DNA from: Prorocentrum cordatum
Taxonomy: Eukaryota
Assembly: GCA_963575745.1 (NCBI GenBank)
Contig: CAUYUJ010000037.1
Coordinates: forward strand, 496,001-560,000
DNA: 64,000 bases
Direction of reading: 5' to 3'
Positions 1 to 64,000 of the stretch are shown one piece after another. The first letter of the stretch is position 1; each line of letters starts with the position of its first letter. The position numbers and the translations under genes were made by a program. Under the pieces are notes generated by a model, which saw only the letters and a program-made list of their open reading frames with translations, was not told the DNA's origin and made no database searches.

Positions 1-456
1 AGGGGCGTGACCAATAAAATCGGCATCGCCCAAGCAAACTAATATGATGCGTGCGTCTGTATCCCAGGGGCGACGCGCGCGCTGAGAAGTCTTCATGTAT
101 GTGATAATTGGTGGGCGTTTTCTGGCCAGACCGTCTGGGTAGCGATATACCGTGAGACTGCTGTACTAGATGATCTGGTCGGACGCACACCTCCAATGAG
201 GACACATAGTGCTAGTATGGCCTTCTGCGTCACATGGTACTCGAGCGACGGCAGAAAGCGAGGTCGACAGCGCCGACATTCGCGCGCAAGTTCCCCGCGT
301 GCGGTCGCGCGTAGGCGCACTCTTCTCCACGCGGTGTGCCGTGCAGGCGGCCCGCGAAAGCCGCGGCGTAAGGTCGACATGCCTTCTCGCGGAATGACCC
401 GCTTCTACTCGCCCACTTGGTATGGTGTTCGCCTCTGCCAGCGCGCACAGGATGGT

Positions 457-845
457 GGACATCCTTCGGGGCAGGCTCAAGAGCGGGAGACGCTCGACGA
501 ATCTGTACACGTTTTCGGGCGCGAAGGCCCGTGTACCTCAGGGCATACACGTGCGGCTCCCACTGGGGGGGGGGGGGGTCCGCGGGAGCGGCAGCTCTCG
601 CGCCCTCCAGGGGCAGGGCTTGTGGAGACATCCGCGGCCCCCCCTCCCCCACCCGCCTCTGCCACTCTTCCCTTCCCCGGGGATCTGGGCGTTGCAGCCT
701 TATCGCGCTGGGCGTTTTCGCCAGGTCTCGGGTCCCGGGACCATCACACATCCGTGCCGCAGAAATATGGTCGGGTCGGGGGCTCCAGTTTCGATATTCT
801 GCGATGTTGCAGTTTTTGTCGCAACGTCGGATCGCAGGGTTCCCC
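457..845. repeat. Dispersed non-coding repeat family segments
   Basis: 457-561 aligns by eye with 55182-55286 (cgaaggcccgt-tacctcag...acgtgcggctccc). 680-845 resembles 15326-15470, 16250-16400 and 44428-44600 (gatctgggcgttgca...cgggtcccgggacca-cacag). Confidence 0.6.
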
Positions 846-1466
846 TCCCTTGATTTGCACGACCCAGAAAGTCGATGTCTATAGATGTTTCAATATTCCC
901 TCTCGCATTGCGATGCGTTCGTTGTTCGCCCCCATGCTCTTCCCAGCAACTGCTGGCCTGATTCATTGTCATAGTTTGGGCTCTCGCGCCACCCTCCTGA
1001 TATGTTGCTTTACGCGCTCATCTGTTGTACCCAGTCTCGGCGTTATGCTTCGTTTTTCTGTCATGTGCAGAGCTAGCTATTCAGCGCGATTTTCATGTGT
1101 ATTCAACTTTCGATGTCATGCTTACGTTTCTGGGCATGCTGCAATGGTGGATTGCACAGAACTGCCATGCCATGCATTGTCTCCATGGTATGCGTAGCTT
1201 CAGAATTTCCATGAGCACGGGTATTAATATACTCTCGCTTCGTTGTAACATGTAGATGTTCGTATTCAGTTCCCCGCCCTCCTTCCCTACACCTGTTCCT
1301 CCCGCCCCTCCTCCTCCTTCCCCCCTCGTCTTACTGTTCCGTGCTCACTAGAGCCATGAATTTTCACTGAAGGCAAACATGTTTCACTGAAGGCAGAACT
1401 TGTTCATTGAATGTACTTTTGCAATGTGCTCACTGAAGAAACATTTTTCTCGCTGAAGGCATGCCT

Positions 1467-1602
1467 TCAGAAAAGTGATGTCTGCTGCTCGCCGCCGTCG
1501 TCGTCCTCACTCATCTCCTCACGTGGGCTATGGGCCATGTGCTCCCTTTCGAGGGATCCAAATCCTAGTCCCGCTGCCACGAGTTCGCCTGTCACTGCAG
1601 AC
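1467..1602 (-). CDS. Possible terminal exon of an unknown host gene
   Basis: AG|G acceptor followed by an open frame SAVTGELVAAGLGFGSLEREHMAHSPREEMSEDDDGGEQQTSLF*. No domain recognised. Confidence 0.25.
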
Positions 1603-3249
1603 CTGCCCCCGCCCCCCCCCCCCCCGAAGGCCTCCGACCGCAGAAGCCAGCTGAAGCCCTGCACGTTTGTCACGTCCGCGGACCACAAGGCCACCTGGCA
1701 CTCGCAAAAGTGGTGATAGGCCCGCCCGTCAGGGGCAACCTTGGGCGGGGATAGGCTCAGGGGTCGATCGATGTGCAGGTTTTCTGACGTTTTCGTCGAT
1801 TCGCGGCGGTTCTCCGTCCTCGGAGTGCCTTCCAGCGGCTGCGCCTCGCCGAGGCGTTCCGGGGTTGTCCGGATCGTCCCGAACGGCCGCCGGAGAGCCG
1901 AGTTCTGGCCCGAAAGCCCGGGGCAACGTCCCCCAATCGACCAGTCATCGCCGATAAGGGCCCGATAGCCCGCCCAGGACCGTACGGTTTCGCCATCGGG
2001 GGCCCGTCGCCGGCATTTCGGCGATGCATCGCCGATTCCAGGTCGATGTTTACCCCCCTGAGCCGGTCCCCGCGTAACGTTGCCCCTCAGCCTGGCCGAC
2101 TCATGGGATCCTTGCAACTTGTATGTCCTCAAAGTTTCGTCTCCAGAGTGCATTCGCGTCGATTTAGCGTCGGGTAGCGTTGATCCACTCCGATACAGCG
2201 TCGATGAACGTCGATTTAGCGTCGACGAGCGTCTATCAGCGTCAATGAGCGTCGGCGAGCGTCGATTCGCAAGGGCCCGTAAGATGACATGTGAGACTCC
2301 GACGAGTTGCCACAGAAGCCGCCAAGGTCCCCGAACCAGGCCCCACCCGCTTCGGCGGCAGGGTGAAGACCGTGACCGTGGTGGTGGGGGGGGGGATTCC
2401 GAAAGGCCGGACTCCCTCTGGCGCGGTGTTGTGTTTGCTGGTGGGTGTGGCAGCGGGTGGCGCGAGGGGGGTCGGAGGAGGATAAGGGACCATTGCGGCT
2501 ACCTTTCCCCCGTCGCCACGGCTGGATTCGCTTTGCAGAGGTTCGTGGAGCGCGGCTAAAACGTGTGCTTTCGGAGCTCCGCACTGATTTCGTGGATCGG
2601 CGCTGGACCCCCTCCCTGGCGCGCGGAGCGCGCCAGGGGCGGCGCCTGAGGCGCCGCCAAGGGGGGGCCAGTGCAGGTCCGAGAATCGGACGAAAAAATG
2701 CAAAATTCACATTCACTTTCGGAGCTCCGCGCTGATTTCGTGGATCCGAGAGTCGAACAAGACAAAACAGCATCCACATAAACTTTCGGAGCTCCGGAAG
2801 CACACATAGATTTGCCTGATTCATTTTGCGGCTTGGCGCTTCGAGGGGCGTCCCCCTCCGAGAGGTTGCAATAGGGACTTTGGGGGGGGGGGGGGGCATT
2901 CCCATCAAGTTGGGGCCCTGACGCCGTCATTCGGATGGGTATCGTGACGCTTGTGCTTGCGCAGGGGCTTGCGTGAGCAACGAATGTATTGACCACCGTA
3001 CATGTTTATCGCGTCCAGCCGCTAGACATGACCATTCCGTGATTGTTCCCCATGCCCTCCTCGTAATGTCAGGCTCTTCTGGTGTCAAAGAGCCCGTTTC
3101 ACTGCTTGGGGCATGACGGGCGTCATGGCCCGCGCCCCCCCCCTCTATGATGCAACGCTCCCCCCTAGTGCGCTCCAGGCACTGCCGCCGTGCGCATTGG
3201 GATCCGCGCAGGTGTCTGCGTAAGAATCCGCATAGGAGTCTGGTCCGCA

Positions 3250-3316
<67 letters not shown>
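3250..3316. repeat. (GTC)n microsatellite
   Basis: Direct reading. Confidence 0.95.
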
Positions 3317-3323
<7 letters not shown>

Positions 3324-3490
3324 CTCGTCGCTCGTCGCTCATCGTCGTCGTGCGCGCGGACGCGGCTAGCGCCTGTTTGTTTTAAGCCGGGCCGATGACG
3401 GCAATTATCTGGGGGGGAGGGGGTCGATGACGTTACGCTTCGCGCCGGCGGCGCCCAGGATTACCTAAGAATGGTGGAGGACGGGTGGCT

Positions 3491-3800
3491 CCAGCGTGTT
3501 GGTGGCGACTTGCACCGCAACGCCTGTGTGCACCACAGCGCCCGCGTACAACACACCGTCTGTGTACACCACACCGCCTATGTGCACCACATCCGCCGCG
3601 TGCAACACCGCGTCAGTCTGTGCCACCGTGCTTGCGGGCGCAACAGCTCTCGTGTACCCCACAGCGCCTGCGTACACCACAGCAGCCGTGTGCAACACAG
3701 CACTGCTGTACACCACAATGCCTGCGTGCATTGCAGTGCCTATGTACACCACGGCACCTATGTGCACCAGAGCAACCGTGTGCAAAACAGCACCACTGTT
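3491..3800 (+). repeat. 18-bp minisatellite (consensus about CGCCTGTGTACACCACAG)
   Basis: About 15 degenerate units; an inverted copy lies at 4225-4550. Confidence 0.85.
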
Positions 3801-4553
3801 GCATATAGAATATTAGAAGGAACCCGCATGACAAAATGGAGCGCTTGTGGATTCCACAAATAAGCAATATAACGGAATCCTTATGGACTAAGAAGCGCCG
3901 CTGGAATCTACGAGTCCTTCGGAGTCCGCCCGCATCACCCTAAAGCCTCCCATCTGCGTACAGGAGGCTCTAGCTAAATTGGCCGTCCGAGAACCAAGCG
4001 GACCGATTCAATGGAAAAGTTTGCAGTGCACGCTGAGATGCGCACGTGCGCTGCAGCGCCAACCCGCACGACGGGGGGTAAGGAGGAGGAGGAGGAGGAA
4101 GAAAAGGAGAAAGTGGAGGTGGAGGAGGAGGGAGGAGGGAGAAACGTCGCATTCGATCATCAGCACTGTCCTGGCGTGGCGCTTAGTTGTCCGCAGCACA
4201 TCCTCACGTACATGCTCCCTCTACCTGTCCGATGCACGCAGGCACTGTGGTGTACACCAGCGCTGCGTTGCACGCGGATGCTGTGGTGTAGACAAGCGCT
4301 GTGGCGTGCACAGGCGCCGCGGTGCACGTAAGCATTGTAGTGTACACAGGCGCTGTGTTGCACATGGTTGCTGCGGTGTACACATGTACACAGGCGCTGC
4401 AGTGTACGCAAGCACCGTGGTGTGCACAGGCGCTGCGTTGCACACAGTGGTTGCGGTGTACGCAGGCGCTGTGGTGTACACCCGCGCTGTGGTGCACGCG
4501 AGCGTTGTCGTGTACACAGGCACGCTTGGGCAGATCGCCACATACATGCTGCT

Positions 4554-4587
<34 letters not shown>

Positions 4588-6063
4588 CTCGTCGCTCGTC
4601 GCGTCGTGCGCGCGGGCGCGGCTGTGATGCCGGAGCCACACGGCGGGGGGGGCGTCACGTCATACCCCCCCCCCCGCCCCCTCCCCCTCCCCCATGACGC
4701 CCGTCATCGCCGAACATAAAGATACGCGCTCAAAATGAGCCCCGTTCCTTATCCAGCGTTCGTGATTTCAGCAGCCCGACTGTAACAGGGTTCAGCGCAA
4801 ACGGGGCTCGGCCAGAACGCAGGATCCTGCAGGACCCTGCAGAGCCTGAGTTTGGCTGAGCCGGGTTTGGGGCGCCGCTCGCGGCCCAGAGGTGGCCTTA
4901 CGTATTGGCCGAGCCGTTTTTCCTTCCAAAAAAGCGTCGCAGGTTCTCCTAAAGTGGTTGAGCTGGGTTTGCGCTGACCCCGACTAGTGCCAGTGCCCGA
5001 CGAGGTCACGATAGACAACGCAGTTCCGTGCACGATCAGCCTGCAGACCACTGGTGGCGACTGGCACAAGTACATTCTGTCCCGGGACGGGGGGCAGGAC
5101 CTTCTCCCACTTGCCCCCCGCTCTCTTCTTCTCCCCCTTCCCTGCCTCGTCTCCCTCTTCGCATCCTCTTCCCTTCTCCCTCCCCCCCGCTTTAACCTTA
5201 TCCCTCCTCTCTCCGCCCTCCCCCTCTTACCTCTCTCCTCTCGCCTTCCCACCTCCTCACTTATTGTTTCTTCCTCCTCTATCCTGTCTTCGCCGTCCTG
5301 CCTCCCATCTTCTGGTTCGAGTGCTCAGAGTGGTTCGAGGACGCTCAAGCCTGCCGCGCCAAGTATCGCCTTTTGCAGTGCCCAGCACATGCAGCTAGGA
5401 GTATGCATTTTATCATTATCACGGCCACAATGGGCCGCGGCAGAAAGGACTGACAGTTGTGCACGCCCCATGCAGCCGCCTCTCGCCGTCGAATCTGCCA
5501 TGCTTAAGTGTAATATCCAGCACAATGAAATTGCCCATGCTCTGGCAGTTGGGATGCTGATTGGAACTTAGGTGGTGCTGCGACCCAACTGAACGTGACA
5601 CATTGGTACACGTGTGCAACGGCCAACCTGGATTTGCCACCGCACGACCGCAAAATGCACGTTGCGTAGTCACGTCCATCGGCAAGATAGACGACTGCTG
5701 ATGAGCTCAGTTCCGCTGTTTGTGTTGCTGGTTCCGTTGTTGATTTGTTGGCGCAGGGAGTCTGTGCGACCACCGGCCAAGCTAATGAAGCTTGTAGTGA
5801 GGACGGCAGGCGAGTATCAAAGTTTCAATGATCGGCCCACGAACGTTTCCATGACGCGGGAGCTCATTCATATTTTAGGAGTGGTTTGCAGCCGACGCTT
5901 GCCAGATACGGTGGGGACTATCGTTAAGGAATGTGCCCAGGAGGCTTCAGTGCCTGGAGTATCCCTTATCTGCTGAGGGTGGTGGTGGTATGCATGGCTA
6001 AGCCTCAACTACTGTTCCACAGGTTTCCAGACCGTAGGTTCCTTATCCAATGATTCATTATCC

Positions 6064-6077
6064 AATGCCCTCACCGG
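6064..6077 (+). repeat. Left target-site duplication of LINE-A (AATGCCCTCACCGG)
   Basis: Identical 14-mer at 14183-14196, overlapping the end of the oligo(A). Confidence 0.95.
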
Positions 6078-6099
6078 TCCGTAGCCATTTTGGCTCAAG
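6078..6099 (+). other. Perfect dinoflagellate spliced leader (DinoSL) sequence
   Basis: TCCGTAGCCATTTTGGCTCAAG matches the consensus DCCGTAGCCATTTTGGCTCAAG at 22/22. It is not followed by a GT donor. Confidence 0.97.
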
Positions 6100-6122
6100 T
6101 CCGTAGCCGTTTCTGGCACAAG
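6100..6122 (+). other. Second, decayed (relict) spliced leader
   Basis: TCCGTAGCCGTTTCTGGCACAAG differs from DinoSL by 2 substitutions and 1 insertion, and retains the 5' TCCGTAG. Confidence 0.9.
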
Positions 6123-6282
6123 GGCTTGAAGTCACCTGGCGTGGGGGAGGCGCGCCCCCGCCCGCGATCCTGCGGCCAGGTTGGCTGCAGACATACTTGT
6201 GTGAGCTCCTGTCGGAGCAGCTCCCGTGAGGAGCACCGTGCCCTGTAACGACGTCCAAGATTTGCCTCCTGGTGCTCGCCCC

Positions 6283-7620
6283 ATGGCTCCTGCTCCAGCG
6301 GCCGTGCGACCTCCGTGGTGGAAGCTGCCGACCAAGTTCGTGTCCCCACCCTGGGGAGGTCAACAGAAGCAGCAGTGGCAGGCATGGCGAGACATCGGCT
6401 CCGACGACGACCTCGAGGGCTGGCACCAGGTGGGGCAATCTGGAGGAGGGCCGTGGTGCAGTAAGTGCGGTTGCAAGAAGAACTCCAAGGGCAGCAAGTT
6501 CTGCAAAGCCTGCGGCCATAAGCTCTCGGACATCAGCCCAGCCGTCGCTGCCGAACCCGCTGGGGTCTGGAGCGAGCAGCGTAGACAGCACGGGGATGCC
6601 GATGGCAAAGACGGCAAAGGCGGCAAGAAGGGCAAGAAAGACAAGGACTCGGGCAAAGGTGACGGCGGCAAAGGTGGTAAAGGGGGCCGTGTTGAGGGAG
6701 CAGCAGGCGGTGACCCAGCCAAGTTTCCTCGAGCACCTGGTGCACAGTTCCTGGTGGCCCAGGAGGGACCCTCGGTGGAGCTTGAGTTCCACGAGCTGGA
6801 GCAGCTGGTGGCCACGCTGGAGAAGCTGGGCGACACGGTCAGCCTCGCGAGGCACAGGCGCACCCTTCAAGAACGGCGACGACTCCAGCAGGAGGCGCTC
6901 TATGTGCCGCCATTGTCGCAGAGAGTCACGCAGGCCCACAAGCAGGTGCAGGACATCGCGCAGAAGCTGGAGAAGGCGGTGCTGCACTTCGAGCGGCTCG
7001 AGGAGGGCCTCGAGAGCCAGAGGCGGTGGGTCCAATCTCTTTGCGAGGACATGGAGTCAAAGAAGGCTGAGCACCGCAAGCTGGTGGTTGAGCTCAATCG
7101 TCAGGTGGTCGACATCAGCCAGGACTCAACTCAGTCAGTGGCCCCCATCAGTGTGGCTGGCATCCTGGACGGCTCCGTCGAGGAAATTCCTCTTTCGTTT
7201 GCTGGCCTTGGGTTCGACGACGAGGAATACGAGATGGATGCAAATGACAAGAAGGAGCTGGCAGATCGCAGCGCCCGCCTCAAGAGCGAGCTGTCCAACG
7301 CCGTCAAGCAAATGTTCGGGCAGGCGGCAGAGAAGGCCAAACTCTTCAAGGAGGAGCAGGAAGCCATGGCTCTACGGCTGGCTGGGAAGAGGCGGCGACA
7401 GGGTTCAGGCCCTGAAGACCCCGGCTCAGCAGGGGCGGCCGCTGCAGGATCAGCTCCGAGAGGCAAGGACGGCGAGGCAGTGGACCCCGACGCGACGACG
7501 CCGTCGCCTCCCTCCGCAGCCAAGCAGTCGCCCAAGGAGGAGGAGTCATCCAGAGACAACTTCGAGCAGACGGCGGCCAGGATCTGTCGCCCGCCGCCCC
7601 CTCAGGCGGACTCTGCCTGA
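6283..7620 (+). CDS. LINE-A ORF1 (445 aa): C4 zinc ribbon (RanBP2-like), G/K-rich linker, coiled coil
   Basis: First ATG after the SL (gccccATGG). Motif WCSKCGCKKNSKGSKFCKACG, a GKGGK tract and a heptad-rich E/K/Q/L region. Confidence 0.85.
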   Translation: MAPAPAAVRPPWWKLPTKFVSPPWGGQQKQQWQAWRDIGSDDDLEGWHQVGQSGGGPWCSKCGCKKNSKGSKFCKACGHKLSDISPAVAAEPAGVWSEQRRQHGDADGKDGKGGKKGKKDKDSGKGDGGKGGKGGRVEGAAGGDPAKFPRAPGAQFLVAQEGPSVELEFHELEQLVATLEKLGDTVSLARHRRTLQERRRLQQEALYVPPLSQRVTQAHKQVQDIAQKLEKAVLHFERLEEGLESQRRWVQSLCEDMESKKAEHRKLVVELNRQVVDISQDSTQSVAPISVAGILDGSVEEIPLSFAGLGFDDEEYEMDANDKKELADRSARLKSELSNAVKQMFGQAAEKAKLFKEEQEAMALRLAGKRRRQGSGPEDPGSAGAAAAGSAPRGKDGEAVDPDATTPSPPSAAKQSPKEEESSRDNFEQTAARICRPPPPQADSA

Positions 7621-7634
7621 GGGGGCAGACCCAG

Positions 7635-10600
7635 TTGACGCAGAGGCTGAGGGTGATCGGCGGACGCCCTTGGCCGAGGCAGCTGGATCTCTTCGACCAG
7701 CGGATCGTTTCTGGAGCAACAAGTCCGTGGACCTCGACTGGCCTCAAGTCGGGGGGTTTCGGGCCCCTGCCCTGGCCCGCCCAGACAAAAGGGACAACGT
7801 TGATCGGAAGGCAGTGCTGCAAGCAGCTGCGCGCCGTGCCCGAGGCAGTCCTGCCCGAGCCCTTGGGGCAGAGGCCTGCGGCTATGGGGCTCCCACCCGA
7901 TGCTGCAGATCCTGAGTGGCAGGCCATCCAGGACTTCAACGACATGAGGGCTGACCTCAGGGACTGGGCTGCCGCCTGGTTTGACTCTCACACGGAGCTG
8001 GAGACAGACAGCGGGCACTGGAGGCGCTGGTGCAAGGCTTTCCTGGGCGCGATGCTCGCGGACGGCGGGAACGAGCCGCTCAGGCGCCTACTGAGGATCG
8101 GGTTCCCAGGCTGGCACTTGGACAATATCCTGGACGAGCTGTGCCTCAGCGGCTGGAGGCAGTCAGAGCCCCGCCGCATTGCCTTTCTGGTCAGGCTCAA
8201 CAGTGCCCAGCCTCTGGATCGGTGGCGACTTGAGCACGCGCGCTGGAGGCAACTGGCGCAGATCAGGGCCATGTTTCGCCGACTACTTGGGGACAGAGCT
8301 CCTGGATACCCAGTGCCGCCTCAGAGGCCTGGTGGGGGAATGGAGTCGGACCCGACTCGTCGGCCTGACCCTGATGACGACCAGGCGATGGACTACGTCG
8401 ACAACCTGACGGCGAAGCTGCTCATGCTGTCGCACGCGCCCTCGCAGCAGCCTCCTGGCGGCAGGGCCTGCCCCAGCCAAGCCAACCTGCACGTGGAGCA
8501 AGCCAGCCTTGGTTCGCCCTGGTCAGCAAAGGGAGCCTCTTCGGTTTCGCGGACTGCTGTGTTAGAACGCATCCCTGGACAAACACGCCAGAGCAAGGTA
8601 AGACCTAGTCCCGAGTGCTCCTCGAGCTCGGGCCAGGCTCAGTCGCCACCCGCTGGATCAAGACCCTCGCCTGTCGGGGGGGTCGTGGGTTTTGCAGACA
8701 GTCCAAGCTGGGACTCAAGAAGCTTTCTCAACACCAGGGTCACGGTGGACACCCTGGGCCTCCGATCTGTCCCAGAGCTGCAGAACACCAAGGGGGACGT
8801 CTTGCCGCAGAGGGAGGGGCCGCTAACGCTCTGCTTGGCCAAGCTGGTGGCGCCGCCGGTGGCTAGCCCAGCGTCCTTCATCTCTCTGAATGGCACGACA
8901 TGGAAGGAGGCGCAGACGGAGCTTGAGCGCCTCTCGGACTCTGGCTTGAAGGACGATGTCTACCTCATCCAGGAGACGCGCTTCACGGGGAAGGAGAAGG
9001 AGAGCGAGGCCATCGGATGGGGCACTCGCAACGGCCTTAACGCTTCATTCAGCCCATGCAGGAGAACGGGAAGCTCGGCCCAGTCGGTGTCATCGGGGGT
9101 TGGCTGTCTTGTGGCGGCACACAGAGGATCAGCACCCGTGGACCATGACTGGGGTCCTTTCAGCTCGCGGCTTCTCGCTCGCAGGGTGGTATTCGGGGAC
9201 TTGATGGTGATCGTGGTCAGTGCCTACCTGGAGCACTCCGCCAAGATGACGGGCACAAACGTGGAGCTGCTGAGCGAGCTGCAGGTCTTCCTCAACTCTC
9301 AGTGCGAGCCCTTTATTGTGGCAGCTGACTGGAACATGGAGCCGCAGCTGTTGGAGAGCTCGTGGTGGCCGCGTTCGGTGGGCGGGGCAGTCGTGGCGCC
9401 CAAGTTTCCTACCTGCTCAGTGACCTCGGGGAACGATCGAGTATACGACTACTTCGTGATATCGGCCTCCCTTGCGGCTCTTAGCCCAACGGCAGAAGTG
9501 CTTCGGCCAACGTCTACACACCCCCATGCTCCAGTGCGTCTTACGTTCAGCAAGCTGGGGGCCCATGCCAAGGTCTGGGTATTGCGAGGCCCCAAGCGTT
9601 TCGACCTGTCGACGCACATCTCGGACGAGGACCAGCAGAAGGCAGTGGAAGACGCCCAGGACATAGTCTGGCAGGCGGCCCTGCCCGCTCCAGGAGTGGG
9701 GCCTGGCGAGGCAGTGCGAGAGTTCTTCGACAAAGCGGAGACCCACCTGATTGGCATGCTGGGTCTCAGTGACGGCCCCAAGTACCGTGGCAGGGCGGAC
9801 GGGCTCAAGCGGGTAGAGATCAGCCTCAAGGACTTCCAGCGTACTGAGACTTCCAGAAAGGTAAGCCCTGTGACGAGGTTGCGGCTTTCTCCCGGCAGGC
9901 TGGTCAAGCAACTCAGTGCGGCAGCTTCGGTCTCAGAGCCAGCAAAATGCCATGCGCTATACATGAAGCACCTGGAACGGGCGATCCTCTCACTGGCAGT
10001 TCAGTTCGACAGCTTGGGCAAACCGATGTTCAACGGCACCAAGATGGAGACGATAGTCCACGAGGTCAGGAGCGGCTCCATGGAAGGGCTGCAGGTGTTG
10101 AATGCCATCGCCAGGGTCACTGACAAGCACGTCAAGGGCGATGCGGCTGCAGCTAGGACCCGCTGGAAGGAGTTCGTGGACGAGTCGCTGGCGGGAGGTG
10201 GCCGTGGAGCTCATGCCATTAGCAAGAGGGTCCACGGCGAGGCGAAGCCGATCTTGGCGGACGGCAGCGGCGACTCGCCTCCCGTGCCACTGGTGGGCCA
10301 AGCGGCATTGGATCAGATGCTAGTGGGATGGAAGGCCCTGTGGAGCTGCGGGGACGGCCAGCAGACGAGGCCTGCTGACTGGATCACCACGTCGGACCTG
10401 CCCCCGATCACTGCAGAGCAGGTGATAGCGTCGGCGAAGGCGTTCGCGAAGAAGACGGCGCTCGGCTGGGACGGCTTCCACCCCAGGTTGCTGAAGATGC
10501 TAGGATGGCCCTTTGCGCAGCGCATGGCGGACGTGCTGACGCAATGGGAAAGGCACCCGCAGCCGACGGCGATGTTCACCACGCTCATCGTCTTCTTGGG

Positions 10601-13600
10601 CAAGCCTGGGGGAGGACATCGCCCCATCGGCCTGATGTGCTTTTGGCTCAGAGTTTGGGGAAGGATTCGCAGGCAGTATTGTTTACAATGGGAACGTGAC
10701 CACCGCCTTCCTGAGATATGGGGCAGCAGCTCTGACACCTGCTGCGATAGAGCAGCGTACTTGCACAACCTGTACCTGGGCCTCGCTCGGAAGGTCGGCT
10801 TCGAAGGGGTCTCGGTGTACTTTGACATTAGCAAGTTCTACGAGCGGATCGACCATGGGCTGCTGTTGAACGCGGCCGAGCTGAATGGTTTCTGCACAGG
10901 ATTGGTACGCGCGCTCTGCGTGGCGTACTCGGGCCCGAGGCGAGCTACGGCAGACGGCGCCGTCAGCGAGGAGATACATGCGAGGGGCACGGTCATAGCT
11001 GGCTGCTCGTGTGCAACAACGATGGCCAGACTCATGCTGATGGACCTTCTTGTCAAGAGCCGAGCCAATCTCCCCATCGGGAGGATCGTCAACGTGATTG
11101 ACGACATCTCGGGCAATGGTATCGGATCCAGAGGGGTGCTAGTCAGCCAGGTGAACAGCTTCGTCCAGGGCGTCGTGGCGATGCTGAGGGACAAGCGGCT
11201 GCCGATCAACTGGGGCAAGACGAAGGTGCTGGCATCCTCAGTGGACACCCAGCGCGAACTGATGAAGCAGGAGGGGTGGCCGCTGGACAGGGACGCCTTT
11301 GCTCAAGGACACCGAGATCTCGGTGGCGACGCGACGGCTGGGGGCCACCGTATGGTGGCGACGCAGGTCAAGCGGGAGTTGGATGCACTCCGTCAGGCAG
11401 CGAGACTGACACGCATCTTCGGGCCTGGGCTGCGGCAAGCCCGGGTGATGCGAGCTGGGCCGACCGCCAAGGCGCTCTGGGGCTCGGCCATCTCTGGAGT
11501 TCCACCTGGGCGCATGAGGGCGCTGAGGGTGGCCGCGGCGAAGAGCGCGGGTCGCCTGCCGCCTGGAGCGGCCCTCAGCTTTGCACTGCAGCGTGCGCCC
11601 CGTGGCTGGCGGCAGGACCCGCTGGTGGTCGCAGTGGGAATGGCAGCGCAGACATTCGTCAACGTGGTGTGGTCTGGGCAAGCCTCTGCTGCAGCCATCC
11701 AAGCGTGCATCCACAAAAGCCAGCAGGTGCTAAGCAAGCAGCGGCCTTGGAGCTCAGTCCGTCAGCCGATAGCGGCGCTCACGCTCACTCTGCAGAGGAT
11801 AGGCTGGCAGCTCGCCGTCGGCGGCACCAAGCTGCTGGACGAGGACAAGAGGGAGTTCGAGGTGCTGCACTTCTCGCCCGCTTTCCTGGCGGAGTGGGCC
11901 AGAGAGGCCACGAGGAAAGCGGCCGCGCTGGAGGAGGCTCGTGATCGTCCTGGATCGCTCTGGCCATGGAAGCTGCCGCCACAGTGGAGGCCAGTCAACG
12001 AGCTGCTCGGCAAGAAGGAGACGGAGACCTGGACTGGGCACCACAAAGGGTGCCTCCGCTGGCTCGTCTCGCTCGCACACTGGCCCCAGGACCGTCTTGC
12101 GAGGCACTCCTCGGACATCGACCCGATCTGCAAGCTATGCCAGGCTGCACGAGGAACGATGTTCCACAGGCACCACGTTTGCCCAGCTTGGGAACCTTGA
12201 CGGCGCGACAGGCTGCCGCCCGACTTGAAGCGTGCAGCTTGGGTAGTCCACGAGATGGGCCCGCCGTTCGATGAGCTGTTCTGCCAGGGCCTGTTCGTGG
12301 ATCCCTCCCAGCTGTTGCACCGCCCGTGCTGGCAGCCTCAATGGGAGCGGCTCTCGCATGGTTGGCATGAAGCAGTTGTGGTCGAAGACGGTGCCATGGT
12401 TTTCGCCGACGGCTCCTGTATCCTCGGTGAATTTCCCCGCCTGCGCAGCGCTGGCTGGTCGGTCGTCGTTCTGTCCAAGGAAGGGGCGATCCTAGCAGAG
12501 GCGTGGGGAGCTGTTCCCCCTAGTCTATGCCCATCGCAGACGGCACGTGCTGGAGAAGACTACGCAGCAGTGGTGGCGCTCACGCAGGTCACTGGCAATT
12601 ACCAGCTGCTGATCGACTGCAAGGGCACAGTGGGCTCGGCGCTCAACCTTGGCAGAGCTCAGGGCCCAACTTCGACCTACGCCCATCTTTGGGCCAGAGT
12701 TGGGGACGCCGCGGAAGGTGTGGAAGTCAAGCACATTCCTGCACATCGGTCAGAAGCAGCTGTGGCCAGAGGGGAGCTATCGGCTATCGAGCTCTCCGGC
12801 AACCGCCTAGCCGACAAGCGAGCGAAGGAAGGAGCCGCCCTCCACGCCCTTCCAGCCGACGAGGTCCTGCTCCTGGAGGGCTGCTTAGCCAGGGCTCGTG
12901 ACGCAGCCCGCTTCGCCGCAGAGATCGAGGTCTTCATCGCGGATTCTGGGATGCGAGACTGCTGGCCGACGGAAGCCTTGGACAACGTCAACCTCCAGCC
13001 GTACCTCTACCCGTGGAACCTGTCGTGCGAGTGCGAGGACTACGACTTGTTGGACGCCACCACGGCGCAGCGTGGCAGAGGCTCGGCAGCTGTGTCAGCG
13101 GCAGCCTTCGCCGCGGCGGCAGCGACCAGCGCAGCGGCCACAGGCGCTGCGGCAGGCGCCGCGGGCGGCGCAGCTGGGCCTGCTCGAAAGCGCCCAGCGG
13201 CTGCGCTGAGGGCCGCCTCCGCCCCAGCCGCCCCCATCGCTGTGGGGCCAGGCGAGGAGGGCAGTCATCGTGCTGAGGCAGCGAGCGAGGTGTTTGCCAG
13301 AGAGGTTCGGCGCAGGGCGGAGGCCAGGTCGGCAGCAGAGTCCTCTCAGCACACCCAGCTAGAGGAGCAACGCCCGTCACCTGCCCCCACGGCTGGACCA
13401 GAGCCATGGGTAGTGCACGGCCACAACATAATGCAGACAAGCGTGGTGAGCAAGCCGAGCGAGGCCATCCTGGTGTGCACGCGCTGCTTCATGTACTGCC
13501 ACCAGCCGCGGTATGCGCACAGGGGCCTGGCCAAGCCGTGCGTCGGTGGCGATCACAGATCGAGCCAAGGGTCGCGTGCTCAGGCCAGGACTGACTTCGG

Positions 13601-14060
13601 CAGATTGCGATTGCCAGGCAAGGAGAAGCCGCCGATCGTGATGCTCAAGTCGCCGACGTTGGAGGAGATGCAGCGCTGGCGAAGGTCGCTCAAGGTGGAT
13701 GACCTCCTGGCGGCGGCGCGGGCTGGCGGCCCAGGAGGCTCGCCAAGGCCTGCGGCTGCACAGCCTGCGGCGGGGCGTGCTGCTGGCGCGGATGTGCCTG
13801 CGGGCGGCGCGGCGGCGACTTCGGCGAGCGCCTCGGCAGCCGTGGGCGCGGCGGCGGTGCAGCCCGCGGTGCGCGCGGGCTTGCAGGAGCTCTCAGTGCC
13901 CGACCTGGAGGGCGTCCTCCGCGCGCACGGCTTCGCGTCGGCGGACGACGCCCGCGCCCGAGGGCGAGAGGCAGCCCAGGTGCGCGGGGAGCGTGACCGC
14001 GCGCTGGAGCGCGGCGAGGCGGCCCCGCGAGCGGCGAGGAGGCGGGGCCGACGCTGGTGA
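7635..14060 (+). pseudogene. LINE-A ORF2: APE endonuclease - reverse transcriptase - CCHC - RNase H - C-terminal zinc finger, with one in-frame TGA at 12198-12200
   Basis: APE motifs SLNG, IQET, SAYL, AADWN, YDYF, HPHAPV (about 8877-9540). RT motifs HRPIGL, FDISKFYE, GTVIAGC, VIDD, LGG. CKLC..H..C. RNase H motifs FADGS, GEDYA, IDCKG, HIPAH, GNRLADKRAKEGA (about 12400-12850). Track ORFs 7635..12200 and 12225..14060 are in the same frame. The true start is uncertain (first ATG 7884). Confidence 0.92.
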
Positions 14061-14182
14061 GCGCCCCCCTCGGCCGCCGTGGGGCCCTCGGCAGTCCCGC
14101 GCCGTTTGCGCGGGCCTGCGGCCCGTTGAGAATTTGTGGCATGACCACGCGGGGGCTCGCGCCCGCTCGAAGAGTAAAAAAA

Positions 14183-14196
14183 AATGCCCTCACCGG
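14183..14196 (+). repeat. Right target-site duplication of LINE-A
   Basis: AATGCCCTCACCGG is identical to 6064-6077. Confidence 0.95.
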
Positions 14197-17100
14197 ATGC
14201 GGCATGATAATACATGTCTCTCATGTTTGGTGTTCGCGCCCAGGCGCAATCCGTAAACGCATCGCGGCTTCGGAGGTCGTGGTGCCCACGGGAACATCAG
14301 TGTTGGCACGGGGAGATCATTGCGTTTCGCGCGTCGAGGCCTGGGCCGAGGGAGGTTGCCCTTCTCCAAGGGGGCGGCGCGAGGGCGCGAGGGCGCGAAG
14401 ATCATCGCGCATCGCGGGGCGCGAGGGCGCGAGGGCGCGAGGGCGCGAGGTTAGGCGAGCTAGGTAACAGCGTGGGAAATGTCGCGCAGCTGCTAGGAGG
14501 CTCACAGGCGCTTGCAAATCAGTATTTCAATAATCGAGGCTTTGAGTTGCAACTCGTTCGCCCGCCGCGGGGAAGTGGAGCGCGAACATGACCAACAACA
14601 GCGCTAGCAGCCCTGTACGTTGGTCAAGCAATTCGTCGGTCTTGTCGTGTACCGTATTCCTACGTTCGTTTCCATCGGCATTGGGTTGTAGGACATCGCG
14701 CAATGTGGTCAAGTGCAAATGTAGTCTTGTCTTCACGAATAAGCAGAGCTCACGGATGGGATCAGCCTGCTCTTCAGAGCAAGGGCTCAGCGGAGCAATT
14801 CAAGATGTGTCTAAGCTGTTGTAATGCTGAGACATCGGGTCAGGCCTGCGTCGGTTTGATGGTGAGAGACCCATGCCACAACTTCGCCCTAGTCGTCAAC
14901 CCTTCCATCCTCCCTCCTCATAACGACTCAGAGTATTTATTTCACATTCGGGTATTGAAGCAACTTGAGATGAGGAGAAGGTGCTGCCGCGAGGCGGCCG
15001 CCGCGGCCGCCGCTGTGGCCTCGACGGTGGCCGCCGCTGCGGCCTCGATGGCAGCCGCGGCAGCGCAGCGCCTGCCGCGCGGAAGGTGCGGAAGGTGCAG
15101 GTCGAGGGAAGCCCTTTCCGGCCTCGGCTCCGAACGGCTTGGAACGCGCGCGTTGGGGAGAGGGACGCACGGCGGAGGCGCGAGGACAAGGGCACGCTTC
15201 CCAGTCGCGGGCGCCCCCGCTGCTTGCCCGCTCGCGCTGGCCTTGGCGCTCCCATTTCCCGTTCTCCCCGCTCGCCTCCTCCTGCCCCCTGCCCCCCTGC
15301 CCTTCCCCCCCCTGGGGGGAGAGTCCAGATCCCCGACGTCGTGATGTTTCACAACCCGCAGGTCCTGGCGTGGCGTTTTTTCACAACGGGGGGTCTTGCG
15401 TTGTTTCGGTGCCCAGGATCCTTCTACGACGTTTTCAATTTTGCTCGGAACGTCGGATCTCAGGGCACGTGGTCCCAGGGACGTCTCGACCTGACCCTCG
15501 GGTGTGGCTCTTCATCCTGAGCCGTTCTTCGACGGACCTGGGGCACGGCGAGGGCCCCTGGAGGCCGTTCGGGATGATCCTGGCATCCCCGGAACGCCCT
15601 CGGCGAGGCGCAGCTGCTGGAACGCACCCGAGGCAGGAAATCCGCCGCGAATCGACAGAAGCGTCCGAAATCCTGAGTAGATCGACCCCTGGGGGCTCTC
15701 CTGGGATGTGTACGGACCGGAATTTCGAGGCGGCCGGTCGGGGTGATCGGGGCGAGGCGCAGCTGCTGGGAAGCCTCCCGATAGGCGCGACAGCCTCCGA
15801 AAACTTCGCGACGGGCGCGACGGCACGAGGTGCCCGGACGAGGGCAGCGGGAGCCGCCGTGGGGCGCGCCGGCTCCGCGCCCAGGACCTTCCGCAGCGGG
15901 CTGCCTCCGAGAAGGGCGCGCGAAAGGCGCCTGGCCCGCGAGCGCGCCCGCCGCGCGCCGGCCGCAGCGCCGGGGTGGAGCCGTGGCCCCTGGCGGCGGG
16001 CTCGCGCCGCGTCTGGGCGGCTCGGAGGGACTCGGCGTGCCCCCAGAAATCCAGCGCATTGGCAGCATCCGGGCGGCGGTCGTTTCGCCGCATTTGGCCT
16101 CGGGAGGCCTTCGCCAGAGCCCGGGACAGTCCAACGACGCAGGATGAAAGGCCGCCCCTGCCCCCCCCCCCGGGAGGGGGTCGGGACTGCTGGGGACCCC
16201 GTGAAAAAACAAGACATCGCATCCTGTCCGAGCCCTGAGGCCCAGGCGCTGCAAGTTTTGGGCACCAGGCGTTTTCGCCCGGCGTCGGGTCCCGGGACCA
16301 CCACAGATCGATCCAGCACGAAAAATGCGGCAGGAAGACTGGGTATAGGGCTCTGGCTGAGGTGTTTCGCGATGTTGCATGTTTTCCGCAGCGTCGGCTC
16401 TCCGGGTGTACACCAAGTCGCTTGGTCCGCCAGGGAGACAAGAAGCTTGGCAAAGGAGTGCGGCGTATGGACATTCCAGCGTCACACGGGTCAGAAAGTT
16501 GGGGCGTCTCTACACCGGGCGATTTGGTGTATCCTTCGAGCCCCTCCCAGCGGCGGCGGCCCTGGCCACGGCGCGGACGCTTTCAAGCGGAACGCCACCG
16601 GTGGCCCAGATTCAGCTGCTATCGCACGATCTGCGATAGTGGAAATCGGTAACGTTCGAACTGGGTGCGGCAAAAATATGCACAAAGACCAACAGAAGTG
16701 GCTGTCCGTTTTGGAGAATAAAACGTTGTCGGTGTCGCCGCGGACGTTGTCCATGTGAGACAACAAGTGTCCTGCCCAACAGCGTCCGCTATCGGATTTG
16801 GACAACATTTGCTGCTGGGCATTGTGGCCCCTTTTCCGTCCCATTTCGGGCGCGCCAAGGAAAGCCGCAGTCGTTCAATATTCGACGATCCACGCACTGT
16901 CATAGACCAACGCCGGCGTCATCGCGAGATTGGCCTGCCGTACACCAAGGGGCCCATCGACTAATTATTGGTTCGCCCGGGGGAGTGTGAGGGGCTGGGC
17001 TCCCCCAGTTGGGGCTGGTCGGTCTTCCTTAGAATTAGAGTTGACGGCATCAGCATGAATGTTGGCCAGCGTATTGGCGGGTTCTTGGGCTCTCGAAGTG

Positions 17101-20100
17101 CAATTGTGGTGGCCAGTCTGTGTATGGTGCGACCTGTGTGTTGCATCCTACTTACTGCAAGCTACGCAGTGCATTCGCAGCATGTTGCGTGATACACTGT
17201 ATGGGGTGTGCTGCCTGAGTGATGTGCAGTGTATGTGCTGCAACCTATGGGATGCAACCAATGTGGAGCAGCATGGCCTTACATAACTTGTATGTATTGC
17301 TGTAAAGCCGGGTGTGAGCCCCCCCGTATCCAGAACGGACGACTCGTGGTCATCTGTGTGGTCTCCCGTATTGTTTCCCGAATGGTCTCCCGCATGTTCT
17401 CTAGTATGGTCTCACGGATGTCTATTTCAGCGTAACGTTGTTTCGTTGTATGTCATCTTGCCGACAGGGTGAACATGTATGTCGCCGTAAATGGATATGT
17501 ATAACTATGGCCATCCAGTGTGCAATCGATCTGCTCATGATGAAGCAGAGTGTGCGATCGACCGGTTGCAATACTTATATTTATAAATATAAATGTAGTA
17601 ACCAGACAACGCTAGCCAGCGCACGAGGCGCTCACCAGGCCCCCTTGCGTGCTCTGGCCGAAAGTCTGCAACCTTCAGCCAGCGTGCGAGACGCCCGAGG
17701 GCGAGCACCAGACGAAAGCCAGAACCGACCAGCCAGCGCAGAGGAGGGCCCACGAGACGCCAAACCGTGCTGCCACCGGGCGAAGGCCTGGAGCCGCCAG
17801 CCAACTACTCGGCTGCGAAAGTGAGAACCTCGCTAGTGCGAGCACGACTGAGCTTTCGCAGGTCTGCGTGGACTTTTTGGGTCGGCGCTGAACGCCCCTC
17901 TCCACACCCCTGCTGGTGCCTCCCGCCCGCTCCGCACGCCAGGGAAGGGGCGGGGGGAGGGGCGTCCAGCGCCAACCCAAGAAATCCACGCGGACATCCG
18001 ACAGTCTATATATATATATATATATGTACATATGATTATCCCGCTTGTGTCGTTCAAATGCTGCAGTACGGGCGGAAGAAGAAGAAGTGGAAGAGGATGA
18101 GGGAACGACGGCGATTACCCCTGATGTTCGGTACTGAGTAGCGGCAGCCTGTGCTTGAGATCAGTTTTCATTTCGGGCTGGTGGCGTTTATTCTCTGAGT
18201 GCAACAGCCGTCGCCACGATTGGGAAGCACATGTCGGTGCGTACCAGAATAGACCGGTTCTTGGAGACGTTGCTGGTGCATGGTTGGGTAATGAGAGTGC
18301 CATGGGCCAGCCTGCTCGAGTTGAGACCTCGCTACATCGTCCACTGACGGTATGGATATTTGGCGATTGTAAACGTACCATTTTTTTTTGTTGTTGAGGG
18401 GGGGGGGGCCCGAGAGGTTATGGTGGCTTCACGTTCAGTGTGTCGTGGTGGTTTTTGTGAAGCAGAGGCCACAGCGTGCGCCTCAAAAAGATCTAGTCTG
18501 AAATGTTGCACCGTGTCTTTTGCACAAAATTTACGGCCTGCATCAGATAGCACGGCACATGTTGCATTACATATACTTCATTACATATACGATATAGATA
18601 GCACCCACGCAGCATATAGATAGCACCCATCACCCATCATATCACAAACCCAGAGTGCCCGATAATCCCTTGATTGGGGTGCACCGTGGCAAATATGGTC
18701 TGTTCCGTGAAGTGTTGCACGACCCGTGTAAGGAAACGAGGATGGTTTCGCATTTGAGCCTCCAGACAGCGCGGGCAGTTCAGATGGCGGATCAAACACA
18801 TGTAGTCGTTTCGCCGACAGGGGAATTTCACGACGCGCATGCACACGAGGCTACTCGAGCAGAACAGCGCGGGACTGACAGTTCCATGCGCACGTAATTA
18901 ACATTTTTCTTCGGGCGCCCATACCACGAAAGTTTTGCGGACGACTCTTCTGACATTTGAGTCAGTCCAAACCAGGGGGCATCAACACCTTTCAGCGCAT
19001 ACCAGAGGGCCAGTGTAAGTGCTGGTGCGTTTGTCAGTGGTTGCACGTGGTTTCTTCTAGGCTTGCGCACGTGCTTCAAAATAAGTGTCCGAATGCCGCG
19101 TCCAATTTGACATGTTTCTAATCCTCGTCCTCCTTTGACGCCTCTTCATTTCATTCCTCATTCGTCTTCCCCCCCGGTTGCTCATCGGTTCCTTCAAATG
19201 GTTTTGCGTTTTTTTGTTCGGCCTCTCTAATCCTCTATTATTCGGCATGGTCGTTCTACACACTATTCTCCTTTTCCTAGCCCTCCTGCATCCATTTACT
19301 GGGACATTCCTGTGGCAAATGCATTGCCATCCGTATATAAGTGGCACTCTGTCAGCGATTGTAATGTTCCATCTCGTTTTGATTGAGACGTCGATTGGCA
19401 TCGGTTGAAGCCCTCTGGTCCGAGTCGTGGCCACGGAACCGAATCGGCATAATGCGAGTTGCGTGGAATCGTACATTTCGCACGCGTGGTAATTAGGGGT
19501 GAGTCGAGGGGCATGACAGGTTTGGACACGGAGTTGGAGATAGGTCCTCCCTCGGTGCCCACCGCTCGAAGACCACTGAAGCTCCTGCTCTTCGCCCCTT
19601 CCACCTCACCATTCCCTTCCCCCTCCCATATCCCGTCCCGTCCTCCCCTCGCCGTTCTTCACGTCATATTTATATATATATACACACCAGCAGAATCGTA
19701 GATGGCAGATGGCCCAAGTGTATGTAGCCGCCTGCCTCCTCGTAGAGCAAGGTCGAGTACCTGACTCGGGAGTGGTAGTGGCACTTCGTTTCGTGATCGG
19801 TCCTGTCCCATCCTATCCTATCCCGCTTCGCCGCTTTTTCCCCCGTCCCCCCCTCCCCTCCCCTCCCCCACCTACATCCTCTGGTCCTGTCGGGCCCCGT
19901 CCAGAGTCTTATCTTGCATCCGGTGAGGCACGCAAGCACGCGCTGCAGAGCGACGACCACTCGCCCAAGAAGGACGAAGTAGCTGAAGCCGCCGAGGCTG
20001 TGGCACACGAGTTCGCGATCGCAGACGGCGACGAGGATCACTGTGCAAAACAAAAATCCAGCAAGGAAAATTGCCCTGGTCCGCGTTGTCGTCCGCCTGT

Positions 20101-20259
20101 AGTGTCGGGGAAGTGTATGTCTTACACAAAGAGATGATTCTATACAATTGTAATCAGAACTGTTCGGGAGTGAGCCCGAAAACCTGTAGCCTTTTGCCCG
20201 GCTCAGAGAAATTAGCTTGACGAAAGACCCAACCATATGCGGCTGCGAGTACCGCATTG

Positions 20260-20930
20260 TGGGCACCGCTTTCGGTGGAGCTTCTTTTGGGGCCACGAGC
20301 CGTGCGAGGGGCGTGCCGAAATGGGCGCAGTGGTGCCATGCGAACCCTCCCACCGGAGCCTTCGGTGGAGCATTCTGTGGGGCCACGAACGTGTGAGGTG
20401 GTGTACCGAATTGAGCGCGGTGGTGCCACGCGAACCCTCCCATTGGAGCGTTCGGCGGAACTCTCTATGGGGCCACGAACAGTGTGAGGAGTGTGCCGGA
20501 TTGGGCGCGTGTCATGCAAACCCTCCCAATGGAGCCTTCGGTGGAGCTCCCCATGGGGCCATGAGCCGTGTGAGGGGTGCGCCGAAATGAGGATGGCACT
20601 CCATGCGAATTTGCCACTGAGGCTTCCGGTGGAGCTCCCTATGGGGCCAGTGAGGGAGGGGTGCGCCGAGATGAGGGTGGAACTGCATGCGGACCCTGCC
20701 ATTGGGGCCTTCGGTGAAGCCTCCTATAGGGCCACGAACCGTTTGAGGGGTGCGTCGAACTGAGGATGGAGCTGCATGCGAACCCTGCCACTGGGGCCTT
20801 CGTTGGGGTTCCCTGTGGGGTTACGAACCGTGTGAGGGGTGCGCCGAAATGAGGGTGGAACTGCATGCGAACCCTGCCACTGGGGCCTTCGATGGAGCTC
20901 GCTACGGGGCCACGAACAGTGTGAGGGCGT
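20260..20930. repeat. About 88-90-bp tandem minisatellite (about 7-8 units)
   Basis: Recurrent ggggccacgaaccgtgtgaggggtgcgccgaaatgag...gcgaaccctgccactggggccttcggtggagc. Confidence 0.9.
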
Positions 20931-20949
20931 GCAGGAAGGGGCGGGAAAC

Positions 20950-21240
20950 GATGACGATGATGGTGATGATGACGGCCGTAATGGTGATGACGATGGTGAT
21001 TACGATGAGGGTGACGATTTTGATGATAATGATGATGATGAGGAGGAGGAGGAGGGTGAGGATGATGATGCTGATGATGATGATGATGATGATGATGATG
21101 TGGTGATGATGGTGATGGTGATGATGATGACGATGATGATCGGAGGAGGGAGGAGGAGGAGGAGGAGGAGGAGCAGGAGGAGGAGTGGAACCACACCCAC
21201 AGGATGTGGAGCAGGAGGAGGAGTGGAGCAGGAGGGGGAG
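20950..21240. repeat. (GAT)n/(GGA)n compound microsatellite
   Basis: Direct reading. Confidence 0.9.
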
Positions 21241-21755
21241 CGCGGGGCGCTGTCTCTTCAAAAAGTTGATCCACACCCACAGGATGGTTGGGAACAAAAA
21301 CGTGCCCCTTGTCCCGCTGCCACGGGGACGGGGGGACGCGAGCATGGTAGCAGAGCTCGCTTGATCGCGGGCCGCTCCGCATCCTGCGAGTTGGCCGCGG
21401 CGCGTACGGCATCTGCGGCCAAGCAGCGGGCAGCCCCATGCCTCGGCCAAGACGGCGCGCAAGGCGCACAAGAGAGCCGCCGTGCGATTAATGCCGCGGT
21501 GGCGTGGGCGGCCGCTTTCTGAAGCGGAAGGCAGTGGTGAGTCGGCGGAGCGTTCCGCGGCGGAGGCCAGCCTCGCACCACCGAAGAAGCGCAATACGCG
21601 CGGGAAGCGCGGCAAGGACGCTCGACAGCATCGGGTGGGCCGAGGCAACGCGTGGCGGAAGCTCGCCGAGTGCGCAGACGCGGCGGACTTCACTCCCGAG
21701 GACGGCCGCGGTGAAAAAGCAGCTGCGAAGAGGCAGGCAGCAGCAAAAGGCTAAG

Positions 21756-24700
21756 ATGGAGGGCCAGATTTGGCACTTGGCGGAAAAAGTCGGGCAGCTG
21801 ACGGTGACGAGTCAGCAAGTGCAGGCCGACCTAAAGTAGCGAGACGCGGCGCTGGCATAAGGTCGAGGGCAGCTCAAGAGTCAGAACGACTTAGCGCGAG
21901 AAGCAGCAAGACGCCATACGGAGATCTTGGACGCAAAGATCCTGCACAATGTGATGCTATTCGACGGCAATAGGAGCAGCTGGAAGACGCTCGGTTCCCA
22001 GTGCCGAGCGTACCGGGTAGCGCAGGGCAGGATGCGCAGGTCGCTGCTCGACAAGATCGAGGACCATGTAGAGGACGTGGACAGCGTGAACCAGAATCCG
22101 GAAGAGGACGGACTCATCATGCAGCTGTGCTTCGCCTTGGCCCTGGCCATGCCGGAGGATTCAGTGGCGGAGCTGATCGCGAGGAGCAGCCTGCAAGGCG
22201 GCAGAGCCCTGCGTTGGAGGAATCTTGCGAAGGAGTACAACCCCGCAGAGGCAGGAAACGCGCTCGCGACGTGGGCGCACCTGGCAGGCGCGAAGTTCGA
22301 GCTCTACGAGGACGCGCTGGCGAACATCCAGAAGCTCGACGAGAGCATCGCGCGGCGCCACAAAAAAACAGGCGAGGCGGTCTCGGACTTGATGAAGCGA
22401 GGAGTTCTCGCGAAGGCGCAAAATGGCCGCGCGGAGCTGCAGAAGCACGTCTTCTGGAATAGCGCGCGTCTCAACGCGTTCGAGCTCTCAAGGGGGGGAG
22501 CCGCGCAAGGACTGACGGCGGAGCGCGCGGCGATGGACCACCCCTCGGAGATCGGAGCGTTGAAAGGGGGAGTCGTGGAAGGGCCGCGGAGGCAAAGGAG
22601 GGGCAGAGGCGAGGCAGGGCAAGGCCGCGGCCGACAAGCAAGCGAGAACCCTGACGCGGAAATCGAGACCCACTACTGCCACGAGACAGGTCACCGCAAG
22701 AGCGACTGCAGGAAGCGGATCGCGGAAACAGGAAAGCCGACGAACAGTCCGACTTAGGGAGAAAGAGCGAGAGGGAGCATTGAAGACAAAGAAGAAGGCC
22801 GCCGCCTCTACCGCAATGAGCAGGAGAGGCAAATGCAGGACCAGCAGAGCCCGTCGACGGTTCCGACGCAGCCGACATTAGGCAGCGAAAGAAGAGCCTC
22901 CGGCAGCGCAGCGAGCGCAGCGACCCAGCCTGCGCCGGGAAGTCTTCAGGCGAAGATGAGTTTAGCAATGAGTGCACAAAGATGCAAAGACACGATATAC
23001 CTTGGGTTTGGGGGGGCCAGGCGAGCGCGACGAGCGCGGGCGCAGCTCCCGCGAAAAGCCTTCAGACGAGGCCGTTGGCCTCGCGATGTCTGGAAGCTGG
23101 GCGCCTGCAAGGCGCGCGCGGGCTACTTTCTCAATTTCCACTTGGGGGCGCAGCGGCGACATGTGTCGCCGCTGTCGAGCGGCTGCGGTTTGCCCCGCGC
23201 CAGCGCTAGCACGTGGACTTCAAGTGCTCGGCGAAGGTGGCGACCGAATGCGGCTTGCCCCGCTTCGGAATTCAGCGGCGCTGGATTCGGCGGCGCAGAT
23301 CAGCGCCGCCCCCCGAGCGCGGGCGGAGAGGCGCAACTACGCGCCGAAGGACAGCAACGCGGCGGGCCTGCAGGGCATCGGAGGGGGGAGATATCCCAGG
23401 CCACGGCCAGGTGGAGCTCAACTTGTCTCGAGGAGGAGACGTAGTTCAAATTGGAGACGAAAGGGCTGACGTTGAATGCCCAGCGGCGGTGGCGGACGCC
23501 GTAGCGGCTAGGGGCAAGGGCCCGCTGCGCCGCCCAGTTGGGAACAGGATCATCGGCGGGGTCATCGAGCCGCCAGAGCGGAACGGAGCGCGTGACCATG
23601 CGAACGCACCAGCACAACTACGACTTAGAGTACGGTGAAATCTTCGACGGCGGAGGCCGCAAGGGGGCCAGCATGGCTGCAGTTCGGATGGCCCTCCCGC
23701 GACGTGTCCCTGCTGCACGAGAAGTTGCGCGCTTGCTTCGAGCATTGGGCCCAGGGCCCGACGAGACGACCCCGGCGCCTGCGAGAGCGCTCGCGTCGCC
23801 GTGCCAGCCGAGCGCGGCAGAGAGCGCAGCCCATGACGGACGCCATTTCCTTGTTCCGCCCACGGTGCCCCGCGCACGTTCAAGGTCGAGCCTGCGACGA
23901 TCCACGCTGCGTTCGGGAGGCCCCGGGCGAGTGGCAGATCCCCATGGTGCGTCTCGAAATTACTGCGCGGGCGCAGACGAGCTTGCGATGAAGTTCAAGA
24001 TGGAAGAGGGTTTCTGCAGCGACGGGGGAATTCTCGAGATGGCGACAGCGGATCTGGAGAAGAGCATTTCGGTGCTCGACGCAGTCGACTCCGAGGTTCT
24101 AGCCCGGGCAGCGCTCTATATTCCAACAAGAAGCGCGACGACTACGATACCGGGCATCTTCTTGCAGTGGAGGCTCGGGGTCATGCGACTGCGACGCTGT
24201 AGACTGATCAGGGCACTGCCACGATTGCTTTGGCCAGTGCAGCGAGGGGCCGTCGATCGCATTCTACTCTGGCGCGGGATCATGTCCTTTTTGCGAGGCA
24301 GAATGATTGGTGCATCGAGGGCGCGAACAGGCTAGCAGCTGAGCTTCCACGAGCCCACGTGCTGAGACTGGAGCAGAAGCTCGGAGAGGAGATCAAGATG
24401 CAGGACCCGATCTTGCAGTGGCTTGCGGGCACCGCTGGCTGGATGGCCACGCAGCGCCAACCGCGTCGCCATGGGAGCTCTGCGCACCAGATGCTGCGCG
24501 GCAAGGAGTACCGGGGAGAGATCGCGGAGTTCGGAGAGCAGCTGGAGCTGCACCAGGTCGAAGCAAGTGGGGGGCCAGGCTTGCCGGTGGCATCCGCGTC
24601 GGCGAGAGCGCCGCCGACGACGCGCATTTGGCGATCGACTTCGAACGCGGACAACAGAAGGTACGAACGGCAAGAAGAGTACCTGAGGAGCGCAGATGGG

Positions 24701-27700
24701 GCGCCGAGTTGCTCAATCACAGCGGTGCCATGGGGGCCGACGCCTTCGAGGGCGCGGCGCGCACGTCGTGGAAGTAATGATCAAAGCGCGCGGCCCTACC
24801 GACGACTGCAAGAAGTGTAGCATTGGTTGTGGATCGCAGGTGGAAGCGCGCCGTCAGCGGTTCGAGTCCACGCAAGCGTATTTTGTTTGGAGGGAAGCTC
24901 GAGAAGAGCCCCGGGTCTGACGAGGCCACGGCGATTGCGCCGGCCGCGGGTAGTGCCGCGCTGGGCGCAGCGAAAAGCAGCAGTGGGCACGTCGCGGGCA
25001 GCCCCGCGAGTCCACGGGCCGAGGACGCAGCCAGCCAGACGCGAGCCTAGGAGAGGCAGCTGAATTCGTTCACTCAGCTCCATGGAGGTCGGGGAGGACC
25101 GAGTTCGAGGAGCGGGCCCAGGCGGGCCACGACCGACCGAGGAGATCAAGAAGCCGAGAGTAGCAGTTTTCGGAGCTGGCTCGGTGTGCGAGCTGGCAGT
25201 CTGCGAAGAAGGGCACGACGAGAGCGTCGATCCTGCCTGGGACCCACATCCGCAAATATCAGGAAGGTGCTCAGAGGGATGCGAGAAGCATGCGTCAAGG
25301 TGCCAGCGAAGAGAGCGCCGCAATATTGAGTGTGCCTGGAGACGTTGCTCGATGAGCCACATCGTCTCGATCCAGGGCCACCTGGACAGCATGGGGGACG
25401 GGCAGAATGATCAGATGGCGGAGGCCAGCAGCGAGCTTCACGAGAGGGGCCAGTGGTTACCCCGCGCCATCCATTATGATTCGTACACAGGTGAACCACT
25501 TGATGAAGTACTATATCAAGCTGGTCGAGACGACGGATTCCAGGCGACGCAGGAGTACGGAGTGCACGCGGAGGTGGGCATTGCCACGGCCGCCGACGGC
25601 AAACGCATGGCAGTTTCCCCCATCGCGTACGCGAAGGAGGGAATAACCGCGGAAGCCAGCAAGTACGAGGTCAGGGAGAGCAGCCACCAAAGGACACTGC
25701 CCCGGATGATCGCCAGGGCTCAGTCGAGCAGCATCGAGTCTTACATCGGCAGAGGGGCACAGGTGGAATATTCAGGCCTGCGAAATTCGGGAGACGATCT
25801 TGGACGCCGACTTGGAGGGGAAGATCCACGTCCATCCAAGTCGAGAACGTTGCCGATCAGAAAGGTGCATATTTTTCTGAAATCCACGACCGGCACCAAG
25901 ATCGCTTCCAAGATTTCGGGAGGGGGGGCTCTGCTGGACTACCCTAGACGACGGGCACTGGGGATGCCGATCGCGAACTCCGAACCTTTTCCCACCTACC
26001 AGCGAGCCTGCCAGCGAGCTTAGCCACGCGAGCTGTCGACGGGGACGCCGCGGCGATCAGCCGTGGAGACGACTTCTCGTTGAAGATTACGACGAGCGGC
26101 CCGACGTGTTGCACGGATTTTTGGAGCCGCAGTTCGGGGTCACGACCAGTGGAAGGATGGGGCCAGGGCAGCCTGGACAGACGCGATGCCTCAAGAGGAT
26201 CATCGGCCGCGCTGACAAAGGGCCCGAGACAGAGGCACCCGGTTTCTTATGGGCAGTGGATCGAAGCACGCGGGCTCTTGGCGCAGTGGGCCCAGAAGAG
26301 AGACAGCAAACCGGCGCCTGCGCCAAGCATGCGAGCTACGGGGCAAGGCAAGCGCGACAGTTTGGACTTACTCTCGAAGGAGCGTGCCAGGGGCGTGGCA
26401 GGAGCAGCTGGCGCAGCCTTCCACTTGTCTCCCGGCAGCCAGACACGATGTGCGCAAGCAAGACGGCGATGCAGCGCGCGTCGAACCCAAACGTTCTCAT
26501 GCTCCCTCGGGTGCAATGCTTGCGACGGCACTGCGAAGGGCGCCTGCGTTGGCATGGGGCTGCCCACCTCAGAACGCACTCAGTGGACTGCGCGCCGATG
26601 GAGATGGTTTTGGGCGCCCACCTCGGAACCGCAGCGGAAGTCAACAAGTTGTGGAACAGTGCGATACGGAGACCACACTTAGGATTACGGTTCAGTCATC
26701 CAGAATACAACTGCACGGAGTCAGGGAGAGTCCGAGATGCATGCGGTTGGCGGTGCTACAGCTAGAGGGCTCAAGGGCACCAATTACTTCATCGAGACCC
26801 AGAGGCCCTGCGAGTTGTAGGCGGTGACAGCGCGGCTGGACGCGGCATGCCCCAGCGAGCGGGCGCGGGCAAGGCGAGCCACTTTGAGTTGAGATTTCTT
26901 CTACTTCCAGAGCGGCTATGACTACAAACTTGAGAAATGTTGAAGAAACACACGGGCGAGATGACGGCATGCATTTCTCACGAAGTACAGCGAGTGGCCG
27001 ACAATCGACTAGCATTGTGCGGCCTTCAACTTGACAGAAATTCCAGGGTCCGAGCGCAGTGGCAGCGCTGCTAGCTGCGACGCCGACAGCAGTAGCTTCA
27101 AATGCGACGGTATACGAGGGCAAAGGGAGTTCGGTAGCGCGTTGCCCAGCACCGACGTACCATGCTGACGAGGAGTTCTTGTAATAGTTGAAGGTCATTG
27201 TGCTGGCTCGTTCCGCTGTGATGAGCCTACTGGGGGTGTCCCTGTGGTTGCCGCGGCAAGAAGCTCTTCGGCAAGTTTTCAGAGCCTGTTCAGTGTAAGG
27301 ATGCAGGTGCCCCCGCTCCGAAGACGCAAGAGGCGGAAGCAGGAGGTGAAGCAGGCGCGCACAGCAAAGCGAAGTGCAGTACGACGGACACAGGAGTGAG
27401 GCGCACGTTGCTGATGATGTTTCGCGCGGTGGATATGCAAGCAGTGTCCAACACCGAATGCCTACCAGTGACCGGGGTCAAGGACGACGTGGTGCCCAGA
27501 CTGATCGACAAGGTCGAGATGCTGACGAGGGGCAGACCAAGGACAGCGAGAGGCTGCGCGTGTGACGTGCCCTACTTGATTTACTACGGAGACATGATTT
27601 GTGGTCGCAGGAAACAGCGCGACAGGGATGACGGCTTGGCACAAAGGTGGCGGGTAGCCCCGCTCCGTGACCTACTTTACGAGTGGGATTGTGGGCTTGG

Positions 27701-27710
27701 TCGCGTTTAA
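21756..27710 (+). mobile_element. Degenerate Ty1/copia-type LTR retrotransposon internal region (gag-protease-integrase-RT-RNase H), many frameshifts; LTRs not identified
   Basis: Gag-like LDAKILHNVMLFDGNRSSWK. Zinc knuckle YCHETGHRKSDC (about 22675). Protease-like LDSAAQIS (about 23281). Integrase-like GAVDR and ILQWLAGTAGW...LRGKEYRGEIAEFGE. RT-start-like GEPLDE..QAGRDD..EYGV. RNase H-like SGESEMHAVG and DSAAGRGM..RAGAGK. The order fits copia. Confidence 0.8.
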
Positions 27711-28489
27711 ACCCGCACCAAGACCGGCTCGAGAGCGTTCGCAGGCGCAGCTGCAAAGACAACGACACCTGCGCGGAGGCCGCGCAAGGCGTGTCTGACC
27801 TGGACGGCCGGACCGGCTCCTTACGCCCAAGGACAAGTGCTGGGGAAGTTCTGGTTCCATATAAGTATACGATGTAGTACAATCTGAATTCGTCGGGGGT
27901 TAACCCGAAAACCTGCAGGTTCAAGGAGAAGAGCCATTGTTCCCTTCCCCCGCTGCCACGGTGGAGGGGGGACTCGAGCACGTAGGGCCGCAATGTTTGT
28001 TTTCCAAGGAAAACGCTGCGGTTCACAGTTGGGAAGGGGCAAGCGTCGGAAGTGGCAGGCCCTGGTGGTGAGTGCACCTGTTGGCCTTGTCGGGTGTTGC
28101 CGACGGTGTTTTTGGCCCAGCGTGTCCCCAGGATTTCCCGGAAGCCCCCCACGGCATCCAAACACCCGTCATGAGGCCCAGAGGGCCCTAGGGCTCTAGG
28201 AGCTACAGAGTAGCACGAAAGGCTGAGGGCACCTCAGGCCACCACCTTCGGGCCGGACGAAAGGGTAGGATAGGGAAACGGGGGGGGGGGGGGGGGGAAA
28301 CCTGTTGCATGCAGCTGGTTTCGGCCGCCTCGCCGGGCCTGTTCTTTCTACATGGGCGCCTCCTGGCTCCAGGAGGCGCCAGGAAAACCAGCTGCGTGAG
28401 CTGATCATCTACCATGCCCGTTGCTATCCTACCCTCTCGTCCCTCCCCGGCACCTCTAGCAACCCCCGACTCTGCGTCCCCGGCGGCAG

Positions 28490-28624
28490 GAGGACGCTGG
28501 ACCGTCGCCCACCGACAACGAGAGCCGCGACAGGACGGATGCAGCGACGCCCGAGGCCGCGGCACCGGGCGACGACAGAAATCACAACGGCACGAGCAGT
28601 GGCAATGTGCCCAATGGGCTCACA
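28490..28624 (+). CDS. Possible host exon (unknown protein)
   Basis: cag|G acceptor, 45 open codons EDAGPSPTDNESRDRTDAATPEAAAPGDDRNHNGTSSGNVPNGLT, and a possible GA donor. No domain recognised. Confidence 0.25.
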
Positions 28625-30149
28625 GACCGGCCACTCCCCCCCCTCCCCCCTCCCGAACCTCCTCCTCCACCTCCGCCTCCTCTTCCCCGCTCCTCCCCAC
28701 GCCCCGTCCTCGTCCGCCTCATCCTCCTCGTTTCCTGCTTTTGTATCTCACGTTTTCGGTGGCAGTGCTATCCGATTCGCGGTGCCAGCGAGCTGCGAGG
28801 GAGGTGGATATACGGTCAGCATTTCGCTGGGGGAGTACCAGGGCAGCCCTCGCGATGGCAGTTGTGGTCTTTACCCCCCTGGCGAACCGACCGATTTCGA
28901 CACCACTCGAGAGATCATCGATACGATGGGTCATCCCCGGGGGTACGGAGCACAGCTCCCCCAGTTGTGGCTGGTCGGGCTCAACAGCAGCACGCTGCGA
29001 GAGTCACCTGTTCCTAGGCCGTCTCTGCGGAAAGTGAGATGGCTACATGGGCGAGGAAATTGCCAATGAGTTCCCCCCCCCGTGTGATATTTCCCCCCTT
29101 CCTCGCAGGAGCCGCCCCCAGCGAAAGACGCCCTGCCCAAAGAGAACATCTGGGTTCAAGGCTCGGGCCCAGGACCGACAGCGTACCCACACGCATACAC
29201 ACACACACATACACACGCACAAACACGCGTGGCATTTTGACCAGGCAAACCCATGTGTACGCGTACGGCAGGTTGGCACCGCGTCGACGCGGCGGCAAAG
29301 CCAGCGCAGGCGTTTAAGGCTGAATGCCCCCAGTGGCCCAGAATCCATATCGAGCGATCAGCGCCACCTGAAGCCGCGATCGGTCGAACGACCACGCGGT
29401 GTCGGAATCCAACGCCCCGTGCTGGTATTGGAGAGGCCTGACGGCCGGTGCCGCCGACCCTGATCGAAAGGGCTAGGAGTGGGGGGAGGAAGCGGAGCAT
29501 GAGGAGGAGGAGGAGGAGGAGAAGGAGGAGGACATTTTGGACATTCTGGACAATGAGGGCTCATGGGCAGCCACACGAGTGACATTATCACACAACATGT
29601 ACAAGCACTATGCGAGCACACTGATGACAACAAAAAGAGAGCAACGAGGGACCCCATCACCTCGCCGCAGAAAAGAGGCCTCCTGCTGGAACGGCCCGCC
29701 GAAGACCACGGCGGTACCTCGCCAGCTCTCGGCGGCGGGCGATGGCCTGCCGCAGCTCGGCGGTGATCTCCACTCGGGCGGGGGGGGAGGAGGAGGAGGA
29801 GGAGCGGGGTGGGGAACCCAGGGATCCCCAGACGCCTCTAAAGCCCTCAGCATTCCCTCCTCGGCCCAGGGGTCGGGTTCGTCAGGCCAGAAATCCCCGC
29901 CCTCAACCACCTGGGGCACAGGAAGGGGCTCAGGACACGGCACATCATCACGGTCCTGGGGGGCTAGAGGGACAGCAGGGCGGTCAAATCTGTGGTCCCT
30001 GGGCCCCCGATCACTGAAACCAGCAAAGTCAAGTGCAATATTTTCATTGGGTGCTGCAGCAGCATAGGAGTCGAGGGCCTGAAAAAACTGGCTCAGTCCA
30101 TCAGGAAGATCTGTGGGATCCAGGGCTTCACGGTCACTTAGCCGATAAG

Positions 30150-30940
30150 CCTCAGAAACAAACTCTGATACTGCACGCCCCATTGCTGCACATAGCGCCT
30201 GAGGGTACCTTTTTGGGGGAGCAGTCCTCCATTTTCCTGTATCAGGATCAATACCCAGTAAAGTAGTGTGGGTGTTCTTTGGGTGGTCGCATCTTCCCCC
30301 TCTTCCCAGTCCCTGGATTTCGTCCCCGATGGAGTCGAGTCTTATGCAAAGGAACGTCGTTGGGGCCTTACTGGTCTGTCCGAAACACATTGATCGAAAC
30401 TGAAGGTTCGCGAGGGAGGGGCAGCACACAAGGCCCGCGCCGTTGCAGTCTGCCACGAGTTGGGAGCCCGAGGTCCCCAATGGGCCTCCTCAGGATGCTC
30501 TTTCAGTGCACACGCACCAACCTCCAGGCAGGTCAGCATCAACTTGTGCTGGCTCAGCAGGAGCTGCGTTCCAATTGAGAGCTGCAAATGGTGACGACTC
30601 GAAACGTCAGGACGTCCCCATCTATGTTTAAGGGTACGAAGAGGGGCAGGGGGGCGGGATCGATCAGCAACTCGTAGCTCCTGCCATCGCGCAGCTGACC
30701 ATGTCTCACATGGCGGGCCTCCTATGAGTCCTATAGCACGGCCTGATCTCAGGAGCTCATCCCACTTCTGCACAATATCTTCACGGGTAAGGTCACCATT
30801 CACCTCATCACATGCCACAGCACAGTAAATGATAATGACAGTCACGGGCCCATGGACCAGTGCACGCTCGAGCTCCTCCTGCACATCTCCTGTCCTCCGT
30901 GCTCCTGAGAACAGATGTAAAAAGGCAAGCACAGCATACT
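30150..30940 (-). other. C5-cytosine DNA methyltransferase domain within LINE-B ORF2
   Basis: Motif I-like LHLFSG (30912-30904), catalytic GGPPC (30722-30708), EHP (motif VI-like), FDQCxFG...KAPT and C-terminal YPQALCAAMG. Confidence 0.85.
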
Positions 30941-33900
30941 GCAGTGGTCGTGGACAGCGCTCAGCCGCTGGTCCGTCATAGGCTAGAGGTTCAAATTCAT
31001 GTTCATCTTCCAGAGGGGGCTCACATCGGGGTACTTCACTCTGGACCTCCAAGATGGGCTCTGGGGCCTCTTCGTACTGGTAGTCCATACTACGTACGAC
31101 CTGCCAGGCCTCCACATAGGGCAACTGGGAGGCTTGGGGGGGCATTCCGAGGTCCTGGCACTCGATAGGCGGGGAGCCAGGCTCCCCGACGCATGGCCCC
31201 TTTTTGTCGGGCCCGTTTCCTCTCAGAAGCCTCCAAGGCACGCACCTCCTCCAATACCTCCGAAGCCTCAGGGCTCAGGAACAGGAGGGCCGAAATGAAG
31301 CAATTGGGGTTGCCATGCGCCAGGTGGTCAATGCTTAGTTCCACAGAGCTGAACCGAATCAGACAAATAGGGCATGTACTACTGTGTATATATCTGGCAG
31401 CAACATCACGTTGTCCATGATGTAGTCGGGCAATATGAGACTTGACTGCTGCACACTTCGGGGACAGGAACGGGCAAAAGGGGCAGCGATGCACAACAGG
31501 CACAGGAGCAGGTCGCAGAGACAGATCTTGCGGCACTCCAATACTAGCAGCGTGCTGAAAAAAAAACTCTTGCGTGCGTCGCCTGGCATCCTCGGTGCGA
31601 CTGGCCCAACGGATATGTGATCCAATTCCAGATCTGACCAAGTTCGCCCAGTGCTGCCCCCTTCCCGTGATCTCCTTCTCCCATGGCCCAAACTCCGAAA
31701 ACGGATTTGGAAACTCACGAAGCCGAGAAACCCGAGTACGTAGCCACCTCAAATCATTCAAAACCATGTTGAACCATGAGTGTTTCGGCTCGGACGTAGC
31801 TCGAATCAGCCCAAAGAGAGCCCCATGAGCGTGCCTATACAGACGGGTAAGGTAACGGAGACGGTGCCATCGCATCATAATATCCACGTCGCACTTGTTA
31901 GCCAGTGCCAAAATGGTCTGGTCTGTCTCAGCATCCTCATCGTAGGCCGGCCGTCCGAGCGCAGCCCGATAGATGCGGATGATGCCAGCGCGGTACTTCT
32001 TAAACTGCGCAGCGGTCGGGCTCGACCACGTAGCCGCAGTGTAGAGTCTGCCCGAGAGTATCAGTACGTCGGACAGCTGCAGCTTGTGCTGCACTGAAAG
32101 CTGAGGGTTCGGAAACACTGTCTGCCGTAGCGCCTGCAGCGACGACGACGTCGAGGAAACCCGATAGGCCGGCTCAGGGGCCATGTCCTGCTTGTCCGAG
32201 ACCATGCCCCCAAGATGTTTGTACGAGTGTACAGCCTCCAAAGACAGGCCTTGAGGAAACGTGCGGGTACCAGGAATACAAACCTTACCCTCCTCCTCAA
32301 ACCAGAACTGCTTGCGGGCCGAAACCGAGCCAGGTCCTCTAAAGGTGACCAACAAGGCCGTCTTGGTGGGGCCCACATTGATCTTGAGGCCCGCGGGGGT
32401 GAAGGAGTCCGCCACGATCGACACGAGCGTGCGAGTTCGTTGTATAATGGAGCCTGCTGGGCCCCAAGCATTGAAGAGGCTGTCATCGCTGTGCTCAACG
32501 TCATTGACATAGATCTTCGTATCACACTTGGCCAGGGGGTCCAGGGTCCTGGCCGAGGGAATATCGAGCTCCTGCTGGAGCCCAGCAGCCACCAAGAGGT
32601 CCCACGTCTTTCGAATACACCTGGACACGATGAACAGGAAGAGCTGGGCCGCCAACGCGTTGCCTGGCCTGGCCCCGGTAGTCATGATAGCTACTTCTCC
32701 AGAGCCCTGTGTCGTGGCCCATGTCCCCGACAAGGTCTCCGCCAAGATGCGTCGAAGGTGCGCGGGGACCTCCAGTTCCTCAAGCAGCGGTGGCTGAACG
32801 AGCTCCGCTGCATGTAGGTCCATGCAAGAGGGCGGCAAACCTGATGCATATAATAGTTGTGCAACACGCTCATCAGAAATCTCCTCCTCTCCTTCGAATC
32901 GAATGAGAATCTCTTGAACAGCATGATGGGAAGCGGCCTCCAGGTCCACGAAGAGCGTCGACATCGACTCCGGTCGAATGCGAGAGAGCTCCTGCATAAG
33001 CCGCACCGTGTGGACAGCAACGTCAGTCCCACGTCCCTTGATGCCCCCACATTGCGATTCAGGTGCATACATATCTAGAAAGGGCTGAAGGCGCCCTGCG
33101 ACCAGAGCATGTGCACGCTCACCCACCTGGGGCCCTATGGCCACTGACCTGCTGGAGGCGCGCACATTGGGCTGACCTCGACCCTTGTGCAGATCAGCCA
33201 GTCTCGAGCTTTTCCACTGTATAGGTTCATGAATACACATCATGTACTTCAGCACTACGGGAAAGTAGAGACGGGCACATTGGGTAGAGCACATACGTAG
33301 GATAGCCCCAGGCACACAGCCCACACCATTCGCACAAGCGCTCGAGGTCTTCAGCAGTTGCTGTTCAAACATAGCAAGCGTCGGTAGCATCTTCGCCGCC
33401 GAGTCATCAATCTCAGCCAGCGGGTAGCTAGCTTCTCCTACAAACTGCAGCAGGCTGGCGGCAGGTACACGAAAACCAAGCCCCTGCTCCGCAAAGTGTT
33501 CCAGCCATCGATCTCGCCCAGCAGTTGGCGTTAAAGCAGGCGTGCCATTCTTCAATAGAATCTGGGCTGATTGGCTGGCAGGTCGCTTCTTGGCTGATCC
33601 GACTCCCAGCGTCCGTATCTGGCTAAAGGCTTGTCGAAATTCTTTCAGGAGGAACGAGCTGGCAATGTCTTTCGAAGTCTGCTCCATCTTGGCAGCCTTG
33701 TCCAGGTCACACGACCAGCTAACCAGGCGAGAGGTGAGGTAAGTCATGTTGCTGCTCATAGGCTTCATAAGGCCATACCACCCTCTAAGTAGATCAAGAT
33801 ATTTGGCTGTCGGTGGAAGCTGTATCCCCAGAATATCAGGGACACGAGCCAGCTCTTGACGTAGGGTAAACAGATTGTCCCAGTCAGGAGTCCGAGCGAG

Positions 33901-36125
33901 CCGACGACAATCAGGAAGGTGCCGTCGGGCCAGCACCTGAAGGACGTCAACCTGGGACCGAAAATCCTCCATGAGCCTCCAGAGCTGCTGTCGGTACCTC
34001 ACCCCTCGGACACCATTAGATCCGCATCGGATCCGTAGCCTGCCCCAGACGCCCTCGTGCTCCTGGTAGCCCTCAGACGCCCAAGCATGAAAGGCCACTT
34101 GGAGGAGCACACGAGGGGCCTTTCGAGTCCAACGTCTATACATATTTCTAAGATGTTTCCGTAGTTCGAGGAGCTCCAATGTTCTTTCCTTTACCCAGTC
34201 CTGACGACGCGGGTCTTCTGGCATAAGATGCTCTCGAGCAAAGGCTGCTAGATGCGCATCCACTCGTGCGCAGTGCGCAGTGGCCGACTCCGACCAGGCT
34301 GGCTCTTGGAACGCAGCCACATGCTTGTCAAATGCTGCACGCACATCTGGATCTCGTAGCCGTTCAGCTTGCACACGCAGCTGCGGCCATCTGTATTGAT
34401 AGACATCAAGTTATCCTGACGGCACGCCGACAGAGACAAAGGTAGCACTGTGATCCTCGACTGCATTAGCCAGATCCACTGTGTGGTCTACCTGTGCTTG
34501 TCTCACAGCACCTAGCCAGTCCTGTGGGATCAGGACATAATCGAGCCTTTTTTTTCTCCTTCCATTCGTGCGCACATGCGTATGATGGGAGTCCCCAGGA
34601 GGCGCTGGAATGAAGGTGGACGGGGCGATGACCTGGAAGCGATGACAAAATGCTCGCATGCAAGTCCCTGAGAAATTCTCCTCGGCCGCCTCAACGTCTC
34701 CAATCTGGGGTGAGGTCCGGGACCCCACCTCTGCATTGGCATCTAGCAGAAACATTGGGTGCACACCAGGTATGAGAAAGCTTCTAACAATATTCTGAGT
34801 ATCTAGCCACCATCGTTCAACCATGGCAACATCCTTACGCGCGCAGTGCGGAGCATGGGCCGCCACAAGCAACAGATGCAGCCCAGGAACGTGCAATCGT
34901 AGCACCAGCCGACTCTCATCGGCGTAGAGCTGCGAGATGCGTTGTCTTCCTGGCTTGGTGCCTTTCACGGGCAGGTCCGCATTGATCCAGATAGCCACGC
35001 CATCAGATCCATTATCAGCACACCTGGAGTAGTACATCATATAGTCTCCGACCCTCCTGGGTAAGGCTGTCTGGAGCCTCGTTTCCAGAACCCCAAGTAT
35101 GTGGTATTGCGCGGTCGCAAACTGCTTGGCCAGAAGCGCGATACGCCCAGGGGCATTTAAGCCGATAACCTTCAGGAGCCCTGAGGACCTGCTGACCTTG
35201 CGGGCACTCTTGTACCTTTGGGAGCCCTGGAGGGTCAGCACGTTGGCCACGCCAAACTTACATACACTCAGGTCCTGGGAGGGGACAACATCTGCGATGC
35301 ACTGGGCCCCGATCACATCCTGGACCTGGTACCCCTTCGAGGCCACATCTGTGACCCTCAAGGCATTAGACTCTGTGATGGACGGCAAACCTATGGTGTT
35401 CTCCTCATAAAGCCACGCCCACGGAAGAGCAGACGAGTCAAAAAGAAGAGAGACAAACGGCATACACTCCATGCTCGGCATCAGGCCCATGCCCGTCAGC
35501 CGCGCGAGCGTGTCAGCAAATTCATTGTATCCCTCACCCCTATGACTATGAACGTGCTCCCCATCCACGGTACAGGGGACCGACAGAAACTGGACCAGGG
35601 ACCTGAAAAATACAAGCCCAGAGTTGCCCACCTCGAAGTTGTTCGTACCCTTCACAACCCCAAGAGTTCGCATCGAGTCCAGTCGGAGCACTATGGGCAC
35701 ATTGCCCAAGTCAGCCTGTGCAATCCATGCTAGGGCCCAGGCCGCTGCAAGAATCTCAGCCGTGTCAGAGTGGAAGCTGGAGGGGAAGAGACCCATCACA
35801 TCCTCGGGGACCAGGTCCGAGATCACTCCCTTGAGCGCACGCGAACCATCACAGCACTCATACACAATAACCACAGCCGACGAAGGCACGAACGAGATAT
35901 CAGCCTGCTGCGCCCCACCTGTTCCATCCGTATATATCAGGACACGCGAAGGGGGGAGGAGGGGGAGGTATGGTACATGCTGCTGCAGCACCTCCACAGT
36001 GGCTGGGTGGAGGTACTCAGACAAAGCACTCTCACACAGCTGATGAACTTGAAATGGCCAAGGCCGTCGAATCGACTCAACGGCTGCTATGACAGGTAGG
36101 AAATCAAAATCTCGGGCCTTCATTC

Positions 36126-36210
36126 GCGGCCACTGGTCAGGGGAAGTCAGATGAGGATCATGATGATCATCAGGGCCTCCACGCTGGGCAGTGGCCGCTA
36201 CTTGTTTCCC
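36126..36210 (-). promoter_or_regulatory. Candidate -1 programmed ribosomal frameshift cassette (ORF1 to ORF2)
   Basis: G_GGA_AAC (36210-36204) is in the ORF1 frame, one codon before the TAG. It is followed by a 5-nt spacer and a perfect 10-bp stem GCGGCCACTG (36198-36189) / CAGTGGCCGC (36135-36126). ORF2 is in the -1 frame. Confidence 0.65.
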
Positions 36211-37568
36211 GTCCGTCCACGCTGGCGGCTGGGCTCCCTCTGCTGGCTGACACTGCGGCGGGCATCCTGGCGCGGCAGACTGGACTCGCGTCTGGGCGAT
36301 CTGCTGCCCGCGCGTGTCGCCACACCGTCCGCCGCAGCCGTCGATGCTGCTGCCGCCTCCGCCTCCGCAGCCGCCGCGGGGGCGGTTGGTGGGGGAGCCT
36401 CCGCGGGTACTGCCGCAGGCACGGCCCCTCCCGTCGCAGGGGCCGCTCGGGCTGCCGGCGCCGCTGCACCAGCCGCCGCCGCTCCCGCCGCAGCGCCGCC
36501 GTGGTCCTCCGTCGCGAAGGTCACGCGCTGCTGCGGCACAGGGGTGTCCAGGCCCCCTCCTGCATGTAGCTGTAGCTGGTGAATGACACCCTGAAAGCCC
36601 TGCAACTGCGCCATCATGGCCGAGATCTGGGCCTGATGTGCTGCCAGCGCGCCCAGCGCTGTGACCGATGGCGCAGGTCCACCATGAGCCCCAGGAACTC
36701 CATGAGCAGCAGGTGGTCCAGCATGCGTCCCCGCAGCACCAAGCCCAGGACTCGGCTGGGCGTTTGCCGCACGCTTGGCACCTTCTCCTTCGGCCGCGAT
36801 CAGGATCTTGAGCTCCGTGATCGTCTTGTTCATGTGGTCGAGATCGCGGCGGGCTGTCTCGACATCGATATTGGCCTGCTTCACCTGCGTCTGCAGATCG
36901 TCCAGCACATCCTGCTCTTTCTGCAAGCGCTTCTCGGCCCGTTCTTGAGCTTCCTCCTGCTTGCCGAGCTGTGCCTTGAGGCCTCTTGCACTGAACAGCA
37001 TTGTCAGCGTCGTGGCAAACTCGAGCACTGCATCGTCGTAGTCCTCGCCTGCATCGAGCCTGTCGAGGATGATCGTATTCAAGGCCTCGAGCCTCGCCGA
37101 GACCTGCTCCTTGTACGCCTCCACCTCGGAGTCGGACGCCTGTGCCCCAGGCGGCGCCCTCCATCTCGGATGTTGGCGAGCATCTCGAGGTAGTGCTGGC
37201 CGTATGTGTAGTAGGTCCTTGGCAGACCTGTAGTCGTCGGACGTCAAGGCACCAGACTCCTGCTGCGAGAAACTCTGGTCCTTCTCCTTGTCCTTGTCCT
37301 TGTCCTTGATGAGGATGCCTCGAGATGGCGAGGCATTTCGTAGTGCACGCATAGCCTTGTCCTTCCCTCCTTTGCCCTTGCCACGGGCTGCTTCTCGAAC
37401 AGGAGGTGCACTGTCCGAGCGGCGGGATGGACGTCGCCATGGAGGCATCTCGGGCTTCGGCGTACCACACTGACGGCAATCCACCCGCTCGTGCCAGTTG
37501 GAACAGAAACAGACCGAGCACGCCCATGGTGATCCTGGAGGAGACCACGGCACTGCTGACTTTCCCAT
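36198..37568 (-). CDS. LINE-B ORF1 (456 aa): RanBP2-type zinc finger, coiled coil, Ala-rich and RS-rich tail
   Basis: First ATG after the relict SL. Motif WACSVCFCSNWHERVDCRQCGTPKP, then a long E/Q/K/L heptad region and RSPRRESS. Confidence 0.85.
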   Translation of the reverse strand: MGKSAVPWSPPGSPWACSVCFCSNWHERVDCRQCGTPKPEMPPWRRPSRRSDSAPPVREAARGKGKGGKDKAMRALRNASPSRGILIKDKDKDKEKDQSFSQQESGALTSDDYRSAKDLLHIRPALPRDARQHPRWRAPPGAQASDSEVEAYKEQVSARLEALNTIILDRLDAGEDYDDAVLEFATTLTMLFSARGLKAQLGKQEEAQERAEKRLQKEQDVLDDLQTQVKQANIDVETARRDLDHMNKTITELKILIAAEGEGAKRAANAQPSPGLGAAGTHAGPPAAHGVPGAHGGPAPSVTALGALAAHQAQISAMMAQLQGFQGVIHQLQLHAGGGLDTPVPQQRVTFATEDHGGAAAGAAAAGAAAPAARAAPATGGAVPAAVPAEAPPPTAPAAAAEAEAAAASTAAADGVATRAGSRSPRRESSLPRQDARRSVSQQREPSRQRGRTGNK

Positions 37569-37834
37569 GGGTCCTGGCCGAGCGGGTCCTTGAGGCTGAC
37601 GACTGTGGTGTCGTTGTAGCAATCTTCTGGCCGCCGCAAGGCGGAGGATGACACGGGCGGCAGCACGGCACGCCCTGGCCCTGCGGTGCCACGCGGGCTC
37701 ACACGCACGCCCTGCGTGGCGCACGGGGCCTGCACGGCCACGAGGCAGCACTACGATGGGCTGCACGTGGCGCGTCTTGCAGCAGTCCCGGAGGTGAGGG
37801 GCTCGCAGTTACCTGGTAACTGCACCCAAGGCCC

Positions 37835-37859
37835 CTCGAGCCGGGACGGCGGCTAAGGA
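37835..37859 (-). other. Decayed spliced-leader relict at LINE-B 5' end
   Basis: Minus strand reads TCCTTAGCC-GCC-GTCCCGGCTCGAG against TCCGTAGCC-ATTTTGGCTCAAG. All five differences in the 3' 13 nt are transitions, and it sits exactly at the element/microsatellite boundary. Confidence 0.6.
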
Positions 37860-38236
37860 GGAGGAGCAGGAGGAGGAGGAGGAGGAGGAGGAGGATGAGA
37901 AGGAGGAGGAGGAGGAGGAGGAGGAGGAGGAGGAGGAGGAAGTGCATCCTTTGTGTGCCCGCTCGAAGAAAGTGCGCCCCGGGAGTGTGATATTCTGACT
38001 TGGGACGTGCTCCCGGAAGAGGAAGAAGTGCATCTCGGGCGTGCCCGCTCGAGGAAAATGCGCCCTAGGGGGGTGGTATTTTGACTCGGGGCCCGCTCCC
38101 GGGACGCCTCTGCGGGAGGAGGAGGAGGAGGAGGAGGAGGAGGAGGAGGAGGAGGAGGAGGAGGAGGAGGGAGGAGAGGAGCAGGAGGAGGAGGAGGAGG
38201 AGGAAAAGGAGGAGGAGGAGGACCAGGAGGAGGAGG
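37856..38236. repeat. (GGA)n tracts interleaved with a short repeated unit (aagtgcatc...gtgcccgctcgaggaaagtgcgccc)
   Basis: Direct reading; three copies of the unit at about 37940, 38026 and 38236. Confidence 0.8.
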
Positions 38237-38939
38237 AAGTGCATCCCGTGCGTGCCCGCTCGAGGAAAGTGCGCCCCGGCGGGCGTCGTATCTGCCCCGC
38301 CCCCCCCCCCCTCCCCCCCCCCTGCGGGGAAGGGATCAAAGGGAAGGGGCTTCCCTTCGACTCCACTACGACGTCGTTGAATTTCGTTTTGGATAGCGCG
38401 CTTCAGGAGGAGAGCCCTGGGAGGGGGAGAACGGAGACGACGGAGACGACGAGTCGAACGGAGAAACCCCTCACACACGCCGACAGGGTCGGCGGTGTTT
38501 TTTTTTCGTCCGCGGCCTTACGGTGCGCGTGCGATCAGGAACCACGCGCACGGACACGTGCACACTGGCTGCAGACTTCGAGCCTCAGGACCTCGATGCT
38601 GCATCTCTGCAAAACCACGCGCATCTCTCTGGGATTCGACGTTGCGAAAAACTCAGCATCGCCGAAACTCACGGCCCGAGCCCTAGACCCCATCTTTCTG
38701 CGGCATGTTTCTAGCCATATCGATGAATAATGGCCCTAGGGCCCGAAAAGCGGGCAAAAACGCCTGGTGTGCAAAACTTGCAGCGCCCGGATCTAGGCTG
38801 AACGCCGCGATCGTTCGGGTGACCCACGTGGCGCCACCGAGGCGTGAGAGCTGCAGTGCGGGGTGGCATCCCCAGCCCAGCCCGGCCAATGAGGGGGCCA
38901 TGTCTTTTCATTTTTCGTCGGAAGATGGACCTGAGCTGG

Positions 38940-39215
38940 TGCGTCGGTTTGGCGGCTATGTGGCCGCCGTCGCCGCCCCGCCGTCGCCTCGTCGCCGCCC
39001 ATCGTCTGGGCCTGTGTGTCGGTCTGGCGGCTATGTGGCCGCCGTTGCCTCCCTGTCGACAACTCGTCGCCGCCCATCGTTTGGGCCTGTGCGCTGGTCT
39101 GGCGGATATGTGGCCGCCGTCGCCACCCCATCGACGCCTCGTCGCCGCCCATCGTTTCGGCCTGTGCGTCGGTCTGGCGGCTATGAGACTACCGCCGCCG
39201 CCCCGTCGACGCCGC
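38940..39215. repeat. 75-bp tandem repeat (about 3.5 units)
   Basis: ggcggctatg recurs at 38951, 39026, 39101 (ggcggatatg) and 39176. Confidence 0.9.
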
Positions 39216-39229
39216 GATTTGCATTGCAT

Positions 39230-39565
39230 TGCAAAACACGGATTGCACCACATAGTTTGCACCACCTAGAACGCACCACGGTGATTGTACCACATATATC
39301 GCACACCATATACTGCACGATGTAGATTGCACAGCATAGGGTGCACCACATAGGTTGCACCACATGGATTGCACCACATAGATCGCCCAACATCGACTGC
39401 ACTACACATGTTGCACAAAGTAGGTTGCTCAACCGCGCGACCTGCATTGCACCCCACAGATTGCACGACATAGATGCTGCACAACATACATGGCATCACA
39501 GATATTGCACCACGTAGACCGCAGCTCATATATCGCGCAGCATAGATCGCACAACATGGATTGCA
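39230..39565. repeat. Degenerate about 19-20-bp minisatellite (gattgcaccacata)
   Basis: Direct reading; related to the inverted sequence near 17110-17290. Confidence 0.75.
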
Positions 39566-39589
39566 GATAGCATATTCTCTTTTCTCAAA

Positions 39590-42345
39590 AGAGAATAGAC
39601 TCTCCCCCCCGGTTTTATCTGTACACTTTTGTGTTCCAATTTACACCCGAATCTGCCCCATCGTCCATCCTAAAAATGGATTCATACCAATACCAGCCGA
39701 GCCGGGTTCGACACCCCCCGCCATCCTCTGCAAAACATACCATGCGCGCGCACTCGTTTATCAATAATCACAAGTTTCCAAGAGTCCCTTGAAACCAATG
39801 GGACGAAGTGCGCACGCGCGCGTCGTCGCGCGCGCATGCCGAAATCCTTCAAAAACCTGCGGTGTCGTAAGGATTTCAAAATCGAGTGCCCCAAAAACAT
39901 ATCAACACATAGGGTTTCGCAACACGAATGTTCAATATCAGCGTGCGCGCACGTTCTTGCGAATTCTTAAGTAAACCATTTGTTTTTTCAACACAGAACA
40001 TGCTGCCAAACGGGCTTCGCGCACGCATGTCGAAGTCGTTCGAACGCCCTTGCGCGCGTGCCGCCGCGAGGATCCTTTGCAAACAATCTGTCGAAGTGCA
40101 CGCGCGCACGCGTCGTCGCGCGCGCATGCCGAAATCTTTCCAAAACTGGAGCTTCCGCATTTATGTCAAAACCGAACGTGCAACAAACATGCAAAAACAC
40201 ATGGTGGTGTTTCAAACTGCTCATGGGATTCTGTCAAACGGGCCTCGCGCGCGCGCATGTCGATAGCTGGCCGCTGCGCGCGCGTGCTAGGGTCGGTGCG
40301 GCCGCAGAGATGCACCAGCCAATGCCAAGCATTCATCGCAATGGCCACCGCATGGGTTTTGCAAACCAAGTTGCGGGTGGGCGGGTGGGAGATTTGCAAG
40401 AGCATGGGATGTGCCAACGCGTATGTTAAAATCAATTGCACCACATATATTATCCCTGCTAAGAAAAACGAATAGACTCTACCTCTTCTCCCCCCGGGAT
40501 TATCGCCCCCCCTTTTCGTATTACAATTTACATATGATTCTGCCCCATCGTCCATCCCTAGTATGAATTCGTACCATCCCAGGCAGGCCTGTATCCGCCC
40601 CACAGTCATCCTTTGCAAACAGTACTATGCGCGCTTCCTTTTTTATCAAAAGGCAGAAGTGTTCAGAAGTGCACTCGCGCGCGTCGTCGCGCGCGCATGC
40701 CGGAATCCTTCCAAAACCTTCGGTGTCGTAAGGGTTTCAAAATCGAGTGCCCAACACATATACAACATAGGGCTTCGCAACACGGGTTTTCAAACGCAGC
40801 GTGCGCGCGCTCTTGCGGATTATTAAGGCAACTACTGGTGCTTCAAATGTTTTAAGAAAATGCTCCCAAATGGGCTTCGCGCGCGCGTGTCGAAATCGTT
40901 CGAACGCCCTTGCGCTCGTGCCGTTGCGAGAATCCTTTTACCATAAATGAGACGAAGTGCACGCGCGTGCGTCGTCGCGCGCGCATGCCGAAATCCGTAC
41001 AAAAACCGGAGACGCCGTAGCGATTTCAAAGCCGAATGTCCAAAACACATACAAACACATAGTTTCGCAACATCAGTTGTCGAAAAAGCGTGCGCTCGCG
41101 CTCTTGCGAATTCTTCAGGAAACCACAAGTTGTCCCATCAGTTCATGGAATTCTGCCAGACGGGCCTCTGGCACCGCAGGCCGACATCGTGCGCGCGTGC
41201 TGGGGGCGCACGGTCCGTGTCACAGAAAACCATGCGGGCCCTTTTCGCGCGTCGGCCGCGCGCGCATGTCGAAGTCTTTTCAAAACCTTTTATCGCGGAC
41301 GCGAGGTCGCCGTCATCGTCGTCGTCGTGGCCGCGCCGTCGTCGGTGCGAACATCGTCACCACCATCGCTACTACCATCATCGTGTCTACCGATGTCGAC
41401 GTTGCCATGGTACCGCGCCCACCCAAATCGCCGACTCGCAGTGAAATGCCCGCTGGGATGTGCCCAGCGGTCAGCGCCACGCTGGCCGCTGCGCGCTCGT
41501 GCTTGGGTTGGCGCGGCCGCAGAGATGGACCAGCCAACGTCAAGCACTCCTCGCAATCGCCGCCGCATGGGGTTTTGCAAACCAACTTGCGGGTTGGTGG
41601 GTGGGATGATTGCGCGGGCGGTGCACGGTAGTCAATTCTTCAGTTGAAAAATAAGTTCTACCATCCTCCCCCCCCCCGGACTGAAGACCCCCCAGGAACC
41701 GATGCAACACACATAGGGTTCTGCCCCATCGCCCATGCTTAATATGAATCCGTACCATCCCAGGCAAGCCGGTATCGCCCCCCCCCCCGACATCCTCCGC
41801 CAAAACATATGATGCGCGCGCATTCATTTATCAACAAGCATAAGTTGTCAAGAACCCCTTGCAAACAACAAGTGCACACGCACGCGTCGTCGCGCGCGCA
41901 TGCCGACATTGTTCAGAAACCTTCGGTGTCGGATAGATTTCAACCCCGAGTTCCCAGAAAACATGAAAAGGAGGGTTTCGCAACACTCGTTTCCAAGAAA
42001 AACTTAAACGCGCGTTCTTGCGAAAACCCTACGGGAATCATAGGTGTTTCAAGATTCATAAAAGAAGAAATGTTGCCAAACGGGCTTCGCGCGCGCGCAT
42101 ATCGAAATCGTTCGACCGCCCTTGCGCGCGTGCCGTCGCGAGAACCTTCTGCAAACAATAAGCCGAAGTGCACGCGCGCGCGTCGTCGCGCACGCATGCG
42201 GAAATCCTTCAAAGACCATCGATGTCGAAAGGATTTCAAAATCAAGTGTCCAGAAACATACAAAACATAGGCGTCGCAACACGGATGTTCAACAAAAGCG
42301 TGCGCGCGCGCTCTTGCGTCGTCGTCGTCGCCGTCCTCCCTCCTC

Positions 42346-42377
<32 letters not shown>

Positions 42378-43130
42378 CACTGTCTTTCCTCGTCGTCGTC
42401 GTCGTCCTCTTTGGCGTCGTCGTCGTTTCCGTCGTCGTTGTCGCCGTGGTCGTCCTTCCTCCTCCCTCGTCGTCGTCGTCGTCCGTCGTCGGCGTCTCGT
42501 CGTCGTCCCTCCTATTTCGTCGCCGTCGTCTTCCCTCGTCCATCGTCGTTGTCGTCGTCGGCGTCGCCGTCCTCCCTCCTTCTTCGTCGTTCGCGTCGTC
42601 GCCGTCCTCCCTCCTCCCTCGTCGTTGTCGTCGTTGTCGCCGTCGTCGTCCTCCCTTTTCCCTCGTCGTCGTCGTCGTATTCGTTGGCGACGTCGTCGTC
42701 GTCGTCGTCGTCATCCTCGTCGTCGTCGTTGTCGTCGTGGTCGTCGTCGTTGAAGGCGTCGTCGTCGCCGTCGTCGTCGTCGGCATCGTCATGTTCGTCG
42801 TCGTCGTCGGCGTCGTCGTCGGCGTCGGCGTCGGCGTTGCCGTCGTCGTCGTCGTCGTCGTTGATGTCGTCGTCGTTGTCGAAGTCGTCGAAGACGTCGG
42901 TGTCGTCGTAGTCGTCGGCGTCGTCGTCGTTGTCGCTGTCGTCGTCGGCGTCGCTGTCGTTGCCAAGTGTAATTTGGTACCCACCGTCACGGTCTTAAGA
43001 AGTCTTGCGACCAAGTTGCTGGTGGGAGGGTGGGATGTTCGGACGAGCAGTGGAGAGGACAGCTTCAAGACAGTCAAAGTGAATTGCACCACTTACGTTG
43101 CACCACATGGATTGCACCACATACATTGTT
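39590..43130. repeat. Three tandem copies of an about 0.9-1.2-kb composite repeat with internal about 290-bp subrepeats; third copy interrupted by a long (GTC)n tract (42318-42965)
   Basis: Recurrent ctgccccatcg(t/c)ccat (about 39652, 40540, 41721), cgtcgtcgcgcgcgcatgccg, and ttgc..gtggg.gggtggga (about 40371, 41587, 43016). Confidence 0.8.
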
Positions 43131-43507
43131 TTCTGAAGAGCCTCGCAGACTGCCGACGTCCCCGCCGCCCCCTCACTCTTATTATTCGATCCTGCAGGGT
43201 GCTACGTATGTTGGCCGTGGTGTAGCGTCAATCCCCAACTCCCTCGATACATTGCAGTCGCAACGCGCGACGAAAGGCGACCGAGCGAGGGTCCGCAGAC
43301 GAACGGGGCGAGGGCCGCAGAAGACGCCGAGCGGAAGGGACCGACCGAAACGCCGAGCAGGGGCCGAGAACCTGGCAGGGACAATACAACAGTCAGGGGA
43401 GGGGCACGGGCCGGGATGGAGGAGCACGGGAGGAGGCGGGAGGGGAGGCTGGGGAGGACCGCGACCAGCGGGGCGCCCGCGCGGGGGGCGGGGCGGGGCA
43501 TCGAGGC

Positions 43508-43576
43508 GTGGTGCTGGATGGCCACGTGCAGCGGCGTCTTGCCGCCCGCGGCCAGCGCGTTCGGGCTGCGCTTGGC
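43508..43576 (-). CDS. Exon of an ankyrin-repeat protein gene
   Basis: AG|G acceptor, 23 codons AKRSPNALAAGGKTPLHVAIQHH (ankyrin PN...G.TPLH.A motif) and a GC donor. Other exons were not located. Confidence 0.65.
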
Positions 43577-44194
43577 CTCCGCTCCGAGGGGGGAGGCCCT
43601 GCTTGTTCGAGTCGGCGGCGATGCGGTCGCGAAATTTTGGTTAGTGCGTCGCTCGATCAGTCCTGGCCCACCGCGCCTCTGCGCGACGCGCTACTTCGCG
43701 GTCCTCGGACGTCCGCGTGCCGAGCTTTTCCCCGCCTCCCACCTTGCGGGAGCGGAGCGACACGCCATCCGTTTGCAGGGCATAGCGTGTCGCCGGGGCC
43801 GCCGCCGCAACACGCTAGGCAAGAGTTCCCGACCGTATGGTCTTACTTCGGCGGCGAGTCCCCGGGCCTTCTGGGGAGTTTTTCTGTCTTCCCCGAAGAC
43901 GCAGAAGCCTTCCCGGAAGGCGCGAGGGCTCCGGAAGAAGCCACGCCGCCGTCTGAGAAGGCCCCCTCCTCCTCACTTCCCCCCCCCTCGCTCGCCGCCG
44001 ATCCTCGGGGTCCGAGGTCACCGCACGGTCTGTCGCCGCACGGTCTGGCAGGCCCCCGGGCGCGCCCCCGAGGCCGCGGCGGGCAGCAGGCGGAGAAGCC
44101 CGCACGCAGAGGGCGGCAGCCACAAGAGGCACCACCCGTCGGGGAGCTCCCACAGCAAGGCGCGCGGGCGACATGCCCCGAGACCCGGGCGGTG

Positions 44195-44420
44195 AGAGGG
44201 AGGGGAGGGAGGGAGGGAGGGAGGGAGAGGAGGGAGGGAGGGAGAGGAGGAGGGAGGGAGAGAGGGAGGAGGAGGAGGAGGAAGAGGAGGAGGAGGAGGA
44301 GGAAAAGCAGGGAGTGAGGGAGGGATGGAGGGAGAGAGGAGGATGAGGAAGAGGAGGCGGAGGAGGGAGGGATGGAGGAGGGAGGAGGGAGAAGGAGGAG
44401 GAGGAGGAGGAGGAGGAGGA
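44195..44420. repeat. GGA/GGGA purine-rich low-complexity tract
   Basis: Direct reading. Confidence 0.9.
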
Positions 44421-45262
44421 GCCTTGAGATCTGGGCGTTGCAATTGTATTTACTCTGGGCGTCTTCGCCCGGTGTCGGGCCCCGGAGCCATCACAGATCG
44501 ATCGGGCTCGGTAAATGCAGCAGAGCTATGCGGTCCGGGGCACTGGTCGTGATTTGGTTCGCGGTGTTGCATGTTGTTTTTGCAAGTTCGGATCGCAAGT
44601 TGGAAGCGAGGTTCAGGGCAAATGCCGACTATCAGAGTAGGGAAAAGCGTACGTACCGATGCCGATGCCCTGTCCTTCCCTCCCCATCCGTCCCCTCGGG
44701 CCTCCTGGGGGGGGCCCTCGCCGGACTGGACCTACCTCGGCATCCTTGCCAGATCTCACCGTGGGAGAGGTCCAGGATGTAGCGTTCGGGGCTCATGTGA
44801 CGGGGGCAAGCGCTAACGGGGGTCAGCAAGTCCCCGCAAGTAACTCGTATCTTCAGCTATTCATGTTGTATTGGGTTGTTTGGCGTGGGATTCGGGATCG
44901 TATAGAGAGGGACTGCGGTGCAAACTGGCGTGTCCATGCTACTGCTTGCGCTACATTGCGATACATGTGAAGATTCTGGATGATACGAAGTGGGGGTATA
45001 CATATCATTCCCCTGCTGCTGTCTACTGCGACATGGTGCATTACTGTTGACACGCACGGCCAGTCTAGACCGTTACGCGGGCCACAGGATTCCCCAAGCG
45101 ACTGACATGTTCATGCGCGTGCTTCACGCTCGGGCTCGCGCACGGTTGACAAATTATCTTGTGCAGTCGCACACTCAGAACAGCAAGCATTCGGATGATG
45201 TGATCCGTGGTGGTAAGAAATCGACCTCCAGCGCCCACCAACGCAGCATCCCGACCACCCTC

Positions 45263-48200
45263 TTCCACCAACTCAGCACTGCGCCATCTAGCCACCAGCA
45301 TCCATCTTCCCAGCTCCACCTCCAACTATCGACCTCCCGCGTCCACAAACTCGGCATTATGACCCCCAGCCGCTAGCACCCAACTCCATTTCCACCTCCA
45401 CCTATTGACCTCCAACCACCAGCTCAGCACCCTGACCTCTCACATCCAGCATCCGACATCAAAGTTCACACCACCACCCTGACGTCTGACCTGCCCCGAC
45501 GCCTGCGCCGCCTCCGACTCTGCTCCTTCTGGCGCCTGCTTTATGCCCGATTGCAGCCCCAGCTACAACAGCGGCCGCCGACTCCAGCTCCCCACCGACT
45601 CCAGCTCACCAGCGACTGAATTCAATGCACGACCTGCGCGCAGGGAGTTGCGCTTTTGGGCCCACGGCGCACCGGTACCAGGGCCCGTGCCCGTCACCCT
45701 GCAGCCTCCGCCCTGGCACGAGGACGGCTACCTGAAATACCTGACGTGGTTCCGACGGGCATCATCAGTCGCAGCACCAAGATGGACAGGGAGGTCTCGA
45801 CATTGATGCCAGGGTGCGACGCCATGGTGGCCACGGTGTGAGCCATTCTCCCGCACGCCCGCTCCTTGGCGGGGTCTCCTCCTGTTCCTCCTCACCTTTT
45901 GACTGCGCTGTGCGTTTTGGGATTTTATATAAGTGGCCACTGGGGCCACTGGGGTTTCCCGCGCTGTGCCCCTGCCCCCTCCCCTCCCCCTCCCCTTCGT
46001 CTTCCGCGCCCCTTTTTGCTCCCGCCTCCCGCGCGATAGAAACATTGGCATATTTTCTATCAGCCGCGTCGCCGTACGGGTCGCTTGTTTCTCTGTTGCA
46101 CTGTGCGCTGTCCTTGCTTTAGTCGTTGCGTGCTCCCTTTTTATATGAGTCGTCGGTTGGACCGTGTGGGGGTGCACATGCAGCGCCATGGGGCGCTGCA
46201 GATGTCACGGGGCCAGTGCGGCGCAGGTGGCGTTACAATTCTTAAAGTTGTTTTTCACCCAGTCCGGCGTCTCCCTCAGTAAAATATGTTGTAGTCTAGG
46301 CGCCGCTGCAGACAGCAGATCAGGGTATTCAAATTTGAATACCCAGTTAGCCTTGGTTCGCTGAGAATGTCCAGTCTTTAGTGACATGTTGCTGTTGGGC
46401 CGCTCAGGGAAAAATTACATATTCGAGACATTTCGCGTAACCCGACCTGTCCATCCAAAGACGATGCCCAGGCGAGTGTAGGAGCACGCAGTGGAATAGC
46501 GGGCTGCGGAAGCCTTCGTACCCCAAGAGGGAGCGGATGGAGGAGGAATCGGAAGAGGAGACGGGGGAAGCGAGCTTCCCAGGCTGCAGCCTTCGGCACG
46601 CGGGCTGTGGGGCCTCTGGCGGAGGCTACTTTCGCACGGCGCCGAGTGCTGTTTCTCTGAAGAGGCCCGAGACGAGCGGCTCCAGGCTGAGGCTGCTCTG
46701 TCGCCAGGTCTGGCCTGTCCCGTCGAAGAAGAAACAGCTGCAGAAACATGGTGCCTCGCGGGCCCGCGCGGTTCTTGGATCGGCGCTGGGCCCTGTGGGG
46801 GGTGCGATGAAGTCGTTCTGCGCCGCGCCAGTTTTGGCCCGACCCATGGAAGACCAAACACTTGCATACTACATTGAGCATTGCATCCGCAAACCACGCA
46901 CAACCATTCTCCCGGTTTGGCGACAACGCGACATCGGCGAGCCGCGTGCACAAGTTTGGAATGTTCGAGCGATGCGTTGAATTGTCCACCTCCACCTGTC
47001 GACTTTCAACTTCTACCAACTCAGCACTGCGCCATCTAGCCACCAGCATCCATCTTCCCAGCTCCACCTCCAACTACCGACCTCCCGCGTCCACGAACTC
47101 GGCATTATGACCCCCAGCCGCTAGCACCCAACTCCACTTCCACCTCCACCTATTGACCTCCAACCTCCACCAGCTCAGCACCCTGACCTCTCACATCCAG
47201 CATCCGACATCAAAGTTCACACCACCCCCCTGACGTCTGACCTGCCCCGACGCCTGCGCCGCCTCCGACTCTGCTCCTTCTGGCGCCTGCTTTATGCCCG
47301 ATTGCAGCCCCAGCTACAACAGCGGCCGCCGACTCCAGCTCCCCACCGACTCCAGCTCACCAGCGATTGAATTCAGTGCACGACCTGCGCGCAGGGGGTT
47401 GCGCTTTTGGGCCCACGGCGCACCGGTACCAGGGCCCGTGCCCGTCACCCTGCAGCCTCCGCCCTTGCACGAGGACGGCTACCTGAAATACCTGACGTGG
47501 TTCCGACGGGCATCATCAGTCGCAGCACCAAGATGGACAGGGAGGTCTTGACATTGATGCCAGGGTGCGACGCCATGGTGGCCACGGTGTGAGCCATTCT
47601 CCCGCACGCCCGCTCCTTGGCGGGGTCTCCTCCTGTTCCTCCTCACCTTTTGACTGCGCTGTGCGTTTTGGGATTCTATATAAGTGGCCACTGGGGCCAC
47701 TGGGGTTTCCCGCGCTGTGCCCCTGCCCCCTCCCCTCCCCCTCCCCTTCGTCTTCCGCGCCCCTTCTTGCTCCCGCCTCCCGCGCGATAGAAACCTGGGC
47801 ATATTTTCTATCAGCCGCGTCGCCGTGCGGGTCGCTTGTTTCTCTGTTGCACTGTGCGCTGTCCTTGCTTTAGTCGTGGCGCGTTTCCTTTTTATACGAG
47901 TCGTCGGTTGGACCGTGTGGGGGCGCACATACAGCGCCATGGGGCGCTGCAGATGTCACGGGGCCAGTGCGGCGCAGTTGGCGTTACAATTCTTAAAGTT
48001 GTTTTTCACCCAGTCCGGCGTCTCCCTCTGTAAAATATGTTGTAATTTAGGCGCCGCTGCAGACAGCAGATCAGGGTATTCAAATTTGAATACCCACTTA
48101 GCCTTGGTTTGCTGAGAAAGTCCAGTCTTTAGTGACATGTTGCTGTTGGACCGCTCAGGGAAAAATTACAGATTCGAGTCATTTCGCGTAACCCGACCTG

Positions 48201-48736
48201 TCCATCCAAAGACGATGCCCAGGCGAGCGTAGGAGCATGCAGTGGAATAGCGGGCTGCGGAAGCCTTCATACCCCAAGAGGGAGCGGATGGAGGAGGAAT
48301 CGGAAGAGGAGACGGGGGAAGGGAGCTTCCCAGGCTGCAGCCTTCGGCACGCGGGCTGTGGGGCCTCTGGCGGAGGCTACTTTCGCACGGCGCCGAGTGC
48401 TGTTTCTCTGAAGAGGCCCGAGACGAGCGGCTCCAGGCTGAGGCTGCTCTGTCGCCAGGTCTGGCCTGTCCCGTCGAAGAAGAAACAGCTGCAGAAACAT
48501 GGTGCCTCGCGGGCCCGCGCGGTTCTTGGATCGGCGCTGGGCCCTGTGGGGGGTGCGATGAAGTCGTTCTGCGCCGCGCCAGTTTTTGCCCGACCCATGG
48601 AAGACCAAACACTTGCATACTACATTGAGCATTGCATCCGTAAACCACGCACAACCATTCTCCCGGCTGGGCGACAACGCGACATCGGCGAGCCGCGTGC
48701 ACAAATTTGGAATGTTCGAGCGATGCGTTGAATTGT
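45263..48736. repeat. Recent about 1.75-kb tandem duplication (45263-46985 and 47011-48736)
   Basis: Near-identical ORFs offset by 1751 nt (45543/47294, 45814/47565, 46626/48377), with only scattered substitutions. Confidence 0.95.
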
Positions 48737-49235
48737 ACAGCCATCTGCATAATTCCGCGGAGTTCCACGCGGCGCAGGCCCAACATGTTTTCGCGAACCT
48801 CTAACACACTGGGAGCATTGGGCAAGGAGCCCTTAGTTCAGGAACCGAGGGTCTGGAAGCCGTGGAACTCCAATCGCAGATCGGCCATGGATGTCACTGC
48901 CGCCTTCATCAACTGAGGAGACCCCCAGGGTGTGCGCCATCTGGGGCACATTCCTGAACGAACGTCTCCATCGTGTGAGAGATCCGTGATGAACGCCTCG
49001 AAACGTTTTGACAGCCTGAGGCTGATGCAGGAGAAGGCGTTCCAGAGTGGAGGACGGGCTGGGAACAGTTTTTAGATTCCACGTTCGACATCTGCCAAGG
49101 TCAAGGTCAAGGTCTCGTACGAGCACGAAGCCAGGTCCGATACCGGACGCACAGTGAAACAATGAGGTGTTGGTGTTGTTGTTTCTGTTGTTGTTGATTA
49201 ATTGGCCAATCTTCGGGAAAAGGGAGGATGAGATG

Positions 49236-49268
<33 letters not shown>

Positions 49269-49533
49269 CAAAAAAAAAACAAGAGAGAGAGAGAGAGCGA
49301 GAGCGAGAGCGAGAGCGAGAGATCATTATTCGATGGGCAAGGCCCAAGAGTACATGGGATTTGGCGAACTGCGTGGTTCAGCGAAGTGAAGAGGGCCCCG
49401 CCACTGCTCAATCAAGTAAGATGAGGAAGGGGTGGGATGGGGCGGAATAGAGAGGAAGACGGAGCGAAATGGGGAGGTGCTGGATTCGGGGGAGGGCGGA
49501 GGTGGGATGGGGGCTCGAGAACTCAGAAGGCAG

Positions 49534-49589
49534 GCTCTGGCTCTGGTCGACCTGGGCCGAGCCTGCCAGCAGCACGCCCCCTCGCCAAG
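49534..49589 (+). CDS. Candidate upstream exon of the SMB-domain gene
   Basis: cag|G acceptor, xSGSGRPGPSLPAARPLAK, and an AAG|GC donor in phase with the next exon. Confidence 0.35.
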
Positions 49590-50323
49590 GCTTCGGCGTC
49601 CGGTCAACCCGATAAGTCTTTCGTGCACCTCCCTTCAATGATGGGAACATTACTTCTGCGCGGGCTTATCGACATATTGGGGCCCAAACAATATTGGGCG
49701 TCTAATTCTCCCCCCGCGCGGGCCACCGCTGATGATCGGGGGGGAGATGGGGATCCCTGATGGTGATGATGGTGAGGGGAAGGACGAGGAGGGGAAGGAC
49801 GAGTTGAATTGCCAGCCGAGAGCTGCATTAAAGACTTGACCGTGGTTTCAGTAGGTACGTCAAATCACAGACGTGCCTGGCGACTGGTGCCCCAAGATAC
49901 TTGTTGATTTCCATTTGGGCCCGCAGACGCCTGGGGCACCCTGCGAGGCTCAGAGTCGACGAAGGATGTGCCCCCAGATTTCTTGTAGCAAGATGTCCTA
50001 CCGTATGTGCCCACTGCACTCCTGGGAAGAGCGATGGCCAGCGGCACGCTGAGCCCGATTCGACAAGGGACATGCCTGTGTGACAACGGCCACCGCCGCT
50101 TTCGGACACGTTCAGCAGTGGGCCAAAGTCCCCGCACCTGCGCCCAACTCTCGGACGGGGCTAGGACGAAATCCGTCCCAGAGCGTTCCGGAAACGCTTT
50201 GAAAAGGCCGCGGCACCGGAGACAGTTTCCAGAGCCGCCGGATCTCTGAGATTTGCGATGTATCTTCGCTCGTTCTTGTCCTTGTCCTGGCTTCGTCCTA
50301 AACTCTTCTCGTGCCCCGGCAAG

Positions 50324-50404
50324 GGCGCTGGCAGCAACGGCAGCGGCGCCGAGGGCGGCGCCGAGGCCGCTGCCGCGGGAGGCTGCGGCCCCGACGCGGC
50401 CGAG
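50324..50404 (+). CDS. Exon of SMB-domain gene (Gly/Ala linker)
   Basis: aag|G acceptor, GAGSNGSGAEGGAEAAAAGGCGPDAAE, and a GAG|GC donor; phase 0. Confidence 0.55.
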
Positions 50405-51526
50405 GCTCCGGCGGGCGGGAAGGCAGCACAGCAGGGTGCTTCTGTCCGGTGGGGCAGCATTCCACTCGCCCTCAGGGCCCCATAAGCGGGGACATTGATA
50501 AATCAGGACGTTGACGCGCCCGAGAAAGTTGTAGCCGTGGCTCGAAACATGGTCCATCCTTCGTTCTCTGCATGTGGACTTCTCAAAGTCCTGGTGCCTC
50601 CTGGGGCTTCCCAGGGCTTCTGGTGCCTCCTGGGGCTTCCCGGGCCCTGTGGGTTCTGAACGGGACATTGTCGACATGGACTCTGGAAATGATTGCCAGG
50701 GTATGCTGCCCCCCCCTGGCCAGTTCTACAATCTGTCCAGCCCCGGCCAGTGTCTCTGCTGTTTAGGATTCGTCCAAGCCGCGGCGAGGTGTTCTTCCTT
50801 GTTGAGCTCGAGGTCGCAGGAACCATCTCCAGCGACAATTCGACTGCGCGAACAACCCTCCCTTCCGAGAGATTCTCAACAATTAATAATTACTTAGTTA
50901 CGGTGCTGTCGCGGCATGTTGGTCAAGGGGGACGGGGGCCATGAGGGGGTCCACCAGCCACTGGAGCCAAGCCATAGGCCACGGGACGCCACTGAAGCCA
51001 AGGTGCAGACCTCATCCAGCACCCACCATGGGCGGCGCGAGGGAGGGTCGCCATGAAGGAAAGGGGTCGTGGAGGAATGGTGGCCTGGAGTTTTTGTTCG
51101 CCGTTTTCGACATCCATTGGCCCTTCCTGGGCCCCAGGACCGTCAAAACCTACTCAGGATGAGAAGCCGGTCCTGAGAAGAGCCCTGGGTTTGGGCGCTC
51201 GGCGCTTAGCGGTGGGCAGTAAACGGGGGAGAGGTCGAGGATTGTATGAAAGTAGCCCTACGGGAACCCTAGACGGCTTCTAAACTGCCCCGATGAGACC
51301 ACAGCTCCCCGATCACCTACCAATGAGCGGACAGCCGGTCTCGTTCGACGTGTCCTTCCTCTTCTTCCATCCCTCCTTCTCCCAGACTGCGCTTTCAGGC
51401 GTCGCAGCGTTTCACCTTACATTCACACACCCGTGCTTTTCCGGAAGCTTCGGCACCACCCTGCAGCTCCCCGCCCCCGTGGTGCAGGTCGTGTGCCGTG
51501 TCGTCCGATGGGTCGGCGGCGAGCCC

Positions 51527-51698
51527 GGGGGCGAAGTGAGAAGAGGCGGGCCTTCTCGGAAGGTTCAGAAGTCCCCGGGCCTTCTAAGGAGTGTTCTCAG
51601 CATTCCCCGAAGACACAGGATATCTTTCAGAAGGCCGCAGCAGTTCTGAGAAGCCCCGCCGCCTTCTGAGAGGGCCTTCTCCTTCTCACTTCCCCCCC
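51527..51698. mobile_element. About 170-bp MITE-like element
   Basis: Terminal inverted repeats ggggg(c)gaagtgagaag...ccttctcggaagg / ccttctgagagggcc...cttctcacttccccc. An inverted copy lies at 57156-57335, with partial copies near 43850-43990 and 58145-58280. Confidence 0.6.
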
Positions 51699-52806
51699 CC
51701 CCTCGCTGGCCGCCGAGTGTCTGCCGATGGAGTGTCTTCCGATGGAGGGTCAGGTCCTGGGCCTGTGTCCACCAGGGCCCCTGTCCCTCACGCCGAGAGG
51801 AGGCCAGGGGCCACGCCTTGCCGCTTGAGACACGGTGCGGCACCCACGCATGGGGGGCACACGACGAGGGGGCCACGAGGGGTCCACGGGCCATGGCCAC
51901 GGTGCCACGGGCCACCCAAGTCGAGGTGCGGCGCTCATCGAGAGGGCCACGAGGCGGCCTCGGGGGCACAGGGTTCACCCAGCGGGCCACGGGCAACAGA
52001 AGCCGATGTGCGACGCCCCCCTTCCCCGTGCAGCTAGGTAGAGATGCTTGCAGCTGCCGGCTGCTCCGAGAAACAGGATGATGAGTGATGCTGGTGCTGG
52101 TGCTGATGCTGATGCTGCTGATGGCGACGGTGGTGATGGCGATGGCGATGGTGATGATGAGGGGGAGGCCAAACACTCGATCTGCCTCTGCGACGCGAGC
52201 TGGCAGAAGAGTTGTCTGATATCCTCCGTGCTGGGTGGCGTCTCCAGCTCCTTCATGTATAGCTCCGTCTGTAACGCTGCGCCAGCCGCCAGCCTGCAGG
52301 ACGCCGAACGGGAGGCCAGGGACCCCCTTCTGTGATGTTCAGAAGAGCAAGATGCCATGACGATGAGTTATGCGCTCGATGGTTTCCACATTTCCCCGCT
52401 GCTTCGCACGGACTCCAGAAGACGAGGGCCGCCATATGCTCTGCAAGTCCTGGAACGTATCCGCCTGTTGCTTCCGAGCCAGAGCTAATTTGGGAGCTGA
52501 CTCCTTCTCCATCGAACTGGACTGCTACTTATCCACGTGAGGGGTTATCATCCGCCAGTCGTGCTGACATCGTTATCATCCTGATTACCCCTGGGAGTAT
52601 GTTGCGAGCCTTCCTTTCGAGCGCTTGATCGCATCACCGGATCAGGTTCTGGTGCGTCGATACCAGCTGTTACTGTCAATGTCCTCAACGGCTCGAACCA
52701 TGATGCGTTGTTATCAACATTGCGTGGTTGGATGCGTTAACGCGTGCTGTGCGCCCTAGACCTAAATTGGACCGGGGCTATAAGATACGCCCCGCCCCAC
52801 TCCGAG

Positions 52807-52917
52807 GACGCCGCCTGCTGCGCCACGTTCGGCTGCGAGGGGGCATACGACGTGGCCCAGCCCTGCCAGTGCAACAGCAGGTGCGAGGAGTTCTCGAACT
52901 GCTGCCCGGACTTCCAG
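52807..52917 (+). CDS. Exon encoding a Somatomedin B (SMB) domain
   Basis: DAACCATFGCEGAYDVAQPCQCNSRCEEFSNCCPDFQ matches the SMB pattern C..C..CxC...C.....CCxDF. AG|G acceptor and CAG|GC donor; 37 codons. Confidence 0.85.
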
Positions 52918-53014
52918 GCCCGTCCTCGCTTTGCCCATCAAGACCTCGAGGAGATTTGGAAGAGGAAGAGGAGGAAGAGCAGGAGGAGGAAGACGAGGTG
53001 GATGATGATAATGC

Positions 53015-53057
53015 TCCGTAGCCCTTTTGGCTCAAGTCCGCATCGGTGTGGCTCAGG
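53015..53057 (+). other. Near-perfect DinoSL plus heavily decayed second copy inside an intron
   Basis: TCCGTAGCCCTTTTGGCTCAAG (21/22, 53015-53036) is followed by TCCGCATCGGTGTGGCTCAGG and then GGCTTGA, as in LINE-A. Confidence 0.85.
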
Positions 53058-53559
53058 GGCTTGACATCGGAGGGGCGGCCCCAAACAATGTTGACCCGGA
53101 TGTTTGGTGCTGCTGTCAGATAACATATTTGTTCGCGCACTGGTTCTTCCCATGAGGTCGGCAATGATGACGAAGGAGGAGGGACAGCCAGAGTACACCC
53201 AATGTAACGACGATGAGGCATCCAGCCTCCCGTCCCAGGACCTTCCTCACAAGCCCTTAGAAGCATGATGCTGCCATCCGTGTAGCAGTTGCACCAGGTT
53301 GTACTTCATGGTCCTGATATCGAGCGATGTCTCAAGCAAGAGCTCGATGTTTGCGAGGAGCTGCATTCATCCATGCAAAACGGTTGCACTGGTCATGATG
53401 GTGAGGGGGTCTCAGGCGAGAGCCCCACTCTGAAAAGGGACCTGTCTCCATACATCTAACCATTCGATGTGTTTGAAGACGAGTGCGGGCAGCGCCAAGG
53501 CGAGAGCCCCATTTGGAAAGCCAGCTGCCCTCTACCCATGTAGCTATTTGAGGACTCGG

Positions 53560-53692
53560 GTGTGTGTGTGTGTGCGTGTGTGCGTGCGTGCGTGTGTGTG
53601 TGTGTTTGTGGTTTGTGGTTTGTGGTTTGTGGTTTGTGTTTGTGTGTGTGTGGGTGTGGGTGTGGGTGTGGGTGTGTGTGTGTGTGTGTGTG
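53560..53692. repeat. (GT)n compound microsatellite
   Basis: Direct reading. Confidence 0.95.
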
Positions 53693-56600
53693 CGCGGCGC
53701 CAAGGCGCGAGGCCCATTTTGAAAACGACTGCTCTCCCCACCCTTGCAACCGCTAGAAGCTTCAAGCTTGAATATCGTAAGCGGCCCGACCGACCCTACC
53801 AACAATTCAGGTGGTGCGACAGGGAGGAGTCGTTCACAATGCGGCGTGGAGAAGAGAGTAGCAGGATGGAGAGGGAACTCCAGGCGTTCTGCAGCCCAGG
53901 CCCTGGCTGGGTACCAGCGTAAGTCTCCAGCAGCCGTTGCCAGTGCCCTCTCCGTTGCGCCGAGTTCTCTCGATCCTGGGCCTGTCTGGTTCTTCCACTA
54001 TTTGCTTGTGGCCCCGAGCTCGGAGAGCGAAATGGCCTTCTCCGCTTCTACTTCTCTCACCCGCCTTGCGCATCCTCTGAAAATTTCGCGTGGCGGTGAA
54101 GGGAATCTGGATGATTATGATTTGGCTTCTGCGGGACCCTCCGAGGAGTTGTTCGCCCCCGCCTTCTACGACCGTCCAAGGCGAAGAATTCGCCTGCCTC
54201 GTACACCCAGAGGCTCCCAGAATGCCTCCCAGGACTTCCAGAGACTTTCAGCGGTCTCCCAGGACATGAGGGACTTCGAGGCTTTCTGGAGAGCCCCCCC
54301 AGGTGGCATCTGGCGCAGTTGCGCTCCCTCCGGTGCCCACCTGCACTGCCAGCGCGTGGCTTCCAGCACCCTTGTCTTGCTTCCCAGGAGCCATCCCCCG
54401 CGAGCCTCCCATGGGCTGCCAACTGAGGAGGAGGAGGAGGAGGAGGAGGAGGAGGAGGAGGAGGAGGAGGAGGAGGGAGGAGGCGGGAGGAGGAGGAGGA
54501 GGAGGGAGGAGGCGGGAGGAGGCATGAGGAGGAAGGGTGAAAGAGGAATGATCAACGTAATTACAAACGTGCGTCCCGCTGCCAGACGGCCCAAGAGGCT
54601 GGCAGAAGACCCCAGTATGGTCCCCCCCCCGGGGGGGGGGGCAGGGAAGAGCAGGGAGGAAGACGAGGAGGAGGCGGGAGAGGATGAGGAGGAGACGGTG
54701 ACGGAGGATGTAAGGACAAGAGGGTGGGGAAGGAGGAGGGACGAGGAGGAAAAGGAAGAGGATTGAAGAATGAGATGGTGGGTGAAGAGGGTCGAGATGA
54801 CCCCGCTCGTTTTTTGGAGCGGGAGATTGACGAACGGCGGCCCGGGCGATTGGCCGTTCCTCTGGATACGGTGGAAATCGAAAGCCAGGAGCGTCTCGCG
54901 CTTCGTAGGAGTGGACCAGGGAGAGGTGGAAAAGCGAGGACGGCGCCGCGTTTGGGGGCCTCTCCCTGCCCTGCAGCCGTCCCGGGCCGTGGCCCCCCCC
55001 CGCCGAGTGGGGGTGGGACGCTGAAAGGGGGAAGGCGTTTTCGCGTGTGAGTGCCCCTCCGTCCCGCGCGTGGGCGCGGTGCGCATGGAACAGTGAAGAC
55101 AGGTTTGGCGGTCAGGAGCCCCTCGGGGGCAGGAACCTGAACACGACCCTGCGTGTGCCACCGCCACCGCGCACAGTGTAGTGGACATTCCTCCGGGACG
55201 GTTCGAGCGTGGAGCGTTCAACAAGATGTGCACGCTACGTTTCGGACGAAGGCCCGTATACCTCAGTGTTTATACGTGCGGCTCCCAGCCCGTCTCGTCT
55301 CAAGGGCCTCGCCCCACGCCAGGCTGTGGCGTGTTGGCTGCCCCGGGCTGCTCCGTCGTTGGCCACGGGGCTCTCTCGAACCGTCGTACTCCCCCGTTCG
55401 GTTGCGTATGCGGCTTGGGCAGACGGTCGGGGTGGTTGGGTGGCCTCGCTAGTAGGCCAGTTGGCTAGGATGACAGCAGGCGCATCGAACAAGACATCGG
55501 CTGCCAGCATGTGCCCCATGGAAGTTTCGTATCGCAAGATGGCCCCAGGGACCCAGACAAGCTTTTGGGCACCTTAGGACCCTTGATGTTTGACGAATGC
55601 GTCCCAAGATTTCTTGTTGCAAGGGTTGGCTGGCTGGTTGGCCTCTCTGGTTTGTTGATTGGCCATCTGTGGGCATTGGATATAGTAAGGAACTTTGGCT
55701 TAGCGCGTCACACTGCTGGTTCTGCCCCACTACGCTTCCTCGCGACACGCTAGCCACGCCCCAGTCCCCGAGGTTCAACGTCCCGAGCCTTTTCCCAGAC
55801 TGCCGCCCCGTGGATAGAAGCGACACGCTATCAGCTCGCACGCACAGCGTGTCACAGGAGCCGAGCCGCCGCCGATGCACGCCGACCAAAAGTCCTTCAC
55901 CGTATCCACATCCACGGTCTCGCGGTCTGGACTCCTCGGCCGCGACCCGCCTTCGAGACAGGGCGGCTAGTGGAAGCCCTGCACGGAACCAGACCGGTAT
56001 TCAGAGCGCGAGGGCATGGATGAGGATTTGTTCGTCGCCCTTGGTCAGGGTAGTTGGCTTCAATGGGAGGTACGTGAGTCCCGAGGCACCTCCAGATCCC
56101 ATTGCTCGTTCCAGCCTCTGTGGTCACGTCGGGGGGGGCCATGGGCGAGTCGAAGAAGCCTCTGCCAGATGCTCAAGACTGGTGCCTACCCTGCTCTCCT
56201 GTCCCCCGGGGTGGGGCCTCCTTTTTGCCCTCACGCCCTCTGCGTGCAGTGGAGGCCCCCCAGACGGTGTTGTGGCTAGACCGCGTGGTGAGTCAGAGGA
56301 GATTCGGGGTCACCGCGCGGTTCTGGGACTCGGGTCGTTTCTCCGAGGACGTCTCGGGCGACTCGGGCCTCCAGAGTTCCAGAACCGTGCGGTGACGCAC
56401 CGCGCGGTGAGGTCGGCGGGGATTCCGAGGTCGCCACGCGGTGCGTCACCACACGGCTTTGGGGCCCCGTAGTTCATCGATGTCGATCGCCCTTGCGGCT
56501 CGGCCCTCGCAGATTGGCCAAGGTCAGCCGAGCGGCCCCTTGGCCCCCAGTCTCTCAGCAGAGGCCCCAGCAGGGCGTCAGCAGCTCCCTCCTTCGGCTC

Positions 56601-57155
56601 CCCGGCTCCTCTCGTCACCCCTCCTCTCGCCTCCCCTCTCCTTTCTCTCGGCCCCCTTGGCGGGGCACGAGCAGAAGGGGCCGGGGGATCGCGCCGCAAC
56701 GCCGATGCATCGGCGATGCGGGCTCGATGTGGACCTCGACGTTCTCCACGCCAGCGGCGCCGAGGCATCGCCGACACCATCTGCCCGGACCCCATCTGGG
56801 AGGCCTCCACTCTCTCCCTTTTCTTTCCTTTTCCCCCTCCCCCTCCCCCTCCCGCCCTCCCACTTTCCGTTCCTTTTCCTTTTTCCCCTCCCTTGCGTTT
56901 CCCCCTACTGTTCTTTTTCCCTCTCCTTTCCTATTCCCCCCTCCCCCTACCACGACCTCCTCTCCGCTCCTTTCCTGGCTCCTTTCCTGTTTCCCCTCCC
57001 GTTCCCGCCCCTCCTTCCCTCCAAGCCCCCATTGTTCTCTCCCAATCCCCGGTCGCCGGCGCCATGTTTTGCTGCATGGCGTGGACTCCCGGAGGTCTCG
57101 ACCCGTTCCCCGGGAACGGCCTTTCATCCCGAGCCGTTGTTCGGCGACGAGCGAA

Positions 57156-57335
57156 GGGGGGGCGTGAGAAGGAGAAAAGGCCTTCTCAGAAGGCGGCGGG
57201 GCTTCCCAGAAGCGCTCCGGCCTTCTGAACAGTTTTCGGTGCCTTCGGGGAAGGCTTACGTAGAAAGCTTCTCGGGGAAGGCCGGTGGACTTCCTAGCCT
57301 TCTGAGAAAGCCCGCCGCTTCTCACTTCCCCCCCC
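57156..57335. mobile_element. MITE-like element, inverted copy of 51527-51698
   Basis: Same terminal inverted repeats in the opposite orientation. Confidence 0.6.
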
Positions 57336-57520
57336 TGGGCTCGCCGCCACGATCCCGGGGCCAGGCGAGGGCCCCTTGAGGCAGAGAGCAGCAGGAGACC
57401 TCCCGTCGGTACTTCTTCACGGCGCGAGCATGTCTGGGATCCCCTCCCCCTCCCCTCCCATCCCAATCCCTTCCGCATCCATCCGTCCACTCTTGACTTC
57501 CCTCCGAGCGCGATCCCGAG

Positions 57521-57636
57521 GCCGTGTGTGCGGCCTCCCTGAAGACCAACGCGCAGACCACGGAGAGCCCACCACCGCAGACCACGTCAGCGCGCTCGAT
57601 GGGCTCCCCGTCGCTGCTGTGCTTCTCGGTGATCAG
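57521..57636 (+). CDS. Exon of SMB-domain gene (end of SMB, Thr/Pro linker, start of LxCFSV domain)
   Basis: gag|G acceptor and AVCAASLKTNAQTTESPPPQTTSARSMGSPSLLCFSVI-AG|GT. It supplies the last SMB cysteine (CCPDFQ|AVC). Confidence 0.8.
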
Positions 57637-58961
57637 GTCTGGCCTTCCGCTGAATGCGTCGTTCCTTCTGACGCCCTCTTACGGTCAAGAACTTTTGCTT
57701 AGCGTGTCGTTCCGCCGATTCTGGCCCACCGCGCTTCCAAGCGACAAGCTAGTCACGCTCCAGTCCATGAGCGTCAACGTCCCGAGCCTCTGCGAGCCTC
57801 CCGCGCGACACACTAAGCAAAGGTAGACCCCCTCGCGTCGCGAAAAAATCTGGATGGGAGTCTGGCGGTTTCCGGCGTCTGGGGGACCCTCGCCAGGCCA
57901 CGGGACCGCCGAAAACCGATTCGGGGATGAAAGTCAGCCTTGGGGAAAGGGTCGGGACTGTCGGGCACCCTGCCTTGAAGAATCAAGACACCGCATGTTT
58001 GGGTGTCGCTGCTCCTGACGACTACTTCGTCCAACATGATTATGTACGCCCCTCTCTCGGTCAAAAAGGATGCCGCCGGAGGTTCTTGCCTCAGGAGGTG
58101 CGTTCTTGCCTTCCTTGGCGGCGCGCACAAGAAGGTGGCGCGAAGGTGGCGGCCTTATGAGGAAGCAGGAGAGATTATGAGAAGGCACGGAGCATGGACC
58201 TTCCTAGAAGTGCCTGGGAAAGGCCGGGAAGGCTTCTTAGACGTTTCCCCGCCTTCTTGGAGAGTCGCCCCACCACCCCCTCATGCGCGCCGCCGGCTTC
58301 CAATGCACGTGTCGCTCCTTCTCGCATCGTTGTAGTCCAGCAGGGTTTGCACTCGTCGTCTCCAGGTCCAGCAGGCGGCCCCGGAAGGTTGCGCAGCCGG
58401 GAGGTGCGGGCTTCGAAGACGACGGTTTTTTTTTATCTTATGTCGTGGGTTTCTTCACCAGGGACTTCGACGTGCTAAATCACGTCTCCTGACGTCCTCT
58501 CAGTAAGATCTTGGATCCCGCGTGAATCGTTTACATGTTTGGTCCCCGCCCCTCCTGGGCATTGGCTGCGCGCACAGCGACACGTCCCATGTGCGTATCG
58601 CTTTGCTTGGCACACATCCCAACGACGCATGGGGATGGGCACTCCTTAGTCACGTCGATCGCGTCGCCCACTGGCACGCCGATGGCGCTGTCCAGCCCTG
58701 GCGTCGCTGCGTCGCATGCGCGTCGATGTTTCTGACAGCGCATGTGCCAGACATCCTCCGATACGATTTCTTCAATCCGCGGCACCAGAACTCCTGACAC
58801 CCTCCCGGGGGGTAGGCTTGCGCCCCAGGACCCGAAAGCGGCCCCCCGAAGGCCGTCATGAAAGAAAACATCCCGGATTGAAAAATCACATCGTCGGAGA
58901 GTCGTATGTTTTTTTGACAGCGCTGTTGGTTCCGTGCACGCGTCCCTGCTGCACTCCCGAG

Positions 58962-59111
58962 GTCCGAGGGCAACGAGATCGGCCTGGTGGGCGCCCAGCA
59001 CGACCGGCACGCCGCCATCTTCGCCTGCGACACCACGCTCGTCTTCTCCAACGGCCCCTCGATTCGCATCGGGACGATGGACACCGTGTCGATCCCCACC
59101 GAAGCCATCGG
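58962..59111 (+). CDS. Exon of SMB-domain gene (dinoflagellate LxCFSV...IFACD domain, putatively glycosyltransferase-like)
   Basis: The phase-2 join AG|G gives Arg, then SEGNEIGLVGAQHDRHAAIFACDTTLVFSNGPSIRIGTMDTVSIPTEAIG. GT donor at 59112. Confidence 0.8.
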
Positions 59112-59619
59112 GTTGCGAGCGCCGGGGAAAGTCCCCCTGCCAGACCCCCTCGGGTCATACAGAAAATCACGATGGAGGGTGTTTGGCCATTGTAGGCCTC
59201 CGTTGGGCCCTGCCAGGCCCCAGGACAGTCAAACATGGTCGACCCAAGAGCCCGGAAAGGGATGTGGAACTGTGAGGCATGGCAACGTTTTCAAGACACC
59301 TAATCGGGCGACGGGCAATTGCAATGCTCAATGTATCGTTCTTGGTGTGCCGTGCCCAGGGTTGTGCTGTGCTGTGCCGTGCTGAACTGCGATGACCCAT
59401 GCCGCGATTGTGCTCCATGGCGTTGTGGATCGAGTCCTCCTTGGCATTCGAGTCCTGACCGAACTGATCTGAATCTTCAGCTCGAGCTGCCTGGGCACAT
59501 AGTAGCCGCCCCAGAGCTAGTTGAAGTGGAAAAGTGGAGGACGCTCAATCAACTCGACCTCAAAATCCGACTCAGCTCCGAAAAGGAACGACACGAAAAG
59601 GGGCACAGGCTCACGGACG

Positions 59620-59960
59620 CGCCTCAGGATGTGCCAGGGGCGCAAAAGGGGATGCGCCAGGGGATGTGCCAGGGGACACATCAGGGGACGTGCCCTGGAC
59701 GTGTCAGGGACCGGCCATGGGACGTGCCAATGCGCGTGCCATGGGGCGACCAGAGGACGTCATGCCAAGGGACATTGCAAGGGGCCCGCCACGGAACAGG
59801 CAGGGGAAACGCCTGGGGACGAGCAAGGAAGCGCGACAGCGGACGAGCCAGGGAACGTGCCACGCCGAGTGGCGTGCTAGTGGACGTGCCAGGGCACGTC
59901 ACGCCTGAACGTCGCAAGGGACGCGCCAGGGGGCGCGCCAGGGCGCCAGGGGACGCCCCA
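59620..59960. repeat. Degenerate 12-bp minisatellite (ggacgtgccagg)
   Basis: Direct reading. Confidence 0.75.
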
Positions 59961-59999
59961 CGGACGGGCGGGGTTGGACTGCGACGCACTCTACTGCGA

Positions 60000-60242
60000 C
60001 AAGCATTTCGCTCGAAACATCCTCAACAAATTCGCATGTTAGATGTCCGCCTGGGCGACCTGGACACGAGAAACCAAACGCCTCGCTCGAGACGGTTTCA
60101 ACACCTCCTCATGCTAGGTATCTGCCTGAGCGACCTGGACACGTGAAAGCAAGCGTCTCGCGCAATACATCCTCGACATACCCTCATGTCAGACATCCGC
60201 CTGGGCAACCTGGACACGTGAAAACAAGCGTCTCTCTCTCTT

Positions 60243-60279
<37 letters not shown>

Positions 60280-61090
60280 GAGGCATCCTCAACACATCCT
60301 CATGCTAGATATCTGCCTGAGCGACCTGGGCACGTGAAACCAAGCGTTTCGCTCGAGACATCCTCAACACCTCCTCCTGCCAGACATCTGCCTGGGCGAC
60401 CTGGACACGTGAAAGCAAGCGTCGCTCTCTCTCTCTCTCTCTATCTCTTTTTCTCTTTTCTCTTTCTCTCTAGACATCATCAACACGTCCTGATGTTAGA
60501 CATCCGCCTGAGCGACCTGGACACGTGAAAGCAAGCGTCTCGCTCGAGACCTCAACACATCCTCATGCTGAACATCCGCCTGAGCGACCTGGACACGTGA
60601 AAGGAAGCGTCTCTCTCTCGAGACATCCTTAGCAGATCCTCATGTTAGACATCCGCCCGTGCGACCTGGACACGTGAAAACAAGCGTTTCGCTCAACACG
60701 TCCTTAACGCATTCTCATGCTAGACACCCGCCTGGGTGACCTGGACAAGCGAAACCAAGCGTCTCTCTATCAAGGCATCCTCGACACATCCTCATGCTAG
60801 ACATCTGCCTGGACGACCTGAACGCGTGAAAACAAAGGTATCGCTCGAGACATTCTCAACACATCGCTGATGTTATACATCTGCCTGGGCAACCTGGAGG
60901 CGTGAAACCAAGCGTCTCGCTCGAGACATCCTCAAGACCTGGGCACGTGAAAACAAGCATTCCACCTGAGACATCCTCTGAATTCTGGTCCCCAAGAGAG
61001 GAACGAACTATAGCACAAAACAAACGTTTCGCTCGAGACATCCTCAACAAAGTATGCAAAGCAAACGTTTCGTCCGAGACATCCGAAACG
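60000..61090. repeat. About 75-80-bp tandem repeat with variable (CT)n insert
   Basis: More than 10 copies of catcctcaacacatcctcatgctagacatccgcctgggcgacctggacacgtgaaagcaagcgtctcgctcgaga. Confidence 0.9.
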
Positions 61091-61419
61091 AACATGTTTA
61101 TGTTACCCTGTGTTGTATCGATCGGAATTTCAAACACCAGCGCTTCTCTCGGGGCACCCTCAAGTTTTCATTCGCCAGCCCATCTCGACCTTGTCATTTA
61201 TGTCGAGGCTGGGGGGGAAACAGCTAAAAGAGAACGCTGGACCAACGCCCTATCTGGGACAAAATCCGCGACGAGCTCCGAAAGTTAATGCTTATCCGCT
61301 GTTCTTCCTCCAGGAAGTCCGCCCAGTCCCTACGCACGAGTGCGAAGGCTCCTGGAGCCCATTTTTTGATTCCTCTCGCTTCGCGGGGTGCACGTCCGGA
61401 GCACGTGCAGTCCAGCCGT

Positions 61420-61950
61420 TGTGGGGCTTTTTGGAAGCCTCCTGGGGGGTTCTTGGAAGCTTCTTGGAGGCTTCCTGTGGCGTTTTGGGGGTCTCCTGGG
61501 GGCCTCTTGGCGGCCTCTTGGGGGCGTCTTGGGCCGTCTTGGGCCGTCTTGGGGCGCTTTTGCGCCGTTTGGCCCCTTCGGGGGCCTTCTTGGGAGCCTC
61601 TCGCGGCCGCCTTCGGGCCCTCTTGGAATCCTCATGGGCCGTCTTGGGGGCCTCTTGGACCGTCTTGGGGCCCCCTTGGGTGCTGCTTGGGCTGTCTTGG
61701 GGCCATTTTGGAGGCTGCTAGGGCCGTCATGGGCCTCTGAGAGCCGGGAAAGGCGAGAACGCGAAATTCTTTGAAACAACTTAAGGAAAATCGATGTTTT
61801 TGGCCTCTGGCGGCGTTCTGGTGGGCGCTCTGAGGGCCCTCTTGGGCAATCTTGGGGGCTTTGTGGGCCCTATTGGGGCCATCTTGGGCCGTCTTGGGGC
61901 CGTCTTGTCCCGTCTTGACACCATCTTGAACCGTCTTCACGCCCTCTTGG
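61420..61950. repeat. Degenerate 11-bp minisatellite (gggccgtcttg)
   Basis: Direct reading. Confidence 0.8.
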
Positions 61951-62669
61951 ATCCCCAAAAGGCTCAAGGTGCCCAAATCATCGGTTTTCCATAGGTTTTT
62001 CTAGATTTTGAGGCCCAGAAGGGGCCCTCCTCCTGAGGGTCGATGGAAGTGGCGCGACTCCAGGGGGGGGTAGGGGGGGACACATAATAATGTAACATGA
62101 TACAATATGTAGGAATTATGCAAGCATTGGACACATTGGATCCATTGCATTACAGCATCCGCGGACCTGCCTCCGGCAACACGTCACTTCCGGACGTGGA
62201 TTCTCTAGGCTTACGCCACATCCGCCGACCCCTTTAAGGGGGGTTGGGTGTGTGGGGGTCTGTTTTGAGCACATGTGTGGTCCCGCGGGTCACGGTATAG
62301 TCAGGTGGTCGAGGCGCTGCGGCGGCGACCCAGCAGCGGACGTTCGAGGTGGAGCGTCGCCGGTGGCCAATAATATATTTGGTGCTCGGCGTTTTTTTTG
62401 TCTTTTTCTGTTTTGGGGGGCGCCTGGTTCTTTTCGCGGGGGCGTCCTGGCAGCATTGATGGAGAGCTTCTGGGGGCCTCATGCTGTTTCTGTGGGGGCC
62501 CGCGGCTTTACATTGCCGTTTGGATCCTGCGGTAGGGCCGTCCCAGAGCTTTCTTGGAGGCATCTTGGGCCGCGTGGGTGCCATCTTTGGCGTCTTCGAA
62601 CGATCATTTGGCGGCTCGGGGTTCTGGTGAGTTGTCGTGGGGGCCCTTTGGGAGTTGCCGAGGCTGGAC

Positions 62670-64000
62670 CCCACTTGAAAACTGGAGTGGATTATGTGAT
62701 CAAAGAGGGATGGGCGAGCTATTCGTGGGTGCCGTTCCCGGATGTTCCGGAGTTGGAAACTCTGAGGCACACGTGGGTGCTGGTGCGGAACGAGCGCCCG
62801 AGGAACCCGAGTTTTCATGGAGCGCCGCAGCCGAAGCACGGAGCGGGGCAGGAGGATAGGAACGGGCTCTTGTTGATGGTCTATTTTCGGGCGTTCGCAC
62901 TGCGTGACGACGTCGAATGTGGAGTGCCGCACCTGCAGGACTTCCGCGGGGCGCAGGGGTCGTGGGCGGAGGCGTCATTGGATTGGTTAAAGAAAGGCAT
63001 GCCATGTGAAGAAACAAAGAGGCACGTGCAGAACTACATGGGCGCGGTGGATATGCGACCAGTCACGGACGAAGATCTAGTGAAACACGAGGACGAGCTT
63101 TACAGCTATGAAGAACTGGATCCGAGAATTGTCGACGCGGCGACAAGGCGAAAGACGCATGTGGGAGGCGCGTCCATGGAGAAAAAGGACAGGCGGATAA
63201 ATGTAGATGCGGAGTGCGAAAGGGAGAAGAGCCGGGAGGCCATGGCCAGGGGCGACGCCGTGCGGGGCGCGAGCACTGGTCGGATGAACGGAAAGCGCAA
63301 GAAGCGCGGAGGGGGCGGCGTGTTGAGGTGGGACGACGCGGAAGTGAAGAAAGTGCAAGCGGTGGCCGCGGCGTCGAAGGCCGCAGAAGGCAGCGGCGCG
63401 GGTGGAGAGGAAGGTGCCCCAGAGGTGGTGGCGGCCAAGAAAGCAACAGCGTCAAGCGTGCGGAGATGGAGGCAAGGGCTTGCGGAGAACGGGTTGAACG
63501 CGGGACAGCGTAGCGTCGTTGAGAGGGTGGCAGATCGCGCGTCGGCGCAAGAATTCGGGGGGTCCGCGAGCGGCAAGAAAACAGGGCAGAGTGGTCTTGA
63601 TATGCAGCCCCTCGCGTGGACGTTGCATGGCGGCCCAGGGGCTGGGAAGAGTTTCGTCATAGACAAGATCCGGAAGGAGCTGTTCGAAAAGAGCTGGAGT
63701 GGACGCACGGCGTAGATTTGCAGGCGGCAGCGTTGCAGGCTACAAACGCGCCAGCTCTCGACGGGAATACGATTCACAGTGCATTTGGGCTCGGTGTGAA
63801 CAAAACGAAGGAGAAGGACGCGGCGGGCAATGCCAACGCAGAGACGAAGAAGAAAACGAAGAAAGAGCAAGCGGCGCAGCATATGTCACAGTGGAAGTGG
63901 CTGATTGTGGACGAGGTGAGCATGGTGAGCGCAAACTTCATCGCGGAACTCGATTCGCATCTGCGGACGTGCATGTCAGCTGCGAGTGGCACGAAAGTAG
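62670..64000 (+). pseudogene. Degenerate PIF1-family helicase fragment, probably Helitron-like transposon; runs off the window
   Basis: LNAGQR, Walker A LHGGPGAGKS, a frameshift near 63700, then QATNA..LDGNTIHSAFG and Walker B WLIVDEVSMVS. No introns. Confidence 0.8.

Follow-up and report, generated by a model that had tools for sequence, protein, structure and literature searches.

A correctly built −1 frameshift cassette, judged from its sequence, at the ORF1 end of an RNase H-APE-RT non-LTR retrotransposon whose ORF2 frame is stop-free over ORF1

How the ORF2 of a LINE is translated when the RNA is bicistronic has been asked for a long time. Older suggestions held that insect LINEs with overlapping ORFs might frameshift, and the heptamer GGGAAAC is used by retroviruses and luteoviruses; SART1 and L1 are, to our knowledge, without a canonical slippery site. 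In excerpts of the LINE literature, ORF2 translation is described as reinitiation-like or as unknown (PMC5009743, PMC3894237, PMC2881922), with one account calling the initiation unknown and of a novel type (PMC5009743) and another naming reinitiation or an IRES as the candidates (PMC3894237). The combination of GGGAAAC with a structure 5-8 nt downstream is given, in an excerpt of one paper, as the PRF signal of PEG10, PNMA3, PNMA5 and Rtl3 (PMC11299033). In the extracts returned by a full-text literature search, no report was found of a canonical −1 PRF signal in a non-LTR retrotransposon.

The element described here, LINE-B, is a non-LTR retrotransposon on the minus strand of the 64-kb stretch of DNA that was analysed (the window), with its products in the order RNase H-APE-RT (Table 1). 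Judged from its sequence, the 85-nt feature at the end of its ORF1 is a correctly built −1 PRF cassette. As far as the excerpts describe the signals of PEG10, PNMA3, PNMA5 and Rtl3, the cassette has the same heptamer in the same phase, followed by a structure 5 nt on and placed before the stop of a gag-like ORF, with a −1 frame that encodes enzymes. It differs from them in its non-LTR host and in having a plain extended hairpin, with no support for a pseudoknot. The pol frame of LINE-B is also open and AUG-initiated from about 1.4 kb upstream, in contrast to a short gag-pol overlap, and the LINE-B sequence described here is that of one copy.

The likeness to the described LINEs is of another kind. 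LINE-B shares with the UAAUG coupling of SART1 and with L1 a bicistronic organisation, a structure past the ORF1 stop and an ORF2 in a different frame, so far as the excerpts of the respective papers go (PMC3894237, PMC2881922, PMC10275272, PMC5009743). Unlike in SART1, the stop and the AUG of LINE-B are 75 nt apart and are joined only by the hairpin, and LINE-B carries a canonical slippery site, which these excerpts do not mention for SART1 or L1. The pararetrovirus shunt, as outlined in an excerpt of PMC3542737, resembles LINE-B in having an ORF whose end is at the base of a stable hairpin and a start codon immediately past that hairpin; however, the upstream ORF of LINE-B has 456 codons instead of a few, and LINE-B is not a pararetrovirus. 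With dinoflagellate LINEs, including SymbioLINE-Dnmt, LINE-B has RT homologs and a methylase-like motif in common (PMC5890265, in part), and its identity to dinoflagellate-type relatives is 21-30%. In SymbioLINE-Dnmt, according to the same excerpt, the DNMT is in an ORF upstream of the RT ORF, whereas the methylase-like domain of LINE-B is downstream of the RT and its ORF1 is a zinc-ribbon/coiled-coil protein, unlike the DNMT-bearing upstream ORF.

Table 1. Positions of the features of LINE-B and LINE-A within the 64-kb window
Feature	Position	Strand	Remarks
Stop-free ORF2 (−1) frame overlapping all of LINE-B ORF1 (ORFx)	36124-37698	−	First ATG 37527-37525, accATGg
LINE-B ORF1	36198-37568	−	456 codons from first ATG at 37568; stop TAG 36200-36198
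RanBP2-type zinc ribbon in LINE-B ORF1	~37526-37467	−	Pfam Zn_ribbon_RanBP, E=0.0035, under the family cut-off
Slippery heptamer G_GGA_AAC	36204-36210	−	In ORF1 phase X_XXY_YYZ; ends 3 nt before the stop codon
LINE-B hairpin	36126-36198	−	73 nt, −36.9 kcal/mol, closed by a perfect 10-bp G+C-rich stem
Candidate separate ORF2 start ATG	36121-36123	−	2 nt past the 3' arm of the hairpin; context cgaATGa
ORF2 N-terminal part, RNase H then APE endonuclease	34414-36123	−	
In-frame TAA between APE and RT	34411-34413	−	Relatives continuous here
ORF2 C-terminal part, reverse transcriptase and C2H2-type zinc fingers	31090-34410	−	Stop TAG 31092-31090
Conserved C-terminal domain with GPPCETWS	29611-31088	−	Read in the frame of ORF1; opens with an ATG 1 nt past the ORF2 stop
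LINE-A	6205-14057	+	Unrelated to LINE-B by BLAST; ORF1 zinc ribbon/coiled coil, APE-RT-zinc finger, RNase H
LINE-A hairpin	7596-7626	+	14-bp perfect; contains the ORF1 stop TGA 7618-7620

The 3' end of LINE-B ORF1 reads ACG GGA AAC AAG TAG. The 5-nt spacer AAGTA (36203-36199) separates the heptamer from the stem, whose 5' arm, GCGGCCACTG, lies at 36198-36189 and whose 3' arm, CAGTGGCCGC, lies at 36135-36126 (minus strand); the loop inside the 10-bp stem is 53 nt, and the G of the TAG stop codon is the first base of the 5' arm. The same inverted repeat was recovered independently by a repeat search. ORF2 is in the −1 frame relative to ORF1, and this frame is open through the heptamer. A phased heptamer, a stem 5-9 nt after it and an open −1 frame encoding enzymes, the canonical sequence components of a eukaryotic −1 PRF site, are thus all present. 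The first-pass annotation had described this anatomy: a phased G_GGA_AAC at the end of ORF1, a perfect stem of 10 bp that begins 5 nt past it and encloses 53 nt, and a −1 frame running on into RNase H-APE-RT. The heptamer was found at 36210-36204 in ORF1 phase, the stem was confirmed both by its coordinates and by the repeat search, and the coding content of the −1 frame was borne out by Pfam matches in relatives and by invariant catalytic residues. The pseudoknot prediction that the annotation had proposed gave no support, since the pairing between the loop and downstream sequence was equalled by 233 of 300 shuffles. Readthrough of the UAG at the ORF1 stop is ruled out as a route to ORF2, the zero frame meeting a TGA 16 codons on.

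Strict slippery heptamers number 200 in the 128,000 positions of both strands (0.0016 per position), and ORF1 contains no other than the GGGAAAC at 36210-36204, whatever the phase. The window was also scanned for perfect stems of at least 10 bp with loops of 3-80 nt, which gave 40 seed starts per strand. Such a stem begins 4-9 nt after 0.26% of 7-mers and 4-9 nt downstream of 3 of the 200 heptamers, and that of LINE-B alone is at an ORF junction. A GGGAAAC at 28295 (plus strand) with a 10-bp stem 5 nt after it was considered and rejected as a parallel, as it adjoins a poly-G run and is non-coding. With a stem placed at the stop, a spacer of workable length (5 or 8 nt) results from just two in-phase positions of the heptamer, and the probability of a chance heptamer at those two positions, estimated from the heptamer frequency, is ~0.003. 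The joint chance of a phased heptamer and a correctly spaced stem at one ORF junction is ~1e-5 to 1e-4.

In the folding analysis of the hairpin, the 126-nt region has a fold z of −3.27, with 1 of 200 shuffles as stable, and the hairpin window is the third most structured of the 1,545 80-nt windows of LINE-B after correction for GC. The antisense strand of the hairpin folds at −41.3 kcal/mol, against −36.9 kcal/mol for the sense strand; because the antisense hairpin is equally stable, folding is silent on the strand. An Rfam search gave only two matches, both sub-threshold (E = 0.42 and 0.79).

A hairpin at the ORF1 stop is also found in LINE-A, where it is stronger than that of LINE-B: it is the most structured window of that element (z = −3.97), and its fold z is −4.06, with 0 of 200 shuffles as stable. 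Perfect hairpins occupy 2.2% of the window, the ORF1 stops of LINE-A and LINE-B are both inside one, and the chance that two unrelated LINEs would both have a hairpin on the ORF1 stop is ~5e-4. The ORF2 of LINE-A is again in the −1 frame, and LINE-A has no slippery heptamer. Because LINE-A thus has a stop hairpin without a slippery site, a hairpin at the ORF1 stop recurs here and does not require a part in frameshifting, and that of LINE-B may serve another purpose. LINE-A also has a stop-free frame over its ORF1, in this case the +1 frame (6230-7912, plus strand), with 0 stops against 4-6.7 expected (P = 0.001-0.004). This frame passes the ORF1 stop and ends 26 nt after the first AUG of ORF2 (7884), an overlap that may point to a stop-restart hand-over to ORF2. 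Elsewhere in LINE-A, a single in-frame TGA at 12198-12200 (plus strand), followed by CGG, lies between the RT/zinc-finger part and the RNase H, and the region after it is moderately structured (z = −1.87); this TGA could be a lesion or a readthrough site. Outside LINE-A, the segment at 15438-16582 (minus strand) and 14974-16755 (plus strand) is 69% G+C and has three minus frames and one plus frame open for ~350-590 codons; the plus-strand ORF at 14974-16755, the one of these ORFs that was scanned, matched no Pfam family.

If the cassette of LINE-B works as its anatomy would predict, a ribosome translating ORF1 would pause at the 10-bp stem while GGA occupies the P site and AAC the A site. In a minority of cases it would then slip back by one base (GGA to GGG, AAC to AAA) and read on through ...RTGN-QVAATAQR... 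in the frame of RNase H-APE-RT, so that the product would be an ORF1-ORF2 fusion with the predicted junction peptide ..RTGNQVAATAQR.., while unslipped ribosomes would stop at the UAG two codons later. We hold tentatively that the cassette may be a working −1 PRF signal, a reading that seems plausible to us though somewhat short of probable.

The ORF1 open frame is 1,611 nt long, and beyond its zinc ribbon the predicted protein has a coiled-coil-like middle and a basic tail rich in Ala, Gly and Pro. By codon usage the ORF1 frame outscores the off-frame models by 136-164 bits and is the primary coding frame as far as the TAG; the coding statistics of the final 100 nt of ORF1 and of the 75-nt spacer are too weak for a decision. 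Upstream, the 5' region of LINE-B has repeated units, ~89% alike, at 37856-37982 and 38153-38279 (minus strand), which contain (CCT)n runs and one ATG each and may be tandem 5' monomers.

The state of the −1 frame over ORF1 bears on how the cassette is to be understood. Across the 456 codons of ORF1 this frame has 0 stops, against 16.8 expected when codons are shuffled globally (none of 5,000 shuffles as low), 12.7-14.6 expected from shuffles within blocks of 10-40 codons (0 of 1,000 as low) and 14.4 expected from a synonymous shuffle (0 of 1,000 as low). None of the 77 ORF1 codons ending in T is followed by AA, AG or GA, though these begin 22% of codons. Controls within ORF2 are without such depletion (28 stops against 26-28 expected, and 50 against 54.6), and the depletion in LINE-B ORF1 is the strongest among the 47 ORFs of at least 250 codons in the window, save for the overlapping ORF pair of LINE-A. 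Because codon usage makes ORF1 the primary frame, the −1 frame is one that is kept open and not simply the coding frame. Its potential products matched no Pfam family and had no homolog among the 150 relatives. The AUG of ORF1 at 37568 is in the context cccAUGg, and the next AUG, at 37527 in the −1 frame, is 41 nt on in the context accAUGg, with no AUG between. A weaker first AUG, a next AUG in another frame and an overlapping frame that is open beyond chance, as leaky scanning calls for, are found together at this locus. The open-frame signal is statistically stronger than the cassette, and it is left unexplained both by frameshifting at the ORF1 stop and by restart at 36123.

The first-pass annotation had also named initiation of ORF2 at the ATG at 36123 as a finding that would tell against a fusion. 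One alignment bears on this. An 84-residue peptide (P0163) is 70% identical to LINE-B over 83 residues, and its initial Met aligns to ATG 36123. As support for a start at 36123 this alignment is weak, given that the first ATG is where ORF callers begin and that a single shared residue is likely at such identity. Protein searches across the junction returned only three fragments (P0162, P0163 and P0164), which start at or after ATG 36123; none spans the junction.

More distant relatives are numerous. The RT part of LINE-B has 4,325 homologs at E<=0.001, a Symbiodinium protein being among the named ones; the fragments with the highest identity, 58-83%, are peptides labelled Pyramimonas sp. by EukProt. 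Among the best 150 of the 4,325 RT homologs, 75 have a match in the RNase H-APE part as well, and 0 have one in ORF1. These matches begin at or after residue 83, counted along the −1 frame with the Met at 36123 as residue 70. No second copy of LINE-B was found within the 64-kb window (blastn of 30001-39000; tblastn), and no related DNA was found in the metagenome, genome-contig or viral-contig collections scanned. The family is multi-copy, at 90-99% likeness, in one sequencing run, X1, with 1,387 contigs (72/499/600/216 by likeness class). Among the 40 of 915 differences that were listed for these contigs are 1-nt indels at 36396 and 36403, and none of the 40 falls within 36126-36210. Contigs of the same run are listed as stopping at 36140 and 36220, and the depth is lower in that bin; we draw no inference from this.

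The enzymatic part of LINE-B is that of a recognizable element which has suffered damage. The relatives match the Pfam families RNase_H, Exo_endo_phos, RVT_1 and zf-C2H2, and the residues of ORF2 that are invariant in a 22-sequence alignment include N294, E347, D461, N463, D557, H558, D1060, D1213 and D1214. With APE and RT domains, their catalytic residues and an ORF1 upstream, LINE-B is classed as an APE-type non-LTR retrotransposon. The in-frame TAA between APE and RT is a lesion of this copy, and a frame break lies at ~30390-30400 (minus strand) inside the conserved C-terminal domain. The frames of LINE-B are not fully trustworthy because of this TAA and at least one frame break. Six more distant relatives (P0012, P0081, P0050, P0032, P0071 and P0098) have the C-terminal domain continuous in frame with ORF2, and in dinoflagellate-type relatives it is joined to the RT. 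The domain has the further motifs LFSG..R.GD and EHP, and is faintly like a C5 DNA methylase (Pfam PF00145, E=0.066; M.HaeIII in the PDB, E=1.9). In the region of the ORF2 stop of LINE-B there is a change of frame at 31086-31092 (minus strand).

The cassette and the open frame are not both explained by any one mechanism. With an inert cassette, the heptamer would be a coincidence of ~0.3-0.6% beside a hairpin with another role; with the cassette as the sole route, the open frame would be a coincidence far below 1e-3. An account by leaky scanning alone, in which 40S subunits pass AUG 37568 and start at AUG 37527 to yield, without recoding, an ORF2 protein with a long overprinted N-terminal extension, has several points for it: there are zero −1-frame stops over ORF1 where 12.7-16.8 are expected, the ORF2 controls lack such depletion, the two AUGs are adjacent with contexts that fit (a pyrimidine at −3 in the first), and the ORF1 of LINE-A likewise has a stop-free alternative frame. 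It leaves the hairpin with some other role and makes the phased and correctly spaced heptamer fortuitous, at the ~0.3-0.6% just given. The composition and codon usage of the overprinted frame are also off-frame-like, with no homolog among the 150 relatives; the strong second AUG would give much ORF2 protein, and plentiful ORF2 protein is unusual for a LINE; and the evidence is from one copy, the stop-free frame of LINE-A being a different one from its ORF2 frame. Leaky scanning as the whole explanation is possible but doubtful. A hairpin-assisted, shunt-like termination-reinitiation, in which the 40S subunit restarts at AUG 36123 to make a separate ORF2 protein, would put the geometry of the hairpin to use, since the stop UAG and AUG 36123, 75 nt apart, are both at the foot of one hairpin, the stem opening on the G of the stop codon and the AUG lying 2 nt beyond it. 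AUG 36123 has no other AUG ahead of it in its frame over 1 kb, is 64 codons before the DG motif of RNase H and is aligned with the first residue of P0163, while homology to distant relatives starts 13 residues past this Met and never upstream. Excerpts on SART1 state that restart at its ORF2 needs RNA structure downstream of the ORF1 stop (PMC3894237, PMC10275272), and an excerpt on plant pararetroviruses describes shunting from a short ORF that ends before a hairpin (PMC3542737). Within the window, the LINE-A ORF1 stop also carries a hairpin, and the ORF2 stop of LINE-B is itself followed, 1 nt later, by an ATG that opens the C-terminal domain. However, such a restart again leaves the heptamer as a fortuitous ~0.3-0.6% coincidence and does not account for the lack of −1-frame stops upstream; restarting behind an ORF as long as 456 codons is described as inefficient without special factors (PMC3894237, in excerpt); the AUG context, cgaAUGa, is poor; and identity at one residue is likely by chance at 70% likeness, particularly as callers use the first ATG. 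We consider reinitiation at 36123 to be distinctly unlikely.

It may also be that the feature is without function and that the heptamer and stem, along with the −1 offset itself, are accidents of a decayed G+C-rich copy, for example through an indel in the low-complexity tail of ORF1. The in-frame TAA, the frame break at ~30390-30400 and the frame change at the end of ORF2 show that this copy is damaged, X1 contigs have 1-nt indels at 36396 and 36403, and coding statistics are too weak to decide over the 75-nt spacer and the 3'-most 100 nt of ORF1. Yet the joint chance of the heptamer and spaced stem at the junction (~1e-5 to 1e-4) and that of the stop hairpins in two unrelated LINEs (~5e-4) are small, and both frames are open over 500 codons, which is beyond what a single indel can produce, so that we judge pure accident to be very improbable. 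At the other extreme, the LINEs here may keep a second stop-free frame across ORF1 that carries ribosomes to ORF2, with LINE-B having two designed entries, leaky scanning and PRF; such a general arrangement is unlikely. On present evidence we think that the cassette is not the sole access to ORF2. The claim of the first-pass annotation that LINE-B makes a Gag-Pol-like fusion by PRF has therefore stood in part: the anatomy agrees with every sequence criterion that can be tested on one copy, whereas four results count against PRF as the sole or main route. Because the ORF2 frame, beginning with an AUG, is already open close to the element's 5' terminus, the role of the cassette would be to supply an additional fusion product or to determine a ratio. 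If the cassette is a working −1 PRF signal, it is most likely one of two entries into the ORF2 frame.

If the cassette works, LINE-B would be the first case of a Gag-Pol-like ORF1-ORF2 fusion encoded by a canonical signal in a LINE. The stop-free ORF2 frame over ORF1 points, in addition, to a different, undescribed route to the ORF2 protein, an overprinted frame that would be entered by leaky scanning.
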